NCBI GenBank assembly: GCA_040765825.1
Contig: JAXGRO010000003.1
Span: 27,262-91,261 of the forward strand
From: Methanomassiliicoccales archaeon
GTDB taxonomy: Archaea > Thermoplasmatota > Thermoplasmata > Methanomassiliicoccales > UBA472
Direction of reading: 5' to 3'
Length of the DNA: 64,000 nt
Below, piece after piece: positions 1 to 64,000 of the stretch; within the stretch, counting starts at the first letter, position 1; every line of letters starts with the position of its first letter. The translations under genes were made by a program, and so were the position numbers. The notes beneath the pieces were generated by a model. It saw only the letters and a list, made by a program, of their open reading frames with translations. It had not been told where the DNA came from and ran no database searches.

Positions 1-58
1 TGCGTATTTTAACGTATCGTCCCCTGTATTATAACGGTAGGCCGGAGCAGCCTCCCCT

Positions 59-1171
59 TCAATCCAGCGGGGCTCCCCGCACCTTCGCCCTCATGCGGGA
101 GCTTTCCTCCGCCAGGGCGGCCATGTTATCCTTGTCGATGCGCCGTACGGTCGGGAGCCCCCCTGGAAACAGGCGGGCGCATTCCCTGAGCAGATAATCA
201 TGGACCAGGCCGGAGCGCCTTAGTTCGTCCATGCCCCATTCCTCCACCATCTCCAGCACCGCCTCGCGCCCGCCGCGGTAGAAGACCTCGGCCAGCACCG
301 AGGTGATTATGGTGTTATCGGAGATGACCGCCACGTCCGCCTCCCGGAGGGCGTGGACGTTGCCGTTGAACGCCAAGGACAGCCCTCCGCTCCTGCGTAC
401 CACCTGCAGCGCCCTGACGTCGGTCACCCCGTCGCCCACGTACATGCAATCCTCCAGGGGCACGCTCAGGCGCTTGCAGATCTCCACCACCGAGGTGGCC
501 TTCTCGTCGCTGCCCACCGGGTTGACCTGGGAGATGAGCTGATAGGAGGAGAGGTCGGTCATCTCGCTCCAGAATATCTCCTCCATCCGCCGCACCAGGG
601 GACGATCGTCCTGTCCCAGGTCCCTTACGTTCCGGGCGTTCTCCGGTACCTCTATGAGGGGCATGCGCGCGATCTCCTGCGCCAGGTTGCGCAGGGTCTG
701 GGACTCCCAGTCCTCCAGGTCGTACATGTCCATGCTCAGCCTGGTGCAGAAGGCGTTCTCGAAAGGGAATCCTATCTCCTCGCAGGCCGCCCCCACGTAG
801 TGCTCGTAGCTGGTGCTCACCAGGAAGCTGGACATGAACTCCTGGACGTAGCGCATGGTCTTCCCCGCGCCCGGGACCGTTCGCAATCCCTCCCGGGACA
901 TGCGCAATAGAGATGAATCGGTGGCCCCGTAGGCCTTCAGGAAGGGGAGTATGAGGCGGAGGGTGTCCCCGGCCTTGACCCCGTCCTTCCGGACTATGTT
1001 GGCCAGGACGCCCTCGTACCGGCTGACGGCCTGAAAGAACCTGTCGCCGTTCTCGACCAGGGCGGAGGTGAGCTCTCGGGCATTGTCATTGGCGGTGACC
1101 GGCCCCTGCAGGTCGGAAACGAACACCTTCCCCTCGAAGGGGAACGCCTCGTCCATGATGTCGAACTCCAC
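59..1171 (-). CDS. HAD-superfamily hydrolase, EhaR-like (COG4030 type)
   Basis: N-terminal FVSDLQGPVTANDNA (HAD motif I-like) and YVGDGVTD (motif IV), SLAFNGN; 370 aa. Confidence 0.75.
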   Translation of the reverse strand: MEFDIMDEAFPFEGKVFVSDLQGPVTANDNARELTSALVENGDRFFQAVSRYEGVLANIVRKDGVKAGDTLRLILPFLKAYGATDSSLLRMSREGLRTVPGAGKTMRYVQEFMSSFLVSTSYEHYVGAACEEIGFPFENAFCTRLSMDMYDLEDWESQTLRNLAQEIARMPLIEVPENARNVRDLGQDDRPLVRRMEEIFWSEMTDLSSYQLISQVNPVGSDEKATSVVEICKRLSVPLEDCMYVGDGVTDVRALQVVRRSGGLSLAFNGNVHALREADVAVISDNTIITSVLAEVFYRGGREAVLEMVEEWGMDELRRSGLVHDYLLRECARLFPGGLPTVRRIDKDNMAALAEESSRMRAKVRGAPLD

Positions 1172-1245
1172 CCTATCACGTCCAGAAATGCGGTGTTGGC
1201 ATAAAGGAGGCTCCCCTTATCTAAATAACGCTTCACCGGCCCTTA

Positions 1246-1650
1246 TCATATGTCGAACACCACCCTCACCGACGGACGCACGGGGTCCACCTCCATCATG
1301 TGGTAGGTGATCGCCTTGACCTCCTTCTTGGGCCTGTGGCGCCCGGGATCGAAGACCTCGCCCCGGGCCTGGCAGATGACCTTGTGTCCATGGAAGCGCA
1401 CCGAGAGGTCCGAGAACAGGAGTCCGCTGACATCGAACACGAACAGCAGCTCGGAGAGGAAGTTGTACAGCATGGACTCGTGGTCATGCCCCTCGGCCAG
1501 GACCTCCCTGGTCTCGAGGGGGCGCACCTGGTCGGCATCCACCATCTGGTCGGTGAGGGCGTAGGCCGCGTTGGCGAAGCATTCCTCCAGGGATCCCCCC
1601 AAGGCCTCCACCATCACGTCCGCGGTGTGGTCCAGGGTGCGGTACCTCAT
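1246..1650 (-). CDS. Archease
   Basis: YRTLDHTADV N-terminus, EVKAITYH, C-terminal VVFDI; alternative upstream start at 1680. Confidence 0.93.
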   Translation of the reverse strand: MRYRTLDHTADVMVEALGGSLEECFANAAYALTDQMVDADQVRPLETREVLAEGHDHESMLYNFLSELLFVFDVSGLLFSDLSVRFHGHKVICQARGEVFDPGRHRPKKEVKAITYHMMEVDPVRPSVRVVFDI

Positions 1651-1747
1651 GGATAGGCCATCGACGCCCATGTATATCATCCTCTTGACCCGCTCGTTTC
1701 ATTTCATGCGAACCAGGTGCGCACATTATTATGTCAGGGTATCTTGA

Positions 1748-4700
1748 TTGATACCGTCCATGCCCCCCTCGGCCACCAACAGACCGTTGGACGTGCTCAT
1801 GGTTGATGACGAGCCGTCCATACTGGACATAAGCAAGCAGTTCCTCGAGACTTTCCACGGGATGAGGGTCACCGTCATGGAGGACAGTTCAAAGGTCATC
1901 GATGCCCTTGCCGAGGGGGACTTCCAGGCGGTGGTATCTGACTATCAGATGCCCGAATTGGACGGCCTCAGCCTGCTGAAGAAGGTGAGGTCCCTGGGGA
2001 TGGATGTCCCGTTCATCCTCTTCACCGGCAGGGGCCGGGAGGAGGTGGCCATCGACGCCCTGAACAGCGGTGCCGACTTCTACGTGCAGAAGGGAGGGGA
2101 CCCCAGATCCCAGTACTCCGACCTGGCCCACAAGGTGCGCAAGGCGGTGGAGGAGCGGGATAAGGAAAAACGGCTGAGAATGGAGAGGAAGAGGCTGGAG
2201 AGGCTGCTGAACCTCTACAAGATGAGCGATGCACCCGAGGAGAGGGTGTTCAGATACGCCCTGGAGTCCGCCCTGGACATGTGCGAGGCTCGCTTCGGAT
2301 TCCTGGGGCGCATGATCGAGGGAGGAGATTGGATCTCCCTGCTGTGCACCATCGGTGCCGGAACTCCCATGGAGGACGATGCCAAGGCCAAGGAGGTGGA
2401 GATGGCCTCCGGGCCATGGATGGAGGCTGTCCGGAGGAGGGAGCCGGTGGTGCTGAACGATGCTTCTGCGGTGCAGGACATAACCGCGCATTGCCGTCAG
2501 TCCGGGTCCGTGAGAAACATGTTGATGGTCCCCCTGCTGGACGGCGATGAGGTGGTCATGGTCCTCGGCATAGGGAACTGCCCGGCGGGCTTCGATGATT
2601 CGGACGCCCAACAGGTCTCACTGCTCCTGAACGGGGCCTGGGAGATCGTTATGCGCAGGAGCAGCGAGGAGAAGCTGGTCCAGAGCAGGAAGGAGCTGGA
2701 ATCCCACCAGGACCGGCTGCAGCAGGTGGAGATCAGGTTCCATACCCTGTTCGAGCGGGCGCAGGACGGCGTCATCCTCATGGGCGACCGGTTCATCGAG
2801 AGCAACTCCCGGTGGGGGGAGATGCTCGGCTATTCACCAGAGGAACTGGTGGGCAAGCGGCCATGGGAGGTGTCCCCCGCGAAGCAGCCGAACGGGAGGG
2901 ACTCCCGGGAGATGGCCGAGGAGATGGTCCGGAAGGCCATGAAGGACATAATGGCCCACTTCGAGTGGACCCACCAGACCAAGGACGGCAGATTGCTGGA
3001 ATGCGATGTGGTCCTGCAGAAGGTATCCTCGATGGGCGAGGACCTCATCCTGGCCTCGGTGCGCGACATCAGCAAGGAGAAGAAGGACGCCCGGGTGCGG
3101 GAGTTCATGTTCCGGGTTTCCGAGGCGGTACAGAAGAACGTGGACCGCCGGGGCCTCTTCGCCAGCATATACGATTCGCTTTCGCGCCTGTTCTCCATCG
3201 ACAGCTACTACGTATCATTGCGGGAGGGAGAGGAGACCGCCTTCCCCCTGATCATCGACCATGGCGTTTGGAGGGAGCCGACCGTGAGGTCGGGGGTCTC
3301 TGGCATCACGGAGCACCTGATCGGGGAGGGCCGCCCGCTGCTGCTTGACCGAGAGGGCATCGATCGTCTTGTGGCCTCCGGGAAGATAGTGCCCTTCGGC
3401 GAACGTCCCGAGGAGTACATGGGCGTGCCCTTGAAGGTGAGGGGAAGGACGGTGGGGATGATGGTGGTCCAGAACTATGACGGAGAACGGCGTTTCCGCA
3501 ACGAGGACCTCGACCTGCTGACCTTCCTATCGGAACAGGTCTCCCTTGCCCTGGAGAAGATCGAGGCCAATGAGGAGATGAAGACCGTCAATTCCCTGCT
3601 CAGGGGAACCATAGATTCCACTCCCATCGGGATATTGGTCATCGACGAGCGGAACAGGGTGCAGATGGCCAACCGGCCCATGATGGACATGCTGAGGGCA
3701 ACTGACATGGCCATCGAGGGGCTTGATGGCATGGAGAACCTCGCCCTCCTGGTCGGATCGGCCGCGGACGATGGATGGAGGGTTCTGGTCGACGCGCATC
3801 TGCGTGGGGATGAGGGCACCGTCAACGTGACCCTGAGCACCACTGATGGACGTATCTTCGATACCACCCGGTCCCCCTACACGGTTGAGGGACGGCCCGC
3901 CGGAAGCATATTCACGGTGAAGGACGTGACCGAGGTCAGACGGATGGAGGGTGTGCTCAAAGAGAGCGAGGCCCGGCTCAGGGCCATATTCACCGCCGCC
4001 CCGGTGGGCATATGCGTGGTCAAGGACCGCCGTTTCGTCCGGTCCAACGACCGCCTGCTGAAGATCATTGGATATCAGAAGGAGGAGCTGATAGGCGAGA
4101 GCACCCGGATGCTCTACGAGGACCAGAGCGAGTACGAGCGGGTGGGGCGGGAGGTGTACGGGCCCCTGCTGGTGAACGGGGTCAACTGGACCAAGACCCG
4201 CTGGAAGAGAAAGGACGGAGAGGTCATCGATCTGCTGATGAGCGTCTCCTCCTTCATCTCCGGAGAGCCGGAGAAGGGATACGTGGTCACCCTGACCGAT
4301 CTAACGGAGATAGAGGAGGCCCGTCGCCTCCTGCAGGACCGGCTGGACTTCGAGGCCACCCTGGTCTCGGTGTCCAGGATGTTCTCGGAGATGGACAGCG
4401 GAGGCCACCTCCATATCCTGGAGAGGGCCATGGCGGTGATCGGCGCCCAGCAGCGTGCCGATCGCGCATATCTCTTCGAGATGGATCATAAACGCGGGGT
4501 GTGCAGCAACACCGTGGAGTGGGTGGCCGAGGGCGTCCCTCCGTTCAAGGACATGCTGCAGGACATCCCCCTGGACAGCATCCCCTGGTGGATGAGCATG
4601 CTGCGCGAGCACGGGGCGATATCCGTCCCGGACGTGTCCCGGATGCCTCCGGAGGCCAGCAACGAGAAGGCCCTCCTGGAGGAGCAGGGGATAAGGAGCG

Positions 4701-5899
4701 TGGCCATCACCGGGATCTTCATAGGCAAGGATCTGACGGGCTTCCTGGGAATCGATTTCTCCCGCCCTGACTACCGGCCGACGGCCCAGGAGTTCGATCT
4801 GCTGAGGTTCATCGGCGAGATGTTCTCCAATGTACTGTCCAGATGGAGCAAGGAAAAGGAGGCCATGCAGGAGCATGAGAAATTGGTGAACATCCTGAAC
4901 GGGGCCCCCATGGGATCGCTGGTGTTCTTCAAAAATGGGGACCACCTCTGCCTGACCTACTTCAACGAGGAGGGCAGGTCCGTGCTGGGCGAGTACGCGG
5001 AGGGCTTCCTGGGCTGCCTCCCGCATGAGGCGCTGCCCTTCCTGGATGAGGGGCTGATCAACGACCTCCTTGAGGAGGCCAGAGAGGGAGAGTGGGTCCC
5101 ATGCGACCGGGAGCTGCAAGATCGGCGCTCTGGCGAACTTTACCAGATGTGGGCCTCATCCTTGGACAGGGAGCATGTGGCGGTCTTCCTGCTGAACGTG
5201 ACCGCCATCAAGGACCTGGACCAGCGCCTGCTTCTGGCCAACAAGAAGCTGACCCTCCTGACCAGGCTGGCCACCCATGACGTCCGGAACAAGGCCCTGA
5301 TTGTGAGCGCCAACCTGGAGATGCTGTGCCTCAGGTTGAGGGATGAGTGGGCCAGGAAGTACGCGGAGAACGCCAACAAGGGGCTGAGGGACCTCCAGGA
5401 GGTCACCGACCACCTGCACAACTACCTCTCCATAGGGAGCGGGTCCCTGGGATGGACGGACCTTCTGTCCGCGGCGGAGATGGCCCTGGGCCAACTGGAC
5501 CAGGTGGACCAGCCTAGACCGTCGATTGAGATCGGACAGGGGATCGGGGGCTACCAGGTCAAGGCCGACCATCTGATGTCCACGGTGCTGTACAACCTTA
5601 TCAGCAACTCCATAAAGCACGGGGGCGGGGTGACCCGCATCCGATTGGGGGCGGAGCGCAGGGAGGGGGAGCTCATCCTCTTTGTGGAGGACGATGGAAA
5701 GGGTATACCGGCGGACCTGCGCGGATGCCTGTTCGAATTCTCCATGGACGGACGCCGCCAGGGCCATGGCCTCAATTTCATCAAGGAGACCTTGGACATG
5801 TACGGGATGAGGATAGAGCTCGATGAGGAGTACGATCGCGGAGCGAGGTTCGTGATCAGGGTCCCTGCTGGACAGTTCCGCTTGAGCGCCGCGGCATAG
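1748..5899 (+). CDS. Hybrid sensor histidine kinase (receiver, multiple GAF and PAS domains, HisKA, HATPase)
   Basis: Receiver VDDE...SDYQMP...FTGRG; PAS and GAF segments; H-box ATHDVRN; NLISNSIKHG, EDDGKGI, GHGL. Confidence 0.92.
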   Translation: MIPSMPPSATNRPLDVLMVDDEPSILDISKQFLETFHGMRVTVMEDSSKVIDALAEGDFQAVVSDYQMPELDGLSLLKKVRSLGMDVPFILFTGRGREEVAIDALNSGADFYVQKGGDPRSQYSDLAHKVRKAVEERDKEKRLRMERKRLERLLNLYKMSDAPEERVFRYALESALDMCEARFGFLGRMIEGGDWISLLCTIGAGTPMEDDAKAKEVEMASGPWMEAVRRREPVVLNDASAVQDITAHCRQSGSVRNMLMVPLLDGDEVVMVLGIGNCPAGFDDSDAQQVSLLLNGAWEIVMRRSSEEKLVQSRKELESHQDRLQQVEIRFHTLFERAQDGVILMGDRFIESNSRWGEMLGYSPEELVGKRPWEVSPAKQPNGRDSREMAEEMVRKAMKDIMAHFEWTHQTKDGRLLECDVVLQKVSSMGEDLILASVRDISKEKKDARVREFMFRVSEAVQKNVDRRGLFASIYDSLSRLFSIDSYYVSLREGEETAFPLIIDHGVWREPTVRSGVSGITEHLIGEGRPLLLDREGIDRLVASGKIVPFGERPEEYMGVPLKVRGRTVGMMVVQNYDGERRFRNEDLDLLTFLSEQVSLALEKIEANEEMKTVNSLLRGTIDSTPIGILVIDERNRVQMANRPMMDMLRATDMAIEGLDGMENLALLVGSAADDGWRVLVDAHLRGDEGTVNVTLSTTDGRIFDTTRSPYTVEGRPAGSIFTVKDVTEVRRMEGVLKESEARLRAIFTAAPVGICVVKDRRFVRSNDRLLKIIGYQKEELIGESTRMLYEDQSEYERVGREVYGPLLVNGVNWTKTRWKRKDGEVIDLLMSVSSFISGEPEKGYVVTLTDLTEIEEARRLLQDRLDFEATLVSVSRMFSEMDSGGHLHILERAMAVIGAQQRADRAYLFEMDHKRGVCSNTVEWVAEGVPPFKDMLQDIPLDSIPWWMSMLREHGAISVPDVSRMPPEASNEKALLEEQGIRSVAITGIFIGKDLTGFLGIDFSRPDYRPTAQEFDLLRFIGEMFSNVLSRWSKEKEAMQEHEKLVNILNGAPMGSLVFFKNGDHLCLTYFNEEGRSVLGEYAEGFLGCLPHEALPFLDEGLINDLLEEAREGEWVPCDRELQDRRSGELYQMWASSLDREHVAVFLLNVTAIKDLDQRLLLANKKLTLLTRLATHDVRNKALIVSANLEMLCLRLRDEWARKYAENANKGLRDLQEVTDHLHNYLSIGSGSLGWTDLLSAAEMALGQLDQVDQPRPSIEIGQGIGGYQVKADHLMSTVLYNLISNSIKHGGGVTRIRLGAERREGELILFVEDDGKGIPADLRGCLFEFSMDGRRQGHGLNFIKETLDMYGMRIELDEEYDRGARFVIRVPAGQFRLSAAA

Positions 5900-5917
5900 C
5901 TGGCGTCGTAGCAGCCC

Positions 5918-5932
5918 AACGGTTATATTATT
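5918..5932 (+). promoter_or_regulatory. BRE/TATA promoter of the nadX-pepP-tldD-pmbA operon
   Basis: aacggttatatta about 25-30 nt before the nadX ATG; the same caacggttatat occurs at about 18314-18325. Confidence 0.55.
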
Positions 5933-5952
5933 GTTCGCCGTTTCTCACGGCG

Positions 5953-6771
5953 ATGCGACTCCTCATCATCGGCAGCGGGGCCATCGGCACCACCCTGGCA
6001 CAGGCCATCCAGGAAATGGAAGAGTTCGATATATTCTACATCACCGATAAGAACGAGGACCGGGCCAGGAAGATAGCCAAGGAGTGCAGGAAGGCCAAGT
6101 TCATCTCCCCCACCGACGAGAGCATCAAGGCCCACCTGAAGAACGTGGACCTGGTGGTGGAGGCCGCCTCCCAGGAGGCCGTTCAGCATTACGTGCCCAT
6201 AGTCCTGGGCATGGGCGTGGACGTGCTGGTGATGAGCGTGGGGGCCTTCGCTGACGACGACACCCGGGAGCGCTGCTTCAACGTGGCCAAGCGCAAGGGC
6301 GGCAAGCTGTTCGTCCCCTCTGGAGCCATCTGCGGCACGGACGGGCTGCACTCAGCCTCCGCGGACGTCATCGAAAGCGTGGAGCTGACCTCCACCAAGG
6401 GACCGAAGAGCTTCCAGGACAACGAGTACCTGCAATCCAAGGGCGTGGACGTCAACACCCTGAAGAAGAGGACCGTGCTGTTCGAGGGACCGGCCCGGGA
6501 GGCCGTGGCCTACTTCCCCAAGAACGTCAACGTCTCCGCGACCATATCCCTGATAGGCATAGGACTGGACAAGACCAGGGTGAAGCTGGTTTGCGACCCG
6601 CTCTGCGACTGCAACACCCATCATCTGGAGGTCAAGGGGGCCTTCGGGCACATCGTCTGCGAGACGGACAACCTGCCATTCCCCTCCAACCCGGCCACCA
6701 GCTACCTGGCCGCCCTCTCGGCCATCGCGGCCATAAAGCGCATAGCTGGCAACGTTTGGATAGGCATCTGA
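5953..6771 (+). CDS. nadX: L-aspartate dehydrogenase
   Basis: IIGSGAIG, VVEAASQEA, PSGAICGTD, FPKNVNVSAT, NPATSYLAALS. Confidence 0.9.
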   Translation: MRLLIIGSGAIGTTLAQAIQEMEEFDIFYITDKNEDRARKIAKECRKAKFISPTDESIKAHLKNVDLVVEAASQEAVQHYVPIVLGMGVDVLVMSVGAFADDDTRERCFNVAKRKGGKLFVPSGAICGTDGLHSASADVIESVELTSTKGPKSFQDNEYLQSKGVDVNTLKKRTVLFEGPAREAVAYFPKNVNVSATISLIGIGLDKTRVKLVCDPLCDCNTHHLEVKGAFGHIVCETDNLPFPSNPATSYLAALSAIAAIKRIAGNVWIGI

Positions 6772-6775
6772 GGTA

Positions 6776-7909
6776 TTGATTAATACCGCCGAAGCCCTTC
6801 CGGCCCCTGTGATAGGGATGAAGGACCGAGTCAGATGGATATTCTCCAATTGCCCTGAGGACCTGGACGCCGTGGTGATCATGAACGGGGAGGAACCTCT
6901 CCTCGACGTGGCCTTCCCCTACGTCACCGGGACCAAGGCCGGGCTGTTCGAGGGCTGCCTGGGAATCATAACCCCGGACGGCCGCTCCACGGTGATCACC
7001 TCCGCATTGGAGGAGACCTCCGCCAGGGAGGGGAAGGCGGAGGTGATGACATTCCGCACCAGCAAGGAGCGGGAAGAGCTCGCCGTGGACCTTCTGAAGG
7101 GTTTGCGCAAGGTGGGGGTGAACGGCCTGGGGATTATCCATGCCAACTACCTGCACGTGAGGAGGTGGGCGGGAAACGCCGAACTTGTGGACGTCAGCAC
7201 GGGGCTGGAGGCGTCCCGTCTGATAAAGGATGGGGAGGAGGTGGAGCGGATGCGCAGGGCCTGCCGCATCGCCTCCCAGGTGGCCGACGAGATCCCGGGG
7301 ATGCTCAGAATGGGAATGAAGGAGTACGAGATGGCCGCGGAGCTGAACTACCGCATGATGAGGCTCGGCTCATCCGGTCCGGCCTTCGGCACCAACGCCT
7401 CCTTCGGGGCCAGTTCGGCCGAGCCCCATCACGAGGCGGAGGACATCGCCCTCAAGGACGGCGACACCGCCCTCTTCGACTTCGGCTGCAAGGTGGAGGG
7501 CTACTGCTCGGACATCACCCGCACCTTCTTCGTGGGCGAGGTCAAGGAATGGCAGAGGCGCATGTACGAGGTGGTCAGCCAGGCGCAGCAGGCGGCCCTT
7601 AAGGTGATCAGGGCAGGGGTGAACGGTAGGGACGTGGACGCCGCGGCCCGGGCGGTCATCGACGCCTCGGAGTTCAAGGGACTGATGGTGCACTCCACCG
7701 GCCACGGGCTGGGGCTCTCGGTGCATGACGGGGGGCGCATGGCCCCCAACCACGACTTTCCGCTGAAGGCCGGCATGGTCCTCACCGTAGAGCCGGGGGT
7801 ATACATACGAGGGCAGGGAGGGGTGAGGATAGAGGACGATGTGCTCATAACCGAGGACGGATACGAGATGCTCACCAGCGCGGACAAGAGGATGAGGGTG
7901 ATTCAATGA
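6776..7909 (+). CDS. Xaa-Pro aminopeptidase/dipeptidase (M24B)
   Basis: DFG..YCSDITRT, HSTGHGLGLSVHD, TVEPGVY, GVRIEDD; real start may be the ATG at 6818. Confidence 0.93.
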   Translation: MINTAEALPAPVIGMKDRVRWIFSNCPEDLDAVVIMNGEEPLLDVAFPYVTGTKAGLFEGCLGIITPDGRSTVITSALEETSAREGKAEVMTFRTSKEREELAVDLLKGLRKVGVNGLGIIHANYLHVRRWAGNAELVDVSTGLEASRLIKDGEEVERMRRACRIASQVADEIPGMLRMGMKEYEMAAELNYRMMRLGSSGPAFGTNASFGASSAEPHHEAEDIALKDGDTALFDFGCKVEGYCSDITRTFFVGEVKEWQRRMYEVVSQAQQAALKVIRAGVNGRDVDAAARAVIDASEFKGLMVHSTGHGLGLSVHDGGRMAPNHDFPLKAGMVLTVEPGVYIRGQGGVRIEDDVLITEDGYEMLTSADKRMRVIQ

Positions 7910-9282
7910 TGGACGATCTGGCGAAGGCGGTGGAGAGAATGCAGGCTGAGGGTGCGGACTTCTGCGATGCCCGATACCAGGTGATCACCTCCAACGGGAT
8001 AGCCGTTGTCGACGGAGCGGTGCGACGGATCTCCGAGGACAAGGTCAGGGGGGCCTGCCTCCGCGCCCGCAAGAAGGGCTCGTGGGGATACGCCACCACC
8101 GTGGACGTGTCCAAGGATGTGCTGCTGGAGGCGGCGGTCAAGGCCGCCAGGAACGCCCTGGCCGGGAATTCCCCTGGGAAGCCGATCCCGGATACCGGGG
8201 AGCTGCGCCAGGACCTCAAGGCCCAAGTGGGCATCCACCCCGTCAAGGTGGGCATGGACGAGAAGGTCCTGGCCGTGCTGGATATGGACCGGGCTCAGAA
8301 GGTGGACCCGCGCATCGTGAACACCAACTCCCTGCTGAGGGAGGAGGTTCGGGAGAACATGCTGGTCAACAGCCACGACCGCCGGCTGAGCTGGGAGGAG
8401 GTGCGCTCCACCATCATGGTCGAGGCGGTGGCCTCCGAAGCCGGGCGCACCGAGTTCTTCTACGACATCAGGGGAGGGGCCAAGGGGTATGAGGTGGTCA
8501 AAGGGACGGACCTGGAGGCCTTCGGACGCGAGGCCGGCAAGGAGGCCCTGAAGATGCTGGGGGCGGAGAAGGCCCCCTCGGGGCTGCTCACATGCATCAC
8601 CTCGCCCAGCATCTCTGGCCTGCTGGCGCACGAGGTGATGGGACATGCCTCCGAGGCGGACGAGATCGTCAAGCGCCGCTCCTTCCTTACGGACATGACG
8701 GGCAAGAAGGTCGGCTCACCGCTGATAACCATGGTCGACGACGGCACCGTGGCCGGGGCACGTGGATCCATTCCATTCGACGACGAGGGCACGCCCTCCT
8801 CGCGCACGGTCATCATCAGGGACGGGGTGTACCAGGGGTACATGCAGTCCCTGGAGACCGCGGCGGAGATGGGTGTGCGGCCGACCGGCAACGGCCGCGC
8901 CCAGAGCTATGACCGCCGGGTGTGGGTGCGCATGACCAATACCTTCTTCGAGAAGGGGGACCAGAACCTGGAGGAGATGATCGCCGATGTCAAGTTCGGG
9001 GTGCTCACCGACCGCATGATCAGCGGCATGGAGGACCCGGTGGGGGGCGGCTTCGAGGCCAAGGCCCTGCGCGGGCATCTCATTGAGAACGGGAGGGTGA
9101 CCAAGCTGCTGAGGTCATTCACCCTCACCGGCAACGCCCTGGAGATCCTGGGCACCGCGGACGCTGTGGGCGACCAGGTGGAACTGGACGGGGGCTCCTG
9201 CGGGAAAGGCATCGAGGACTGGGTGCCGGTCTCCTCCGGAGGGCCGTACTGCCGCTTCAAGATCGTGCTGGGAGGTGACTGA
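7906..9282 (+). CDS. tldD: TldD metalloprotease, catalytic subunit
   Basis: LAHEVMGHASEAD, FDDEG, RMTNTF, CGKG. Confidence 0.92.
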   Translation: MMDDLAKAVERMQAEGADFCDARYQVITSNGIAVVDGAVRRISEDKVRGACLRARKKGSWGYATTVDVSKDVLLEAAVKAARNALAGNSPGKPIPDTGELRQDLKAQVGIHPVKVGMDEKVLAVLDMDRAQKVDPRIVNTNSLLREEVRENMLVNSHDRRLSWEEVRSTIMVEAVASEAGRTEFFYDIRGGAKGYEVVKGTDLEAFGREAGKEALKMLGAEKAPSGLLTCITSPSISGLLAHEVMGHASEADEIVKRRSFLTDMTGKKVGSPLITMVDDGTVAGARGSIPFDDEGTPSSRTVIIRDGVYQGYMQSLETAAEMGVRPTGNGRAQSYDRRVWVRMTNTFFEKGDQNLEEMIADVKFGVLTDRMISGMEDPVGGGFEAKALRGHLIENGRVTKLLRSFTLTGNALEILGTADAVGDQVELDGGSCGKGIEDWVPVSSGGPYCRFKIVLGGD

Positions 9283-10638
9283 ATGGACCTGGAGAGGCTT
9301 TCCAAGAAGTCGGTGCACAAGGTCCTGGAGGAGGGGGCCAAGGAGGCCGAGGCCTACCTGGTGCGGGTGCGCTCCCTGTCGGCCTACATCGACGACGACC
9401 GCATCAAGAACCTGGAGGACAAGCTGGACCAGGGCGTCTCCGTGCGGGTGCTGCTGAATGGGAAGATGGGGCAGTCCAGCTCCACGCTGTACGCCTCCAG
9501 GGACCTGGAGGAGTGCGGGGCCAAGGCCGTATCGCTGGCCAGGCTTTCCCGCCCCGATCCCTACTTCAAGAGGTTCGCCGGCTTCCAGCAGCCCTCCGGG
9601 CATGTGGACGCCCGCTCCGAGGACATGGCCTCCGCCAGCACCCAGGACCTGGGGTCCCTGGTGCAGGATATCGTGAAGGCGGCCGGCCAGGACGTCAAGG
9701 TGCCCCGGGGGCTCCTGCGCGTGGCCCTGGTGGAGAGGGCGCTGTGCAGCAGCAACGGCGCGACCTTCCATGAGGTGAGCACCATGGCCTACGCCCATTT
9801 CACGACCATGACCAAGGGGCCGGAGCCCGGGGAGGGCTGCGAGTGCTATTACTCATCCGGCCTTGCCGCATTGGACGCCGAGGCTATGGGCGAACGCTTG
9901 AGGCGCAAGGCCATGAACGCCAGGGACGCCGAGCATTTCAAGGGCAAGATCACCTGTCCGGTGGTCCTTCCGCCGGAAGAGCTGGCGGAGATGCTGCTGG
10001 CCTCGGTGGGCTACGCCCTGGACGGGGAGAACGCCCTGCGCCGCCGCTCCCCCTGGGGGGAGATGGTCGGAAAGGAGGTGGGCAACGGCCTGGTGGATAT
10101 CAGGGACCAGCCCTGGGACGCCCGCTCCGCGCTCTCCGGCAGGTACGACGACGAGGGCACCCCCACCAAGGAGAAGCCCCTGGTGGAGAGGGGGGTGCTG
10201 AAGACCCTGCTCTACGACGGATACCACGCCCAGATGGGCAATGTGGCGCCCACGGGCAACTGCCTCCGACGGGACCCATCGGACGCCTTGAACCTGTACC
10301 GGCGGGGAGGGGTAACCCTCCCGGTGAACCTTGCCTGGAAGCCTGGCAAGGGGAGCGTGGAGGACATGATCTCGGGGATGAAGGAGGGGATGGTCATAGA
10401 GAAGCTGGCCGCTCCGGACGTCAACTCCATCACCGGAGGCTTCGCCCTGGAGGTGCGCAGCGCCAAGCTGGTGCGCGACGGGGCGGTGGCCGGTCATGTG
10501 GACCAGTGCCTGCTGGTCGGCAACTTCTACCAGGCGCTCAAGCGGGTGGGGGCGGTCGCTGACGATCCGACGGTGCACCGGAACTGCATCGTACCCTCGG
10601 TGATGTTCGAGGACCTGGAGATCGTGGGCAGCGGGTGA
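9283..10638 (+). CDS. pmbA: PmbA/TldE subunit
   Basis: TldD-like fold with YDDEG and TGNC but no HExxxH; directly follows tldD with SD ggaggtga. Confidence 0.85.
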   Translation: MDLERLSKKSVHKVLEEGAKEAEAYLVRVRSLSAYIDDDRIKNLEDKLDQGVSVRVLLNGKMGQSSSTLYASRDLEECGAKAVSLARLSRPDPYFKRFAGFQQPSGHVDARSEDMASASTQDLGSLVQDIVKAAGQDVKVPRGLLRVALVERALCSSNGATFHEVSTMAYAHFTTMTKGPEPGEGCECYYSSGLAALDAEAMGERLRRKAMNARDAEHFKGKITCPVVLPPEELAEMLLASVGYALDGENALRRRSPWGEMVGKEVGNGLVDIRDQPWDARSALSGRYDDEGTPTKEKPLVERGVLKTLLYDGYHAQMGNVAPTGNCLRRDPSDALNLYRRGGVTLPVNLAWKPGKGSVEDMISGMKEGMVIEKLAAPDVNSITGGFALEVRSAKLVRDGAVAGHVDQCLLVGNFYQALKRVGAVADDPTVHRNCIVPSVMFEDLEIVGSG

Positions 10639-11010
10639 TCAGTCCAGCGGTTCCAGGGTCACCCTGGTGCGGTCAGGCAGGTCCACCAGGGCCTCCAGGT
10701 TGCCCAGCACCCGCCCCACCGGGGTGACCGGCCTGATGGCCTCCGGCCGGGAGGTGGTGGAGCAGGGCGTCCTGCCGAAGAAAACACAGAAGGCGTTGCC
10801 CTCGGGCCAGAAGGCCACCTCACCCTCCTCCAGTATCTTCCGCCCGTTCTCCAGCTCGGAATCCACCGGCACCGGGAAGAATATCTCTCCGCCCCAGGCG
10901 TTGATCTCCCGCTCCAAAGGCAGGGCCTGGTAGATCTTGTAGGCGGTGATCGAATCGTTGAGCTCTATCTCCCAGCGCTCGTACCGGCTGCGCATCAGAA
11001 TACGTTCCAT
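10639..11010 (-). CDS. Cyclophilin-like fold protein (TM1367/DUF369 type)
   Basis: WGGEIFF, GEVAFWPEGNAFCVFFGRTP. Confidence 0.85.
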   Translation of the reverse strand: MERILMRSRYERWEIELNDSITAYKIYQALPLEREINAWGGEIFFPVPVDSELENGRKILEEGEVAFWPEGNAFCVFFGRTPCSTTSRPEAIRPVTPVGRVLGNLEALVDLPDRTRVTLEPLD

Positions 11011-11018
11011 GCCCTCTC

Positions 11019-11056
11019 CCGGAAAGGGAAAGGGTGGAAGGGTGAAAAGGGTTTCG
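11019..11056 (-). terminator. Pyrimidine-rich putative terminator after ilvC
   Basis: Minus strand reads cgaaacccttttcacccttccaccctttccctttcc immediately after the stop. Confidence 0.45.
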
Positions 11057-12046
11057 TCACTTCTTGCTCTCGAAGAGGGCCCGGATCTCCGTGCCCACCT
11101 TCTCGATCTGGCTGTCGCCCTCGGCCTTCTCCAGGGACCTCATGCGGGGCATCCCGGCCTTGGCGTCGGCCAGCCATTCCTTCGCGAACTCCCCGGAACA
11201 GATGCGGTCCAGCATCCTCTCCATGGCCGCCTTGCTCTCCTCGTTGATGACCAGGTCGCGGGTGGTCAGGCCGCCGAACTCCGCGGTGTTGGAGACGCTC
11301 CTCCACATGTTCATCATGCCGCCGGAGTAGATCAGGTCCACGATCAGCTTGACCTCGTGCAGGCACTCGAAGTAGGCGATCTCGGGCTGGTATCCGCGCT
11401 TGACCAGGGTCTGGAACCCGGCATTGATGAGGGCGGTCACGCCCCCGCAGAGCACGGCCTGCTCCCCGAACAGGTCGGAGGTGGCCTCCTCGCGGAAGTT
11501 GGTCTCCAGCACTCCGGCCTTGGTGGACCCCAGGCCCTTGGCCAAGGCCAGGGCGATGGCCTTGGCGTTGCCGGTGAAGTCCTGCTCCACGGCTATGAGG
11601 GCGGGGACTCCGAAGCCCTCCAGGTACACCTTCCGCTCCATGGGGCCAGGCGCCTTCGGCGCCATCATGATCACGTCCACGGTCTTGGGCGGCTTGATGG
11701 TCCCGAAGGTTATGGCGAACCCGTGGGCGAACTCCAGGGCCGCGCCCTCCTTCAGGTTGGGCTCTATCTCGGCCCTGTAAACGTCCCCCTGGACCTCGTC
11801 GGGTATGAGCACCATGACCACGTCGGCGCCCTTCACGGCGCCGGCCACGGTGTCCACCTTCAGGCCGTTCTTCTTGGCCTCCACCCAGGACTTGCCGTCC
11901 TTGCGGACGCCCACGGTGACGTCCAATCCGCTGTCGTGCAGGCACAGGGCCTGGGCCCTGCCCTGGCTCCCGAAGCCGATGACCGCGACCTTCTTGCCCT
12001 TCAGGACGCCCAGGTCGGCGTCCGACTCGTGATATATCTTAGCCAT
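11057..12046 (-). CDS. ilvC: Ketol-acid reductoisomerase
   Basis: IGFGSQGRAQA, FAHGF, MAPKAPG, SDLFGEQAVLCGG; SD ggtgatc before the ATG at 12046. Confidence 0.97.
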   Translation of the reverse strand: MAKIYHESDADLGVLKGKKVAVIGFGSQGRAQALCLHDSGLDVTVGVRKDGKSWVEAKKNGLKVDTVAGAVKGADVVMVLIPDEVQGDVYRAEIEPNLKEGAALEFAHGFAITFGTIKPPKTVDVIMMAPKAPGPMERKVYLEGFGVPALIAVEQDFTGNAKAIALALAKGLGSTKAGVLETNFREEATSDLFGEQAVLCGGVTALINAGFQTLVKRGYQPEIAYFECLHEVKLIVDLIYSGGMMNMWRSVSNTAEFGGLTTRDLVINEESKAAMERMLDRICSGEFAKEWLADAKAGMPRMRSLEKAEGDSQIEKVGTEIRALFESKK

Positions 12047-12103
12047 TTGATCACCGTTAGATGCGTTGAGGCATTTTTTCCTCATTATTTACAATGTTCT
12101 ACC

Positions 12104-13804
12104 CTAACACCCGGCTTGGTTCCACCGGCATCGACTGCGTATGGTCCCGTCCTTGCTAGCCACGCCGCCAGGCAGCATGGGCAGCATGTCCTCCTCGGGG
12201 TCGATGCGGATGTCAACCACGAAGGGCACGTCGGAGCTGAAGGCCTCCTTGAAGGCGTCCGGCAGCTCGCTGGACCTGGTGACGGTCACCCCGCCGGCCC
12301 CGTAGGCCTCCGCCAGCTTCACGAAGTTGGGGTTGTTGCGCAGCTCGGTGCTGCTGTAGCGGCGGTCCCACTGCAGCTTCTGCCACTGCTTCACCATGCC
12401 CAGCCAGCCGTTGTTCAGCAGGCACACCACCACCGGGAGCTCCTCGGTCATGGCGGTGGCCAGTTCCTGGAACACCATCTGGAAGCTTCCGTCCCCGGCC
12501 ATGTCCACCACCTGCTTGTCCCGGTGGGCGTACTTCACGCCGATGGACGCGGGGAAGCCGAAGCCCATGGTGCCCATGCCCCCGGAGGTCACGAAGTGCG
12601 TGGGGTCCTGCAGGCGCATGAAGTGCGCGGCCCACATCTGGTTCTGTCCGACCTCGGTGACCACGTATGCATCGGGCGCCAGCACCTTCCTTAGCTCGTG
12701 CAGCACCTTCTGCGGCTTGATCTGCCCCTCATCGATGTCTATGTTGCACACGCAGATGTCCGCAAGCTCCTTCACCCTCCGGCTCCAGGCGCTCTCGCCC
12801 TTGGACCGCCCCAGGGCCTTGATGATCATCTGCAGCCCCCTCTTGGCGTCCCCGACCAGCCGGGCCTTGGTCCGGTAGTTCTTTCCGGCCTCCATGGGGT
12901 CTATGTCCAGATGAACCACCTTGGTGTCCTTGGAGACCTCGCTGTCGTAGCCTATGGTGCGGTCGGAGAACCGGGCGCCGATGACGAACACCACATCCGC
13001 CTCCAGGATGGCTTTCCTGGAGCACTCCCGACCGTGCATACCGAGTATGCCCAGGGATAGGGGGTGGTCCTCGGGGATGATGGCTTTGGCCATGATGGTG
13101 GTTATCACCGGGGCCATGAGCATCTCGGCAAGCTTGAGTATCTCGCCGGAGGCGTTGGACCATCTGGCCCCTCCGCCCACCAGCAGTGCCGGCCTCTCGG
13201 CGTCCCGCAGTATCTTCACCGCGTCCAGCAGCTGGGAGAAGTCCTCGAAGGGAGCGGGCACCGGGAAGTTCTCGTTCAGCAGGGCCGGGTCTATCTCCCC
13301 CCGCTGCACGTCCACCGGCAGGTCGATGTGCACAGGACCCTTGCGACCGGTGTTGGCTATGGTCATACCCCGCTTGATGGCCTCCGGAAGGTCGTTGGGC
13401 TTCAGCACACGGTAGTTGTGCTTGGTGATGGGCATCATCAGGCTGAAGATGTCCGCCTCCTGGAAGGCGTTGTTGCCTATGGCCGAGGTGGCCACCTGGC
13501 CGGTGAGGACCATCATCGGGGACGAATCAGCATAAGCGGTGGCCACCCCTGTCACCAGGTTGGTGGCTCCCGGACCGGAGGTGGCGATGCAAACCCCGGT
13601 CTTGCTGGTGGTGCGGGAGTATCCATCGGCCATGTGGGCCGCGCACTGCTCGTGGCGGACCAGGACGTGGTGGATGTCGGAGTTCAACAGCTCATCATAT
13701 ATCGGAATGGTCACCCCGCCGGGGTAACCGAACATCACGTCCACGCCCTGCCCTTCAAGCAGTTCCAGAACAGCCTTGGCACCTTTCATACACTGATCCC
13801 TCAT
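12104..13804 (-). CDS. ilvB: Acetolactate synthase, large subunit
   Basis: FGYPGG, RHEQCAAHMADGY, TSGPGATN, AFQEAD, GDGSFQM...NNGWLGMV; start at 13804 or 13789. Confidence 0.96.
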   Translation of the reverse strand: MRDQCMKGAKAVLELLEGQGVDVMFGYPGGVTIPIYDELLNSDIHHVLVRHEQCAAHMADGYSRTTSKTGVCIATSGPGATNLVTGVATAYADSSPMMVLTGQVATSAIGNNAFQEADIFSLMMPITKHNYRVLKPNDLPEAIKRGMTIANTGRKGPVHIDLPVDVQRGEIDPALLNENFPVPAPFEDFSQLLDAVKILRDAERPALLVGGGARWSNASGEILKLAEMLMAPVITTIMAKAIIPEDHPLSLGILGMHGRECSRKAILEADVVFVIGARFSDRTIGYDSEVSKDTKVVHLDIDPMEAGKNYRTKARLVGDAKRGLQMIIKALGRSKGESAWSRRVKELADICVCNIDIDEGQIKPQKVLHELRKVLAPDAYVVTEVGQNQMWAAHFMRLQDPTHFVTSGGMGTMGFGFPASIGVKYAHRDKQVVDMAGDGSFQMVFQELATAMTEELPVVVCLLNNGWLGMVKQWQKLQWDRRYSSTELRNNPNFVKLAEAYGAGGVTVTRSSELPDAFKEAFSSDVPFVVDIRIDPEEDMLPMLPGGVASKDGTIRSRCRWNQAGC

Positions 13805-13853
13805 TTCTCCAATCCTCGAGGACGTTGGAAATAACGTCCCCTGTCACAAGACG
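13801..13853 (-). promoter_or_regulatory. Putative attenuator with alternative hairpins between the leader ORF and ilvB
   Basis: 9-bp stem GGGGACGUU/AACGUCCUC (13841-13818) is mutually exclusive with a bulged stem (13834-13801) covering the ilvB start region; pairing checked by hand only. Confidence 0.6.
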
Positions 13854-13900
13854 ACAATAACAGTGAGCGATGGCAAAAGCGAATACGTTCTCTCACCCAT
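13844..13900 (-). CDS. Putative ilv leader peptide MGERTYSLLPSLTVIVVL
   Basis: ATG at 13900, TGA at 13846-13844; 8 of 18 codons are Leu/Val/Ile and it ends in VIVVL; aaggga before the ATG; directly upstream of ilvB. Confidence 0.7.
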   Translation of the reverse strand: MGERTYSLLPSLTVIVVL

Positions 13901-13937
13901 GTTGTCCCTTGACACGGGTAAACTTCATGCGGAGCAT

Positions 13938-13950
13938 GATATTTAAGAAT
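13938..13950 (-). promoter_or_regulatory. TATA box of the ilv leader/ilvB-ilvC transcript
   Basis: Minus strand cttaaatat about 40 nt upstream of the leader ATG. Confidence 0.55.
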
Positions 13951-13972
13951 ATCTGATTCATGGAGGGGAGAT

Positions 13973-14509
13973 ATGAACGCTGGGGAGGGTGATGATGGCA
14001 GCGGACCAGGGGACCAGGACTCGGTGGCTCTGGTGGACCACGACCCGAGCTGGACAGCGGCCTTCGAGAGGGAGAGGTCGGCCTTGCTCCTTCACCTGGG
14101 GGCATCGGCGCTCAGCGTGGAGCATGTGGGCAGCACCGCCGTGCCCGGGCTGAGGGCCAAACCGGTGCTGGACATCATGGTGGGGGTGAGGGAGCTCGCC
14201 CTTCCGGCATTCAAGGCCCCGCTGGAGGGGCTGGGGTACGTGCATGTGCCCATCGGGTGCCGGGAAAGGCTGTTCTTCCGCAAGGGCATGCCCCGCACCC
14301 ACCACCTGCACTTGGTGCTGGAAGGGGGAGAGGAGCAGCGGAGGCATCTCGCCTTCCGGGACTGGCTGAGAGGTCATCCGGAGGACGCCCGGGAGTACCA
14401 GGACCTGAAGGAGGGGCTGGCCGAGCGCTTCGCCCGTGACCGGGATTCGTACACCGAGGGCAAGGCGGGATTCATCAGAGGGATCCTGGCCAAGGCAATG
14501 GACGAGTAG
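13973..14509 (+). CDS. GrpB/UPF0157 family nucleotidyltransferase-like protein
   Basis: VEHVGSTAVPGLRAKPVLDI, HLAFRDWLR, YTEGK; SD ggaggg. Confidence 0.9.
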   Translation: MNAGEGDDGSGPGDQDSVALVDHDPSWTAAFERERSALLLHLGASALSVEHVGSTAVPGLRAKPVLDIMVGVRELALPAFKAPLEGLGYVHVPIGCRERLFFRKGMPRTHHLHLVLEGGEEQRRHLAFRDWLRGHPEDAREYQDLKEGLAERFARDRDSYTEGKAGFIRGILAKAMDE

Positions 14510-14589
14510 CCCGCTGGCCAAAACGATATAATGCCAGTATCCCCATTCCCTCAGGTCAGGAGCGTATCCCCACGAACGCCAACGAGATC

Positions 14590-15834
14590 ATGGAGAGAGG
14601 AGCCCAGAGCCAGCTTTTGAAGGACCCCTACGTGAGGCGGGTGTGGGACCTGATCAATGGCGAACCGCTCTTCAGCAAGAGCGCGGACGAGCTGGCCTCA
14701 TTGAGGGAATCGCTGCGCCGGGAATCGCTGCAGTTCTTCGCCCGGCACAGCCCCTACTATGTCGACCTCTTCGACCGCCTGGAGATAGACCCGGCCAAGG
14801 CCACCCTGCAGGACGTGGCCAAGCTGGCCATCCCCTCGGACATGCTGCGGGGGGACGGCCAGAAGCGCTTCCTGATCCAGGACCTGGAGGAGGGAGGGGA
14901 GACCTTCTCATCCAGTGGCACCACCGGCAAGGACCCCGTGCGCGTCTACCGATCGCCGGTGGACCTGGCCATCATGCTGAAGGCCAACACCGACCTGTTC
15001 GAGCATGTCTACGGGGACCTGCTGAAGGATGGCGAGGGCGTGGCCCTGTTCATGGCCGCGCCGGAGCTGCGCTCCAAGCTCAGCTTCGTGGCCTTCGTGG
15101 ACCTGACCCTGGACAAGAAGGGAATCGAACTGCTGTACGGCATGGACCTGGAGGACAAGTCCCAGGCCGGAACGCCCTGGCAGAAGCTGACCACCAACAA
15201 GGAGAACCTGCTCAAGTTCCTGAAGTCCAAGAAGGAGCCGAAGCTGTTCTTCACCGCCCCCGCCGGGGTGCACATCCTGGGGCAGAAGTTCGAGGGCATG
15301 GGGCTGGGGCAGAGGATGGCCTACAAGCTGGCCTCGGGCGCCCCGCCCATCCGTCTAGGGAAGGGAGGCGTTGTGGTCACCGGCGGTGGCTCCAAGGGCT
15401 TCGCCGATCTGCCGGAGTACCCGCAGCTGGTGGCCAACGCCCAGAAGCACTTCGTGAGCCACGACCGCTCCGGGAAGCAGGTGGAAACGCCATTCATGGA
15501 CGTCCTGGGGATGACGGAGACGCTGACCGCGCTCATCGACCGCCACGGGGTGATGGACAAGGTGCCGCACCCCCTGTCCGAGGCGTTCCTGCTGGATCCC
15601 ATGACCTTCGAGCTGGTGGAGGAGGAGGGGCGGGAGGGCATACTGGGGATATTCAACCCCTTCACCACCTCCTGGCTGGAGGTGTTCTACCCCGGCGACA
15701 TCATGACCTGGCATTCCTCGAAGGGCTTCTACGGCAAGGAGTTCGTGTACAAGCGCCGCCTGAGCGTGAAGGAGGGGTGGGACCTGCAGCGGGCCTGCGG
15801 AGGCACCCTGGAAGAGATGATGACCAAGCAGTAG
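14590..15834 (+). CDS. LuxE-like acyl-protein synthetase (ANL superfamily)
   Basis: FSSSGTTG ATP loop, TGGGSKG, DVLGMTE, PGDI, C-terminal RACG (candidate acylated Cys). Confidence 0.78.
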   Translation: MERGAQSQLLKDPYVRRVWDLINGEPLFSKSADELASLRESLRRESLQFFARHSPYYVDLFDRLEIDPAKATLQDVAKLAIPSDMLRGDGQKRFLIQDLEEGGETFSSSGTTGKDPVRVYRSPVDLAIMLKANTDLFEHVYGDLLKDGEGVALFMAAPELRSKLSFVAFVDLTLDKKGIELLYGMDLEDKSQAGTPWQKLTTNKENLLKFLKSKKEPKLFFTAPAGVHILGQKFEGMGLGQRMAYKLASGAPPIRLGKGGVVVTGGGSKGFADLPEYPQLVANAQKHFVSHDRSGKQVETPFMDVLGMTETLTALIDRHGVMDKVPHPLSEAFLLDPMTFELVEEEGREGILGIFNPFTTSWLEVFYPGDIMTWHSSKGFYGKEFVYKRRLSVKEGWDLQRACGGTLEEMMTKQ

Positions 15835-15871
15835 CCACATCATTAAAAGCGCCGATGGCGTTCCCCATCCC

Positions 15872-17338
15872 ATGTCCTCAACCGTAGAGCCGCTGCTGTT
15901 CGATCGAGCCCTTGAGACGGCCCCGAGCGCCGGCAACCCTGACGTTCTGGAACTGTCCCCGGCAGCCCTCGGGCAGCTCATGGAGGCCGCTCCGGCCGTG
16001 CAGGCGGAGCTGTCCTCGATCCCCATCGACGACCGGCTGCAGGTCATTGAGCACATGGCCAGACTCTGGAAGGACCGCCTGGACCGTGGTGATTACGATC
16101 GACTGAAGGAGGATATGTCCGCCTCCACCGGCTATTCCCCCGCGCTCATGGAGACCGAACTGTCCTTCGTGCCCGCGGTGCTCGGCGCGGCCAACATCCG
16201 CAAGAACCTGGAGGCCTCGGTGCAGGGGGGCGCCGAGGCCCTGCACCGCTTCGTGGAGATGGACGAGACGGAGATGTTCCGCCATGTGCCGGTCGGCCCG
16301 GTGCTCATCATCAGCTCCGGGAACTCCATCGTGCCCACGCTCATACCCACGGTGGTCTCCCTGGTGACCGGGAACCTGACCGTGCTCAAGCCCTCCATAT
16401 CCAACTACCGGGGGGTGACCGAGGTCTTCAGGCTTCTGGCCGAGGTCCCGGACTCCAGGGCCGCCCGGGCCATGCGCTCCGCGCTGGCGGTCTCCTACTT
16501 CGGCCATGACTCCCCCGCCCTGAAGGCCGCACTGGAGGAGATGCCTCTGGGCATGGTGAACTTCTGGGGGGCGGAGCCGGCCCGCAGCATCGTGGCCGGG
16601 ATGGTCGGGAAGAACGCCAACCATCCGCGCTTCTTCGTGAACGGGCCCTTCACCGGCATGGCCATAATCGAGGACGGCGTGGACCACCTGCAGGCCGCCG
16701 ACGACCTGGCCCTGGACGTGGTGCTCTACGACCAGCAGCTGTGCTCCTCGCCCACCACCGCGGTGTTCATCGGCCCCTACGAGAGGGCCAGGGAATTCCT
16801 GAGGACGGCGGGGGAACGATTGGACGCCACGGGCATGGAGTTCCCCCTGTCCCCGGACCAGGACCGCACTTTCATACTGCAGGGCGCCCGGCGCTTCATC
16901 CAGACAGACGGGGGACTGGTGCTGTCGTCCAAGGTCCCGGAGAACCCCTGGACCCTGGTGCTGTCCAGGGAACGCAGCTCCCTGGAGGGGCTGGCCAGGC
17001 AGTTCCCCACCTTCAACCTCTTCGCCCGCCGGCGCTTCCTGGAGGTCGTGGCGGTCCCGGACGCCGGCAGGGCGATGGAGCTTCTCCGCTCGCTGCCGCG
17101 GCACCCGGCCTTCCGGGGCATCGACGGGGTGCAGAGCATCGGACTGGCGATCACCGACGCCTCCATGCCGGCGATCGTGGACGGCCTGGTGAGGGCCGGG
17201 GTGCATCGCATACTGCCCCTGGGGGACATGTTCATGCGCGGGGCGGTGGAACCCTACGACGGGGTACCCATGACCTCCCTGTTCACCCGCATAGTGTACT
17301 GGAGGATGAGGAACGATGGACTGGAGGGGCAGCTTTGA
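15872..17338 (+). CDS. LuxC-like acyl-CoA/acyl-protein reductase
   Basis: ISSGNS, LKPS, NFWG, YDQQLCSSP catalytic Cys motif, GVHRILPLG...PYDG. Confidence 0.85.
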   Translation: MSSTVEPLLFDRALETAPSAGNPDVLELSPAALGQLMEAAPAVQAELSSIPIDDRLQVIEHMARLWKDRLDRGDYDRLKEDMSASTGYSPALMETELSFVPAVLGAANIRKNLEASVQGGAEALHRFVEMDETEMFRHVPVGPVLIISSGNSIVPTLIPTVVSLVTGNLTVLKPSISNYRGVTEVFRLLAEVPDSRAARAMRSALAVSYFGHDSPALKAALEEMPLGMVNFWGAEPARSIVAGMVGKNANHPRFFVNGPFTGMAIIEDGVDHLQAADDLALDVVLYDQQLCSSPTTAVFIGPYERAREFLRTAGERLDATGMEFPLSPDQDRTFILQGARRFIQTDGGLVLSSKVPENPWTLVLSRERSSLEGLARQFPTFNLFARRRFLEVVAVPDAGRAMELLRSLPRHPAFRGIDGVQSIGLAITDASMPAIVDGLVRAGVHRILPLGDMFMRGAVEPYDGVPMTSLFTRIVYWRMRNDGLEGQL

Positions 17339-18312
17339 GGGTGCTGGTCACCGGGGCCACCGGGTTCCTGGGAGGACATATGGTCAGCAAGATGGCCGGA
17401 GGGCCGCACGTCCCGGTGTGCGCCCATCGCCAGGGCAGCGACACCTCCAGGATAGACGCGCTGGGCCTGGAGAAGACCGTCCTCGACCTCACCGATCCCG
17501 CATCGATGAGGAACGCGCTGCGGGGGGTGGACGCGGTGTTGCACCTGGCGGCCTACTACACCTTCACCGGGAAGAAGGAGATGTACGAGAAGGTCAACGT
17601 CAAGGGCACAGGGGACCTTCTGGAGGCGTGCAGGGAGGCAGGCGTGCGGCGCTTCGTCTACTGCAGCAGCACCGAGGCCATGGGACCCATAGCGTCCCCG
17701 CCGGGGGACGAGGATTCCCCGCTCAACCCGCAGTATGAGTACGGACGATCGAAGGCCAGGGCGGAGGAGCTGGTGAGAGCGTCCGGCCTGGATTGGACCA
17801 TACTGCGCCCCTCGGGCATATACGGCCCGAGCAACGTGGACGATGTGGCCTATTACTTCATAACCTCCTTCAAGGGGTTCGCCTCCAAGTTCATAATCGG
17901 TTCGGGAAGGAACTACATCCAGTTCGTGCATGTGCAGGACGTGGTGCAGGCCTTCCTCAAGGCACTGGACGCTCCGGCGTCGATTTGCGGGACGTACATT
18001 ATCACCCAGGCCAGGCCGTACACCTACGAGGAGGTGTACCGCGTCCTGGCCAACATATTCCAGCAGCCCGAGCCGCGCTGGCGCCTGCGCAAGGGCCTGG
18101 CCAAGCTGATGATGCTGCCCATAGAGTCCTTCAACGCCCTGATCGGGCGGGAGAACTTCCTGTACCGCAGGGAGACGGTGGAGAGCGTGACCAGCGACCG
18201 GGCCTTCAGCATCGAGCGGGCCCGCAAGGACCTGGGGTACGAACCGGAGTACGATCTGCCGGAGGGAATGGCCGAGACGGTGGCCTGGTACCGGGAGAAC
18301 GGCCACCTGTGA
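17335..18312 (+). CDS. NAD-dependent epimerase/dehydratase (extended SDR; 3-beta-HSD/HpnA-like)
   Basis: TTG start overlaps the luxC-like stop; VTGATGFLG, HLAAYY, YGRSK, LRPSGIYGP. Confidence 0.9.
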   Translation: MRVLVTGATGFLGGHMVSKMAGGPHVPVCAHRQGSDTSRIDALGLEKTVLDLTDPASMRNALRGVDAVLHLAAYYTFTGKKEMYEKVNVKGTGDLLEACREAGVRRFVYCSSTEAMGPIASPPGDEDSPLNPQYEYGRSKARAEELVRASGLDWTILRPSGIYGPSNVDDVAYYFITSFKGFASKFIIGSGRNYIQFVHVQDVVQAFLKALDAPASICGTYIITQARPYTYEEVYRVLANIFQQPEPRWRLRKGLAKLMMLPIESFNALIGRENFLYRRETVESVTSDRAFSIERARKDLGYEPEYDLPEGMAETVAWYRENGHL

Positions 18313-18381
18313 GCAACGGTTATATCCGCTATCGGTTTTTACCGTCCCGGTGATCGGACGGAGAAGACGCTGTACCGCACA

Positions 18382-19311
18382 TTGCTGAACATGCTTAGGA
18401 TCAGCTATACCCTACCTTTCGTCATGGCCTCGGTCACCGGGGCGGCGTTCGCGCTCACGGTGGGCGACGAATGGCTCCTGGCGGTCCTGATACCGCTGGA
18501 CGTCTTCTTCTTCGCCCTGTTCGCCAACCTCAGCAACGATTACTTCGATCACAAGAGCGGCACCGACGCCACCCGCTTCGACTTCATGACCGACGAGCGC
18601 AAGGAGGCCATCAAGGAGCTGTACGACGAAAGGGTGTACTGGGACGGCAACATCTTTGACAAGGGGGACGTCAGCGAGCGGATCGGGAAGATGGTTCTGG
18701 CGACCATACTGGCCATGGCCCTGCTGACCGCCATCCCCATCGTATCGTACGGCGGCTGGCTGGTGATCGTCCTGGGGGCCATAGGCCTGTTCCTGGCCTA
18801 CTTCTACACCGCTCCCCCGCTGAACCTTGGCGCCCGGGGGCTGGGAGAGCTGGACGTGGGGGCCTCCTTCTTCATGATGTCCTTCTTCACCTACTACGTC
18901 ATCAGGCCCGAGTGGTCATGGCAGATGTTCCTGATCGGACTGATAGTGGGAACGTCGGTGATGCTCATGCGCTTCGTGGACCAGATGTCCGGATACGAGG
19001 CGCACGTCAAGGGAGGGGAGAAGGACTGGTGCGTGCGCCTGGGCCTGGAGAGGGCGGTGGGCGCCGTTGGCGTCATTCTGCTAGGGATACACATCATGCA
19101 CCTGGGGCTGGTCTATTTCCACCCGGTGTTCCTGATCCTGCTGCTCACTGTGCCCATGGGCCGGAGGATGATGCAGGGGCTCCGCGACAGGGACGACGAC
19201 CTGCGTTTCATCAGGCCGGCGCCGCAGATCGTCAAGATGGTCATCTTCAGCGAGATGCTCATCATCATTTCGTTGATAGTGCAAAACGCCCTGCCATGGA
19301 CATTATGGTAG
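18382..19311 (+). CDS. UbiA-family prenyltransferase, MenA/UBIAD1-like
   Basis: ANLSNDYFDHKSGTD, YTAPPLNLGARGLGE, second acidic motif DQMSGYEAH, multiple TM helices; start uncertain (possible ACG at 18358). Confidence 0.85.
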   Translation: MLNMLRISYTLPFVMASVTGAAFALTVGDEWLLAVLIPLDVFFFALFANLSNDYFDHKSGTDATRFDFMTDERKEAIKELYDERVYWDGNIFDKGDVSERIGKMVLATILAMALLTAIPIVSYGGWLVIVLGAIGLFLAYFYTAPPLNLGARGLGELDVGASFFMMSFFTYYVIRPEWSWQMFLIGLIVGTSVMLMRFVDQMSGYEAHVKGGEKDWCVRLGLERAVGAVGVILLGIHIMHLGLVYFHPVFLILLLTVPMGRRMMQGLRDRDDDLRFIRPAPQIVKMVIFSEMLIIISLIVQNALPWTLW

Positions 19312-20191
19312 AGGGGCTTCCCCTGGTGACCAGGGAGTACTCGCGCACCGCGTTGAACCCGCACCTCTTGCACGACTCGCCGCGCATCGGGCAGCCGTAA
19401 TGCTTGCTGCGGTCGGGCATGACGAACTCCGAGGCCCAGTACGGACATCTGTTGGTGTAGTCCTCGATGAGCAGCTCCTTCAGGGCCTTCCTGGAGTTGA
19501 GGATGGGGAACCCCTCCTTCTTGAGCGCGATGACCTCCTCCACCACCTTCCTCTTCTCCTCCAGGGTGAGGGTCTTCGAATCCGGCGGGGGGGTAAGGAA
19601 GTTGATCATCAGTCCGTTGATCCTCTTGCTGTCCTTCACGATCTGGGCCGTCTCCCTGATGAGGTGCCTGTTCTCGGGCATCACCACCATGTTGGCGAAC
19701 ACGTTGGGATGCTCCACCCTGTCCAGGTTGGCCATGAGCTTGTCGAAGGTCCCCGGGCAGCGTATGGCGTCATGCACCTCCCGGGGGCCGTCCAGGGATA
19801 CCGAGACCACGTCGCTCTCCAGATAGAAGATGTTGGTGCCGTTGGTGGTGTATCCGGTGACGTAGTATCCGATCTCCCTGCCGGCCTTGATCAGGTCCAG
19901 CAGGTTCCGGTCCCCGTCGCTCCAATGGGTGGGCTCTCCGCCCTCGAAGAACAGCACCCGGGCCCCCCGGTCGAAGGAGGCCTTCATCTCCTGAACCGCG
20001 TCGTCGTAGGATATCTTATGAGGCGGGGGGATCAGCGGAAGGTTCTCGGCGATATGGCAGTGCTGACATTTCAAGTTGCACTGGTACGTGATTATCATGG
20101 TGTTCACCAGGGGCCTCTTGAACCCCAGCAGCCCCTTAAGGAACCACACGCCGTAGTAGGCCGTCTGTCCCGCAGACCTCATCAAGCCCAT
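19265..20191 (-). CDS. Radical SAM protein with Cys-rich C-terminal extension
   Basis: CNLKCQHC, FEGGEP, VSLDG, C-terminal CPYW...GCP...CKRCG; upstream TTG start at 20221 possible. Confidence 0.88.
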   Translation of the reverse strand: MGLMRSAGQTAYYGVWFLKGLLGFKRPLVNTMIITYQCNLKCQHCHIAENLPLIPPPHKISYDDAVQEMKASFDRGARVLFFEGGEPTHWSDGDRNLLDLIKAGREIGYYVTGYTTNGTNIFYLESDVVSVSLDGPREVHDAIRCPGTFDKLMANLDRVEHPNVFANMVVMPENRHLIRETAQIVKDSKRINGLMINFLTPPPDSKTLTLEEKRKVVEEVIALKKEGFPILNSRKALKELLIEDYTNRCPYWASEFVMPDRSKHYGCPMRGESCKRCGFNAVREYSLVTRGSPSTIMSMAGRFALSTK

Positions 20192-20354
20192 GTCCACCCC
20201 ATCCCCGCCCGGATATTTCAATTGTGTCCGCCCGGCGGTCGTTCGGGCCTTGAGTTGGACGAATGGACCATCCCTGAAAAAAATATCCCTGGGACAAGCA
20301 TTAAATACTGGCCACCTGATTTTTTATTAACATTTTTCCAGGAGGACGAGACAC

Positions 20355-20609
20355 TTGAGCTTTAAAATGGAAGTTATCGAGAAGATAGCCGCTTTGATGA
20401 CCGCAGCCTTCGGATTGGTCGCCGCCTTGGCCTGGAACGCTGCCATAATTGAGCTTGTTGCCCAATTCCTGGACACTGGCGATGCCCTTATGGGCTACGT
20501 CATATACGCGGTGATCGTGACCGTGATCGCCGTGCTGGCGACGATCATCATCGCCAGGGCCGCCAACAAGATCAAGGCGAAGGAAGAGGCCAAGGCCAAG
20601 AAGGAGTAG
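20355..20609 (+). CDS. Small two-TM membrane protein (DUF5654-like)
   Basis: LMTAAFGLVAALAWNAAI and YAVIVTVIAV; SD ggagga. Confidence 0.8.
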   Translation: MSFKMEVIEKIAALMTAAFGLVAALAWNAAIIELVAQFLDTGDALMGYVIYAVIVTVIAVLATIIIARAANKIKAKEEAKAKKE

Positions 20610-20650
20610 GCCCCTTCAAACCCCAAAACAACCCCTTTTTATTTTTTAAC
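20610..20650 (+). terminator. Oligo-T terminator
   Basis: aacccctttttatttttt after the stop. Confidence 0.6.
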
Positions 20651-20724
20651 GCTCGGCCGATGGTCGCACCAAAATAATCATAATACGCCTTGATAATCTG
20701 GATGATGCAGAGGAGGCGCATCAC

Positions 20725-21735
20725 ATGAAGGTAAAGGTCGGGATAAACGGTTATGGCACCATCGGCAAGAGGGTGGCTTGGGCTGTGAACAGGCAGGACG
20801 ACATGGAGATCGTGGGAGTGACCAAGACCCGGCCTTCCTACGAGGCCTCCACCGCCCTGCGGGAGAACTGTCCGCTGTACGCCGCGCACGCGGAGGACCT
20901 GGACAACTTCGAGAAGGCCGGGTTCAAGGTGCAGGGGACCCTGGACGACCTGCTCAAGAAGGTGGACGTGATGGTGGACTGCACGCCCGGCGGCGTGGGG
21001 GAGAAGAACAAGGCCATATACGACCAGGCCGGGGTCAGGTCCATTTACCAGGGAGGGGAGTCCCACGATCTGGCCGGCATCTCCTTCAACGCCCTGGCAA
21101 ACTACCATGAGGCCTGGGGAGCGAACGCGGTGAGGGTGGTCTCCTGCAACACCACGGGATTGGTGAGGACGCTGTTCCCGCTGCAGCAGGCCTTCGGCAT
21201 CCAGAAGGTCTTCGCCTCCCTGGTGCGCCGCGGGGCCGATCCCGCGGACAAGAAGGGGGCGGCCCTGAACGCCATCGAGCCCTCGTTGAAGCTGCCGACC
21301 CACCACGGGCCGGACGTCAAGACGGTGATGCACGGGCTGGACATCCAGACCATGGCCGTGGTCACCCCCACCACCCTAATGCACCTGCACTGCGTAGCGG
21401 TGGAGCTCAAGAGGAAGGTCACCGAGAAGGAGGTGCTGGACGTCTGGTCCTCCTCCCCCAGGGTGAGGCTGGTCTCCGGAAAGGAGGGGGTCAGGAACAC
21501 CGGCCAGGTCATGGAGCTGGCCAAGGACCTGGGCCGGGCGCGGGGCGACCTCATGGACATCGCGGTCTGGAAGGACGGGGTGAAGGTGGTGGAGAACACC
21601 CTATACTACTATCAGGCCATACACCAGGAGAGCGACGTGGTCCCGGAGAACGTGGACTGCATCAGGGCCATGATGAAGCTGGAAAAGGACAATATGGCCT
21701 CTATAATGAAGACCAACGCGGCCATCGGGCTGTGA
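20725..21735 (+). CDS. gap: Archaeal type II glyceraldehyde-3-phosphate dehydrogenase
   Basis: INGYGTIGKRVA, RVVSCNTTGL, THHGPDV, QAIHQESDVVPENVD. Confidence 0.96.
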   Translation: MKVKVGINGYGTIGKRVAWAVNRQDDMEIVGVTKTRPSYEASTALRENCPLYAAHAEDLDNFEKAGFKVQGTLDDLLKKVDVMVDCTPGGVGEKNKAIYDQAGVRSIYQGGESHDLAGISFNALANYHEAWGANAVRVVSCNTTGLVRTLFPLQQAFGIQKVFASLVRRGADPADKKGAALNAIEPSLKLPTHHGPDVKTVMHGLDIQTMAVVTPTTLMHLHCVAVELKRKVTEKEVLDVWSSSPRVRLVSGKEGVRNTGQVMELAKDLGRARGDLMDIAVWKDGVKVVENTLYYYQAIHQESDVVPENVDCIRAMMKLEKDNMASIMKTNAAIGL

Positions 21736-21752
21736 GAACCCCTTAGGGCCCC

Positions 21753-21784
21753 TCGCGACCCCATCCCTTTTTTTGGGTTCGCGA
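21753..21784 (+). terminator. T7 tract within an imperfect inverted repeat between convergent gap and ABC permease genes
   Basis: tcgcgacccca-tccctttttt-tgggttcgcga. Confidence 0.55.
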
Positions 21785-21810
21785 CCAGTTCCATCATCCG
21801 GAATGGGGGG

Positions 21811-22563
21811 TCACAGGCCCTTCAGGGCCTTCCTCTTCAGTATGTGATTGGCGGCCAGCAGGAACACCACCGTGAAGGCCAGCAGGACAAGCATATCCAA
21901 CGCCAGCGGTATCACGCCCTCATTTCCCAGGGCGTGGTTGAGGCCGTCCACCAGATAGGTCAGCGGGGACATCAGGGTCACCCCGCGGAAGGCCCCGCTC
22001 ATCTCCGAAAGGGGCACGAATATACCGCTGATGAAGATGAGGGGGAAACGGACCAGCGATGACAGCATCATGATGTTGCTGGGCACCGGACCTGCCGGCG
22101 AGGATAGCAGTACGCCCATGGCCGCGAAGCACAGGTTGCCCAGGGCGAAGAGCAGGGGCAATGCCAGAAGACCCAGGAGTCCGATCTGGAACGGGGCAAC
22201 CAGCGAGCCGAACAGGAACACGGTCACGCTGATGATCAGGCCGAAGCCCGCGCCCGCCAGGGTATCCCCCAGCACCAGCACGGGTATGTTCACCGGCAGG
22301 GTCAGCAGCCTCTCGAACGTCCCGGCCTGCTTCTCCCAGGGGATGATCAGCGGCCCGACCGAGGAGGCGGTGAAGAACAGGGCCATGGCCAGGAACCCCG
22401 GGAAGAAGGTGGCCAGGTCCAGCTGCCGTCCCATGAAGAAGGCGAAGAATAGGAAGGTGGGCAGGATCAGCCCGAAAATGAACACCGGAGGCTTCCGGTA
22501 GTAGATCTTGATGTCCTTGACCGCGGTGGAGAGCACCCCGCGGACCATTATCTTCAGGTTCAT
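21811..22563 (-). CDS. ABC-2 type exporter permease
   Basis: Start MNLKIMV overlaps the ATPase stop; EKQAGTFERLLTLP, FISGIFVP, SPLTYLVD. Confidence 0.9.
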   Translation of the reverse strand: MNLKIMVRGVLSTAVKDIKIYYRKPPVFIFGLILPTFLFFAFFMGRQLDLATFFPGFLAMALFFTASSVGPLIIPWEKQAGTFERLLTLPVNIPVLVLGDTLAGAGFGLIISVTVFLFGSLVAPFQIGLLGLLALPLLFALGNLCFAAMGVLLSSPAGPVPSNIMMLSSLVRFPLIFISGIFVPLSEMSGAFRGVTLMSPLTYLVDGLNHALGNEGVIPLALDMLVLLAFTVVFLLAANHILKRKALKGL

Positions 22564-23480
22564 GCCTTCCCCTCCGTGAGCTTGACGAACACGTCCTCCA
22601 GGGAAGGCTCCAGGGTGTTGAGGGAGACTATGGTCAGCCCCATCTCGTCCCTCACCTCCATGATCCTGCGCACGGCCCCGTCCGGGTCGGAGGTGTAGAA
22701 GCGGAGCTTGTGGCCCTGGCCCTCGGCGCGGGTGATGCATTCGGAGGAGAACAGGCCGCATTCCACCGGGCGGTCGAAGGCCACCTCCACCGAGCGCGCT
22801 CCCTCGAAGGTGGCCCTCAGCCTCTCCGGGGTGTCCAGGGCGGCCACCTTTCCCCGGTTGATGATGCACACCCGGTCGCACAGGCGGCTGGCCTCCTCGA
22901 TGTTGTGCGTGGTCAGGACCACCGTGGCCCCCGCGCGGTTCATCCTTCCCACCTTCTCCAGGATCAGACGCCGGCTCTGCACATCCAGGCCCTCGGTGGG
23001 CTCGTCCAGGAAGAGCAGGTCCGGCCCATGGATCATGGCGCAGCCGATGGACACCCTCTGCCGGAGCCCCTTGGAGAAGCGCTTGGCCTTCTCGTCCTCC
23101 CTTCCCCCCAGGCCCAGCTCCTCCAGCAGGGCGGCGGCCCTTTCCCGGCGCACCTGCCCGGAGAGACCGTAGAACCTGCCGAACAGCTCCAGGTTCTCGC
23201 GGGCGGTGAGGTCCGGGTAGACGTTGCCGACCTCCGGGATGACCCCCAGCCTCTGCTTGGCCCCCAGGGGGTCCCTGGCCATGTCCGTGCCGAGTATGCT
23301 CACCGACCCGCCATCGGGGCGCAGGACCCCGGTCATCATGCGTATGGTGGTGGTCTTTCCCGCGCCGTTGGGGCCCAGTAGGCCGAAGAACTGCCCCTCG
23401 GGCACCTCGAAGCTCACCCCGTCCACGGCCATGAAGTCCCCGAACCTCTTGACCAGGCCCTCTGCTCTTATGGCGGACAT
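22560..23480 (-). CDS. ABC exporter ATP-binding protein (DrrA-like)
   Basis: GPNGAGKT, FSKG, LFLDEP, TTH. Confidence 0.95.
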   Translation of the reverse strand: MSAIRAEGLVKRFGDFMAVDGVSFEVPEGQFFGLLGPNGAGKTTTIRMMTGVLRPDGGSVSILGTDMARDPLGAKQRLGVIPEVGNVYPDLTARENLELFGRFYGLSGQVRRERAAALLEELGLGGREDEKAKRFSKGLRQRVSIGCAMIHGPDLLFLDEPTEGLDVQSRRLILEKVGRMNRAGATVVLTTHNIEEASRLCDRVCIINRGKVAALDTPERLRATFEGARSVEVAFDRPVECGLFSSECITRAEGQGHKLRFYTSDPDGAVRRIMEVRDEMGLTIVSLNTLEPSLEDVFVKLTEGKA

Positions 23481-23664
23481 GTGCAATATCGAGGACAGCA
23501 CATGCTCAGCAGGAATATAAACGGTGTTGGGCGTTCCTTCCAGACCATGGATATCCGCCTGACATGGCTGGCCTTTCCAGGCAAATCATTTTTTATTGCA
23601 TCGCCATCCTGATGACGTAGAGATGCCACGGCCCCCTTTGACGGGGGACGCCTGGGGAATCGCC

Positions 23665-24903
23665 ATGAAGGACCACTTCACCATAGACGACCTGGATGTA
23701 GAGGGGAGGACCGTCATTTACCGGGTGGACATCAACTGCCCGCTGCGGGAGGACACCTTGGACCTGGCCAACGACAACCGTATCAGGGAGGTCCTGCCCA
23801 CCCTCAAGGAGCTGCTGGGCCGCAGGGCCAAGGTCATCATTCTGGCGCACCAGAGCCGTCCTGGGGAATGGGACTATATATCCTTGGAGAGGCATGCCAA
23901 ACGTACCTCTGAACTTCTAGGACAGGAGGTCGCGTACGTCGATGACCTCTATGGGGAGGAGGCCTCCCGGGCCATTAAGGAGATGAGGCCAGGAACGGCG
24001 ATCATGCTCCGCAACGTGAGGGACGAGCCGGGGGAGATGGACAAGAGGTCGATGGAGGAGCATTCCCGCTCGGCATTGGTGGAGCGGCTGTCCAGGCTGG
24101 CGGACTTCTATGTCAACGACGCCTTCGGCGCCGCCCATCGTTCCCAGTGCTCCCTGGTCGGGTTCCAGGCCATCATGCCTTCCGCCGCCGGCAGGCTGAT
24201 GGAGAAGGAGCTCCATGCCCTGGAGACCGTTTTCAGCTCACCCTCCCACCCCTGCATTTTCGTTCTCGGGGGAGCCAAGTTCTCGGACGCCATCAAGGTG
24301 GTGGACCGCGTGCTGGGGAAGGGCATCGCCGACCGGGTGATCCTGGTCGGACTGGTGGCCAACGCCTTCCTGAAGGCCAAGGGAGTGGACCTGGGGGAGA
24401 GGAGCGAACGCAACCTGATGAAGGAGTTCAATGACGAGAACCTGAGGGAGGCGCACCGCTTGTTGGAGATGTACGGGGACCGCATACAGCTGCCCTTCGA
24501 CGTGGCCCTGGAGGTCGATGGCGCCAGGATGGATGTGCCCATAGCAGATCTGCCTTCCGTTCATCCCATACACGACATCGGCATGGGGAGCGCCCGGGCC
24601 TTCGAGGAGATGCTCAGGGACGCCTGCACCGTCTTCATGTCCGGGCCCGCGGGCAAGATAGAGACCCCCGGCTTCGAGCTGGGCACCAAGATGCTCATGC
24701 AGGCGGCGGTCGTGGGCCACGCCTTCTCCGTGATCGGAGGAGGGCATACCGTCAGCGCCGCCCAGCGCTTCTGTTGCTGCGACCGCTTCTCCTATGTGAG
24801 CACCGGCGGGGGGGCCTTGGAGACGTATATCCTTGGCAAGCCCATGCCGGTGGTGGACGCCCTGAAGGCCGCCTATCGCCGGGAGACGCAAGGGCGGTGC
24901 TGA
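23665..24903 (+). CDS. pgk: Phosphoglycerate kinase
   Basis: RVDINCP, AHQSRPG, VNDAFGAAHR, LGGAK, IGGGH, STGGGA. Confidence 0.96.
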   Translation: MKDHFTIDDLDVEGRTVIYRVDINCPLREDTLDLANDNRIREVLPTLKELLGRRAKVIILAHQSRPGEWDYISLERHAKRTSELLGQEVAYVDDLYGEEASRAIKEMRPGTAIMLRNVRDEPGEMDKRSMEEHSRSALVERLSRLADFYVNDAFGAAHRSQCSLVGFQAIMPSAAGRLMEKELHALETVFSSPSHPCIFVLGGAKFSDAIKVVDRVLGKGIADRVILVGLVANAFLKAKGVDLGERSERNLMKEFNDENLREAHRLLEMYGDRIQLPFDVALEVDGARMDVPIADLPSVHPIHDIGMGSARAFEEMLRDACTVFMSGPAGKIETPGFELGTKMLMQAAVVGHAFSVIGGGHTVSAAQRFCCCDRFSYVSTGGGALETYILGKPMPVVDALKAAYRRETQGRC

Positions 24904-24969
24904 ACCGCATCGGCCTGTTGGAAGATGCTTCTGTATCATTATTAATCCAGGATTTTTCCTTCCCGGCCC

Positions 24970-26103
24970 ATGGACCCTTCGGACTACGACCAGCGCTGCC
25001 TGAGATGCGGCAAGTGCATCGAGGCCTGCCCGCAGTACTCGGACGTCGACATGATCGATTCCCTGATAGGTTACCTTAAGGGGGGCATGGAGACCGGGCA
25101 TGACATCACCATGTGCCTGACCTGCGGGAAGTGCGAATCGGCGTGCCCGGAGAAGCTCAGCCTCAAGCTTCTGATCAAGGAGGCCAGGCTGAAGCGGGTG
25201 GCCAAAGCCGGCCTGTCGGACATCAACTTCATATGCGACCCCGACTACGAACGCAACATATTCAAGACCGCCGCGGAGGTGGAGGAGCCGCTGCACTTCG
25301 AGCCCCGTCCGGCCGAGGTGGTCTACTACCCCGGCTGCTACTCCAGCTACATCCACAAGACCATGGTCCTGGCCATCACCCGCCTGATGGAGAGGGCCGG
25401 GGTGGACTTCTCCGTGCTGAACGGCCTGGACTACTGCTGCGGCCTGGCCGCTGCTGGCACCGGGAATCCTTCGGTCATCAAGGCCAACGGACCCAAGGTG
25501 ATCTCCAAACTGAGGGAGATGGGGGCCAGGAAGGTGGTGGTCTCCTGCCCGGGCTGCTTCATGGCCCTGTCCAAGGCCTACCCTGGCATGTTCGGGCCGC
25601 TGGGCTTCGAGGTGGTGCAGGCCTCCCAGTTCCTGGGCGATCTGATCGACCAGGGCAGGCTGGCGCCAGGGGACAAGGCCGGCGGAAGGGTCTACTACCA
25701 CGACCCCTGCCATCTGACCAGGGGCGCGGGGATCTTCAAAGAGCCGAGGGAGCTGCTGAGGAAGGTCCCTGGAACGGAGCTCATGAACCCTGACCCGGAG
25801 GGCTCCAACTGCTGCGGCTTCGGCGGAGGGGTGCGCCTCAACCACCCCACCGCGTCCATAAGCGCCTCTTGCCAGGAGCATGTGCAGGTGGCCTCCGAGG
25901 GAGGGGATATCATAATCACCAACTGCGCCGGCTGCCGCCAGAACCTCATGGAGGGCCGTCCGGAGAATGGTCCCCAGGTCTACGACCTGGCGGAGTACAT
26001 CCTGCTGTCCCTGGGCGAGGGGCTCCCTCGCGACGACGCCTCCCTCATAGAGGTGGTGAACAGGGCCTACGCCCGGGGCGTAAGGGGCTACAGCAGACCG
26101 TAG
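24970..26103 (+). CDS. Fe-S oxidoreductase, 2x[4Fe-4S] plus two CCG domains (HdrD/GlpC-like)
   Basis: CLRCGKCIEACP, CLTCGKCESACP, YYPGC, CCG, YHDPCHL, CCGFGGG. Confidence 0.88.
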   Translation: MDPSDYDQRCLRCGKCIEACPQYSDVDMIDSLIGYLKGGMETGHDITMCLTCGKCESACPEKLSLKLLIKEARLKRVAKAGLSDINFICDPDYERNIFKTAAEVEEPLHFEPRPAEVVYYPGCYSSYIHKTMVLAITRLMERAGVDFSVLNGLDYCCGLAAAGTGNPSVIKANGPKVISKLREMGARKVVVSCPGCFMALSKAYPGMFGPLGFEVVQASQFLGDLIDQGRLAPGDKAGGRVYYHDPCHLTRGAGIFKEPRELLRKVPGTELMNPDPEGSNCCGFGGGVRLNHPTASISASCQEHVQVASEGGDIIITNCAGCRQNLMEGRPENGPQVYDLAEYILLSLGEGLPRDDASLIEVVNRAYARGVRGYSRP

Positions 26104-26113
26104 ACCTGCTGGA

Positions 26114-26722
26114 TCACTTCCGGGCGGCGATGACCACGAAAAGCCCCTGGCCGTGTCCCTCCAGGACCTCTTCCGGCCCTTCTCCGCCGAACACGGTCTG
26201 GCGAACGTCCGTGGCCTGCCAACCCGCGGCCTCCATCATTCCCAGGGCCTCGGCCACCGATAGGAACCTGGCGGTCCGGTAGAAGCGGCTTCCGGAGGCC
26301 TTCTCCCCGTAGACCTTTCCCAAAGGGCTGTCCCGGTCCAGCAGCCCGATGATCAGCCGTCCCCCCGGCCGCACCACCCGGAAGGCCTCCCTCAGCGAGG
26401 GCAAGGGGTCCGCGAAGCAGAGCACGGTTACCATGAGCACGAAGTCGAGGGCGCCGTCCCTGAAGGGCAGGGCCTCCGCCCTTCCCCGGACCGCCGCCAA
26501 CCCCTTCTTCACGGCTGTATTGAGCATGGGCAGGGAGGGGTCCACGCCCGTGGATATCCCGAGCGGCAGGGCGAAGCGCCCCGTGCCCATCCCCACCTCC
26601 AGCCCCCGGCCCTGCGGTACGCAGGGGCGGAGGGCCGCCAGCTCCGCGCGGTATGCATGGCGGTTCCGCTCGAACCACAGGTCATACTCGTCGGCCAGCT
26701 GATCGAAGGGGTTCTCAGGCAT
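26114..26722 (-). CDS. Class I SAM-dependent methyltransferase
   Basis: LEVGMGTG, GVDPS, AEALPF, RVVRPGG. Confidence 0.9.
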   Translation of the reverse strand: MPENPFDQLADEYDLWFERNRHAYRAELAALRPCVPQGRGLEVGMGTGRFALPLGISTGVDPSLPMLNTAVKKGLAAVRGRAEALPFRDGALDFVLMVTVLCFADPLPSLREAFRVVRPGGRLIIGLLDRDSPLGKVYGEKASGSRFYRTARFLSVAEALGMMEAAGWQATDVRQTVFGGEGPEEVLEGHGQGLFVVIAARK

Positions 26723-26728
26723 CCGCCC

Positions 26729-27892
26729 TCAGAGCACCTTGGACATGCGCTCCAGGGCCTCCTCTATCCTCTCCACCGGCTGGGTGGTGGCCATGCGCAC
26801 GTATCCCTCGCCGCCCTTGCCGAAGCCCACACCCGGAGTGACCACGATGCCAGCGGAGAGCATCCTCTCCGCGAACTTCAGGGAGGGCTGGTCGACCTTC
26901 ATCCAGAGGTAGAAGGTGGCCTTGGGGGGATCGATCTTGAACCCCAGCTTGCGGAGTCCACCCACCAGCACGTCCCGCCGCTCCTGATAGACCGCGATGT
27001 TGTCCTTGACCATCTGCGGCTTCTCCCCCTTCACGTACGATCCCAGGGCCATGGTCACCGCCTTCTGCAGGAACTTCGGCGCGCCGGAATCGATCTGGGA
27101 CTTCACCTTCTTCAGCCCGGCTATGAGGTCCGAATCGCCGACCGCGTACCCTATGCGGTACCCGGTCATGTTGAAGGTCTTGGACAGCGATCCGAACTCG
27201 ATGGTCCCGTCCCCCTGGGCCACCTCCAGAGCGGAGGGGGCCACATAATCATCGAAGGTCATCTCCGAATAGGCGTTGTCGTAGCACAGGATGGTGTCGG
27301 TCTCCACGCACCACCTGGAGGCCTTGAGCAGGAACTCCGTGTCGCACACCGCCCCGGTGGGGTTGTTGGGGTAGTTCAGGTAGATCATCTTCGCGTCCGT
27401 GGGCAGGGAGTCCATGTCCGGAAGGAAGCCCTTCTCGGCAAGCAGGGGGAAGCGCACCGGATTGGAGTCGGTGAGCAGCGCCGCGCCCTGCGCGTACACC
27501 GGGTAGGCCGGGTCGGGGGACAGCACCTTCTCCCCGCAGTTCACGAAGGCCCGGCAGATGTTGGCCAGGCCCTCCTTGGAACCGATGAGTATGGCCACCT
27601 CCCCCTTGGGGTCCACGTCCACGTTGAAGCGGTCCTTGTACCACCGGGAGATGGCCTCCCTGGTGTCCGCCTCCCCGGCGCTGGAGGGGTAGCGATGGTT
27701 GTCCGGGTCGTCCAGCGCCTTCTTGATATGCTCCACGATGGGCTGGGGAGTGGGAAGGTCTGGGTCCCCGATCCCGAAATCGATTATGTCCATCCCTTCC
27801 TTCCGCTTCCTCTCCACCTTCTCCTCTATCTCCGCGAAGAGATAGGGAGGCAGCATCTTCAGCCTGTTAGCGTAATCGAATCCCATGTACAC
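26729..27892 (-). CDS. dapL: LL-diaminopimelate aminotransferase
   Basis: LPPYLFA, GIGDPD, GSKEG, NYPNNPTG, YDNAY, SLSKTFNMTGYRIG; last gene of the dap/lys operon. Confidence 0.85.
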   Translation of the reverse strand: MYMGFDYANRLKMLPPYLFAEIEEKVERKRKEGMDIIDFGIGDPDLPTPQPIVEHIKKALDDPDNHRYPSSAGEADTREAISRWYKDRFNVDVDPKGEVAILIGSKEGLANICRAFVNCGEKVLSPDPAYPVYAQGAALLTDSNPVRFPLLAEKGFLPDMDSLPTDAKMIYLNYPNNPTGAVCDTEFLLKASRWCVETDTILCYDNAYSEMTFDDYVAPSALEVAQGDGTIEFGSLSKTFNMTGYRIGYAVGDSDLIAGLKKVKSQIDSGAPKFLQKAVTMALGSYVKGEKPQMVKDNIAVYQERRDVLVGGLRKLGFKIDPPKATFYLWMKVDQPSLKFAERMLSAGIVVTPGVGFGKGGEGYVRMATTQPVERIEEALERMSKVL

Positions 27893-27895
27893 ACC

Positions 27896-28720
27896 TCACA
27901 TCTGACCTTCGAACACCAGCGCGGCCGGTCCGCGCATGGTCACCCTGGAGAGGTCCTTCCAGACCTTTATCCATAGGCTACCTCCGGGCAGGCGCACCTG
28001 CACCTCCTCGTCGAACCTGACCTTGCCCAGCAGGGCTGCGGCCACCACCGTGGCGCAGGCCCCGGTGCCGCAGGCCATGGTCCAGCCGGCGCCCCTCTCG
28101 AACACCCTGACCTCCAGTAACCCGTCCACCGATTTAACGAATTCCACATTGGTGCGCTTGGGGAACAGCTCGTGGGCGTGGATGATCGGACCCAGCCTTT
28201 CCTGCTCCCCTTCGGGAACCTGCTCGAACAGGATCAGGTGGGGGTTGCCCATGGACACCGCGGTGCCCCGGAACGTCCTGCCGTCCACCATCAGCTCCCG
28301 GTCCACGAACCGGCCGGGGCAGTTCATGGGGATGTCAGGGCAGTCCAGCCTTGGACGGCCCATGTCCACGGTGGCCGTTTCCGCCTTTCCGTCGCGCACG
28401 GTGAGGGTGATGGGCAGCACCCCGGCCAGGGTCTCGATGGTCATCTCCTCCCCCTTCAGGTGGCCCATGTCGTGGACATGCTTGGCCAGGCAGCGGATGC
28501 CGTTGCCGCACATCTCCGCCTCCGAGCCGTCCGAGTTCATGACCCGCATGGCGAAGTCGGCCCTGTCGCTGCGCTCCAGGTAGAGTATCCCGTCGGCCCC
28601 CACTCCGAAACGCCGGTGGCATACGGCCCTCACGAAATCGGGGTCCTTGCTCACGCCGCCGTCCAGGTTCTCCACGAGCACGAAGTCGTTCCCCAGGCCG
28701 TGGTACTTCCAGAACCTCAT
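27896..28720 (-). CDS. dapF: Diaminopimelate epimerase
   Basis: KYHGLGNDF, NSDGSEAEMCGNG, GNPH, ERGAGWTMACGTG. Confidence 0.97.
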   Translation of the reverse strand: MRFWKYHGLGNDFVLVENLDGGVSKDPDFVRAVCHRRFGVGADGILYLERSDRADFAMRVMNSDGSEAEMCGNGIRCLAKHVHDMGHLKGEEMTIETLAGVLPITLTVRDGKAETATVDMGRPRLDCPDIPMNCPGRFVDRELMVDGRTFRGTAVSMGNPHLILFEQVPEGEQERLGPIIHAHELFPKRTNVEFVKSVDGLLEVRVFERGAGWTMACGTGACATVVAAALLGKVRFDEEVQVRLPGGSLWIKVWKDLSRVTMRGPAALVFEGQM

Positions 28721-29973
28721 GGCTTCAGCCTCGCCGGTATCTTCTGGCGGCGGAAGAGGTCCCGCAGGTCCTCCCTCTCCCGGGTCAGGGACAGCTTGCG
28801 GTCCGCGACCAGCACCTCGGCGCAGCGCGGCCGGGAATTGTAATTGGAGGACATGGAGAAGCCGTAGGCGCCCACGTCATACACGCACAGCAGGTCCCCC
28901 GGCTCCACCTTGGGCAGGTACCTCTCCTTGGCCAGGTAGTCCCCGGTCTCGCACAGCGGTCCGGCCACATCGTACTTCAGCTCGGCCCTCTGCCCGAACC
29001 TGTTGGCCACCGCCACGTGATGGTATGAATCGTAGAAGGCCGGGCGGATCAGGGTGTTGAAGCCCGCGTCCACCAGTAGGTAGTCCTTCACCGGGGTGGA
29101 CTTTACATCGTTCACCCTGGTCAGCAGGACGGTGGTGTCGGCCACGATGTAGCGGCCAGGCTCGATCACCAGCTGCCTGACGGAGCTGCCCTTGAGCTTG
29201 TCGGCGACCTCGGCGGCGATGGCGTCCAGGTCCGCGCTCAGCTCCTCTGGGCGGTAGGGGATGCCGATGCCCCCGCCGATGTCCAGGAACTCCAGGTCTA
29301 TGCCCAGCTCCCCGCGCACCCTCTCGAATATCTCTACCAGCACCTCGGTGACCCGGCCGAACACCGTGGGGTCGCTGCCCCCGGAGCCGGTGTGGGCGTG
29401 CAGCCCCCGGGGATGGAAGCCCAGCCTCACCGCCTCGGAGAAGGCGGCCAGGATGCCCTCCTTGGGAATTCCGAACTTGGCCCCCTTGGTCCCGGTCACC
29501 ACCTTCTGAGAATGGCCGGAACCCACGTCCGGGTTCACCCTCAGGGAGATGGGGTGATGGCCATCGATGGCCGCCAGTCGCCGCAGCTGCCCTATGGAGT
29601 CCACGTTGATGGGCACCTTCCTCTCCACCACCTGGCGCATCTCCTCGTCCGATACGCTCACCCCGGTGTACAGTATGCGGTCCGGGGAGAAGCCGGCCCT
29701 CAGGCAGGACTCCACCTCCCCGATCGACACGGCATCTATGCAGGAACCCTCCTGCTCCAGCACGCGGAGCAGGGCCAGGTTGGTGTTGGCCTTGCAGGCG
29801 TAGTTGATCCTTGTTGGGAACTTGTCGTTGAAGGCCCTGTGCAAGGCCCGGTAGTTCTCCCGCAGCGCCGCCTCGTCCGTGACCATGACCGGGGTGCCGA
29901 AGCGCCCGGCTATCCTCGTTGCGGGGACCCCGCCGATCAGCAGGGCGTCCTTCTTCCTCTGGAATTCTCTCAT
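28717..29973 (-). CDS. lysA: Diaminopimelate decarboxylase
   Basis: YACKAN, HAHTGS, DIGGG, EPGR, GPLCETGD, GAYGFSMSSNYN. Confidence 0.96.
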   Translation of the reverse strand: MREFQRKKDALLIGGVPATRIAGRFGTPVMVTDEAALRENYRALHRAFNDKFPTRINYACKANTNLALLRVLEQEGSCIDAVSIGEVESCLRAGFSPDRILYTGVSVSDEEMRQVVERKVPINVDSIGQLRRLAAIDGHHPISLRVNPDVGSGHSQKVVTGTKGAKFGIPKEGILAAFSEAVRLGFHPRGLHAHTGSGGSDPTVFGRVTEVLVEIFERVRGELGIDLEFLDIGGGIGIPYRPEELSADLDAIAAEVADKLKGSSVRQLVIEPGRYIVADTTVLLTRVNDVKSTPVKDYLLVDAGFNTLIRPAFYDSYHHVAVANRFGQRAELKYDVAGPLCETGDYLAKERYLPKVEPGDLLCVYDVGAYGFSMSSNYNSRPRCAEVLVADRKLSLTREREDLRDLFRRQKIPARLKP

Positions 29974-31329
29974 TCAAGCACCTATGTACAGTTCATGCAA
30001 TCTCTTTACCACGTCGACGGCCTTCGACCCGCCGACCATGAAGTTGAGGGCGATGTCGGACGCCCCCTCGGATATCAGCTCCACGTTCGCGCCCACGTCG
30101 GCCACGGCGGCGAATATCTTGGCCGATACGCCGCAGCTCTCCAGCATCCCGTCGCCGACCGCGCATATGAGGGCGGCGTCCTCCTTCACCTTTACGGCCT
30201 CCACCTGGTCCCGGAACCCTCGGAGGCGCTCGCAGACCTCCTGTACGGATTCGGACGGCACGACCACCGCCAATGTGGAGAGGGATGTGGACACCGCGTA
30301 TATGGTCACCCCGTTGGAGCTTATGGCCTCCAGTATGCGGGCCACCAGCTCGGGCTGGTAGACCAGCTCGGAGGAGTAGACCTTGACTATGGTCAGGCCG
30401 GTCTTCAGGGCCACGCTGCGCAGCAGGTCCCTGCCACTGCGGCTGAGACCGTGGATGCGGGTCCCCTGGCCCTGGGGATTGAAGGTGTTCTTCACAAGCA
30501 CGGCGACCCCTTTACGCTTCGCAGGCTCGATGGTCCGGGGGTGCAGCACCTTGGCCCCGAAGTACGCCAGCTCCGCCGCCTCGCCGTAGTCCATCTCCCG
30601 GATGGTGCGGGCGGACTTGACCACCCTGGGATCGGCGGACATGAAGCCGTCCACGTCCGTCCAGATCTCCACCTCGTCGGCGTCCACACCGTGGCCGACC
30701 ACCGCGGCCGAGTAATCGGAGCCGCCGCGGCCGAAGGTGAGCGGCCTGCCCCTGTGATCGCAGCCGTAGTACCCGGTCAGTATGGGCACCTTGCCCTCCT
30801 TGAGCAGCGGCACCAGGGTGCGCCGCAGGTTGGCCTCGGTTCCGGAGAGCTCGGCCCCTCCGTTTCCCGGCGGGCCGGTGGCCACGATGCCCACCTCCTC
30901 GGAGGTGAGGGCCATGGAATCCGTGCCCCGGCTGCGCAATATGAAGGACAGGGTGAGCGATGACAGCCTCTCGCCCCAGCTGGCCAGGGCGTCCTGGTAC
31001 ATTATGCGGTCCTCGTCCTGCCTGTAGAGATGGATGAGATGACCGAGCCCGGAGAGGCGGTGCTCCAGCTGCTCCAGGTACTCCGGCCTCAGCTCCTTGG
31101 ATATGTTGTCCCTGGAGGCGTCCAGATGCTTCTGCCTCAGCCAGGAAAGGTACTCCGGCACCTCCCTGCCGGGATCGGCCATCATGTCCAGGAGCGAGTT
31201 GGTGACCCCGGACATGGCGGAGACCACCACCACCCTCTGGCAGTCGTAGGACATGATTATCCCGGCTGTGCGGTCCATGGCCTCTGCGGAGCCTACGCTG
31301 GTCCCCCCGAACTTCATGACCTTCCTCAT
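29974..31329 (-). CDS. lysC: Aspartate kinase
   Basis: KFGGTSV, VVVSAM, GRGGSDYSA, WTDVDG..ADPR, two ACT domains; ATG at 31329 overlaps the dapB stop. Confidence 0.96.
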   Translation of the reverse strand: MRKVMKFGGTSVGSAEAMDRTAGIIMSYDCQRVVVVSAMSGVTNSLLDMMADPGREVPEYLSWLRQKHLDASRDNISKELRPEYLEQLEHRLSGLGHLIHLYRQDEDRIMYQDALASWGERLSSLTLSFILRSRGTDSMALTSEEVGIVATGPPGNGGAELSGTEANLRRTLVPLLKEGKVPILTGYYGCDHRGRPLTFGRGGSDYSAAVVGHGVDADEVEIWTDVDGFMSADPRVVKSARTIREMDYGEAAELAYFGAKVLHPRTIEPAKRKGVAVLVKNTFNPQGQGTRIHGLSRSGRDLLRSVALKTGLTIVKVYSSELVYQPELVARILEAISSNGVTIYAVSTSLSTLAVVVPSESVQEVCERLRGFRDQVEAVKVKEDAALICAVGDGMLESCGVSAKIFAAVADVGANVELISEGASDIALNFMVGGSKAVDVVKRLHELYIGA

Positions 31330-32114
31330 ATTCCGAGGGCCTCCTCCATGTCGTGCACCGCCCCGTCCTTGAGAGGGGCCACGTACCGTATGGCCGCCAC
31401 GCACCCTTCGGCGAAGGCCATGCGGGAGTGGGCCCGGTGGGTCAGTTCGATCCTCTCCCGGTTGCCGGCGAAGATCACGGTGTGCTCCCCGACGATGTCC
31501 CCGGCGCGTATGGCGTGGATGCCGATCTCCCGGCCCCGGGCGCCCACCTGACCCTGGCGTCCATACACCATGCGGTCCACGCCGGTCTCCTGGGAGATGA
31601 GCTGGGCCGCCCGGACCGCTGTGCCCGAGGGAGCGTCCTTCTTCTTGTCATGGTGCAGCTCGAGTATCTCCACCTCGTAATCAGGAAGCGCCCTAGCCAG
31701 CGTCTGGCAGGCCTTCCAGAAGACGTTCACCCCGATGGAGAAGTTGGGGGTGACCAGGGCGGAGGTCCCCTTCTCCCGAACGGCGGAGCGCAGCCTCTCC
31801 ATGAACTCGGGGGATATTCCGGTCGTCCCCACGATCACGTTGGCCCCGGCGGCCACCGCCAGGGGGACGTTCCTCTCCGCCGCGGAGGCACTGGTGACGT
31901 CCACCAGCACCGTGCATCGGCGGCACAGCTCCTCCAGGCCGTCGGGGCCCACCGCCATCACCCCGGGATAAAGCTCCCGTCCGGCCTTGCCGCCCTCGGC
32001 GGAGACCACGGCCCCCACCAGGCGCATGTCCTTCTGCTCCTGGACCAGGGAGCAGACCATGGAGCCAAGCTTGCCTGTGGCTCCTGCCACTGCCACATCG
32101 ATCATCAGCATCAT
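31326..32114 (-). CDS. dapB: 4-hydroxy-tetrahydrodipicolinate reductase
   Basis: GATGKLG, GTTG, NFSIG, ELHHDKKKDAPSGTA. Confidence 0.96.
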   Translation of the reverse strand: MMLMIDVAVAGATGKLGSMVCSLVQEQKDMRLVGAVVSAEGGKAGRELYPGVMAVGPDGLEELCRRCTVLVDVTSASAAERNVPLAVAAGANVIVGTTGISPEFMERLRSAVREKGTSALVTPNFSIGVNVFWKACQTLARALPDYEVEILELHHDKKKDAPSGTAVRAAQLISQETGVDRMVYGRQGQVGARGREIGIHAIRAGDIVGEHTVIFAGNRERIELTHRAHSRMAFAEGCVAAIRYVAPLKDGAVHDMEEALGI

Positions 32115-32123
32115 TCTCCGCGG

Positions 32124-32996
32124 TCACAGCAGCTTCATGTCCGCAAGCGTCTTCCTCAGGGTATCGGCCAGGGCCGGCTCCATGTCGCATAGCGGCAGGC
32201 GGAAAACGCCCGAGGGCCTCTTCAGCATCCTCATGGCCGTCTTGACCGGTATGGGATTGGTGTCCAGGAACAGGTCGTTGAACAGCGGCAGCAGGCGATA
32301 GTGCAGCTCCCGCGCCCTGCCCCATTCCCCCTCCAGGGCGGCGTGGGTCATCTGGGCCATGAGGTCCGGGACCACGTTGGAGGTGACGGATATCACTCCA
32401 TGGGCCCCCAGGGCCATCATAGGGAAGGTCATCAGGTCATCCCCGGAGAGCACGCTGAAGCGCTTGGGCACCGAGGCCAGGATGGCGTTGATCTGGGACA
32501 TGTTACCGCTTGCCTCCTTGACCGCCACGATGTTGGGCACCTCCGCCAGCCTCTTGATGGTGGCCGCGGCGATATTGGACCCGGTTCGGCTGGGCACGTT
32601 GTAAACCACTATGGGCACGTCCACCGCCTTGGCTATGGCCTCGTAGTGGCGGAAGATGCCCTTCTGGTTGGGCTTGTTGTAGTACGGGGATATCAGCAGC
32701 ACCCCGTCCACGCCCAGGTCCCTGGCCCCCTTGGAGAGGTGTATGGCCTCGTGGGTGGCGTTGCTGCCTGCGCCGGCGATGACCTTGGCGCGCTTGGCCT
32801 CGTCCCTCACGATCCCGATCACCTTCAGGTGCTCCTTGTGCGACAGGGTGGCGGATTCGCCGGTGGTGCCGCATGGAACTATGGCGTCCACCCCGGCCGC
32901 CTCCTGCATGCGCACCAGTTCCCTCAATCCCTCTTCATCTATCTCCCCGTCCTCCCGGAAGGGGGTGATCAGCGCGGTGGCGCAACCCTTGAACAT
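32124..32996 (-). CDS. dapA: 4-hydroxy-tetrahydrodipicolinate synthase
   Basis: GTTGES, PYYNKP, YNVPSRTG, VKEASG, NPIPVK. Confidence 0.97.
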   Translation of the reverse strand: MFKGCATALITPFREDGEIDEEGLRELVRMQEAAGVDAIVPCGTTGESATLSHKEHLKVIGIVRDEAKRAKVIAGAGSNATHEAIHLSKGARDLGVDGVLLISPYYNKPNQKGIFRHYEAIAKAVDVPIVVYNVPSRTGSNIAAATIKRLAEVPNIVAVKEASGNMSQINAILASVPKRFSVLSGDDLMTFPMMALGAHGVISVTSNVVPDLMAQMTHAALEGEWGRARELHYRLLPLFNDLFLDTNPIPVKTAMRMLKRPSGVFRLPLCDMEPALADTLRKTLADMKLL

Positions 32997-33419
32997 CTAA
33001 TCAGCTCCGAAATGCTCTTTCAGTATGAGCCTGGTCCTTGTCGACTCCACGTTCTCGTACCTTCGTATGCGTTCGATGATCTCGTTAAGCTGGGGGGAGG
33101 AGGTCACGTCGATTATGGCCACTATGTCCTCCTCGCCGGTGACCTCGTACACCTCCGAAACGCCGTCAAAGCTGGCGATCTGGTCGGCGATCTCCGAGGT
33201 GTTGACGTTAACGTCTATCTTCACCTCCACCAGGGCCTTGACGTTCTTGCTGCTGGTCTTGATGGTGAAGGCCTGGATCACGCCCTCCTCGAAAAGCTTC
33301 TTGACCCTGGACCTTATGGTCCCCTCCGAAACCTCCAGTTCATTGGCTATCTCCACGAAAGCCTTCCGTGAGTCCTTCTTCAGTATCTCGATGATCTTGT
33401 CATCCAAGTGATCGATCAA
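32997..33419 (-). CDS. Lrp/AsnC transcriptional regulator heading the lysine operon (LysM-like)
   Basis: LDDKIIEILKKDSR HTH region and EVYEVTGEEDI RAM domain; TTG start with SD ggagg. Confidence 0.9.
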   Translation of the reverse strand: MIDHLDDKIIEILKKDSRKAFVEIANELEVSEGTIRSRVKKLFEEGVIQAFTIKTSSKNVKALVEVKIDVNVNTSEIADQIASFDGVSEVYEVTGEEDIVAIIDVTSSPQLNEIIERIRRYENVESTRTRLILKEHFGAD

Positions 33420-33437
33420 ATCCGTTGCCTCCTGGTT

Positions 33438-33455
33438 CGAATTTGCATAAATTCG
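33438..33455. promoter_or_regulatory. Palindromic operator candidate CGAATTT-N4-AAATTCG
   Basis: Perfect 7-bp inverted repeat between the AT-rich promoter (about 33470-33495) and the SD of the Lrp gene. Confidence 0.6.
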
Positions 33456-33538
33456 TATTCAAACCACAGTTAATAGTAAAATATTATTAATATATTCCGA
33501 GAAAGCGCGCCATAATTATAAAGATACGCTGCAAAAGC

Positions 33539-33982
33539 TCATTTCCTGACCGCCCGGACCAGATCGAGCCACCGTTTCTCGTCGGCCACCCGGGCCATCA
33601 GAGCCCTGGCCTTCAGCTCGCGGTCCTCCTTTCCCAGGCTCCGCAGCTCGTCCACGGCGCGCAGCAGACCCAGCGCCTCGTGCATCATGCCGTAGGCCCT
33701 CTCCCTCTCCAGGCTTCGGACCTTGAGGTCCCCCTGCAGGGACCTGGCCTTGGCCTCCAGGGCCCTGGCCAGCTCCATGGCCTGCGCCACCGTGTCCTCA
33801 TCAGGGTATTGCTGGGTGATGAAACGGAACACCACTTCCTTCAGCGGGACCTCCCTGCCGTCCAGCACCTCCATCTCCGGTATGTTCTCCCCCACCCAGA
33901 ACAGCAGGGAGTGGAACCTTGAGAGTATCTTGCCCCGCTCCTCCGGGGTCAGGCAGTCACTGTGGCATTCCTCCCCGTTCAT
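33539..33982 (-). CDS. Conserved archaeal helical protein (DUF5788-like)
   Basis: WVGENIPE...VPLKEVV, GLLRAVDEL; ATG overlaps the upstream stop. Confidence 0.65.
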   Translation of the reverse strand: MNGEECHSDCLTPEERGKILSRFHSLLFWVGENIPEMEVLDGREVPLKEVVFRFITQQYPDEDTVAQAMELARALEAKARSLQGDLKVRSLERERAYGMMHEALGLLRAVDELRSLGKEDRELKARALMARVADEKRWLDLVRAVRK

Positions 33983-34920
33983 GCCTCCCCCTTGGCCTTC
34001 GCCGCCAGCCGATGCGCCAATAACATGGGGTCCTCGGGAAGCTCCGAGATCAGGCTGCATACCGAATCCAGCGAGGCCCGGTGTCCGACGGAGGCGAAGT
34101 AGGTGCGGCCGGAGGAGGCGATGGCCAGCCTGCCCGCCTCCTCGCCGTCGATGATCAGCGAATCGCCCTTCATGGCCCCGGCCAGTATGGTCTTGGCCAT
34201 CCCCGCGGAGGCCAGGCCGTTGACCACGCCGAACTGGCAGGCGATGCCCGCCCGCCTGGGATGGGCCATCCCGTGGCCGTCGAGCAGGAACAGCGTTCCG
34301 TCCGTGCGGCCGTCGAGCAGCGCGCAGTAGGGGGCCATCTCCCGATAACCCAGGTATCCTGGCACGTACGGGAAGTTAACCTTCCGGCGGACGGTGCGCT
34401 CCTCCAGCACCCGGCCCCTGCGGTCCAGCACAACCATGGCCGCGAAGGCCTCGTCCCCCCGGTAGGCGATGTCCAGCCCGGCCACCCGTTCGAAGGAGCA
34501 GGCGTCGCCCTCCTTGCAGACCATCGATGCCATCTCGATCTGCTGGGCGGCCATCATGGAGAGCAGGGGCTCCCCCTTGAAGTCCCGGAACAGCACCGCA
34601 TCCAGGTCCTGCACCCTGCCGTCCTGCACCTGAACCCCTTCGGAGCGAAGCATCCCGGCCTTGCGTTCCGTTCCCCTCCCCATGCCCTGGTACCAGCCGA
34701 CCCGGCCGTCCGAGTAGACCACCCGATGGCAGGGGACCGGGAAGGGGCGCGAACGATCGGCTGCCATGATCAAGCCCACGGCGCGCGATGCGGCCACGTC
34801 CCCCAGCGCGCGGGCGATGGCCCCGTAGGTGCTCACCCTCCCCGGGGGTATCTGCGCCGCCATCTCGAATGCGCGCAGGTACAGGTCGTGGTCCTGCAGG
34901 TTGAACCCGCGGTCGATCAT
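33979..34920 (-). CDS. nfi: O6-alkylguanine alkyltransferase-endonuclease V fusion (AGT-EndoV)
   Basis: IPPGRVSTYG..ASRAVG..PCHRVV, then GLDIAY, PYVPGYLGYRE, LDGHGMAHPRRAGIA. Confidence 0.9.
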   Translation of the reverse strand: MIDRGFNLQDHDLYLRAFEMAAQIPPGRVSTYGAIARALGDVAASRAVGLIMAADRSRPFPVPCHRVVYSDGRVGWYQGMGRGTERKAGMLRSEGVQVQDGRVQDLDAVLFRDFKGEPLLSMMAAQQIEMASMVCKEGDACSFERVAGLDIAYRGDEAFAAMVVLDRRGRVLEERTVRRKVNFPYVPGYLGYREMAPYCALLDGRTDGTLFLLDGHGMAHPRRAGIACQFGVVNGLASAGMAKTILAGAMKGDSLIIDGEEAGRLAIASSGRTYFASVGHRASLDSVCSLISELPEDPMLLAHRLAAKAKGEA

Positions 34921-35423
34921 AGCCGGTCGCGGTTCCCGTAGCGGTCCCAGCTGAACAGCTCGTCCGGCCCCTTGCGGCCGCGGGCGGCCGGGTTCTCGTC
35001 CGGGTATCCCAGGGCCATGCACACCGTGACCTCCCGGCCCTTGGGGATGCCCAGGAAATCGGCCATGCGCTCCCTGTCGAATGCCCCTATCCAGCAGGTC
35101 CCCAGCCCCTCCTCCACCGCGGCCAGGGACAGGTGGTCAAGGGCTATGGTCAGGTCCACCTTGGCCCACTTCTGCTGGGGATCGTCCACCCCCACCAGGA
35201 AGGCCGAGCAGTCCGCGATGAAGGATTGGTCCTTGCATATTGGCACCAGGCCCTTCAGGCGCTGGCGGTCGGTCACCACCACCATCTCCCAGGGTTGGCG
35301 GTTCGCGCCTGACGGCGCCGTCCGGGCCATCTCCAACAGATGGACCAGGGTCTCGTTGGGAAGCTCCCTGTACCTGTACTTACGAACGCTCCTGCGGGCC
35401 TTTATCGCTCCTCTCACTTCCAT
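34917..35423 (-). CDS. Nitroreductase family protein
   Basis: RRSVRKY, APSGANRQPW, GLGTCWIG, LGYP. Confidence 0.92.
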   Translation of the reverse strand: MEVRGAIKARRSVRKYRYRELPNETLVHLLEMARTAPSGANRQPWEMVVVTDRQRLKGLVPICKDQSFIADCSAFLVGVDDPQQKWAKVDLTIALDHLSLAAVEEGLGTCWIGAFDRERMADFLGIPKGREVTVCMALGYPDENPAARGRKGPDELFSWDRYGNRDRL

Positions 35424-35473
35424 CTTCTCACCGGTATGAGATTGACGGGGGAGGGCATATGCCTTTTGACCGC

Positions 35474-37021
35474 CTACTGTTCCTCGGCCTTGCTCAGGTC
35501 CTTCAGCCACACCACGGACTGGGGGAAGGGGATCTCGATCTTGGCCTCGTTGAACCTCCTGAGCAGCTCGGTGCGGTAGTCGGACGCCACCTTGAACTGC
35601 AGGTCAAGGTCCTTGACCCATATGAAGGCGGTGAAGTTCAAGGACGAGTCGGCGAAATCGCTGAAGCGCACCGCGGTCTGGTGCCTGTCGTCCGTTATCA
35701 CCTCGGGCAGGGAGGCCGCCGCCTCCTGCATGATCCTTATGACCTGGGCCACATCGCTCCCGTAGGCCACTCCCACGCCCACGGCGATCTTCAGCTTGCG
35801 GTCCGGCAGCACCATGTTGACTATCTTCTTGTTGGCGATGTCGTTGTTGGGCACCATGACCAACTCGTGGGTGAAGGTGTTGTACAGGGTGGTGGAGCGC
35901 ATGCCGATCTTGCGCACCTCGCATATGTCCCCGTTGTCCAGCCTCAGCAGGTCCTTTATCTTGAAGGGGCGGTCGAACATCATCTGCAGGCCGGCGAAGA
36001 AGTTGGCCAGGGTGGCCTGCGCGGCGTAACCGATGACTATGCCCATGAACCCCAGCCCGGCCAGCACCACCGTCAGGTTGTAGCCGAATATGCTCAGTAT
36101 GACCGCGAAGGCCACGGTGGGGATGATTATCATGCCCAGCTTCTCCAGCAGGGGGACCAGCACGTCGTCCACCTCGGAGTCGGTCTTCTCGGCCAGCTTG
36201 TGCCCGTAATAGACGATGACCCCGTCATAGATCCGGTAGATGAGCCAGGCCATGACCAGCACGAACCCCACGGAATAGGTCAGCTCCAGGTTCACGATGA
36301 CCTCGCGGCTAAGGTTCAGGATCTCCAGGGAGCTGATCGCCCCGTAGAGGACCATGAGCAGGAGCACCGGCCCCTTGACCACCTTCAACAGGATGTCATC
36401 CAGCTCCGTGGCGGTCTTGGAGGTCATGGAATGCACGATGGGCCCCGCGATCAGTATTATGAAGAGCGCCACCAGGGCCCAGATGCCAACGCTCACCGCG
36501 AAGGCCCCGACATTGCCGTCCAGGGGAGAGGGCATGTTGTTGTCCCAGATGCCCAGTATCTTGTTGTCCCCGGCCGTGGCCCCGAACACCGCCAGGACCT
36601 TGAGCTGAACGGTGTCGTTCAGGGTGAACACGTTCCCCTGGGCGTTCATCTGGACGATGGTGAAGGTCACCTGGAAAGAGAGCGTGCGGGCATCCATCTC
36701 CCGGACCGTGGATACGATCATCAGTATGGGTTTGGACTCCCCGGGAAAGAGGGTGATGGAGCTTTGCTCGAAGGAAACCGAATATTCTCCGTTGGCCATG
36801 GGGTCACAGGAGGGGGTGATGACGAAGGGCGCGCTGTCGTTGTTGTACAGAATCCATTCGAACGTGGCCGGCTCACCGGCGCTTGTCTCCAACAGATCGC
36901 CGCCCACCGAGAAGGCGTTGACGGGGCCGGCCGAGGCGCTAGGCACTAGCGCTGTCGCCAATACCATGAGGCATATGAGCAACAGGGCGATTCGTCCCGC
37001 AGGCCGGATACCGGTCGACAT
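35474..37021 (-). CDS. MscS-family mechanosensitive channel with N-terminal extracellular domain
   Basis: Signal peptide, beta-rich domain, TM helices, LANFFAG..DRPFK, IGMRST, VPN, GVAYGSD, IPFPQ. Confidence 0.92.
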   Translation of the reverse strand: MSTGIRPAGRIALLLICLMVLATALVPSASAGPVNAFSVGGDLLETSAGEPATFEWILYNNDSAPFVITPSCDPMANGEYSVSFEQSSITLFPGESKPILMIVSTVREMDARTLSFQVTFTIVQMNAQGNVFTLNDTVQLKVLAVFGATAGDNKILGIWDNNMPSPLDGNVGAFAVSVGIWALVALFIILIAGPIVHSMTSKTATELDDILLKVVKGPVLLLMVLYGAISSLEILNLSREVIVNLELTYSVGFVLVMAWLIYRIYDGVIVYYGHKLAEKTDSEVDDVLVPLLEKLGMIIIPTVAFAVILSIFGYNLTVVLAGLGFMGIVIGYAAQATLANFFAGLQMMFDRPFKIKDLLRLDNGDICEVRKIGMRSTTLYNTFTHELVMVPNNDIANKKIVNMVLPDRKLKIAVGVGVAYGSDVAQVIRIMQEAAASLPEVITDDRHQTAVRFSDFADSSLNFTAFIWVKDLDLQFKVASDYRTELLRRFNEAKIEIPFPQSVVWLKDLSKAEEQ

Positions 37022-37116
37022 GTCCTCTTCCCGGGCGGGCGAGAAACTTCGTCCTATTTAGGATTTCTTGAAAGGCAGTGGCAAACCATTAATCGTCATT
37101 CGTCCATGCGCGAGGC

Positions 37117-37998
37117 ATGGAAGAGCTGACCTGGGCCAGGTTAATATTGGCCTTCGCGGTGATGATGGCCGCCTCCATCTCCGATTGGCGTACCCGCACT
37201 GCCGGGGACGGTCATTGGTACCTTCTGGGCATCGGTGGGTCGCTGCTGATGGGCGTTCAGCTCTGGCAGGAGGGCGCCCCCTGGATCTATATGGCATGCC
37301 TGGGGCTCATCACCCTGGTCTTCCTGGACCTGCTTTGGGACCGGCCGGGCATTTTCGAGGACGGCATCAACCCTATGCCCCTGGCTCTGTACGCGGCGAC
37401 CGTGGCCGGGTATGCCTACCTCAGCCTGGAGCATTTCGGTGAGGGGCGCTACTGGACCATGGTCAGCGTTCCCCTGCTCATCCTGCTGTTCTTCATACTG
37501 TACCAGCTGGACGTGATAAAGGGAGGGGCGGACGCCAAGGCCCTGATCGCCCTCTCCCTGGTGTTCCCGTTGTACCCGTCGCTGCCGGGACTGCCCCTGC
37601 TGTCCCTTAACGACCCGGCGGCGCTGACCGTGCTGCCCTTCCCGGTGCTGGTGCTCTTCAACGGGGCCATACTGACCCTGTTGGTGCCCCTGGGCATGCT
37701 CATCCTGAACCTGGGACGCAGGGACCTGCGGTTCCCCCTCATGCTCTTCGGGGTGCGCATGGACCTGGAGGAGGCCCGGGGGAAGCACGTTTGGCCCATG
37801 GAGAGGGTGGATGACGGGCGGTTGAGGACCTCCCTGTTCCCTCGCTCGGACGATGAGACGGACTGGGAGGGGCTGAAGGCCGCTGGCGTGCTGCGCCCCT
37901 GGGTCACCCCCAAGGTGCCCTTCCTGATCCCCCTGACCCTGGCCCTGCCATTCTCCTTGCTGGCCGGGAACCTGCTGCTCTACCTCATGGGCGCGTGA
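37117..37998 (+). CDS. A24 prepilin/prearchaellin peptidase (FlaK/ArlK-like)
   Basis: ASISDWRTR, GGADAK, WVTPKVPFLIP. Confidence 0.87.
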   Translation: MEELTWARLILAFAVMMAASISDWRTRTAGDGHWYLLGIGGSLLMGVQLWQEGAPWIYMACLGLITLVFLDLLWDRPGIFEDGINPMPLALYAATVAGYAYLSLEHFGEGRYWTMVSVPLLILLFFILYQLDVIKGGADAKALIALSLVFPLYPSLPGLPLLSLNDPAALTVLPFPVLVLFNGAILTLLVPLGMLILNLGRRDLRFPLMLFGVRMDLEEARGKHVWPMERVDDGRLRTSLFPRSDDETDWEGLKAAGVLRPWVTPKVPFLIPLTLALPFSLLAGNLLLYLMGA

Positions 37999-38002
37999 CC
38001 GA

Positions 38003-39025
38003 TCACCAGATGATGCCGGGGTCCCGTCCGCACTTCGAGCATCTCCCGTCGAGCACCCCTGCCATTTCGGCCTGGAAGCCCGAGCGGCGGATGAGCAGGG
38101 AACCGCATCCGGGACAGTAGGTGTTCTCCCCCCTCTCCGTGGATATGTTCCCCACGTACACGTGCTCCAGCCCGTTGGCCTTCCCCTCCCGATAGGCCAT
38201 GTCCATGGTGGATCGGGGGGTGGCCGGGACATCCTCCATGCGGTAGTCGGGATGGAAGCGCGAGAAGTGCACCGGAGTGTCGACGCCCAGGCTGTCCCGC
38301 ACCCATCGGCAGAAGGCGGCGACCTCCTCCTGACCGTCGTTGTGCGTGGGAATTATCAGGTAGGTCAGCTCCACGTGTATACCCAGCTCCTTGGCCAGCT
38401 CGCAGGCCCGTAGAACAGGGGCCAGCCGGCCCTTGCACACCTCTCCGTAGAATCTCTCCGAGAAGCCCTTCACGTCGATGTTCATGGCGTCGATGACCCC
38501 CTTCATGGTGCGCAGCGGGGCCTCCTGGATATAGCCGTTGGTCACGCTCACGGTGAAAAGCCCCTCGGCCTTGCACAGGCGGCTGGCGTCCATCATGTAC
38601 TCGTACCATATGGTCGGCTCGTTGTAGGTCCAGGCCACTCCCCCGGAGCCGGAGCGCCGGCACAGAGCGGGCACCTCCTCCGGCCGGACGTCGCGGACGG
38701 GGAACTCCTCCGGGCCGACCTGGGCGATGCCGAAGTTCTGGCAGTGCTGGCAGCGAAGGTTGCAGCTGGCCCCTCCGATGGAGAGCACCGGCCTTCCCGG
38801 CTTGAAGTGGAACAGCGGCTTCTTCTCCATTGGATCCAGGTGCACGGAGGTGACCTTGCCGTAGCTCAGCGCGTACATTCGACCGCCGATGTTGCCGCGC
38901 ACGCGGCATATCCCCCTCTTGCCCTCCCCGACCAGACAGGAATGGGGGCACAGGGAGCAGCGTATCGCGTCCCCCTCCCTCTCCCAGAATGATGCTTCCT
39001 TGAGATCAGCGCCGGAAGTGCTCAT
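38003..39025 (-). CDS. amrS: AmmeMemoRadiSam system radical SAM enzyme
   Basis: CSLCPHSC..GICRVR, DPMEKKPLFHF, CNLRCQHCQN, YNEP, HFSRFHP, YVGN..TYCPGC. Confidence 0.92.
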   Translation of the reverse strand: MSTSGADLKEASFWEREGDAIRCSLCPHSCLVGEGKRGICRVRGNIGGRMYALSYGKVTSVHLDPMEKKPLFHFKPGRPVLSIGGASCNLRCQHCQNFGIAQVGPEEFPVRDVRPEEVPALCRRSGSGGVAWTYNEPTIWYEYMMDASRLCKAEGLFTVSVTNGYIQEAPLRTMKGVIDAMNIDVKGFSERFYGEVCKGRLAPVLRACELAKELGIHVELTYLIIPTHNDGQEEVAAFCRWVRDSLGVDTPVHFSRFHPDYRMEDVPATPRSTMDMAYREGKANGLEHVYVGNISTERGENTYCPGCGSLLIRRSGFQAEMAGVLDGRCSKCGRDPGIIW

Positions 39026-39962
39026 ATCCCTTCGGCTCCAGTATCTCATCCCCTCCGTCCCGCTTAAGGGTATTGCCTGTTCCGGGCACGCAGGTCCCGA
39101 TGACCGCGGCATCAGCGCCCAGCAGCGCAAGCACTGTTTCCAGGCCCTCGGGGCGGACGGTGAACAGCAGCTGGTAGTCGCCTCCGCCGTGCAAGGCGAT
39201 ATCCATAGGGTCCGTTCCGGCCAACGAGGCTATGCGCTCGACCTCCGGGTCCAAGGGGACCGCCTCGACCCTGAAGCCGACCCCGCCAGCCTGGCCCAGC
39301 TCGTGCAATGACATCGAAAGTCCGTCGGAGGTGTCCATGCAGGAGGTCACCGCCCCGATGGAGGAGAGCAGCGTTCCTTCCTTCACCCGGGGCCGGGGCT
39401 CGAAGAGGGCTGCCGTCGCCGCGGGGCTCTCGATCTCCTTCTCCAGGGCCAGAAGGCCGGCGGCGGCAAGCCCGGCGGTCCCGGTCATCATCAGCAGGTC
39501 CCCGGGCCGGGCGCCCTTGCGGCGCAGAAGACCATCCAGGGGAGCCAGGCCCAGCGAGGTGCCGGTGAGCACCAGCTGTGAGCATTCCTTGGTGTCCCCG
39601 CCCAGATATTCGGTGCCGTGAACGTCGCAGCAGTCCGCGGCCCCCTGCACCATATCCCTGACCTGGTCCATCTCCAGCTCCGGGGACAGCCCCATGGCCA
39701 GCAGCAGCCCTATCGGCTGAGCACCCATGGCCGCCATGTCGCTGAGGTTCACCGCCGCGGCCATCCACCCCTTCTGCCACCAGCTCATCCGGGGATGGAA
39801 GTGCGTGCCCTCCCAGAGCATGTCCGTGCTGGCCACCAGGAAGCGGTCCCCCAGGCGCACCGCCGCGGCATCGTCCCCGGGGCCCAGGGCGGCGGATGGG
39901 CTGATCATGCCCGTGATCTCCCGCACCGCGAGCTTCTCCCCCGTGTCCCTCAGCCGGACCAT
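39006..39962 (-). CDS. thiL: Thiamine-monophosphate kinase
   Basis: GDDAA, NLSDMAAMG, GGDT, MDTSDGL, GGDYQL, GYEHF; upstream ATG at 40001 possible. Confidence 0.93.
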   Translation of the reverse strand: MVRLRDTGEKLAVREITGMISPSAALGPGDDAAAVRLGDRFLVASTDMLWEGTHFHPRMSWWQKGWMAAAVNLSDMAAMGAQPIGLLLAMGLSPELEMDQVRDMVQGAADCCDVHGTEYLGGDTKECSQLVLTGTSLGLAPLDGLLRRKGARPGDLLMMTGTAGLAAAGLLALEKEIESPAATAALFEPRPRVKEGTLLSSIGAVTSCMDTSDGLSMSLHELGQAGGVGFRVEAVPLDPEVERIASLAGTDPMDIALHGGGDYQLLFTVRPEGLETVLALLGADAAVIGTCVPGTGNTLKRDGGDEILEPKGYEHFRR

Positions 39963-40007
39963 GGGTGGTAGAGGGAGGGAAGGGCGAATAACCCTTTCCA
40001 TGGGTAC

Positions 40008-43000
40008 CTACTTCTTCTTCAGGAAGAAATAGGCCGCCACGCCCACCGCGGCCAGCGCGATGATGGCTATGACCGCGTACAGCATGATGCCGCCGTCTCC
40101 GCCCGCCTCATCCTCATCCGCCTCCAAGGTGGAGGGGCCCAGGTCGTTCGTGGCACCCTGGGTGAATGTCAGGTTGCCCAGGACCAGGTCCAGGTAGCCG
40201 TCCTTCTCCAGGGTTATGGTGAACGTTCCGGAGACGTTCCCGGCGAAGCCGAATGTGAACCTGCCGTCGGTCCCGGTGAGCTGGGATTCGGACACCGTCC
40301 CGTTGCTGATGGTCACCCTTACCCCCTGCAGGTTGTTCCCCTCGGCGCTCCTCACCCTGCCGGTGAAGGTGGTGTAGTCCTCGGTGGTGAAGCTCCAGCT
40401 GAGCTCTATGGGATTTCCGGCCAGGTCCGTGCCGGTGACGTTCACCGTGTACGTGCGCCCGTACATCAGCGGTGCGAGGTGCCGGAAGGTGGCCGTGGTC
40501 CCGTTCCAGGCCACCGAGCCGGTGATGCCCACTATGGCCAGGTCCACCGAGCTGAGGTTCATCTGCTCGGAGAAGGTCACCACCACCAAGGCGTCCGCCT
40601 TCACCCAGACCCCCGTGGGGGAGACCGAGGCCGTGGGGGCCACGCTGTCCACGGTGAAGTTGACGGTCACGGTGATGGAATTCCCGGCCAGGTCGGTGGC
40701 CCGCACGTGGAAGGTCGCCGGACCCTCGTCCAGGACGGGAGTGGTATATACGTCGCTCCAGGCGGTGGTCCAGTTGACCCCGTCCAGGCTGACCTGCACC
40801 AGGCCGATGCCGGAACCGGCATCCTCGGCCATCCATTCGATCAAGGTGGTGTTGCTGGTGGAGTACGATCCCTCCACCGGGGAGATTATGTGCGATCACC
40901 GGTGCCACGGTGTCCACGGTGAAGTTGACCGCGGACCAGGCGGAGTTGCCCAGCACGTCCACGGCGGTGATGTTGACCGAGTGCGGGCCGTCGGCGGTGC
41001 GCCGCTCTACCAGCACACTGGTGGCGTTGGCCGGCAGTTGGGTCGGGCTTCCCCGTCCACACTGACGCTGATGCGGGAGATGCCGGCGCCCGCGTCATCC
41101 ACCTGCCAGGTCACGGTGACGTTCCAGTCCCCCAGGGCCTGGCCTTCGGAGGGTGCCTCCACAGAGACCTCGGGCGGGATGTCCACGGTCACGTTAACCG
41201 ATGCGCTGCCGCGGTTTCCGGCAAGGTCGTAGCCGGTCACGTTGACGATGTGCATGCCGTCCTGCAGTCCTGTGAATGTATGGGTCAGGCCGGTGAGGTT
41301 CACCGGCGTTCCTCCATCGACGCTCACATGATAGTAGGCCATGCCGGACAGGTCGCTTCCAGACCATTCCACGGTCACGTTGCCGGACCCCATCAGCGCC
41401 CCGCTCGGCGGGGTGAGGATGATGACGGCCGGGAGTGGTGTCCAGCACCACGGTGACGTTGTCCTGGCGGACGAAGCCCAGCGAATCACCATGGTCACGG
41501 TTATCAGGTTGCTCTGCTGACCAGAGGCACGGAGCAGTTCCAGGACGATGTTCCGTAGCATCCGCCTGGCTCCGTTCGCGGCGGCGTTGTGCCACGACAG
41601 GAGGAAAGGGCCCATGGCGAAGTAGGCGGAGCCGGACACCATGGCGATGGAACCGTTCGTGTAGCTGACCGAGGACGGGACCCTGATGACCACGCTCACG
41701 GCGATCGGCAGTTCATCCGCGAGCCGCCGTCGATGGCGTAAGGAACGTCGACCGTCCCGTCGCCGTCCGTGTCGGGGGAGGTCCAATCGCCCCACAGGTT
41801 CCTGATGAGGTCGGGTTCATCTGGTTGGTCCTGGCGTCGTAGGCCTGAACGCGGGAGGCGTTGTGGACCGAGGTGGCGCCGTTGTTCTCCATCAGGGCAT
41901 TTTCGAACACCGTGTTGTCGGAGAACTCCGAGTCCTGAACGCATCCCGTGTCCGGTGTTCCCGGCTATGGTGTTCCTCTGATGACGCACAGAACGCTCGA
42001 CTGGAGGTAGATGCCGTAGATGCTGTTCCTCTGGAACAGCTGTTGCCATCCACGATGCTCCGGGAGCGCGAGCCAGCATCACCCCGTACTGGAGGTTCCC
42101 GTCGCAGGTGTTGTTCAGAATGATGGTATCGTTGGAATCGAGAACGACCAGACCGCGATGGTTGCCGTTCATGGCATTGCCGGCCACGCAGCGGTGTTGT
42201 TCTCGCAGTACAGGTAAGGTTCAGGTAGACGCCTTCGGCGGGGTTGTCGTTGCACTCGTTGTCGATGACCGAGTTCCAGTCGCAGTACCTCCAGAGGTAA
42301 ACCCTGCCCTTTGAGGTTGCCGCTGAGGTTGTTGCCCCCTATGGTTGTTCTCGCAGAAGCTCTGGAGAAGGACGCCGTACCTGCTGTCGTGGCATTCGTT
42401 ATCGATGATGACGTTCCAGCTGGAGAAGGACAGCGTATGGCCCTTGCAGCCCAGGGGGTTATGCTCGCAGGTGTTGCCGGCCAGTACGTTCCGGTCGGAG
42501 AATGGAGACGATGCCCCGGATATTGCTATTACTGCTGGCGATGTTGCCGCTTATGTTGGTTACATGGAATACAGCAGGGATATCCCATCCTCGCTGTAGC
42601 TGTATCTGTTCCCTGCGATGGTGTTGTTGTTCGAATAGGAGAGAGCTATCCCGTTGTAGTCGTTGTCATCGCAGTCGTTGCCGATTATCTCGTTCCTGTC
42701 CGAGCCATCCAGATAAACACCGAAATCCTGGCTCTGGCATTCATTGTCCAGGATGCGGCTGGCCGGGGAGGATGCCAGCATAATGCCGTACTCGATGTTG
42801 TCCAGGAACACGTCTGCAGAGATGGTGTTCCCCGGTGGAGCCGAAAGGCATATCCCGGTCAGGCACTCCTCGCAGAATTCCCCAGCGAATGCTGTTGTTG
42901 TCAGCGTTGAGCAAGGATATTCCGCAGGCACGTTGTTGGCCAGGTTCTCTTCAAGGGTGTTGTTGCTTGCATCTTCCAGCAGGATGCTGATGACGTTGTT

Positions 43001-44855
43001 CGAGCAGTCGTTGTCCAAGAGCACGTTGAGGTCCGACCCGTCCAGCTTGACCCCGGTATCGCATTGGGTGAAGATGTTGCTCGATGTCGCTGTTCGTGGA
43101 ACCTTGGACCAGCAGGCCCACGGGGGACTGCCGGCATTCGTTACCGGCCAGGGAGCTGACCGCGCATCAATGAGCAGTATGCCGTTCCCGGTCTGCCCCC
43201 GGCATTGGTTGTACGCCAGAAGCGGTCTGGCTAAATGCTCACCTGTATGCCGTTCACCCCGCCCAGGCATACGTTGTAGGAGGATCCAATTCACCTCGGA
43301 ATCGCGGATGTGCGGGCGCCGTTCTGGACGGTGTGAGCCGCAGTTGTTGCGGGTTCACATATCCGTTATAGCACGAATCCACGAAAATTCCCGGAGTTCG
43401 AGTTGCCGGTAATTGTTATGTTGACGGCGTACCCGTCCGAGGCATCCAGCATTATTCCGTACCGGATGTTCTGGCAGACGCGTACTCGATGTTGAACGGG
43501 GAGCTTTCAAGGTGGATGCTGATGTCGTTCAGGGAGGCGTTGTTACGATCGACCATGTTATCGCGGGATCCGCCGAGGAGATAGCAGCCGAACATGTCGT
43601 TATCCGTCATCTGGTTCCCGGTTGCGGCGGTTCCGTTGGACTCATCGATGACCAAACCGAACTGCGTGTTCCCGGTACAGCAGGTTGCCGATGACGTTGA
43701 GCCTTCGGACCTCTGCAGGTACATCCTGCTGTAATTGTTCCAGCATTCATTGTCGGTCAGGATGTTTCCGTCGGACATCAGGATGTATACAGTCGTGGTG
43801 ATAATTCGTCGTAACAGCGGTTCTCGAAGAGCTCGTTACCGTTCGACATCTGGACGCTGATGCCTTGAATGCACCTGCTGAGGTCGTTGTTGGTGATATT
43901 GTTGTCATGGGACCCGCTGAGGAGGATGCCGCTCTGGTAAATTGCTGGGTAATCGTTGTTGAGGAGGGTGTTGTTGCTGAATGAATTGAACAGGTCTATG
44001 CCTTTGATCAGCCCTTCGAGCTCGTTGTTCTCGATGGAGTTGTTCTCAGCACCATAGAGGTACACCCTCGGTGTTGCCCGTTCCCCGGTTGCCCTGCACG
44101 ATGTTCCAGGTGCAGCCGTCCAGGCATATGGAGATGGTGGTGCCGTCGCACCTGTTGTTGAACACGTAGTTGTATGATGAATTGGAGTCGGTGGAGCAGG
44201 TCACTCCGGAATGTCGTAGTTCGTGTTGAGGCCTAGAGTGTTTCCCGATATAGTTGTGATTGGAATTGAGCAGGGATACCCTCCTGCGCGTTCCCAGAAC
44301 ATCGTTGACGGATATCTCGCAATCATCGGTCGAATACAGGCGTATCCTGTAGCCGTTGTCCTGGAGCAGGTTCCCGGAGAGCACGGTTCCGTGGGCCGCG
44401 TACATGTGGACGCCACTGTACGAGTTGCCGGTGATGCTGTTGTTCAGCACCATGGCGTTCCGGGTAGGTTGCATAATGACAGACCGGTGCTGATGGGCAG
44501 CGGCCAATCTGACCCGTCAGCGTTGAAAAGGGAGCAGTTCTGACCTTGAAGTACGCGGTGGTGTTGCCGATGTAGATGGCGGCCCCATAGCCCAGGGCGT
44601 TGATCTCCAGGTTCTCTGATTATACGGGTCGCTGGCGGTCCCCTCGATCCTGATGCGGCGCGCCGCCAGTTCCTCGTCGCTGTTCACCCGGAACGGTTCC
44701 ACCTTCTTCAGCTCGGTCCCGGGGAATATCCTTGGACGGGACATCTTCAACATCATCCGCGGCCGACACCGCGGATGCGGATAGTACGACGAAGAGCAAT
44801 GCCACTGCAACCAGAAGTCCTCTGACCGCGATCCCCGCAAACGCCCTACCCCCAA
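40008..44855 (-). pseudogene. Giant surface protein A (signal peptide, NosD-like beta-helix, Ig-like repeats, C-terminal TM anchor), multiply frameshifted
   Basis: Fragments in shifting frames: ALLFVVLSASAVSA, GTASDPY, NNT/GIxL coils, WGDWTSPDTDGDG, DLAGN..TVD Ig repeats, terminal GVAAYFFLKKK; may be assembly error rather than a true pseudogene. Confidence 0.75.
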
Positions 44856-44879
44856 TGATGGGGAATCTACAACCTTGAG

Positions 44880-44892
44880 CGTTTATAAAACA
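44880..44892 (-). promoter_or_regulatory. TATA box of surface protein A
   Basis: Minus strand ttttataaac about 25-30 nt upstream of the start region. Confidence 0.55.
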
Positions 44893-44959
44893 GTGGCATG
44901 CCGTGAACGTCTTAATGTTGTTTGGAGAGAAAGGGAAAGTTAAGAGGTTTGGTCCGGTC

Positions 44960-47805
44960 CTACTTCCTCTTCAGGAGGAAGAACGCGGCGACGCCCCCAC
45001 CGCAATCACGGCGACGATGGCTATGCATTAGCACAGCCGTGATCGAGCCGCCGTCGTCCTCTCCGCCCGTGGAAACAAGGGCTTAATCTCACCCAGGTCC
45101 GGGTGGGCCGTTTGATCCCACGGCAACATCCATGGAAAGCGGCTCATACCTCTTCCACATCCACGGTCAGCGTGTGTTCCCGACGATGACCTGGTCGAAT
45201 GCGAAGTTGCCCTGGGAATCGGTGGTGGCGGTGTCCCCGTTGCTCAGATGGACCCAGCATCTCGCCAATGGGTCGCCGTCCCCATCGACCAGCACGCCCT
45301 GGATACTTCCGACCGACATGGTGCTGAACGTCCAAGATGCCGCCATGGCATTCCTGGCCAGGTCCTTACCGGTCACGGTGACGTGGTAGGTGGTGCCATA
45401 CGCCAGCCTTCCAGACAAGGTCAGCGCGGCGCAGTTCCCTGGAGCCCAATCAACGCCGCCCTCCACTCCGTCCACCACTATCTCCACCGAGGTCTGGTTC
45501 ATGGCCTCGAGAACCTCGACCACTACCAGCGGGCTCAGAGGTCCTGGTCCCCTGGTCGGGGGAAACGTTGGCAGTAGGTACCAATGTGTCCACGGTGATG
45601 TTGAGTGTGGCAGAAGCGGAGTTGCTGGCTGACGGTCGCCTTCTAATTGATGGCATGCTCCGCCCAGTCCAGTGGAATATTCCCAGCTGGTGTTGGGATC
45701 GATTCTATCCAGACGCCTCCATCAACCCCACGCTGGATACCGCTCCGTCCGTGGTCCATTCCACCATTCCGGTCGTGTTGTTGACGCGCGCCCTTCCTGC
45801 GGCGAAGTGAAGGCCACGGTCGGGGCGGGTGGTGTCGACCGTGAAATTGACCATCCCCTCCACGAAGCCGTTGGCGGCATCGGTCACCTTGATGTATGCG
45901 GTGTGATGGCCGTCAGTCAGGGCGCCGTCTTTACGAACTCATCCCCGGTGGCCATGGCCCAGGCCTGCCGTCGAACTTCACTCCGACCGTTCCAGGATTG
46001 GTGTCGGTGGTGTTCCAGGACACGGTCACCGATGAGGCGTTGAACAGCTGCCCTTCCGCCGGGGACCATCAGAGCGGGCGCAACGGTATCGACGGTGAAG
46101 GTCGCGGTCACGTCCCGGTAATTGCCCAGTTGGTCATAGGCGCTTACCAGCACCGTACGTTCCATCGGCCAGGTCGCTGTAGGTGCGCGAGGCGCCAGTG
46201 GTGTTGACGAATCCCAAGCCCTCGATGCTCACGATGAAATGAGCATCGACGCCGATTCCGCATCGAAGCTGGACCAGGTGACCGACGTCGCTGTTGGCCA
46301 CGTAACCACCTTCGACTGGGTATGTGATGGTCAGGGACGGTGGTTGGTGTCCACTCGACCGTGACGGTGTCGGAGGACGATTGTCCTGCCTTGTCGTATA
46401 CGACGACGGTCAGGACGCGAGCCGTCACCGAGCCCATTGAAGGTGTAGGTGTTCGCGCTGGGCAGCAATGTCACCGGGGTTCGCTCCTCCTCGTAGCCGA
46501 CCTCGTAGCGGCCAACCCCGGAACTGACGTCGCTGCCGTTCCAGGTCACCGTGACACTATTTTCGGTGCTGAGGAAGTTGTCAACGGGGAATCGATGGTC
46601 ACGATCGGAGAGACGGTATCAACGAATATATCGACCGCCACGTCCAGGTAATTTCCGGCGACATCATAGGCGGTCACCAAGACCGTCCAAGGTCCATCGG
46701 CCAGGTCGTTTATGATGCACGAGCTGCTGTTTGTGTCTTCAGGAAGAACTTCCTCTTACGCTGACGTTGTAGCCATCGATGCCGGAATCGGCGTCGCTGC
46801 CGTTCCAGAAGTCACCGTGAAACTGCTTCCGACGTATGCACCCTCCGCGGGAGATGCTATCACCAGGGACGGGGAATGACATCGATAACCACGGCGATCG
46901 AGGCGTTGGCCTCCGATCCGTGAAGCATCGACCATGGTCACCGTGATGACGTTGTCGCCATCCGCCAGTGGCACGGCCGTCCAAACGTCCAGGCTGATGC
47001 AATCACCGGACTTCGCCATTGGCGGCATTGTACCAGGTCAGATGGTCCACGCCGAAGTAGCTGACTGCGGTTCCGGAAATGTCAACGTTATTTTCGCCAG
47101 TGACGAACCCGTCGGCCGGGGAGGTTATAGTCACGCTCACGGCCAGGGGCAGATTTATCTTGCTGGTCCCGCCATCGATCAGGTACGCGTCGTCAACGAT
47201 ACCGTCCCCGCTGGCATCGGGAGAGATCCAGTCGGCCCACAGGCTACAGCCGTAACCGGTGGCGTTCCAGATGTTCACGCCGCTGTCCCAAGCCTGAACG
47301 TGAGCGGGCATCATACGCCGACGTTGCGCCGTTGCTGCCCATCAGCACGTTCGTACAGACGGTTGCCGGTTGCGGAGGTTATATTGATAGCCCTGCAGCC
47401 GGTTGCCTCGATGGTGTTGTTGGAGATGATGTTGTCATAGCAGCTGTCGTACTCTCCAGCGCCATCCATCGCCAGCCCGGCCCTGGCAAAGGCCATCCCA
47501 TAGCCGCTAATCGACCGGCTGGTAGCCGTTGTTCCGGATGGTGTTGCTGGAATACCGTGGTTGTTGATGGCCCGTTTATCGAAGTACCCGCATCTGCTGT
47601 CCACGCAGGTGTTATTGAAAACCAGGAATCACTTAGCCAACGCAGATACATCCTGCAACTGCTGTTGCTGATGGTGTTGTTGGCTTATCACCAGTCTTTC
47701 GTGCGCAGAATTGTAAGCGCCTGGATTCCGACATTGTTGTAACTGAGGCTGTTCCCTTCGATGCGTATGTCGTTGCCTGGACCACCGATATCCCAACAGT
47801 GGAGC
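44960..47805 (-). pseudogene. Frameshifted 3' part of giant surface protein B (end of beta-helix, Ig repeats, TM anchor)
   Basis: WADWISPDASGDG, YDQLGN, DKAG, GKDLARN fragments; ends GVAAFFLLKRK-TAG at 44960. Confidence 0.75.
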
Positions 47806-50628
47806 CTATAGGCATGTGTTGTTGGTTGCGTTGTTGTTCGACGAACCTATCTTAATGTTGGCCTTGGTGCCCATGAAATTGTTGTTGTGGCTCAGATTGT
47901 TTCCGGACACCGTGTTGTATTCGCCGCTATAGATGTGGAGGCCGTCGCTGTTGTTGTAACAGGTGTTGTTGATTATGTTGTTGTAATCCGACGACACCAG
48001 ATATATGCCCGCGCTGTCCCCGGGTGTCCCATAGAAAATGTTGGGCGAAGCACAGGTGTTGTTGAGCAAGTTGTTGCGGTCAGAAATGGTCAGGCGGATC
48101 CCGTCCCCTGTGTTGTCCAGACACGTGCTGTTTGCTATGACATTATAAGAGGAATCATACACATAGATTCCGTGCTGTCCATTCTGGCTGCAGTTGTTGT
48201 TCGATAGGGTGTTGTGAGACGAGTAGTCCAGCCAGATGCCGTAATTGAAATCGGGGTTGGCGGTGTTAATGGAGCAGTTGTTGTTGGTAATGACATTGCC
48301 GTTCGAGTACGACAGGTAGATGCCGACACCGGCCTCGTTGAAGGTATTGTTCACGATGAAACCGTTATTGAAGGAGTCCCCCCTGAACCCCATATTGGCG
48401 TTACCCACGCAGGTGTTGTTGAACACGGTGGAACCAATGGAACTTATCATTTCGATGCCATTGACGCTGTTACCGATTATATTGTTGCCCACGATCACCA
48501 GGCCGTTGGAATAGTATGAATACAGCCCGGTCTGGCATGCGGTCATGCTGCTGTTGGTCACCACGGTGCCGTCCGCGTAGACTAGGTACAACCCATAGGA
48601 TTGGCATCCGTTCAACACGGTGTTGTTGACCACGGTACCGCTGATGATCGAATTATGTTCGTCATTCACGATGATGCCGTAATCGCAGTTGGCGACGGTG
48701 TTCCCGTCGATGAGGTTCCCGGGCGATTGGGTCGATATATCGATTCCGCGATGGTTGGACATCAGTTTGTTGCCGCGGAGCACGTTGGCGGATGAATACG
48801 TCAGCCTGATGCCGTAGTAGTTGCCGTTGCAAGTGTTGTCGTAGACCAGGTCCTCCTGCGAGGCGTCGAGAATGATCCCGATGCCCCCGGAGCCCGGACC
48901 GTTATCGTTGCAGGTGTTGTTGGACACCATGCAGTCATAAGAATTGCTCAGGTAAATGCCGGCCTGGGAGTTCTCGGAGCAATTGTTGTTGTCGACGACG
49001 TTCCGATCGCTCTCGGTCATGAGCGTTATTCCGTAAGCGTTACCAATGCAGGTGTTGTTGGCGATCTTGCATTCGATGGAACCGGAGACATCTATGCCGT
49101 AAATGTTGTCATTGCAGGTGTTGTTGGTGATGATGGTATAACTGCAACTGGCCATAACGTAGATCCCATTGTTGATGTTCCCGTTGCAGGTGTTGTTGTG
49201 GATCACGTTCTCTGTGGAGAACGCGTCCGTCCGGGAATATAGCGCTATACCGACGTTGTTTCCATTGCAGGTGTTGTTCTGGAGCGTGTTCAGCGAGGAA
49301 CAGTACAGGGATATGCCCACGTCCCCATCGTTCCCACTGCAGTTGTTGCTGGTGATCAGATTTTCGTTCGAGTATTCAAGGTAGATGCCGTCTATGACGC
49401 TATCGTTGCATTCATTGAAAGAGATTGAATTGTATGAGCTGTAATAGATATAAATCCCATAGTTATTCCCGTTAAGATCGTTTCTTTGCAGGACGTTGTT
49501 ATCAGATGATTCGAGATAGATACCATTGAAGTTGCCACTCGCGACATTGAACTCCATTGTGCAACAATCGGACGCATCTAGCCAGATCCCAGAATCACCG
49601 TTGCCGGTGATGGTGTTGGACTCGATATGGTTCCACGACGAGGCACTGATATGAATGCCCGACCCTACGTTATCATTGACGGTGTTGGAGGAGATGGTGT
49701 TGTTCGGTGCGTTCAGGACCCAGATCCCATAGTAGTTACCGCTGAGCTCGTTGTTCGAGATGGTATTGTTCGACATATCATAGGTCGTTGAAGAGGAGAG
49801 GAATACTCCTGCACCCCACTCCGTGATCAAAGCGTTCCCGGAGCAGTTGTTGTTATCGATCACGTTTCCAGTGGTCACGGAGCTTGAAGATTGGAGCACG
49901 ATACCCGCGATGTAATTGTTGCGGCAGATGTTCTCCGTGATCGTGTTATTCATCGAGGAATCGATGACCATCCCGCTCCCTTCTATGTCATCGCAGATGT
50001 TGGCGGACAGGGTGTTGAAGTGCGAGAAGAAGAGGTCGATACCGGCGTTGTTCCCGCTGCAGTTGTTCTCCTCCAGGCTGTTGTTTTCGGAATATCTCAG
50101 CTGGATGCCCACCCTTCCGGAGGGGCTTTCGATGTCCAGCACGCAGGTGTTGTTGAAAAGGAGGTTGTGATCGGAATCCTCGAGGAATATCCCGGTATTG
50201 TGGTTCACAAAGGTGTTGTTCCTAACGACATTGCTGTGGGAATTGAACAGTCCCACTCCAGCATAGCAATCGACCAGGGTGTTGTTCTCCACGGTCACGT
50301 TCTTGACGTTCTGGAGATGGATCGTTGCTGAAGGCCCGGAGGAATCGGATAGGTAACAGTTCAGTATCTTCACATGAAGGTCCGTATCGTAGATCGCTAT
50401 CGCGCTACCACCTGCACCATCGATATCATAGTTCTGGATCAGGAACGGATCCGCCTCCGTCCCTGAACCGGGGAAACCAGAGGTGGTCAGGTCCGTATTG
50501 TCGAGGATGAGGATGGGGATGTGCGCATCATAGGCCTGCGCCGAACCGGACATGCCAGCGGTCAAAAGAACGATCGAGGTCAATAGCAATAGAGCTGATA
50601 CAAGACACCTGCTGAACACCTTACGCAA
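47806..50628 (-). CDS. Giant surface protein B, intact 5' 940 codons (signal peptide plus parallel beta-helix/NosD repeats)
   Basis: Signal peptide ..GSAQA, GSGTEADPFLI, dozens of GIxL...NNTC coils; frame breaks near 47810 and the gene continues to 44960. Confidence 0.88.
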   Translation of the reverse strand: MRKVFSRCLVSALLLLTSIVLLTAGMSGSAQAYDAHIPILILDNTDLTTSGFPGSGTEADPFLIQNYDIDGAGGSAIAIYDTDLHVKILNCYLSDSSGPSATIHLQNVKNVTVENNTLVDCYAGVGLFNSHSNVVRNNTFVNHNTGIFLEDSDHNLLFNNTCVLDIESPSGRVGIQLRYSENNSLEENNCSGNNAGIDLFFSHFNTLSANICDDIEGSGMVIDSSMNNTITENICRNNYIAGIVLQSSSSVTTGNVIDNNNCSGNALITEWGAGVFLSSSTTYDMSNNTISNNELSGNYYGIWVLNAPNNTISSNTVNDNVGSGIHISASSWNHIESNTITGNGDSGIWLDASDCCTMEFNVASGNFNGIYLESSDNNVLQRNDLNGNNYGIYIYYSSYNSISFNECNDSVIDGIYLEYSNENLITSNNCSGNDGDVGISLYCSSLNTLQNNTCNGNNVGIALYSRTDAFSTENVIHNNTCNGNINNGIYVMASCSYTIITNNTCNDNIYGIDVSGSIECKIANNTCIGNAYGITLMTESDRNVVDNNNCSENSQAGIYLSNSYDCMVSNNTCNDNGPGSGGIGIILDASQEDLVYDNTCNGNYYGIRLTYSSANVLRGNKLMSNHRGIDISTQSPGNLIDGNTVANCDYGIIVNDEHNSIISGTVVNNTVLNGCQSYGLYLVYADGTVVTNSSMTACQTGLYSYYSNGLVIVGNNIIGNSVNGIEMISSIGSTVFNNTCVGNANMGFRGDSFNNGFIVNNTFNEAGVGIYLSYSNGNVITNNNCSINTANPDFNYGIWLDYSSHNTLSNNNCSQNGQHGIYVYDSSYNVIANSTCLDNTGDGIRLTISDRNNLLNNTCASPNIFYGTPGDSAGIYLVSSDYNNIINNTCYNNSDGLHIYSGEYNTVSGNNLSHNNNFMGTKANIKIGSSNNNATNNTCL

Positions 50629-50811
50629 ACGAACGCCCCCCTTGGAAGGAATGATACCCTATGGTGGGACCGCCATAAATCATTTCGTAATTTTTCTAAT
50701 GGCTGAACGACCTATATCCATCCAGCATATCATTGGGCCTCATCGAGCGAAGAATAGGGGAGGTTCAACCCCTACCGATATGACAATTCTTTAATAGTCA
50801 GTTAGCCAACG

Positions 50812-52056
50812 GTGGACCGGATGCTCATAAAGCTGCCATACGGCGAAGGCGGAGTGCTCAAGGCCAAGGTCCCGGAAAATCTGGCCGGTATCGTCGGGCC
50901 GCACGAGGTGCACTGCGCTCCGGACGAGATCGAAAGGGCGCTTTCCAAACCGTTCGGCCGCGCCCTCGATTCCTTTCTGAAGGACGCGGAGGACATCGTC
51001 TTCCTGGTGAACGATGGAACGAGGCCGACGCCCACAGCCAGGGTGCTGGATGTTCTGGCCGGCCATATGGACCTGGGCAAAGCGCGTTACCTCATAGCCA
51101 CCGGCGCGCACCGCGGCCCTACCGAGGGCGAGCTGAAGTTCATCTTCGGCGATCATTTGAAGGACCTCCGGGAACGCATCGTCGTGCACGACGCCAAGCG
51201 TTCAAAGTGCGTTCATCTCGGCCAATCCAAGAACGGCACGGACATGGAGGTGAACGAGATAGCGGTGAACGCCGACCGCCTGATCATAATCACCAGCGTG
51301 GAGCCGCATTACTTCGCCGGCTACACCGGGGGAAGGAAGTCCTTCCTGCCCGGCGTGGCCTCCTTCCGCACCATCGAGCAGAACCACAGGCTGGCCATGC
51401 GGCCGGAGGCCAAGACCCTGGTCCTGGATGGCAACCCGGTGCATGAGGACATGATGGACGCCCTCTCCGTGGTCAAGAAGGACATCTTCTCCATCCAGGT
51501 GGTCCTGGACCGCCATCAGCGCATCTACAAGGCCGCGGCTGGCGACCTGCACAAGGCCTTCCGGCAGGCGGTGGAGTGGGCCGATGATGTCTTCTCCATC
51601 ACCATCAGGCAGCGCTACGACGCGGTGATAACCGTAGCACCATATCCTATGGACGTGGACCTGTACCAATCGCAGAAGGCCATAGACAACGCCAAGTGGG
51701 CGCTCAGGGACGGTGGTACACTCATACTCGTCGCCAAGTGCCGTGAGGGCATGGGCGAGGAGACCTTCGCCAAACAGCTTTCGTTCTCGCCGGACAAGAG
51801 GCAGGTCCTCAGGAACCTGGATAAGGAGTACGAGCTCGGATTTCACAAGGCCGCCAAGATGGCCGATATCATGTGCCGATGCGATATTTGGGCGGTCACC
51901 GCCCTGGACCCTGCCATCCTGAAGGGCATGGGCATGGTCCCCTTCCGGGGGCTGCAGGAGGCTGTGGACGAGCTGCTGAGGCAAAAGCCCAAAGCGGAGG
52001 TGCTCGTTCTCCTGGACGGCAGCGTGACCGTTCCGAGGGTGCGTGAAGATGAGTGA
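50812..52056 (+). CDS. larA: Nickel-pincer-dependent lactate racemase family protein
   Basis: VNDGTRP, ATGAHR, VHDA, EPHYFAGYTGGRKS, QNH, DLYQSQKA, GFHKA. Confidence 0.9.
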   Translation: MDRMLIKLPYGEGGVLKAKVPENLAGIVGPHEVHCAPDEIERALSKPFGRALDSFLKDAEDIVFLVNDGTRPTPTARVLDVLAGHMDLGKARYLIATGAHRGPTEGELKFIFGDHLKDLRERIVVHDAKRSKCVHLGQSKNGTDMEVNEIAVNADRLIIITSVEPHYFAGYTGGRKSFLPGVASFRTIEQNHRLAMRPEAKTLVLDGNPVHEDMMDALSVVKKDIFSIQVVLDRHQRIYKAAAGDLHKAFRQAVEWADDVFSITIRQRYDAVITVAPYPMDVDLYQSQKAIDNAKWALRDGGTLILVAKCREGMGEETFAKQLSFSPDKRQVLRNLDKEYELGFHKAAKMADIMCRCDIWAVTALDPAILKGMGMVPFRGLQEAVDELLRQKPKAEVLVLLDGSVTVPRVREDE

Positions 52057-53149
52057 GACCATAGAGGCCGAGAACCTCCGCAGGATGAGGAAGGAGCTGA
52101 TGACCTGCACCTACTGCGGGTTCTGCAAGAGCGTGTGCCCCACCTTCCAGAGGGTGGGCTGGGACCCTTCGGTCGCCAGGGGGCGCATGGTGCTGGCCTA
52201 CGGACTTCTGCAGAAGGAGATACCCGCCGACCCGTCCGTTCTTGAGTATCTGTACCAGTGCACCACCTGCAAGGACTGCGAGAGGAGGTGCCCCTCAAAG
52301 ATATCGGTGGTGGACGTGGTGGAGAGCGCCCGGCGGGACCTGGTGGCCGCCGGACACATCCTTCCCCGGCACCGGGCCCTGGCGGACAAGGTGGCCGCCA
52401 CCGGGAACCCCTATGAAGAGAGGAAGGGCGTTCCGGAGACCTTGGGGCTTGAACCGAAGAAGGCCAAGGTCGGCTACTTCATCGGCTGCACTGCCGCTTA
52501 CCGCGACCGTGCCCTGGCGGACGCCACGTTATCGATACTGCGGAAGATCGGCGAGGATTTCACGCTCATCGAAGAGAGCTGCTGCGGTTCCGTGCTGCAG
52601 CGCATAGGCATCGCCGAGGAAGAGGTGGAAAAGCTCTGGGAGAGGAACGTTGAGAGCATCAGGGCCCTGGGGGTGGAGAAGGTCATCTTCTCCTGCGCCG
52701 GCTGCTACCGCATGTTCAAGGAGGAGTACCCCAAGAAGCTGGATCTGGGGTTCGAGGTGCAGCACGTCACGGAGTACCTCGCACATAAGGACCTGAAGCT
52801 GCGGCCATTCGAGGGCACCATCACCTATCACGATCCATGCCACCTGGGCCGCCATTGCCATGTGTACGACGCGCCCCGCGCGGTGTTGGCCAAGATACCG
52901 GGCGCCAAGTTCAAGGAGATGCCCCGGAGCCGGGAGACCGCCGCCTGCTGCGGCGGGGGCGGAGGCGTTCGGTCAGCATACCCGGAGCTCTCCAAGGAGA
53001 TAGCCGGGCGCAGGGTGGACGAGGCTTCGTTCGCCGATATGCTGGTCACCACCTGCCCCTTCTGCGTGAACAACCTGCGGGCCGGGACCGAGGGAAGGAG
53101 GCCGCTGGAGATCGTGGACCTGGTCCAGCTGGTGGACCGTCTGCTGTGA
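52049..53149 (+). CDS. Fe-S oxidoreductase, 2x[4Fe-4S] plus two CCG domains (HdrD-like)
   Basis: CTYCGFCKSVCP, ARGR, CTTCKDCERRCP, CCG, YHDPCHLGR, CCGGGGG, TCPFC. Confidence 0.88.
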   Translation: MSETIEAENLRRMRKELMTCTYCGFCKSVCPTFQRVGWDPSVARGRMVLAYGLLQKEIPADPSVLEYLYQCTTCKDCERRCPSKISVVDVVESARRDLVAAGHILPRHRALADKVAATGNPYEERKGVPETLGLEPKKAKVGYFIGCTAAYRDRALADATLSILRKIGEDFTLIEESCCGSVLQRIGIAEEEVEKLWERNVESIRALGVEKVIFSCAGCYRMFKEEYPKKLDLGFEVQHVTEYLAHKDLKLRPFEGTITYHDPCHLGRHCHVYDAPRAVLAKIPGAKFKEMPRSRETAACCGGGGGVRSAYPELSKEIAGRRVDEASFADMLVTTCPFCVNNLRAGTEGRRPLEIVDLVQLVDRLL

Positions 53150-53155
53150 GGTAAC

Positions 53156-54301
53156 ATGGCCAGAGTGCGGGTCTACGCGAGCTACACCGAGGCATGGGGG
53201 GAGTGGCGCAGGATGGGACTTCCGGAGCGCTCGCCCAGCCGCTTCGACCTGGGCTCCCGGCAGTTCTTCTATATCGATTCCATGAGCGCGGAGGAGAGGG
53301 GCGCGCTGCGCCAGGAGCTCGCGCCCCGCGGAGGCATGGTCTTTGATTGCCGGGGGGACCGGGCGCTGGTGAGCATCACCCTGCTGGCCCTGGAGAACCT
53401 GCTGATGTCCGGGGCGTCCAGCCGGGTTATGGAGATGGGCGAGGCCTTGCGGCACCGCTACGATCCCGAGCCCCCGGCCTTCGAATGGTCCGGGGGCCGC
53501 CTGGACCTCTCCCGGCCCCGGGTGATGGGCATACTGAACGTCACCCCTGATTCCTTTTCCGATGGCGGAAGGCACCTGGATGCGGAGATTGCGGTTCGGC
53601 GGGCCATGGAGATGAGGGAGGAAGGGGCAGACGTGATCGACGTCGGCGGGGAGTCCACCCGCCCCGGTTCGGTCCCGGTGTCCCCGGACCAGGAATGGGA
53701 GCGCATCTCGGAGGTGGTGCGCAGGGTCAGCGAGGAGGTCGGACTGCCCGTCTCCGTGGACACCCGCCGCGCTGGCGTGGCCAGGAAGGCCCTGCGGGCC
53801 GGAGCGGTCATGGTGAACGACGTCTCCGGCCTGAGGGATGATATGCGCCAGGTGGTGAGGGAGGAGGGCGCGGCGGCCATCATCATGCATATGAGGGGGG
53901 AGCCGTCAACCATGCAGCAGGACACCCGCTACCTGGACGTGGTCGGCGACACCTACGCCTTCCTGGAGAGGAGGGTTCATGAGGCGGTGGCCTCCGGCAT
54001 CCCCCGGGAAAGGCTGTCCGTGGACCCCGGCCTGGGGTTCGGCAAGGACCTGCAGGGGAACATGGAGATACTTTCCCGCATGGATGAGTACCGGTGCATG
54101 GGAAGGCCGGTGATGCTCGGGGCCTCGCGGAAATCCTTCCTCGGGCATATCGCCGGCGGGGAACCCTCAGAAAGGCTGGAGGCCAGCCTGGCGGCGGCGG
54201 CCGTGGCCTGCTGGCAGGGTGTTCACCTGTTCCGCGTGCACGATGTGAAGGAGACGGCCAGGACCCTGCGGGCGGTGCAGGCCATGAAAGCGGGACGCTA
54301 G
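53156..54301 (+). CDS. folP: Dihydropteroate synthase with N-terminal extension
   Basis: MGILNVTPDSFSDGG, DVGGESTRPG, DPGLGFGK, GASRKSF, RVHDV. Confidence 0.95.
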   Translation: MARVRVYASYTEAWGEWRRMGLPERSPSRFDLGSRQFFYIDSMSAEERGALRQELAPRGGMVFDCRGDRALVSITLLALENLLMSGASSRVMEMGEALRHRYDPEPPAFEWSGGRLDLSRPRVMGILNVTPDSFSDGGRHLDAEIAVRRAMEMREEGADVIDVGGESTRPGSVPVSPDQEWERISEVVRRVSEEVGLPVSVDTRRAGVARKALRAGAVMVNDVSGLRDDMRQVVREEGAAAIIMHMRGEPSTMQQDTRYLDVVGDTYAFLERRVHEAVASGIPRERLSVDPGLGFGKDLQGNMEILSRMDEYRCMGRPVMLGASRKSFLGHIAGGEPSERLEASLAAAAVACWQGVHLFRVHDVKETARTLRAVQAMKAGR

Positions 54302-54489
54302 CCCAGGGTCACCAGGGTGATTACCAGCAGCGCTATCGCCGCCAGTCCGAAGAACAGGTAGTTCCTGTTCCGTTCCCTGCGCACCTCCGCCAGCGCCTGG
54401 ACCCTGCACTCCTCGGAGCAGTACTCCTGGCCGAGGTCCACCGGGTCGTCGCAGTGAAGGCAGTGTGAATGCTCCGGAAGCAGGCTCAT
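54298..54489 (-). CDS. DUF2116-like Zn-ribbon membrane protein
   Basis: HSHCLHC...YCSEEC followed by a C-terminal TM helix. Confidence 0.8.
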   Translation of the reverse strand: MSLLPEHSHCLHCDDPVDLGQEYCSEECRVQALAEVRRERNRNYLFFGLAAIALLVITLVTLG

Positions 54490-54529
54490 CTTTTCTCGTC
54501 CCTGTTAGGTGGAAGGGGGTGATAAGGGT

Positions 54530-55123
54530 TTAGGCGGCCCGGGGGCGAAGGAACACGCCCCCGATGGCGGTGGCCATCAGCACCTTGATGCCGTCCACCA
54601 GCAGGAAGGGCAGCACACCCATGACCAGGGCCTCGGTGGCGTTCAGCCCGAGCACCAGGGCCAGCTGAAGTGCGCCCGCGGCGTAGATCACCAGCACGGC
54701 CAGGGACATGGCCGCGGCGATCTGCGCGCCGCTCCATTCTCTGCGCCTCTCCACCAGCTCCCCGAGCAGGAAGGCTGCGATGACGAAGCCCGCGAGATAC
54801 CCTCCGGTGACCCCGGCCAGGGCGGCCGTGCCCACCAGCCCGCTGAACCAGCCGAGGGAGGCCCCCATTCCCAGGTACATCACCTGGCTGAGCGCGCCGT
54901 AGCGGCCCAGAACCACCGCACCCAGCAGGACCATCAGTACCTGTCCGGTGAAGGGCACCGGGGTGAACGGAAGCACGAATCGGACCTGGGCGGCCAGGGC
55001 GGTGAGCAGGGCGAAGAGCAGGGCGGCCATCACCTTGGTCAGCATGCTGGACTCCTCCCTCCATCTGTACAGGGGAGCGGACGCCGACCGGCGGCATTTG
55101 GTGACCGTGTCAAATACTTGCAT
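54530..55123 (-). CDS. bioY: Biotin transporter BioY
   Basis: LPFTPVPFTGQ, TGGYLAGF, PFLLVDGIK. Confidence 0.93.
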   Translation of the reverse strand: MQVFDTVTKCRRSASAPLYRWREESSMLTKVMAALLFALLTALAAQVRFVLPFTPVPFTGQVLMVLLGAVVLGRYGALSQVMYLGMGASLGWFSGLVGTAALAGVTGGYLAGFVIAAFLLGELVERRREWSGAQIAAAMSLAVLVIYAAGALQLALVLGLNATEALVMGVLPFLLVDGIKVLMATAIGGVFLRPRAA

Positions 55124-55207
55124 GGGTTATTCAGTATCCACCTTCCTCTCATAAACATTTCCCGGGCGATGACAACCTTTAATTCCCATCAGGCGGTTTT
55201 TGGCCGC

Positions 55208-55594
55208 ATGTGGAAGGTCTTTGGCGAAGAGGGCGTGATGGTACAGTTCGGGACCCTGTGGACCGCGAGGATGAGGGATCTCTCCAAGCGCAGGAAGGAC
55301 CGTGACCGGTTCCTGGCGCTGCTGGACTCCGCCGAGGTGACCCATTATCTTGACATCCACCAGAAGATGCATGTTTTCAAGATGACCCTCCCCAGCAGCT
55401 GCACCGTGGAGGACGTGGAGTTCCTGAAGGGTTTCGTTCAGAGGATCCTCAAGAGCGTGGAATACCCCATGGTGGACCTGGATGGGGAGGAGCAGAGGGC
55501 GGCCCTGATAATAACCGCCGAGGAGTCGGTGGACGAGCACCGGGAGCGCATGGCCAACTGGTACAAGCAGCTTGAATCGGTGGAGAAGAAGTAG
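55208..55594 (+). CDS. Hypothetical protein
   Basis: 3' part of ORF 54509-55594 with coding-like codon usage fills the gap between bioY and trpD; start at 55208 or 55238. Confidence 0.6.
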   Translation: MWKVFGEEGVMVQFGTLWTARMRDLSKRRKDRDRFLALLDSAEVTHYLDIHQKMHVFKMTLPSSCTVEDVEFLKGFVQRILKSVEYPMVDLDGEEQRAALIITAEESVDEHRERMANWYKQLESVEKK

Positions 55595-55595
55595 T

Positions 55596-56714
55596 TCAGA
55601 CCGGGCAGGGCGCCTCGGCCATCCTCTCCAGGCGCTCCATCTTGGCCCCGGTGTCCCCGGAGTTCTGGCACCGCACCCATTCCTTCAGCTTCTGCATGCC
55701 CCTTCCGCCATCCAGGATGTCCAAGGCCACGGCCACCCCTTCGCCCAGGGAGGAGGCGCTCCCGTTCAGGTACAGTATCGGCGCGGCGTTCAGGGCCACC
55801 ATGTCCCGGCGGGCCCCCTTCTCCTCGCCCATGAGGACCTTGACGAAGCGGGCGGCCTCCCATTCCCGGTCCAGGCTGCTCAGTATGTCCCGTTCGGCCC
55901 CCACGGGCAGCCCCATATCCTTCGGGGAAATCTCGTAGCTGCTGATCTCCCCATCCTCATGGAACTCGGCGATGATGCTCCTGCCCAGGGTGGACAGCTC
56001 ATCCATGCCCTTGGTGCCCGAGGGATCCAGTCCGTGGGCCACGATCCCCTTCCGGTACCCCATCTCGCGCATGGTCAGGGCCAGCGGCCGCACCATATCC
56101 GCGGAGTAGACGCCCCGGACCCCGATCTCCGGGGAGGCCGGATTGGCCAGGGAGCCGGCCACGTTCAGTATGGTGCCGAAGCGGACCTGGGATAGGATGC
56201 GGTACAGGGCCTGGGGGTGAACCTTGGCGCTCATGCCGTTGAAGAGCCCGATGCCGGCCACCTCGATGCTGCGCTTGACCACGGCCGCATCGCACTCCAC
56301 ATCCACGCCCAGGGTCTCGGCGATGTCCACAATGCCGCACTTGGAGGTTATGGCCCGAGCCCCGTGCTTGGCCATGATGGCCCCTCCGGCCGCGGCCACC
56401 ACCGAGGCCAGGGTGCTGACGTTGAAGGTCTTGATGCGGTCCATCCCGGTCCCGCAGTTCTCCACCAGCGGTCCGTCCACCTCCGGGCGGACCTTGACCG
56501 TGTCTATCTCATATATGGCCTCCCAGGCCCCGGCGATCTCCTCCGGCGACGGGGATATGGAGGTGATGGCCGCAAGGAAGGCCCCCTGCTGCAGGTCGGG
56601 CTGCCGGTTCAGCAGGACCTCCCTGAACATCTCCCGGGTCAGCTCCCTGCCGATGTGCTCTCCCTTGATCAGCGCGTCGACCTTGGCCCCGAACTCCCTA
56701 AGCTCCATGTCCAT
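55596..56714 (-). CDS. trpD: Anthranilate phosphoribosyltransferase-like protein (divergent TrpD paralog)
   Basis: ENCGTGMD, FNVST, KHGAR..SKCG, ANP, GMDE, LNAA. Confidence 0.75.
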   Translation of the reverse strand: MDMELREFGAKVDALIKGEHIGRELTREMFREVLLNRQPDLQQGAFLAAITSISPSPEEIAGAWEAIYEIDTVKVRPEVDGPLVENCGTGMDRIKTFNVSTLASVVAAAGGAIMAKHGARAITSKCGIVDIAETLGVDVECDAAVVKRSIEVAGIGLFNGMSAKVHPQALYRILSQVRFGTILNVAGSLANPASPEIGVRGVYSADMVRPLALTMREMGYRKGIVAHGLDPSGTKGMDELSTLGRSIIAEFHEDGEISSYEISPKDMGLPVGAERDILSSLDREWEAARFVKVLMGEEKGARRDMVALNAAPILYLNGSASSLGEGVAVALDILDGGRGMQKLKEWVRCQNSGDTGAKMERLERMAEAPCPV

Positions 56715-56723
56715 GATAATGCC

Positions 56724-57734
56724 TCAGAACCTCACGACCGCTTTCTGCCCCTTCCGGGCGGAGGCGTGGTCGAATGCCTTTGCGATGTCGTTCAACGAGA
56801 ACCTCCCGGTGATCATCCAGGAGAGGTCCGCCTCCTGCAGCACATCCACCGCCTCCCGGCAGTGGCGGCTGGCGTTCCCGTAGCTGCCCACCACGGTCAG
56901 CTCGCGGTAATGCATGTCCCGGAGGTCCACCGGGACCACCGAATCCTCGCGGCCGGGGCCGGAGAACACGCACAGGCGGCCCCGGGGGGAAAGGAAACGG
57001 AACACGCCATGGTCCAACCGAACCTGCGGAGTGCAGGGGATTATCACGTCCATGCCCTGCCCCCCGGCCTCCTCCTCAACCGCCCTCATGAGCGAGACGG
57101 CATCGGAAGGGACCATCCTGTCGATCAGCCCCTTGGGGACCGTGCGCAGGCGTTCCGGAAGGGGTTCGCTCATCACCACCATCCCCGCGCCCCTTCGCCT
57201 GGCCAGGAGGGCATTGAGACATCCAAGCGGTCCGCCCCCGAGGATGAGCACGCGATCGCCGTCCCTCACATCCAACTTCTCCTGGGCGTTGATGCAGCAG
57301 GCCAGCGGTTCAGCCAGCGTCATGAGGCAGGCGTCCGCATGGCCGATGGGGTTCAGGCGCGAGGCGTCCTCCACGGCGATGATCTCGGCCATCCCCCCGT
57401 CCATGTTGAAGCCCATGATCCGCACTTTCGGGCACAGGTGGTCGTTGCCCGAAAGGCAGTGCCTGCACCGTCCGCATGAGCTGCCCGGCCACACCTGAAC
57501 GCGTTCTCCCGGGGCCAGGGATGGTGAATCGGACTCCAGGACCTCGGCCACCACCTCGTGCCCTGGGATGCGCGGATAGGTGAGGTCTCGATGCCCCTTC
57601 TCCAGCATCTTGATGTCCGTACCGCATACCGCGGAGGCCAGCACCTTCAGCAGAACCCCTCCCGGGGGACATGAGGGCCCCTGGACATCCTTCACCTCCA
57701 GAACGCCGGGGGACTGCATAACTGCCGCTCTCAT
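56724..57734 (-). CDS. Zn-dependent medium-chain dehydrogenase (threonine/sorbitol dehydrogenase-like)
   Basis: VCGTD, GHE, CGRCRHC...C, EPLAC, GGGPLG. Confidence 0.9.
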   Translation of the reverse strand: MRAAVMQSPGVLEVKDVQGPSCPPGGVLLKVLASAVCGTDIKMLEKGHRDLTYPRIPGHEVVAEVLESDSPSLAPGERVQVWPGSSCGRCRHCLSGNDHLCPKVRIMGFNMDGGMAEIIAVEDASRLNPIGHADACLMTLAEPLACCINAQEKLDVRDGDRVLILGGGPLGCLNALLARRRGAGMVVMSEPLPERLRTVPKGLIDRMVPSDAVSLMRAVEEEAGGQGMDVIIPCTPQVRLDHGVFRFLSPRGRLCVFSGPGREDSVVPVDLRDMHYRELTVVGSYGNASRHCREAVDVLQEADLSWMITGRFSLNDIAKAFDHASARKGQKAVVRF

Positions 57735-57750
57735 GCTCGCACCGGGAATG

Positions 57751-57778
57751 AGTTGGAGACATCATCCAACTATATAAT
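57751..57778 (-). promoter_or_regulatory. TATA box with adjacent 7-7-7 inverted repeat
   Basis: agttgga-gacatca-tccaact abutting tatataat, upstream of the dehydrogenase-trpD pair. Confidence 0.55.
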
Positions 57779-57964
57779 CGATGCGCGAGGGCGGTCCACC
57801 GCCCCTACGGCGTTCGACGTGTTCCTGATGGTCGCGTAGGCCTCCATTGGTATCACGGCCTGGGAAAGGGTTATTTTTCCGAACGGTGGTGGCTCCCGTG
57901 GTCGGACCGTCCTATGTCGTCCGGCATGCGGGGTCTGATCACCGATATTAGGGAGCGGAGGGGG

Positions 57965-58423
57965 ATGAGGAAGGCGGAGAGGGAGATCAAGGACATTGGG
58001 GAGATCGAACAGGTGATCCTGAGCGCGGAGGTCTGCCGTCTGGCCATGATCGATGATGGCGAGCCGTACATCGTCCCCTTGAACTTCGGGTACCGGAACG
58101 GGCGGTTTTACTTCCATTGCGCCCGGGAGGGACGCAAGCTGGATGTGCTGAAGGCCAACCCCCGGGTCTGCTTCGAGCTGGAGGGGGAGGCGGAGCTGGT
58201 CAGGGGAGAGCGGGCCTGCCAATGGACCACCAGGTTCGAGAGCGTCATCGGCTGGGGGAGGGCGGAAGTCGTCACCGATCCTGAAGGGGTAAAGGAGGGG
58301 CTGCAGGCCCTGATGGACCATTACTCCCCCGGAATGGGGGAATTCGACCCTCATTCCCTTTCCCTGACCGCGGTGATCCGGGTGGAGGTGGAAAGGATGA
58401 CCGGCAAGCGGTCTAAGCGGTGA
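57965..58423 (+). CDS. Pyridoxamine 5'-phosphate oxidase-like flavin-binding protein (NimA/NimC-like)
   Basis: MRKAEREI, PYIVPLNFGY, YFHCAREGRK, NPRVCF, ESVIGWG, MTGK. Confidence 0.88.
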   Translation: MRKAEREIKDIGEIEQVILSAEVCRLAMIDDGEPYIVPLNFGYRNGRFYFHCAREGRKLDVLKANPRVCFELEGEAELVRGERACQWTTRFESVIGWGRAEVVTDPEGVKEGLQALMDHYSPGMGEFDPHSLSLTAVIRVEVERMTGKRSKR

Positions 58424-59123
58424 CCTTGACCACCTTGCCGCCGTATCTCTCCACAATGTATTCCTGAAGGGGAATGTTCTTCCCGCTCAGCCGCAGGGCC
58501 TCCTGGACCATGCGCCTCAGCCCTCCGCAGCAGGGCACTTCCATGCGTATCAGGGTGAGGTCCTTGATGTCGTTGTTGCCGAATATCCTGGAGAGCTTCT
58601 CTATGTAGAACTGCACGTCGTCGAGCTTGGGGCAGCCAATTATGGCCACGCGTCCGGCTATGAAGTCCCTCTGCACGTTGCCCAGGGAGAACCCGGTGCA
58701 GTCCGCGGCGATCAGCAGGGAGGCGTCCTTGTAGGCAGGGGTGACCTCCGGGGCCAGATGGAGCTGTATCGGCCAATTCCTCAGCTGGGAGGGGTTGTCG
58801 CCTGCCGCGGGGGCCGCCTCAGGCATCAGCATCATGGGGCGGGAGGAATGGCAGGAGTGCGGCTCGTCCTTGCGCGTGGACGCCACATAGGCCTTGGCCG
58901 CCTCCTCGTCGAAGGGGTCGGCCTCCCTCTCCTCGATGGAGAGGGCGCCTTCAGGACAGTGCCCCAGGCAGGCGCCCAGACCGTCGCAGTACATGTCCTT
59001 GACCACCTTGGCCTTCCCGTCCTTGATGACGATGGCCCCTTCCGCGCAGGACAGCACGCATTCTCCGCACCCGGTGCACTTCTCCTCGTCAATCTTGATG
59101 ATCTTCCGCTTGATCTTGGACAT
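58413..59123 (-). CDS. 4Fe-4S dicluster protein with conserved C-terminal Cys domain
   Basis: CTGCGECVLSCAEG, CDGLGACLGHCP, SQLRNWPIQL, AADC, GCPKLD, MEVPCCGG. Confidence 0.88.
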   Translation of the reverse strand: MSKIKRKIIKIDEEKCTGCGECVLSCAEGAIVIKDGKAKVVKDMYCDGLGACLGHCPEGALSIEEREADPFDEEAAKAYVASTRKDEPHSCHSSRPMMLMPEAAPAAGDNPSQLRNWPIQLHLAPEVTPAYKDASLLIAADCTGFSLGNVQRDFIAGRVAIIGCPKLDDVQFYIEKLSRIFGNNDIKDLTLIRMEVPCCGGLRRMVQEALRLSGKNIPLQEYIVERYGGKVVKVTA

Positions 59124-59230
59124 GCGGATGTTCAACCGAGGTGGTGGGATAAGCGTTTTTCCTTGCCTCCACCGACGCACAGGAAGTAAATAGAAATGGT
59201 AATCTACCCCCCAGGGGCATTGTGCGAGGG

Positions 59231-60865
59231 ATGGCCGCCATTTCCTGGGAGCTCCTCTTCGCCATCGTTCCGGGCCTGATACTGTTCCTGTACGGCATCG
59301 AGAACTTCAGCAGGGAGATAATCTCCTCGGTTGGGGAGCGATTCCGGGAGACCCTGGGCAAGCTGACCAAGGATCGCTGGAGGGGTGCTCTGTTCGGGGC
59401 GCTGCTCACGGCCACCGTGCAGTCCAGCGCGGCGACCACGGTCATCGCCGTCAGCCTGGTCAACGCGGGCACCATCGCCTTCTCCCAGAGCCTGGGCGTG
59501 ATAATCGGTGCGAACATAGGTACCACCATAACCGCCCAGCTGGTGGCCTTCAAGCTGACCGCCTTCGGTCCGGTGTTCATCCTGGCCGGGTTCTTATGGG
59601 GATTGATCGGCGGGAGATACAAGTTCGTGGGGAAGCCGATATTCTACTTCGGACTGGTGTTCTTCGGCCTGCAGCTGATATCCGGCTCGCTCGACCCCAT
59701 CCGCGATGATCCTCAGCTACTCTCCCTGCTGGCCAACCTGGACAACTTCTTCATCGCCCTGCTGGTGGGAGTGCTGTTCACCACCGCGGTGCAGTCCAGC
59801 TCGGTCACCTCCGGGCTGATGGTGGTGCTGGCCTCCAGCGGCCTACTGACCCTGGAGCAGGCCATACCGGTGCTGCTGGGAGCGAACATCGGAAGCACCA
59901 CCACCACCTTGTTCGCCTCGGCCAAGATGGACCTCTGGGCCCGCCGCGCGGCGGTGGCCCATCTGCTGTTCAATGTCGGTGGAGTGCTCATATTCATCCC
60001 CCTGGCCGGAGCACTGGCCGATATCGCCCTGGACCTGGGCGGCAACGTCGGGCAGCAGGTGGCCAACGCCCATCTCATCTTCAACGTGATCACCGCCATC
60101 ATCTTCCTGGTCGTGATACGCCAGTTCCAGAAGGTGGTGGAGAGGGCCGTCCCCGGGGAGGAGAAGGAGATCCTTTTCCGGGCAAGATACCTGACCAAGG
60201 ATCTGCCCCCCGATACCGACAAGGCCTTCCGGATGATCGAGAAGGAGCTCGGCCACAGCCTGGAGGTGACCAACGAACTGCTGGAGACCTCCTTCCTGTC
60301 GCTCTCCGACGGCGGCCGCCGGGCGGAGCAGAAGGTGGTCAAGCTCGAGTCGTTGAACGATTATCTTGACGATCAGATCGAGGACGCCATCCTCTGGCTC
60401 TCCCGCCGTTCGCTAACCGAGGACGAGGGGCAGAGGACCATACTGCTGGTGCGCATGTCCAATCTACTGGAGAGGCTGGGGGACCACGCCGAGGACATCG
60501 GCGACCTGGCCGCAGGGGTCCGGGAGAAGGGGCGCACCCTGCCCAAGGACCAGGTGGAGCAGCTGGCCTCGGTGTACGAGATGCTCAGGGACAACCTGCG
60601 GCAGCTGGGAGGCTGCCTCCTGGAGGTCAACGACGAGACCAAGGCCCAGGTGAAGATGGGCACGGTGACCATGAACGCGCGGATAAACGCGGTGTACAGG
60701 GTGCACCTGGAACGCATGAAGGATGCCGGCCTGCCCTCCGACTCCACCATGCTGGAGTTGCTCACGACCATGGAATCGGCCAACGACAAGGTCCGGGAAC
60801 TGGTGGCCATGGCCTCGGAGTACTCCTATATCGCGGCCAGGCAGGGCATCACTGGATGCTCCTGA
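59231..60865 (+). CDS. Na+/phosphate cotransporter with PhoU domains
   Basis: Two QSS..GANIG repeats; C-terminal LERLGDHAE. Confidence 0.92.
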   Translation: MAAISWELLFAIVPGLILFLYGIENFSREIISSVGERFRETLGKLTKDRWRGALFGALLTATVQSSAATTVIAVSLVNAGTIAFSQSLGVIIGANIGTTITAQLVAFKLTAFGPVFILAGFLWGLIGGRYKFVGKPIFYFGLVFFGLQLISGSLDPIRDDPQLLSLLANLDNFFIALLVGVLFTTAVQSSSVTSGLMVVLASSGLLTLEQAIPVLLGANIGSTTTTLFASAKMDLWARRAAVAHLLFNVGGVLIFIPLAGALADIALDLGGNVGQQVANAHLIFNVITAIIFLVVIRQFQKVVERAVPGEEKEILFRARYLTKDLPPDTDKAFRMIEKELGHSLEVTNELLETSFLSLSDGGRRAEQKVVKLESLNDYLDDQIEDAILWLSRRSLTEDEGQRTILLVRMSNLLERLGDHAEDIGDLAAGVREKGRTLPKDQVEQLASVYEMLRDNLRQLGGCLLEVNDETKAQVKMGTVTMNARINAVYRVHLERMKDAGLPSDSTMLELLTTMESANDKVRELVAMASEYSYIAARQGITGCS

Positions 60866-60868
60866 ACC

Positions 60869-62433
60869 TCATACGTACTTCTCGCGGTACCTCATCAGCT
60901 CGTGCCAGAACACCGGGGTGAACAGCACCAGCACGGAGATGAACTCCAGACGCCCGGCCCACATGGTGAAGGTGAGCACCAGCTTCGCCGCGTCCGGAAG
61001 CCCGCCGAAGGAGCCGTATGGACCCAGTTCTCCCAGCCCCGGTCCGGTGTTGGAGAGGGTGGCGAAGGCCGCGCTCAGCGAGGTGGTGGGATCGATGCCC
61101 AGCAGAATGAGGATCACCACCGACACCAGGGCGGTGGCGAAGTAGCACATTACCATGGCCACGACAGATGAAAGGGCCTCCTGGCTCAGCGGCCGGCCAT
61201 CGATCTTCACGGTGAATATGGAACGGGGGTGCACGGTCTTGTGCAGGGCGGAAGCGATGAACTCCCGGGCCAGGAAGAAGCGGGCCACTTTCAGACCTCC
61301 AGCGGTGGAGCCGGTGCTGCCGCCGATTATGGCCAGGGCCACCAGTATGAACACCACCGCCTGGTCCCAGCCCAGGTAATTCGTGGTGGCGAAACCTGTG
61401 GAGGTCATCAGACTGACCACCTGGAACATGGAGGTCCGAACGCCGTCGAATAGGTCGTCGAAAGCCGTTCCCCATAGCACCACAGTGATTATGGCGGTGG
61501 CTGCCAGGACCAGCAGCAGGTAGATGCGGAACTCGGTGTTGCGGAAGTAGCGCTTGGGATCCCTGGTGACGATCGCCTGGAAGTGCAGATAGAAGTTCGT
61601 TCCGGCCAGGAACATGAAGATGATGATTATCCATTCCACGCTTGCGGAACCGTAGAAGGCGATGCTCTCGGAGTGAGGCGATAGACCACCAGTGGACATG
61701 GTGGAGAACATCACGCAGAAGGAATCGAACACCCCTATCCCGGTGATGAGCAGCAGAACCAGTTGCAGAAGGGAGAGCTTATCCGTATGGCGTAATGGAA
61801 CTTGCGAGCCTCCTCCTGAATGCGGGCCGAAAAGTTCTGAACGTCAAGGCCGGGGAATTCGTTCTTGAAGAGGTTGCGGCCGCCCACGCCCAACATCGGG
61901 AGCACGGTCACGAATATCATGATGATGCCTGCGCCGCCCAACCAGTGCATGAAGCTTCGCCAGAAGAGGATACTTCTAGGCCATGACTCTATGTCGATCA
62001 TTATGCTGGACCCGGTGGTGGTGAAGCCGCTCATGGTTCTGAATATGGCGTCGATCACTCCCATGCCGTGCGCTGGATGGCCGGGTATGGCCTCAGGACC
62101 GTGAGCGCCAGCCATCCGGTGTATTGCTCACGAACATACCCGTGGGCCGTGTTCTCCCGGGGAGCGGCGGTGACCAGCATCGGCCCGATCAGGAGGCTGA
62201 GCAGCAGGGGGAATATCCAGGGCCGGGGGTCCTCATCGTAGTACAGCGAGACGGCATACGGGAAGAACAGGGCGATGGACATGTAGAGCATCAGTATTCC
62301 GAAGATGTGGGGATGGCGCTCTCTTTTTCCTGGCCACCTTGTTGAGCACGTCGGCGGCATCCACATTGAGGCGGTCGAAGTAGTAGGCCATTTGGCCGAT
62401 GTACCTTCTCACCTTTGTTGTAGAACGGGTCAT
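60869..62433 (-). pseudogene. trkH: TrkH potassium uptake permease, frameshifted in its 5' half
   Basis: MSGFTTTG, WLGGAG, STGG, STGF, GSTAGG, NTGPG, GRLE spread over several frames (breaks near 61735-61790 and 62060-62330). Confidence 0.85.
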
Positions 62434-62461
62434 TCGCTATCCCCTAGGCCCCACAGGGATG

Positions 62462-63787
62462 TTACCGAAACATCCATTCCAGCTTGGCTATTGCTGACTG
62501 AAGTGCGTAGATGAACACCTTGTCGCCCTCCTCGATGACCGTTTCGGGCGATGGGATTATGGCCTTGCCGTCCTTGACCACCAGGGCGATGGCGGACATC
62601 TTGGGCATGTCGATGTCGGCGAGCTTCTTGCCGACGATGCGGCTGCCCGCGGTCACCTTCAGGTCGAAGAACTCCTCGGAGAACTTCTCCAGTAGCAGCA
62701 TCACCTCGTAGTTGTGCACCGTCTCCTTGATTATCTCGTTCGCGACCACGTGGTAGTAGCCGACAGAGGCGTCGATCCCGCTCATGCCGAAGATCTCCTC
62801 GTACTCCCTCTTGGAGTATCTGGAAATGACCTTGGAGACCCCGAGATGCTTTCCGATGAGCGATGCCAGGAGATTATCCTCCTCGTTCTCCGTGGCGCAG
62901 ATCAGCACGTCGGCCATGCTCACGTTCTCGTTGCGCAGAACGGAGGGATCGGAGCCGTTATCGTTGATTATCACCGTCTTGCTCAGCTTCTTGGCCAGCA
63001 CGCGGCAGCGGTCCTCGTTGTCCTCTATGAGCTTTACCGACAGCCTCTCCTTCTCCAGCATGGTGGCCAGGTGCTCACCGACTATCCCCCCGCCAACGAT
63101 GACCAGGTCCCGGGGCTCCCGGATGGTGCCCAGCATGGCGTTGAACTCCGCCACTGCACGCCCCTTGCCCACTATGGTGACCTGGTCCCCCTTCATCAGC
63201 ACATCGTTGCCGTTGGGGACGATCACGTTCTTGCCCCGGTGGATGACCAGTATCTTGCAGTCCTCCGGTATGGGCATCTCCCGCAGGGGGATCATCACCA
63301 CCCCCTCCTTCTTCCCGCTGACCTTGAACATGGCCAGCTCGACCCCCAGGGAGGGTATGCTCTCGCAGCCGATGGCGTTCTCGAACATGGCGATGCGCAT
63401 CAGCTTGACCGCGGTAAGGAATTCAGGGGAGATGATATGGTCCACGTTCAGGAACTTGGAGGCCATGGCCCCCTCGATGTAGTCGGGGTTCCTGACCCGG
63501 GCCACGGTGATCAGCTTGGAATTGATCTGCTTGGCCATCATGCAGCAGAATATGTTGGTCTCGTCCCGCTCGGTAACTGCCAATAGAAGATTGGTGTCCT
63601 CGGTGATGACCCCCTTGAGCACCTTGGGGCTGGCCCCGTTGGCGTTCATGGCCCCCACGTTCAGATGGTTGACCACGTAGTCATAGCGCTTGAGGTCGTC
63701 CTCGATGACCAGGACCGAATGCTGCTTGGAGAGCATCCTGGCTATGGTGTATCCCACATTCCCCGCACCTACTACGATGACGCGCAT
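62462..63787 (-). CDS. trkA: TrkA potassium uptake regulatory subunit
   Basis: Two RCK units: VGAGNVG and VGGGIVG, ISPE. Confidence 0.94.
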   Translation of the reverse strand: MRVIVVGAGNVGYTIARMLSKQHSVLVIEDDLKRYDYVVNHLNVGAMNANGASPKVLKGVITEDTNLLLAVTERDETNIFCCMMAKQINSKLITVARVRNPDYIEGAMASKFLNVDHIISPEFLTAVKLMRIAMFENAIGCESIPSLGVELAMFKVSGKKEGVVMIPLREMPIPEDCKILVIHRGKNVIVPNGNDVLMKGDQVTIVGKGRAVAEFNAMLGTIREPRDLVIVGGGIVGEHLATMLEKERLSVKLIEDNEDRCRVLAKKLSKTVIINDNGSDPSVLRNENVSMADVLICATENEEDNLLASLIGKHLGVSKVISRYSKREYEEIFGMSGIDASVGYYHVVANEIIKETVHNYEVMLLLEKFSEEFFDLKVTAGSRIVGKKLADIDMPKMSAIALVVKDGKAIIPSPETVIEEGDKVFIYALQSAIAKLEWMFR

Positions 63788-63909
63788 CCATCTACGCTCC
63801 GTGGTCTCGACCGATGGTCGAACTTCGGGTTAAGTAAGCATTACCCATTAAGATATGTTTGCCAAAAAAATGGAAGGGCGGACCGCTTCCGCCCAGATAT
63901 GCCATCGGA

Positions 63910-64000
63910 CTAGCGTTTCTTCTCTATGCACCACTCGCAATAGGGGTCGCCCTTGGTCATGTTCGCGCGGGAATCAAAACGGTACCCGGGACTGATCACG
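63910..64000 (-). CDS. Partial CDS (C-terminus only), V4R/methanogen output-domain-like
   Basis: ...NMTKGDPYCEWCIEKKR-TAG; the gene runs off the window edge. Confidence 0.5.
   Translation of the reverse strand, partial: VISPGYRFDSRANMTKGDPYCEWCIEKKR

Follow-up and report, generated by a model that had tools for sequence, protein, structure and literature searches.

Ribosome-mediated attenuation is a textbook bacterial mechanism, and the ilvBN and ilvGMEDA operons of Escherichia coli are classical cases of leader-peptide transcription attenuators. In tnaC and in translational attenuation of the ermC/cat type, by contrast, it is the nascent peptide through which free tryptophan or drugs are sensed. 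In Corynebacterium glutamicum, the ilvBNC operon is described as governed by a transcription attenuator for which a three-hairpin model has been proposed (PMC11857589, PMC3890552), and its leader peptide is reported to be translated in the absence of a ribosome-binding site (Morbach et al. 2000, via PMC13158618). The mycobacterial 'Cys ribulon' is reported to rely on polycysteine leaderless short ORFs, in which a stalled ribosome blocks the formation of a duplex sequestering the downstream ribosome-binding site (Canestrari et al., bioRxiv 10.1101/834739).

Here we analyse the leader of the ilvB-ilvC operon in a window of 64,000 nucleotides from a Methanomassiliicoccales archaeon (contig JAXGRO010000003.1, positions 27,262 to 91,261); coordinates are those of the window and all features described lie on its minus strand. 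As in the E. coli ilv attenuators, a short ORF placed before acetolactate synthase carries a cluster of Val/Ile/Leu codons, with hairpins near the ORF end. Unlike them, it is found in an archaeal host, is probably leaderless, and lacks a U-run terminator hairpin, a conserved exclusive set of 1:2, 2:3 and 3:4 pairings and a match to any Rfam leader family. With C. glutamicum ilvBNC it shares a leader start codon without a Shine-Dalgarno sequence and Val/Ile-rich regulatory codons, whereas here there is no terminator and the RNA polymerase is archaeal. The likeness to the 'Cys ribulon' includes a short, here probably leaderless, ORF as the first cistron, a codon run matching the amino acid of the downstream pathway and the lack of a terminator; the output described there operates at translation, which is also our preferred reading for ilvB, although a conserved duplex at the ilvB ribosome-binding site is missing and the hairpin that is conserved is separated from the ilvB start by 25-35 nt. 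Finally, as in the ermC/cat and tnaC systems, a paused leader ribosome would alter downstream RNA structure or factor access, but the conserved feature here is a class of codons and not a peptide motif.

Overall, the ilvB leader looks like a ribosome-sensing leader peptide and a new archaeal variant of attenuation. Our literature search, the scope of which lay mostly outside subscription journals, found no archaeal amino-acid-sensing leader peptide. To our knowledge, hairpins do not act as terminators for archaeal RNA polymerase, so that the output step must differ from the bacterial one, and a regulatory principle new to biology could emerge from its identification. Being conserved, single-copy and specific to ilvB, the leader provides a concrete and widespread test case, bearing on archaeal transcription-translation coupling, leaderless mRNA translation and post-initiation control, and supplies a rule for annotating an overlooked small gene upstream of ilvB, both in Methanomassiliicoccales and elsewhere in Thermoplasmata.

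The operon comprises ilvB (12104..13789), coding for the acetolactate synthase large subunit (NCBIfam TIGR00118, 682.7 bits, cut-off 538), and ilvC (11057..12085), coding for ketol-acid reductoisomerase (NCBIfam NF004017, 494.9 bits, cut-off 336), separated by a gap of 18 nt. The true ilvB start is the ATG at 13789, at which relatives keep ATG, GTG or TTG followed by AAA or AGA and GG, and which has a Shine-Dalgarno sequence GAGGG (13798..13802) 8 nt upstream. The ATG at 13804 was discarded as an ilvB start, relatives reading ATG AGG GAT TAG in that frame. Inspection of the sequence confirmed the minus-strand TATA box of the leader promoter (TTAAATAT, 13939..13946), which a previous sequence-only reading of this DNA had pointed out, and a box resembling TATA was found 152-167 nt 5' of the ilvB start at 28 of 30 loci. 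When positions 13000-14600 of the window were screened with all 4227 Rfam models (E up to 10), no relevant match was obtained: the eight hits were at chance level and belonged to unrelated families, scoring 13.7-20 bits where the gathering scores of those families are 35-70 bits.

The sequence-only reading had placed the leader start at an ATG at 13900, preceded by AAGGGACAAC with 'aaggga' as its Shine-Dalgarno sequence. Both this sequence and the ensuing ORF, MGERTYSLLPSLTVIVVL*, do exist at 13900-13844, the latter with eight Leu/Val/Ile and two Thr codons and ending in GTT ATT GTC GTC TTG TGA, but the comparison with relatives assigns the start elsewhere. The position of the ATG reads ACG in 11 of the 13 aligned leaders of the same genus, ATG being found only in the window and in one other leader (L010). 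In the window, the open frame extends five codons 5' of this ATG to a GTG (13915-13913), giving an ORF of 23 codons (13844..13915, stop TGA 13846-13844, peptide MSRDNMGERTYSLLPSLTVIVVL) that begins 31 nt from the TATA box. This GTG is invariant, 30-31 nt 3' of the TATA box, in all 28 aligned ilvB leaders from five families, and every one of these ORFs finishes in a Val/Ile run and stops at a hairpin. Extending the comparison to 57 distinct Methanomassiliicoccales ilvB leaders, a start codon was found 28-32 nt past the TATA box in 57/57, and the ORF remained open from this conserved start to the hairpin-side stop in all of them, with lengths of 20, 21, 22, 23, 24 or 26 codons. For long ORFs of the genome to which the window belongs, the distribution of TATA-to-start distances likewise has its maximum at 29-32 nt. 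On the basis of this spacing, the leader ORF is probably leaderless, its transcript beginning at or beside GTG 13915.

Protein sequence is poorly conserved in the middle of the ORF. Codons 19-23 (13847..13861) form the putative regulatory run GTT ATT GTC GTC TTG (Val-Ile-Val-Val-Leu), and runs of three to six Val/Ile/Leu codons close the ORF in every group (VVIL, VVVL, IVVL, VVVVI, V(I/V)VVLG, VVIIIS, GIIIR and VVVVLIR). Within the run, the second codon position stays T while the third varies, changes being confined to GTN and ATH codons, and across the last eight codons the variable columns number 13, 10 and 20 at codon positions 1, 2 and 3, respectively. A strain variant at 13859 is synonymous (GTT to GTG). 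As judged from the alignments, this pattern of variation is a signature of coding. Furthermore, TAA, TAG and TGA interchange at one stop position within a single genus.

Directly downstream of the stop lies a 9-bp hairpin, hereafter P4 (13818..13841), with a 5' arm GGGGACGUU (13841-13833), a loop AUUUCC and a 3' arm AACGUCCUC (13826-13818). It corresponds to the pairing 2:3 of the sequence-only reading. The comparison of ilvB upstream regions that this reading had suggested recovered both the Val/Ile/Leu-rich mini-ORF and this stem throughout the order. P4 folds with energies of -12.5 to -21.1 kcal/mol in 57/57 leaders, and 98.7% of its 535 cells are paired, as compared to 41-60% with slid partners. 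The upper stem covaries, with compensatory changes at three pairs (31 cells), and at the base GAGG:CCUC is kept unchanged by 56-57 of the 57 leaders. In one genus, a paralogous leader retains the hairpin on a different base, GAAGAC:GUCUUC, which argues for a role of the structure itself over that of an anti-Shine-Dalgarno sequence. Neither the window nor the other leaders of its genus have a U-run after P4, in agreement with the lack of a U-tract already pointed out for the window; in some lineages the P4 loop contains U5-U8, although such U-rich loops are not conserved order-wide. After CCTC, 3-4 nt 3' of P4, there is a motif GAUUG (13810..13814), read (C/G)AU(U/C)G in relatives, whose A and T columns are nearly invariant.

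The last Val/Ile/Leu codon lies 8 nt from P4 in 52 of the 57 leaders and 9 nt in the other five, while the stop codon occupies three positions relative to P4. The stretch concerned is free of indels and the stop has been shifted by point changes, so that the constancy of this spacing rests on few independent events.

A second helix, absent from the sequence-only reading, is predicted within the ORF. In the minimum-free-energy fold of the window, the 5' arm of this P2, GGUGAG in codons 7-8 (13892..13897), pairs with CUCACU (13862..13867) directly 5' of the Val/Ile run. Group-wise RNAalifold folds contain an equivalent P2 in four of five groups, with varied sequences (CCACGCGC:GCGCAGUGG, CCCAUUCUG:CAGAGUGGG and CACGUGC:GCACGGUG); per sequence, the median z is -1.4, with z < -2 in 16/57. 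Support for P2 as a conserved helix is thus moderate. The two other pairings that the sequence-only reading had drawn did not hold across relatives. Its pairing 1:2 can form in the window (-7.1 kcal/mol), but reached z < -2 against composition-matched shuffles in 0/57 leaders, and its pairing 3:4, which forms in the window when the 5' arm is masked, did so in only 1/57; moreover, 3:4 had been thought to bury ilvB initiation, while in the window it leaves the true ribosome-binding site (GAGGG 13802-13798, ATG 13789) uncovered. Thus 1:2, 2:3 and 3:4 do not make up a set of competing pairings shared by the 57 leaders, the conserved elements being P2 and P4 only. Folded alone, the window's leader is no better than its shuffles (z = -0.98); a single sequence therefore proves nothing, and it is the comparative evidence that raises the element above chance. 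RNAalifold on a raw MAFFT alignment of whole leaders returned only three pairs because the arms were misaligned, and the structure was therefore analysed by aligning each group separately and with a covariance model.

In the genome to which the window belongs, the model of the tail plus hairpin (R1) gave a single significant match, at E = 2.9e-11, the second-best having E = 0.5. It matched at full length once per genome in 72 of 151 Methanomassiliicoccales genomes, related genomes being non-independent samples, and nowhere outside the order; at every locus inspected the match precedes ilvB. When the same 1.58-Mb genome was scanned for short ORFs that start 28-34 nt past a TATA box and carry an I/V run close to the stop, the ilvB leader and one unrelated ORF were the only results. 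A scan of this genome (81% complete) for other leaderless short ORFs with amino-acid runs before biosynthetic genes yielded no convincing candidate. A phylum-wide search for ilvB at E <= 1e-120 added few ilvB genes and left the extent of the survey unchanged. At 20 further Thermoplasmata loci ilvB is more distant (class 2), and every one of them has a different ORF of 26-30 codons before the gene, mostly 29-30 nt past a TATA box, with 10-14 Ile/Leu/Val codons and the stop held within a hairpin. Class 2 represents a second, independent and unrelated-looking leader design using the same codon class.

Taken together, the ilvB-ilvC operon is probably controlled by a ribosome-mediated leader-peptide sensor, in which we infer both the stalling and the direction of the response. 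Transcription would start about 23-25 nt past the TATA box, so that the mRNA opens with the leader start codon. When charged Val-, Ile- or Leu-tRNA is scarce, the ribosome would stall on the run at 13861-13847 and, the last such codon being 8 nt from the first base pair of P4, would abut the hairpin and leave it closed. When amino acids are ample, it would proceed to the stop at 13846-13844 and would have to open the GAGG:CCUC base of P4, whose state would in turn set ilvB-ilvC output. This logic of a closed hairpin upon stalling and an open one at the stop had been put forward in the sequence-only reading, and this part fits the conserved spacing; the accompanying idea that 3:4 then blocks ilvB initiation is not supported.

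The step from hairpin state to ilvB is the weakest part of the sensor model. Our preferred output is the initiation of ilvB translation: the freed 3' arm (...GUCCUC), which would mimic the 3' end of 16S rRNA, and the downstream RNA may refold against the ribosome-binding region. Folding with ribosome footprints masked yielded no robust or consistent switch of the kind previously suggested at that site, the mean unpaired probability of the ilvB ribosome-binding region being 0.41 in the free leader, 0.40 and 0.37 with a stalled ribosome and 0.36 with a ribosome at the stop. Masking the P4 5' arm raised the paired share of the Shine-Dalgarno sequence from 0.56 to 0.63 and the CCUC:Shine-Dalgarno pairing from 0.09 to 0.36 (mean of 28 leaders); in the window's own sequence the latter was 0.00 in both states. 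In consensus folds, CCUC pairs with the Shine-Dalgarno sequence or a start-proximal GAGG in three of five groups. The complementarity of the P4 3' arm to the downstream region is at shuffle level (median z = -0.15), and no conserved duplex sequestering the ilvB ribosome-binding site was found among the 57 leaders.

This lack of a robust switch at the ribosome-binding site would be expected if the same sensor acted on transcript completion, cleavage or stability in place of translation initiation, for example if a factor terminated transcription on RNA left bare once ribosomes are released at the leader stop, or if a nuclease attacked P4 and the adjacent (C/G)AUUG whenever no stalled ribosome shields them. 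A transcript-level output would also accommodate two features: a hairpin, and not a sequence, is what class 1, the GAAGAC:GUCUUC paralogue and class 2 have in common, and the translational model does not account for the (C/G)AUUG, whose distance from P4 is fixed at 3-4 nt. The U5-U8 loops of some lineages could serve as archaeal termination signals, but neither these loops, which are not order-wide, nor the region after P4, devoid of a U-run in the window and its genus, provides such a signal in general; the sequence bears no sign of a cleavage site either, and we know of no archaeal factor that reads such a hairpin. We consider this alternative unlikely.

The peptide itself could instead be the sensor, its hydrophobic tail in the exit tunnel and free Val/Ile/Leu causing a TnaC-like arrest of translation at the stop or close to it, with P4 held open in times of plenty. 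The tails are indeed strictly conserved within groups (GVVVVLIR*, GTV(I/V)VVLG*, AVVIIIS* and VGIIIR*), the stop abuts or overlaps the base of P4, and a long-lived ribosome at the stop would supply a dynamic range otherwise lacking. Known arrest peptides keep specific residues, however, and here the tails differ between groups (III versus VVV, with L, I, G, S, R, Q or C as the last residue), their shared property being the codon class of the pathway products, which fits the sensing of charged tRNA; moreover, we know of no arrest peptide for Val/Ile/Leu. We regard a peptide sensor as highly improbable. Least probable of all is a structured non-coding RNA (a riboswitch or protein-binding leader) or a small hydrophobic protein that serves a function of its own, the Val/Ile-ilvB link being incidental: P2 and P4 are conserved structures and protein conservation is poor in mid-ORF, as is typical of leader peptides outside their regulatory codons, but in 57/57 leaders, through six ORF lengths, the reading frame stays intact between the predicted transcript start and the stop at P4, stop codons interchange in place, the run alternates Val and Ile codons, that is, those of pathway products, the class-2 design with the same codon class also precedes ilvB, and there is no Rfam match.

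A more general proposal, possible albeit doubtful at present, is that Thermoplasmata possess leaderless amino-acid-sensing leader peptides of at least two designs, in which a stop-adjacent hairpin would couple ribosome position to output with neither an intrinsic terminator nor a conserved ribosome-binding-site duplex, through an output mechanism of a kind not known in bacteria. If true, a hairpin-abutting ribosome might gate a factor for termination or cleavage in archaea, or the nascent peptide and free amino acids might cause ribosomes to arrest at the stop.

Metatranscriptome contigs bridge the entire intergenic region from ilvB to a GrpB-like gene, being silent on RNA starts, ends and levels. 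Three further candidates were discarded: a second small ORF from the P4 3' arm or the UUG of GAUUG, which is not conserved; a pairing, drawn by eye, in which the 5' arm released from P2 joins the P4 3' arm, not conserved across groups; and a pairing, also by eye, of (C/G)AUUG with the mRNA 5' end, which one leader (L093) forms well but most lack. In some leaders of the same genus, GAGAGGAC can pair with GUCCUC, the window containing a 7-bp version with one mismatch.

We consider it rather probable that ilvB-ilvC is controlled by a leader whose Val/Ile/Leu codons are read by the ribosome, an arrangement that would add a new, archaeal form without a terminator to the known kinds of leader-peptide attenuation. 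Both genes lie on the minus strand and score above the cut-offs of their NCBIfam models (ilvB, 13789-12104; ilvC, 12085-11057). The 183-nt gap between ilvB and its divergent neighbour, a GrpB-like gene running in the opposite direction from 13973, contains every element named by the sequence-only reading. As these elements were found in the window sequence, the observation is confirmed; its core is real and important, whereas its start codon, Shine-Dalgarno sequence, pairings 1:2 and 3:4 and ilvB start did not hold. ilvB and ilvC are separated by 18 nt (12085-12104), with no ilvN (small subunit) between them. The 123-aa ORF following ilvC (10639-11010, minus strand) matched no NCBIfam model, and two neighbouring plus-strand ORFs occupy 7906-10638 (458 aa, 7906-9282; 451 aa, 9283-10638), the second weakly matching TldD/PmbA metalloprotease models below their cut-offs.

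No amino-acid-sensing leader peptide in Archaea was found in the literature, which was covered mostly outside subscription journals and supplements. The attenuators described there are bacterial, including the C. glutamicum ilvBNC leader, and leaderless polycysteine ORFs are described in mycobacteria (bioRxiv 10.1101/834739), and passages of two archaeal Ribo-seq papers (PMC11456600, PMC10117724) mention upstream ORFs in general terms only.

By inspection, the TATA box TTAAATAT was located at 13946-13939 (minus strand), and the ORF originally proposed, MGERTYSLLPSLTVIVVL followed by a stop (13900-13844), is present in the window. A search for ilvB in 41 related genomes yielded 30 loci, one of them truncated and one of a different kind; a TATA-like box was found 152-167 nt upstream of the ilvB start in 28 of the 30. 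In the alignment of 28 leaders, the ATG at 13900 taken as the leader start is ACG in most relatives of the same genus, and an invariant GTG lies 15 nt upstream. Comparison with relatives thus places the leader ORF at 13915-13844 (minus strand), with the product MSRDNMGERTYSLLPSLTVIVVL. All 28 leaders keep this frame open over 20-26 codons, the last of which form a Val/Ile run, and place the stop 0-4 nt ahead of a conserved hairpin. The GTG sits 30-31 nt downstream of the T that begins the TATA box and has no Shine-Dalgarno sequence before it. In archaea the centre of the TATA box lies about 26-27 nt upstream of where transcription begins. Distances between a TATA-like box and the first start codon of long ORFs in the window's genome peak at 29-32 nt (18 ORFs in these four bins, at most four in any other), a peak which includes the 31 nt of the leader. 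Judged from sequence, the leader ORF is probably leaderless. The AT-rich element ATATTTAAGAATAT (13939-13973, both strands) is a near-palindrome, and on the plus strand TTTAAGAA, from 13942, lies 31 nt before the ATG at 13973 of the GrpB-like gene, so that one TATA region may drive two divergent transcripts; as a counterpoint, this ATG is preceded by GGAGGGGAG.

When the set was widened by model searches and named public records to 57 distinct leaders of Methanomassiliicoccales, the same arrangement was found in all of them, with ORFs of 20, 21, 22, 23, 24 or 26 codons. As is common in leader peptides, the central residues show little conservation. What the tail preserves is a codon class, the window's genus having VVIL, VVVL or IVVL and other groups VVVVI, V(I/V)VVLG, VVIIIS, GIIIR or VVVVLIR. 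Its codons retain T at position 2 and are free at position 3 (GTT, GTC, GTA and GTG for Val; ATT, ATC and ATA for Ile); variable columns in the last eight codons number 13, 10 and 20 at codon positions 1, 2 and 3, respectively. In one genus the stop alternates among TAA, TAG and TGA at an identical position. Metatranscriptome contigs of related strains carry a synonymous change in Val19 (13859, GTT to GTG); their second difference in the leader ORF, at 13908, replaces Arg3 by Lys (AGG to AAG).

The hairpin previously designated 2:3, here P4, GGGGACGUU/AACGUCCUC (13841-13818), is present in the window, with no U-run after it, as noted by the earlier reading. The window leader alone folded no better than its shuffles (z = -0.98), and an Rfam scan of its region matched no family. 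Across the 57 leaders P4 reaches -12.5 to -21.1 kcal/mol in every case. In an alignment of these sequences fitted to R1, a covariance model built from 17 leaders and spanning the tail codons, P4 and the motif after it, 98.7% of 535 P4 cells are paired versus 41-60% with slid partners, counts biased toward the structure by that fitting. Compensatory changes affect three pairs (31 cells), and the base of the helix, four pairs reading GAGG:CCUC, does not vary in 56-57 of the 57. A further helix, P2, missed by the earlier reading, joins GGUGAG (13897-13892, codons 7-8) to CUCACU (13867-13862) just ahead of the Val/Ile run, and equivalents occupy the same place in other groups (CCACGCGC:GCGCAGUGG, CCCAUUCUG:CAGAGUGGG and CACGUGC:GCACGGUG). 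RNAalifold predicted P2 in four of five groups; its per-sequence support is moderate (median z = -1.4; z < -2 in 16 of 57). The motif (C/G)AU(U/C)G follows 3-4 nt 3' of P4 (GAUUG, 13814-13810, in the window).

The last Val/Ile/Leu codon begins 8 nt before the first paired base of P4 in 52 leaders and 9 nt before it in five. With one extra codon, the stop shares a single nucleotide with the base of P4 in 32; it ends 2 nt before that base in 20 and 3 nt before it in five. This stretch contains no insertions or deletions, the stop being shifted by point changes, so that few independent events lie behind the regularity; in contrast, the ORF middle, the P4 loop and the spacer after P4 show many length changes. 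The point at which a bacterial ribosome opens mRNA structure lies about 11-13 nt beyond the first nucleotide of its P-site codon. If this distance applied here, a ribosome waiting on the last Val/Ile/Leu codon would abut P4 and leave it closed, and one at the leader stop would open its GAGG:CCUC base.

The proposed pairings 1:2 (window, -7.1 kcal/mol, z = -1.6) and 3:4 (-13.7 kcal/mol, z = -1.8) are not conserved, with median z of 0.45 and -0.15 and z below -2 in 0 and 1 of the 57 leaders. Nor does 3:4 hide the initiation site in the window, where the helix stops short of the true Shine-Dalgarno sequence GAGGG (13802-13798) and covers an ATG at 13804 which is not the ilvB start (13789). For the output step, translational control by the released 3' arm of P4 is no more than the leading candidate. 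When the P4 5' arm was masked in 28 leaders, CCUC paired with the Shine-Dalgarno sequence at 0.36 instead of 0.09, and total pairing of the Shine-Dalgarno sequence went from 0.56 to 0.63; for the leader of the window, the CCUC value is 0.00 with and without masking. Placing a masked ribosome footprint on either of two stall sites or on the stop moved the mean probability that the ilvB ribosome-binding region is unpaired no further than from 0.41 to 0.36. When the ribosome was set at the stop, consensus folding joined CCUC to the Shine-Dalgarno sequence in two groups and to GAGG within ilvB codons 2-3 in a third, and gave nothing in the other two. A paralogous leader of one genus retains the hairpin with the base GAAGAC:GUCUUC instead. 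An output at the transcript level rather than in translation is a serious, if unlikely, rival; U5-U8 runs, absent from the window's genus, occur in the P4 loop of some lineages (loci L056, L015, L075 and L076) and could signal archaeal termination from within the hairpin. Given the evidence from pairings, masked folds and the paralogous base, our commitment is limited to the sensor.

Two tandem ilvB genes, each with its own leader, occur in one genus (loci L073-L076 and L015; in L073-L076, ilvB at 601-2271 and an R1 match at about 2473-2541). The upstream leader ends in AVLLVL and a stop, with GAAGAC:GUCUUC or a similar hairpin base, and the downstream one in VVMTVI and a stop, with the usual GAGG:CCUC hairpin, reminiscent of the isozyme-specific leaders of enterobacteria.

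A different and probably leaderless leader ORF precedes ilvB in all 20 loci of a second set, from MAGs labelled Thermoplasmata, Thermoplasmatota or Methanobacteriota (L102, L104-L121 and L123), whose ilvB is 56-58% identical to that of the window. Here an ATG, separated from the TATA box by 29-30 nt in most loci and by 36-37 nt in two, opens an ORF of 26-30 codons, 10-14 of them Ile, Leu or Val (e.g. MCEPAGRCVNVVILLILVVLLDLRILSP and a stop). The helix CCGCUGGUCG:CGACCUGCGG flanks the codon run on both sides, and the stop lies within a long hairpin, in its 5' arm. Visual inspection shows CCUGCGG both in the arm after the run and in the hairpin 3' arm, which would give the arm before the run two potential partners and looks like classical alternative pairing. 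That a different sequence follows this logic too is, at the sequence level, independent support for a putative leader-peptide sensor before ilvB. The peptides end in (V/L)DLR(I/T)xx(P/L) and a stop, and CUAG (a CUA Leu codon plus G) was seen by eye inside the run of all 20.

R1 gave one significant match in the window's own genome (E = 2.9e-11; next, E = 0.5), where a rule-based scan retrieved the ilvB leader locus and one unrelated ORF, nothing more. In the order, 72 of 151 genomes have one full-length match each, distributed over families f1 (39/46), f2 (1/1), f3 (4/4), f5 (8/10) and f6 (19/24), with none in f4 (0/1) or f7 (0/64); f7 is, as far as can be inferred from identity bands and short upstream regions among other clues, Methanomethylophilaceae. 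R1 matched nothing in 133 genomes from another 27 families, taken as a sample of the class and searched with strict filters; with such filters and samples only, absence outside the matched genomes is not proven. Two loci from AT-rich genomes labelled uncultured Methanomassiliicoccus (L098 and L100), missed by R1, carry upstream of ilvB a diverged leader, MLVFGADSSISIVLGSVVLTS and a stop, in front of the hairpin AGGCACCUAG...UUGGUAGCCU, which a U5 run follows.

Follow-up and report, generated by a model that had tools for sequence, protein, structure and literature searches.

Gene content of the locus

The window (the whole stretch of DNA that was analysed, 64,000 nucleotides) carries the five genes described by the first-pass annotation, all of which were recovered in the gene calls and translations. 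The features are as follows.

14526–14532, plus strand: TATA-like, AT-rich element ATATAAT, 64 nt upstream of the LuxE-like start (a motif reading only)
14590–15834, plus strand: LuxE-like gene, 414 aa
15872–17338, plus strand: LuxC-like gene, 488 aa
17335–18312, plus strand: extended SDR gene, 325 aa
18320–18340, plus strand: TATA-like TTATAT (18320–18325) and T-run (18336–18340) between the SDR stop and the UbiA start (a motif reading)
18382–19311, plus strand: UbiA gene, 309 aa, with an alternative ATG start at 18391
19265–20221, minus strand: radical SAM gene, approximately 308–318 aa, with ATG at 20191 as the probable true start

The ATG at 20191, where the first-pass annotation also ended the region, was preferred as the start of the radical SAM gene because its orthologues start at the corresponding Met. 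The SSSGTTG, QRACGG, and YDQQLCSSP motifs were each found in the translations. The SDR gene was translationally coupled, as its TTG start overlaps the LuxC stop in the form cTTGA; a gap of 69 nt separated it from the UbiA gene, which in turn overlapped the radical SAM gene tail to tail over 47 nt (19265–19311). Genes for luxA, luxB, and luxD had been reported as missing, and neither PF00296 (luciferase-family) nor PF02273 (LuxD) was matched in this genome (G000), which is 81% complete.

The TTATAT element was located 62 nt from the UbiA start, a spacing that seems similar to that of the element upstream of the LuxE-like gene. In four RNA-labelled runs of one study (X1–X4), depth was flat over the whole stretch and contigs extended up to 140 kb, suggesting that these libraries likely contain carried-over DNA. 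Contigs from three of the four runs bridged the SDR–UbiA gap, an observation that cannot show transcription or operon structure.

A putative carboxylic-acid reduction trio

The LuxE-like protein gave no Pfam match, and PF04443 matched 0/13 members of its family at E ≤ 1. NCBIfam matches were weak (PaaK in the N-terminal part, FlxY, and DVU1553), and a profile search of solved-structure sequences returned nothing useful (best E 0.062). Direct alignment of the family profile with a PF04443 protein, on the other hand, gave an hhalign probability of 98.4% (E 8.5e-15, 335 columns). The best PDB folds for the AF2 model (overall pLDDT 79.4) were PaaK2, PaaK1, and BT_0428 (E 4e-12, TM ~0.6, 380–395 aligned columns). 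Sequence and model together thus identify the product of 14590–15834 as a predicted PaaK-fold adenylate-forming enzyme and remote LuxE homologue. The protein had an SSGT(T/S) P-loop-like motif and a cysteine, Cys403, in a flexible C-terminal tail (QRAC403GG). Cys403 was invariant in 13/13 aligned sequences, and the tail residues 404–414 had a pLDDT below 50 in the model. The family was small and isolated (71 of 1.84 billion representatives at E ≤ 1e-3), with 59–66% identity of the adenylating subunit between phyla. In a tree of 83 rows built by a quick method, Thermoplasmatota formed three basal clades and the remaining 47 rows a single clade with a support of 96; this tree neither proves nor excludes inter-phylum transfer of the gene.

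The product of 15872–17338 is assigned by its sequence to the LuxC family of ALDH-fold acyl-thioester reductases, with Cys291 in LYDQQLCSSPT as the predicted catalytic residue. It matched PF05893 with 113.4 bits (cut-off 21, E 1.5e-32) and scored 35.2 bits against the NCBIfam LuxC equivalog NF052251, far from its cut-off of 750. Cys291 and the surrounding motif were invariant in 12/12 orthologues from several phyla. In addition, a natural 884-aa fusion protein (P0251) joined an adenylating domain (residues 5–383) to a PF05893 LuxC domain (residues 422–754).

Complex prediction for the LuxE-like and LuxC-like proteins gave a score of 0.64, whereas the best of three controls gave 0.00; the mark for this score is reached by 58/80 solved complexes and 2/110 mismatched pairs. 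The prediction runs had at least 56% of contacts in common, with a partner pLDDT of at least 77. Binding of the two proteins is therefore predicted, although the pass may reflect likeness, since a LuxC–LuxE complex has already been solved (7XC6). In the published LuxCE mechanism, the C-terminal Cys364 of LuxE passes the acyl group to Cys296 of LuxC, according to the available part of the source (PMC12041015). The conserved Cys in a mobile tail and the predicted association with LuxC suggest a LuxE-type mechanism for the archaeal protein.

The SDR fell into the extended class, with TGxxGFxG and the residues Ser111, Tyr136, and Lys140. T6, G7, G10, G13, S111, Y136, and K140 were invariant in 11/11 orthologues. 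It matched PF01370 and PF01073 (Epimerase/3b-HSD), the former with 142 bits, and its top NCBIfam models, HpnA, OleD, and SdmB, were each under cut-off. This enzyme probably reduces an aldehyde to an alcohol.

These features led us to propose that 14590–18312 encodes a three-gene carboxylic-acid reduction system (module 1), the substrate of which may be lipid-like. The PaaK-fold LuxE-related enzyme would adenylate the acid and bind it through a thioester to Cys403 in its flexible tail, from which the acyl group would pass to the LuxC-family reductase at Cys291, and this reductase would give the aldehyde with NAD(P)H. The coupled extended SDR would then most likely take the aldehyde to the alcohol. 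The earlier reading, in which LuxE plus LuxC convert a carboxylate to an aldehyde at the expense of ATP and NAD(P)H and an SDR is coupled to them, is supported and fits the invariant cysteines, the fusion protein, and the predicted complex.

The three genes were colinear in 65/71 archaeal loci with at least 2.6 kb of downstream sequence (9 further loci were too short); LuxC only was found in 2 of these loci and neither partner in 4. Trio loci spanned Thermoplasmatota, Thermoproteota, Odinarchaeia, Brockarchaeota, and others, with the labels Methanomassiliicoccales, Methanomethylicia, Odinarchaeia, Brockarchaeota, Thermofilaceae, Desulfurococcaceae/Sulfolobales, Conexivisphaerales, and Methanofastidiosia. 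One of them (L034) belonged to a genome record labelled Methanosuratincola petrocarbonis isolate LWZ-6, which the available part of PMC12244365 describes as an isolated strain. Across phyla, the neighbourhoods of the trio contained no additional conserved gene family. No archaeal LuxC plus LuxE system appeared in the titles and abstract starts of the literature matches listed, and LuxC was unmentioned among the matches listed of a further search.

The UbiA–radical SAM pair

By its sequence, the product of 18382–19311 is best described as a divergent MenA-like prenyltransferase of the UbiA superfamily. It matched PF01040 with 58.5 bits (cut-off 34.2). In an alignment of 10 orthologues, the first motif NDYFD (N52-D53-x-x-D56) was invariant, the second motif was a variant (D200...(E/D)-A207-H208), and a loop, YWxGNxFDxG, was conserved. 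MenA was the nearest family both among NCBIfam models, where MenA-type models gave 33–64.2 bits against cut-offs of 102–346 (best 64.2 against 225), and among atlas features, where the neighbours were named MenA with a score of 0.93; the MenA-like assignment thus held, with all NCBIfam matches under cut-off. A sequence search of solved structures returned chlorophyll synthase alone (E 2.4e-4). The equivalog scores were too low for membership in MenA itself, and no men/mqn genes were found: PF02621, MenB, and MqnC each exceeded their cut-offs in 0/5 genomes. The DGGGPS model was likewise missing from the 12 NCBIfam matches of this protein, and two other UbiA paralogues in the same genome matched DGGGPS-type models with 257 and 271.5 bits. 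An apparent in-frame TGA in some UbiA matches was merely the C-terminal stop codon read through.

The radical SAM protein matched PF04055 with 63.9 bits (cut-off 29.5) and no other Pfam domain. It contained C48x3C52x2C55, with the three cysteines invariant in 14/14 sequences, and GGEPT. Four further cysteines in the C-terminal part (259, 277, 284, and 287) were also invariant and likely bind one auxiliary cluster. The AF2 model (pLDDT 75) had an N-terminal hydrophobic helix and gave generic fold matches only (anSME, CteB, viperin, DesII, and GDGT-MAS), and SkfB alone was returned by the sequence search of solved structures (E 0.0022). NCBIfam matches were weak and under cut-off (PTO1314, TIGR04053, and NirJ/AhbD/HpnH); the score for the PTO1314 family (TIGR03961) was 49.4 bits against 306. 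The 318-aa protein had no N-terminal B12-binding domain, which sets it outside class B (cobalamin-dependent).

We propose that these two genes (18382–20221) constitute a second module, a MenA-like UbiA enzyme and a membrane-associated radical SAM enzyme acting independently of module 1. The pair is confined to Methanomassiliicoccales, an order in which it was nearly universal outside family f7, and its probable role is the prenylation and radical tailoring of a lipid or small molecule bound to the membrane. UbiA and radical SAM were the only genes common to 11/11 pair loci examined, with no conserved neighbours found beyond them. Among the genes around the trio and the pair, stomatin/NfeD, a Glu-synthase-like gene, and ribulose-phosphate 3-epimerase proved to be lineage-local.

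Separability of the modules and comparison with known systems

The first-pass annotation had joined all five genes into a single pathway, in which an acid is converted to an aldehyde and an alcohol, prenylated by UbiA, and radical-tailored to give a new lipid, head group, or redox carrier. The genes other than the convergent radical SAM gene are co-oriented, only 69 nt separate SDR and UbiA, and several genera of Methanomassiliicoccaceae keep the five genes adjacent and in the same orientation at 45–70% identity. The full arrangement was present in 15/63 loci with enough downstream room, all of Methanomassiliicoccaceae type, and among the relatives in G016, G017, G018, G020, G023, G024, and G035. 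The RNA-library contigs that bridge the gap in X1, X3, and X4 point weakly in the same direction, DNA probably being present. In contrast, 48/63 loci had the trio without the pair. Adjacent UbiA and radical SAM genes occurred together in the same 38/41 relatives, whereas LuxC orthologues (E ≤ 2e-117) were found in 21/41, leaving 17/38 pair-bearing relatives without one; these relatives are not independent samples, and the LuxC-less G004, G012, and G014 are merely 82–83% complete. In two genomes of the same genus, the trio was deleted and the pair left intact: G007 retained only a 3′ SDR fragment beside GrpB, and in G009 UbiA immediately adjoined AHAS. Two other genomes (G019 and G027) carried the trio genes and the pair at separate sites, and the pair was absent from 5/5 trio-bearing whole genomes of other phyla, where matches were generic (≤26% identity for UbiA and ≤37% for radical SAM). 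The TATA-like element and T-run inside the SDR–UbiA gap also speak against one unit. Since the flanking AHAS, GrpB, and GAPDH genes are syntenic at the same loci, the five-gene adjacency may be inherited gene order, although the adjacency, common orientation, and short gap across Methanomassiliicoccaceae genera leave room for local co-transcription or a lineage-specific functional link. Thus, the predicted co-occurrence elsewhere was borne out within the trio and within the pair and failed for the join between them. We consider a single five-gene pathway quite unlikely, and it is probable that the locus comprises two functionally separable modules that stand side by side only in Methanomassiliicoccaceae.

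What the pair makes allows two more specific readings. Butanetriol/pentanetriol lipids, raised by the first-pass annotation, are disfavoured as products of a reduced acid, because, in labelling work as summarised in the available part of a review (PMC11767167), BDGT/PDGT are formed when the methyl group of methionine is moved to glycerol C-3 of GDGTs. Such labelling implies that GDGT glycerol is methylated in a radical SAM-type reaction, for which the available parts of the literature name no enzyme, so that the pair itself might make or modify the BDGT/PDGT backbones typical of Methanomassiliicoccus, with the radical SAM enzyme acting on glycerol C-3. The order-specific and, outside f7, nearly universal occurrence of the pair, the N-terminal hydrophobic helix, and the GDGT-MAS fold match (21–22% identity) would suit this role. 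Nevertheless, sp3-carbon methylases usually have a cobalamin-binding domain, whereas the present enzyme of about 308–318 aa has only PF04055, and methylation would leave the prenyltransferase without a role. Moreover, Bathyarchaeia are also reported as BDGT makers in the available part of PMC13003381, but the named close homologues of the pair, among the 120 of 227 matches listed, were all Methanomassiliicoccales. A role in BDGT/PDGT synthesis consequently seems improbable. Somewhat less doubtful, but still unlikely, is that the pair builds a membrane cofactor of prenylated aromatic or tetrapyrrole type, for instance a carrier resembling a quinone. UbiA comes closest to models of MenA types and of chlorophyll synthases, the radical SAM enzyme shows a weak resemblance to NirJ, AhbC, and AhbD, which are tetrapyrrole enzymes, and core lipid synthesis is already covered by the two DGGGPS-type paralogues. 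Conversely, every family match was far under cut-off, men/mqn genes were not found in the 5 genomes, and the order's complex I homologue uses no membrane-soluble carrier, according to the available part of PMC10673518.

Returning to the two-module reading, a more speculative extension, to which we give little credence, is that the trio is an archaea-wide carboxylate-to-alcohol reductase that Methanomassiliicoccaceae recruited beside the pair, the alcohol being prenylated and radical-tailored to an undescribed ether lipid or membrane cofactor. A literature search joining Methanomassiliicoccales, prenyltransferase, and radical SAM found no match. Fatty acid reductases of the LuxCE type are familiar from bioluminescence, and the trio represents a distantly related but strongly conserved form, extended by an SDR, in many uncultured anaerobic archaeal lineages; it offers a testable route to archaeal aldehydes or alcohols, compounds to which work on archaeal lipids seldom pays attention. 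The pair marks its order cleanly, and both the lipids and the respiratory chain of this lineage are unusual. For annotation, the lesson is that adjacency inside one family over-suggested a single pathway.

Among known systems, the trio most resembles LuxC–LuxE of Photobacterium phosphoreum (PDB 7XC6): the genes are adjacent, the adenylating subunit has a Cys near its C terminus and is remotely homologous to PF04443, and the partner reductase has the ALDH fold and conserves the catalytic Cys alone; for the archaeal version, a complex is predicted and a natural fusion known. Unlike the system of luminous bacteria, it is archaeal and nearly always includes an extended SDR as a third gene, no luxA, luxB, or luxD was found in this genome, and its adenylating subunit lies outside Pfam LuxE and its LuxC-like protein far below the LuxC equivalog. 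PaaK1/PaaK2 and BT_0428, the top structural matches of the LuxE-like enzyme, are only 13–17% identical to it. Its conserved Cys-bearing tail at the C terminus and its obligatory LuxC partner set it apart from them and suggest that the acyl group goes to a protein thiol instead of CoA. MenA, the family nearest to the prenyltransferase, shares the NDxxD first motif, whereas the altered second Asp motif, the extra conserved loop, and the failure to find men/mqn genes in 5 genomes set the present enzyme apart. Finally, the SPASM/twitch enzymes (anSME, CteB/SkfB, the PTO1314 family, HpnH, and GDGT-MAS) are the top fold and sequence neighbours of the radical SAM protein and share its CX3CX2C core and C-terminal Cys ligands; the present enzyme, in contrast, has about 308 aa and four auxiliary cysteines instead of seven or eight, scores under the family cut-offs, and is always paired with a UbiA gene through a 3′ overlap.

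Gene layout and surroundings

Five long ORFs, four on the + strand and one convergent on the − strand, were confirmed between positions 14590 and 20221 of the window, as the first-pass annotation had described:

14590–15834, +, LuxE-like gene (no Pfam match)
15872–17338, +, LuxC-like gene (passes the Pfam LuxC threshold)
17335–18312, +, extended SDR gene (passes Pfam NAD-dependent epimerase/3b-HSD-type thresholds)
18382–19311, +, UbiA gene (passes the Pfam UbiA threshold)
19265–20221, −, radical SAM gene (passes the Pfam Radical_SAM threshold)

The reported SSSGTTG, RACG, and YDQQLCSSP motifs were all found in the translations, and the proposed translational coupling of the SDR to LuxC fits the overlap of the LuxC stop with the SDR start (cTTGA). 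The 47-nt overlap of the UbiA and radical SAM genes was also confirmed, and the annotated end at 20191 matches the ATG encoding the Met at which the radical SAM orthologues begin in the alignment. Consistent with the claimed absence of luxA/B/D, searches of the source genome (81% complete) yielded neither a luciferase-family nor a LuxD-family gene. By motif reading only, the 69-nt SDR–UbiA spacer contains a TTATAT element and a T-run, the TTATAT-to-start spacing being similar to that of ATATAAT upstream of the LuxE-like gene.

The window is G+C-rich (0.50–0.67), and the closest public loci (89–90% identity) are labelled Methanomassiliicoccales, Methanomassiliicoccaceae, or Methanomassiliicoccus. 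The first three genes are immediately preceded by a GrpB-family gene (13973–14509, +), an arrangement seen in Methanomassiliicoccaceae-type loci only and not in other phyla. An 80-aa DUF5654 small membrane protein (20367–20609, +; 71.8 bits) is encoded between the radical SAM gene and a type II GAPDH gene. Further along are genes for a protein of 940 aa that contains eight NosD/right-handed beta-helix repeats (47806–50628, −) and a LarA-like protein with lactate racemase N- and C-terminal domains (50812–52056, +). The former region has the lowest GC of the window (0.50 vs about 0.63) and may represent a surface protein or acquired DNA.

Distribution of the trio and the pair

LuxE-like homologues with 59–66% identity occurred in many archaeal lineages. 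From the 91 relatives found, we kept 80 loci, 71 of which had at least 2.6 kb downstream. LuxC and SDR followed the LuxE-like gene in the same order, as in the LuxE-like–LuxC–SDR trio here (14590–18312), at 65 of these 71 loci, LuxC only at two, and neither at four. Clustering of all ORFs of these loci revealed no further cross-phylum conserved family near the trio, the trio itself being what is conserved as a unit. Loci L041, L080, L081, and L087 retain the LuxE-like gene without LuxC or SDR within reach; in two of these, L041 and L080, it is directly followed by the genes that normally lie downstream in Methanomethylicia, suggesting that the trio was partly lost there.

The UbiA–radical SAM pair (18382–20221) was distributed differently. 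Both genes were present in the same 38 of 41 relatives, missing solely from three genomes of family f7, whereas LuxC orthologues were present in only 21; two more LuxC matches (E about 6e-4) were rejected as orthologues. The pair is present and the trio missing in several near-complete genomes, such as G007, G021, G025, G026, and G028, and G019 and G027 carry the trio genes and the pair at different sites. In G007, of the same genus, SDR is reduced to a 3′ fragment (L103:10102–10656, 83% identical) abutting GrpB, a remnant of a deletion that took LuxC and the LuxE-like gene together with the 5′ portion of SDR; in G009, UbiA lies directly beside AHAS. Both cases are deletions sparing the pair. 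Conversely, of the 63 trio loci whose downstream sequence extended to at least 4.7 kb, 48 lacked the pair, and no orthologue of either pair gene was found anywhere in five trio-bearing genomes of other phyla. In a 201-genome phylum sample, orthologue-level UbiA matches (E ≤ 4e-68) were confined to the order plus one of 19 f7 genomes, and the named close radical SAM homologues, among the 120 of 227 matches listed, were all from Methanomassiliicoccales. UbiA adjoins the radical SAM gene in relatives, usually with a 3′ overlap, and these two genes alone were common to all 11 pair loci examined. Family f6 (L108:9592–10245, L112) has a ribulose-phosphate 3-epimerase gene inserted between them, which breaks the overlap.

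Together, these results indicate that the pair is a unit separate from the trio. Co-occurrence of the genes thus held within the trio and within the pair but not between them, and the earlier proposal of a single five-gene pathway, running from acid through aldehyde and alcohol to prenylation and radical tailoring, is not supported.

Features of the UbiA and radical SAM proteins

The UbiA protein is the fourth and most divergent UbiA paralogue of the source genome, two others being DGGGPS-type. Alignment showed that NDxxD is kept, the second motif is altered, and a conserved extra loop is present. Its description as MenA-like holds insofar as MenA, along with chlorophyll synthases, is its nearest family; a canonical MenA with a men/mqn pathway is not indicated, as scores fell far below the cut-offs and neither the source genome nor four near-complete relatives gave a match above cut-off for MqnA/D, MenB, or MqnC. 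The complex I homologue of the order is said to work without a membrane-soluble carrier (PMC10673518).

The radical SAM enzyme has a CX3CX2C core, four invariant C-terminal Cys residues, and an N-terminal hydrophobic helix, with no B12 domain detected by Pfam. Its fold neighbors were generic (anSME, CteB, viperin, and DesII), and GDGT-MAS was among the matches at 21–22% identity. BDGT/PDGT reportedly arise by methionine methyl transfer onto GDGT glycerol C-3 (PMC11767167), and Bathyarchaeia are reported as further BDGT producers (PMC13003381).

Proposed acid reduction by the trio

PF04443 matched none of 13 LuxE-like family members, and NCBIfam gave only weak, N-terminal matches (PaaK, FlxY, and DVU1553). 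The best fold matches of the AF2 model (pLDDT 79.4) were PaaK1, PaaK2, and BT_0428 (E 4e-12, TM about 0.6). The family is small and isolated, since its profile matched only 71 proteins (E ≤ 1e-3) among 1.84 billion representatives, the more distant members being labelled Theionarchaea and Pseudonocardia. These 71 included P0289, a PF04443 LuxE protein that aligned with the family profile (hhalign probability 98.4%, E 8.5e-15, 335 columns), and P0251, an 884-aa metagenomic natural fusion of a LuxE-like domain (5–383) and a LuxC domain (422–754). Across the 13 sequences, from several phyla, mean column identity was 70%, and SSGT and the C-terminal QRAC403GG were invariant; the tail beyond Cys403 was disordered in the model.

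Cys291 of the LuxC-like protein (LYDQQLCSSPT) was invariant in 12 of 12 orthologues, as were the SDR nucleotide motif and Ser111/Tyr136/Lys140 in 11 of 11. The nearest NCBIfam models of the SDR, all below cut-off, were HpnA, OleD, and SdmB, which have lipid-like substrates. We infer that the SDR would convert the aldehyde derived from a lipophilic acid to an alcohol.

Our literature search found no paper linking LuxC/LuxE with these archaea. When the LuxE-like and LuxC-like proteins were modelled as a complex, the score was 0.64, vs 0.00 for the best of three controls, with at least 56% of contacts common to runs and a partner pLDDT of at least 77. Among reference cases, 58 of 80 solved complexes but also 2 of 110 mismatched pairs attained this mark, and the pass may reflect likeness rather than binding because a LuxC–LuxE complex has already been solved (7XC6; PMC12041015). 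Reading the first three genes as an acid-reduction system is supported, and this extends to a module common to many archaeal lineages; the trio data fit the published LuxCE mechanism, in which the acid is adenylated, bound to a C-terminal Cys as a thioester, passed on to the Cys of the reductase, and reduced with NADPH to the aldehyde (PMC12041015).
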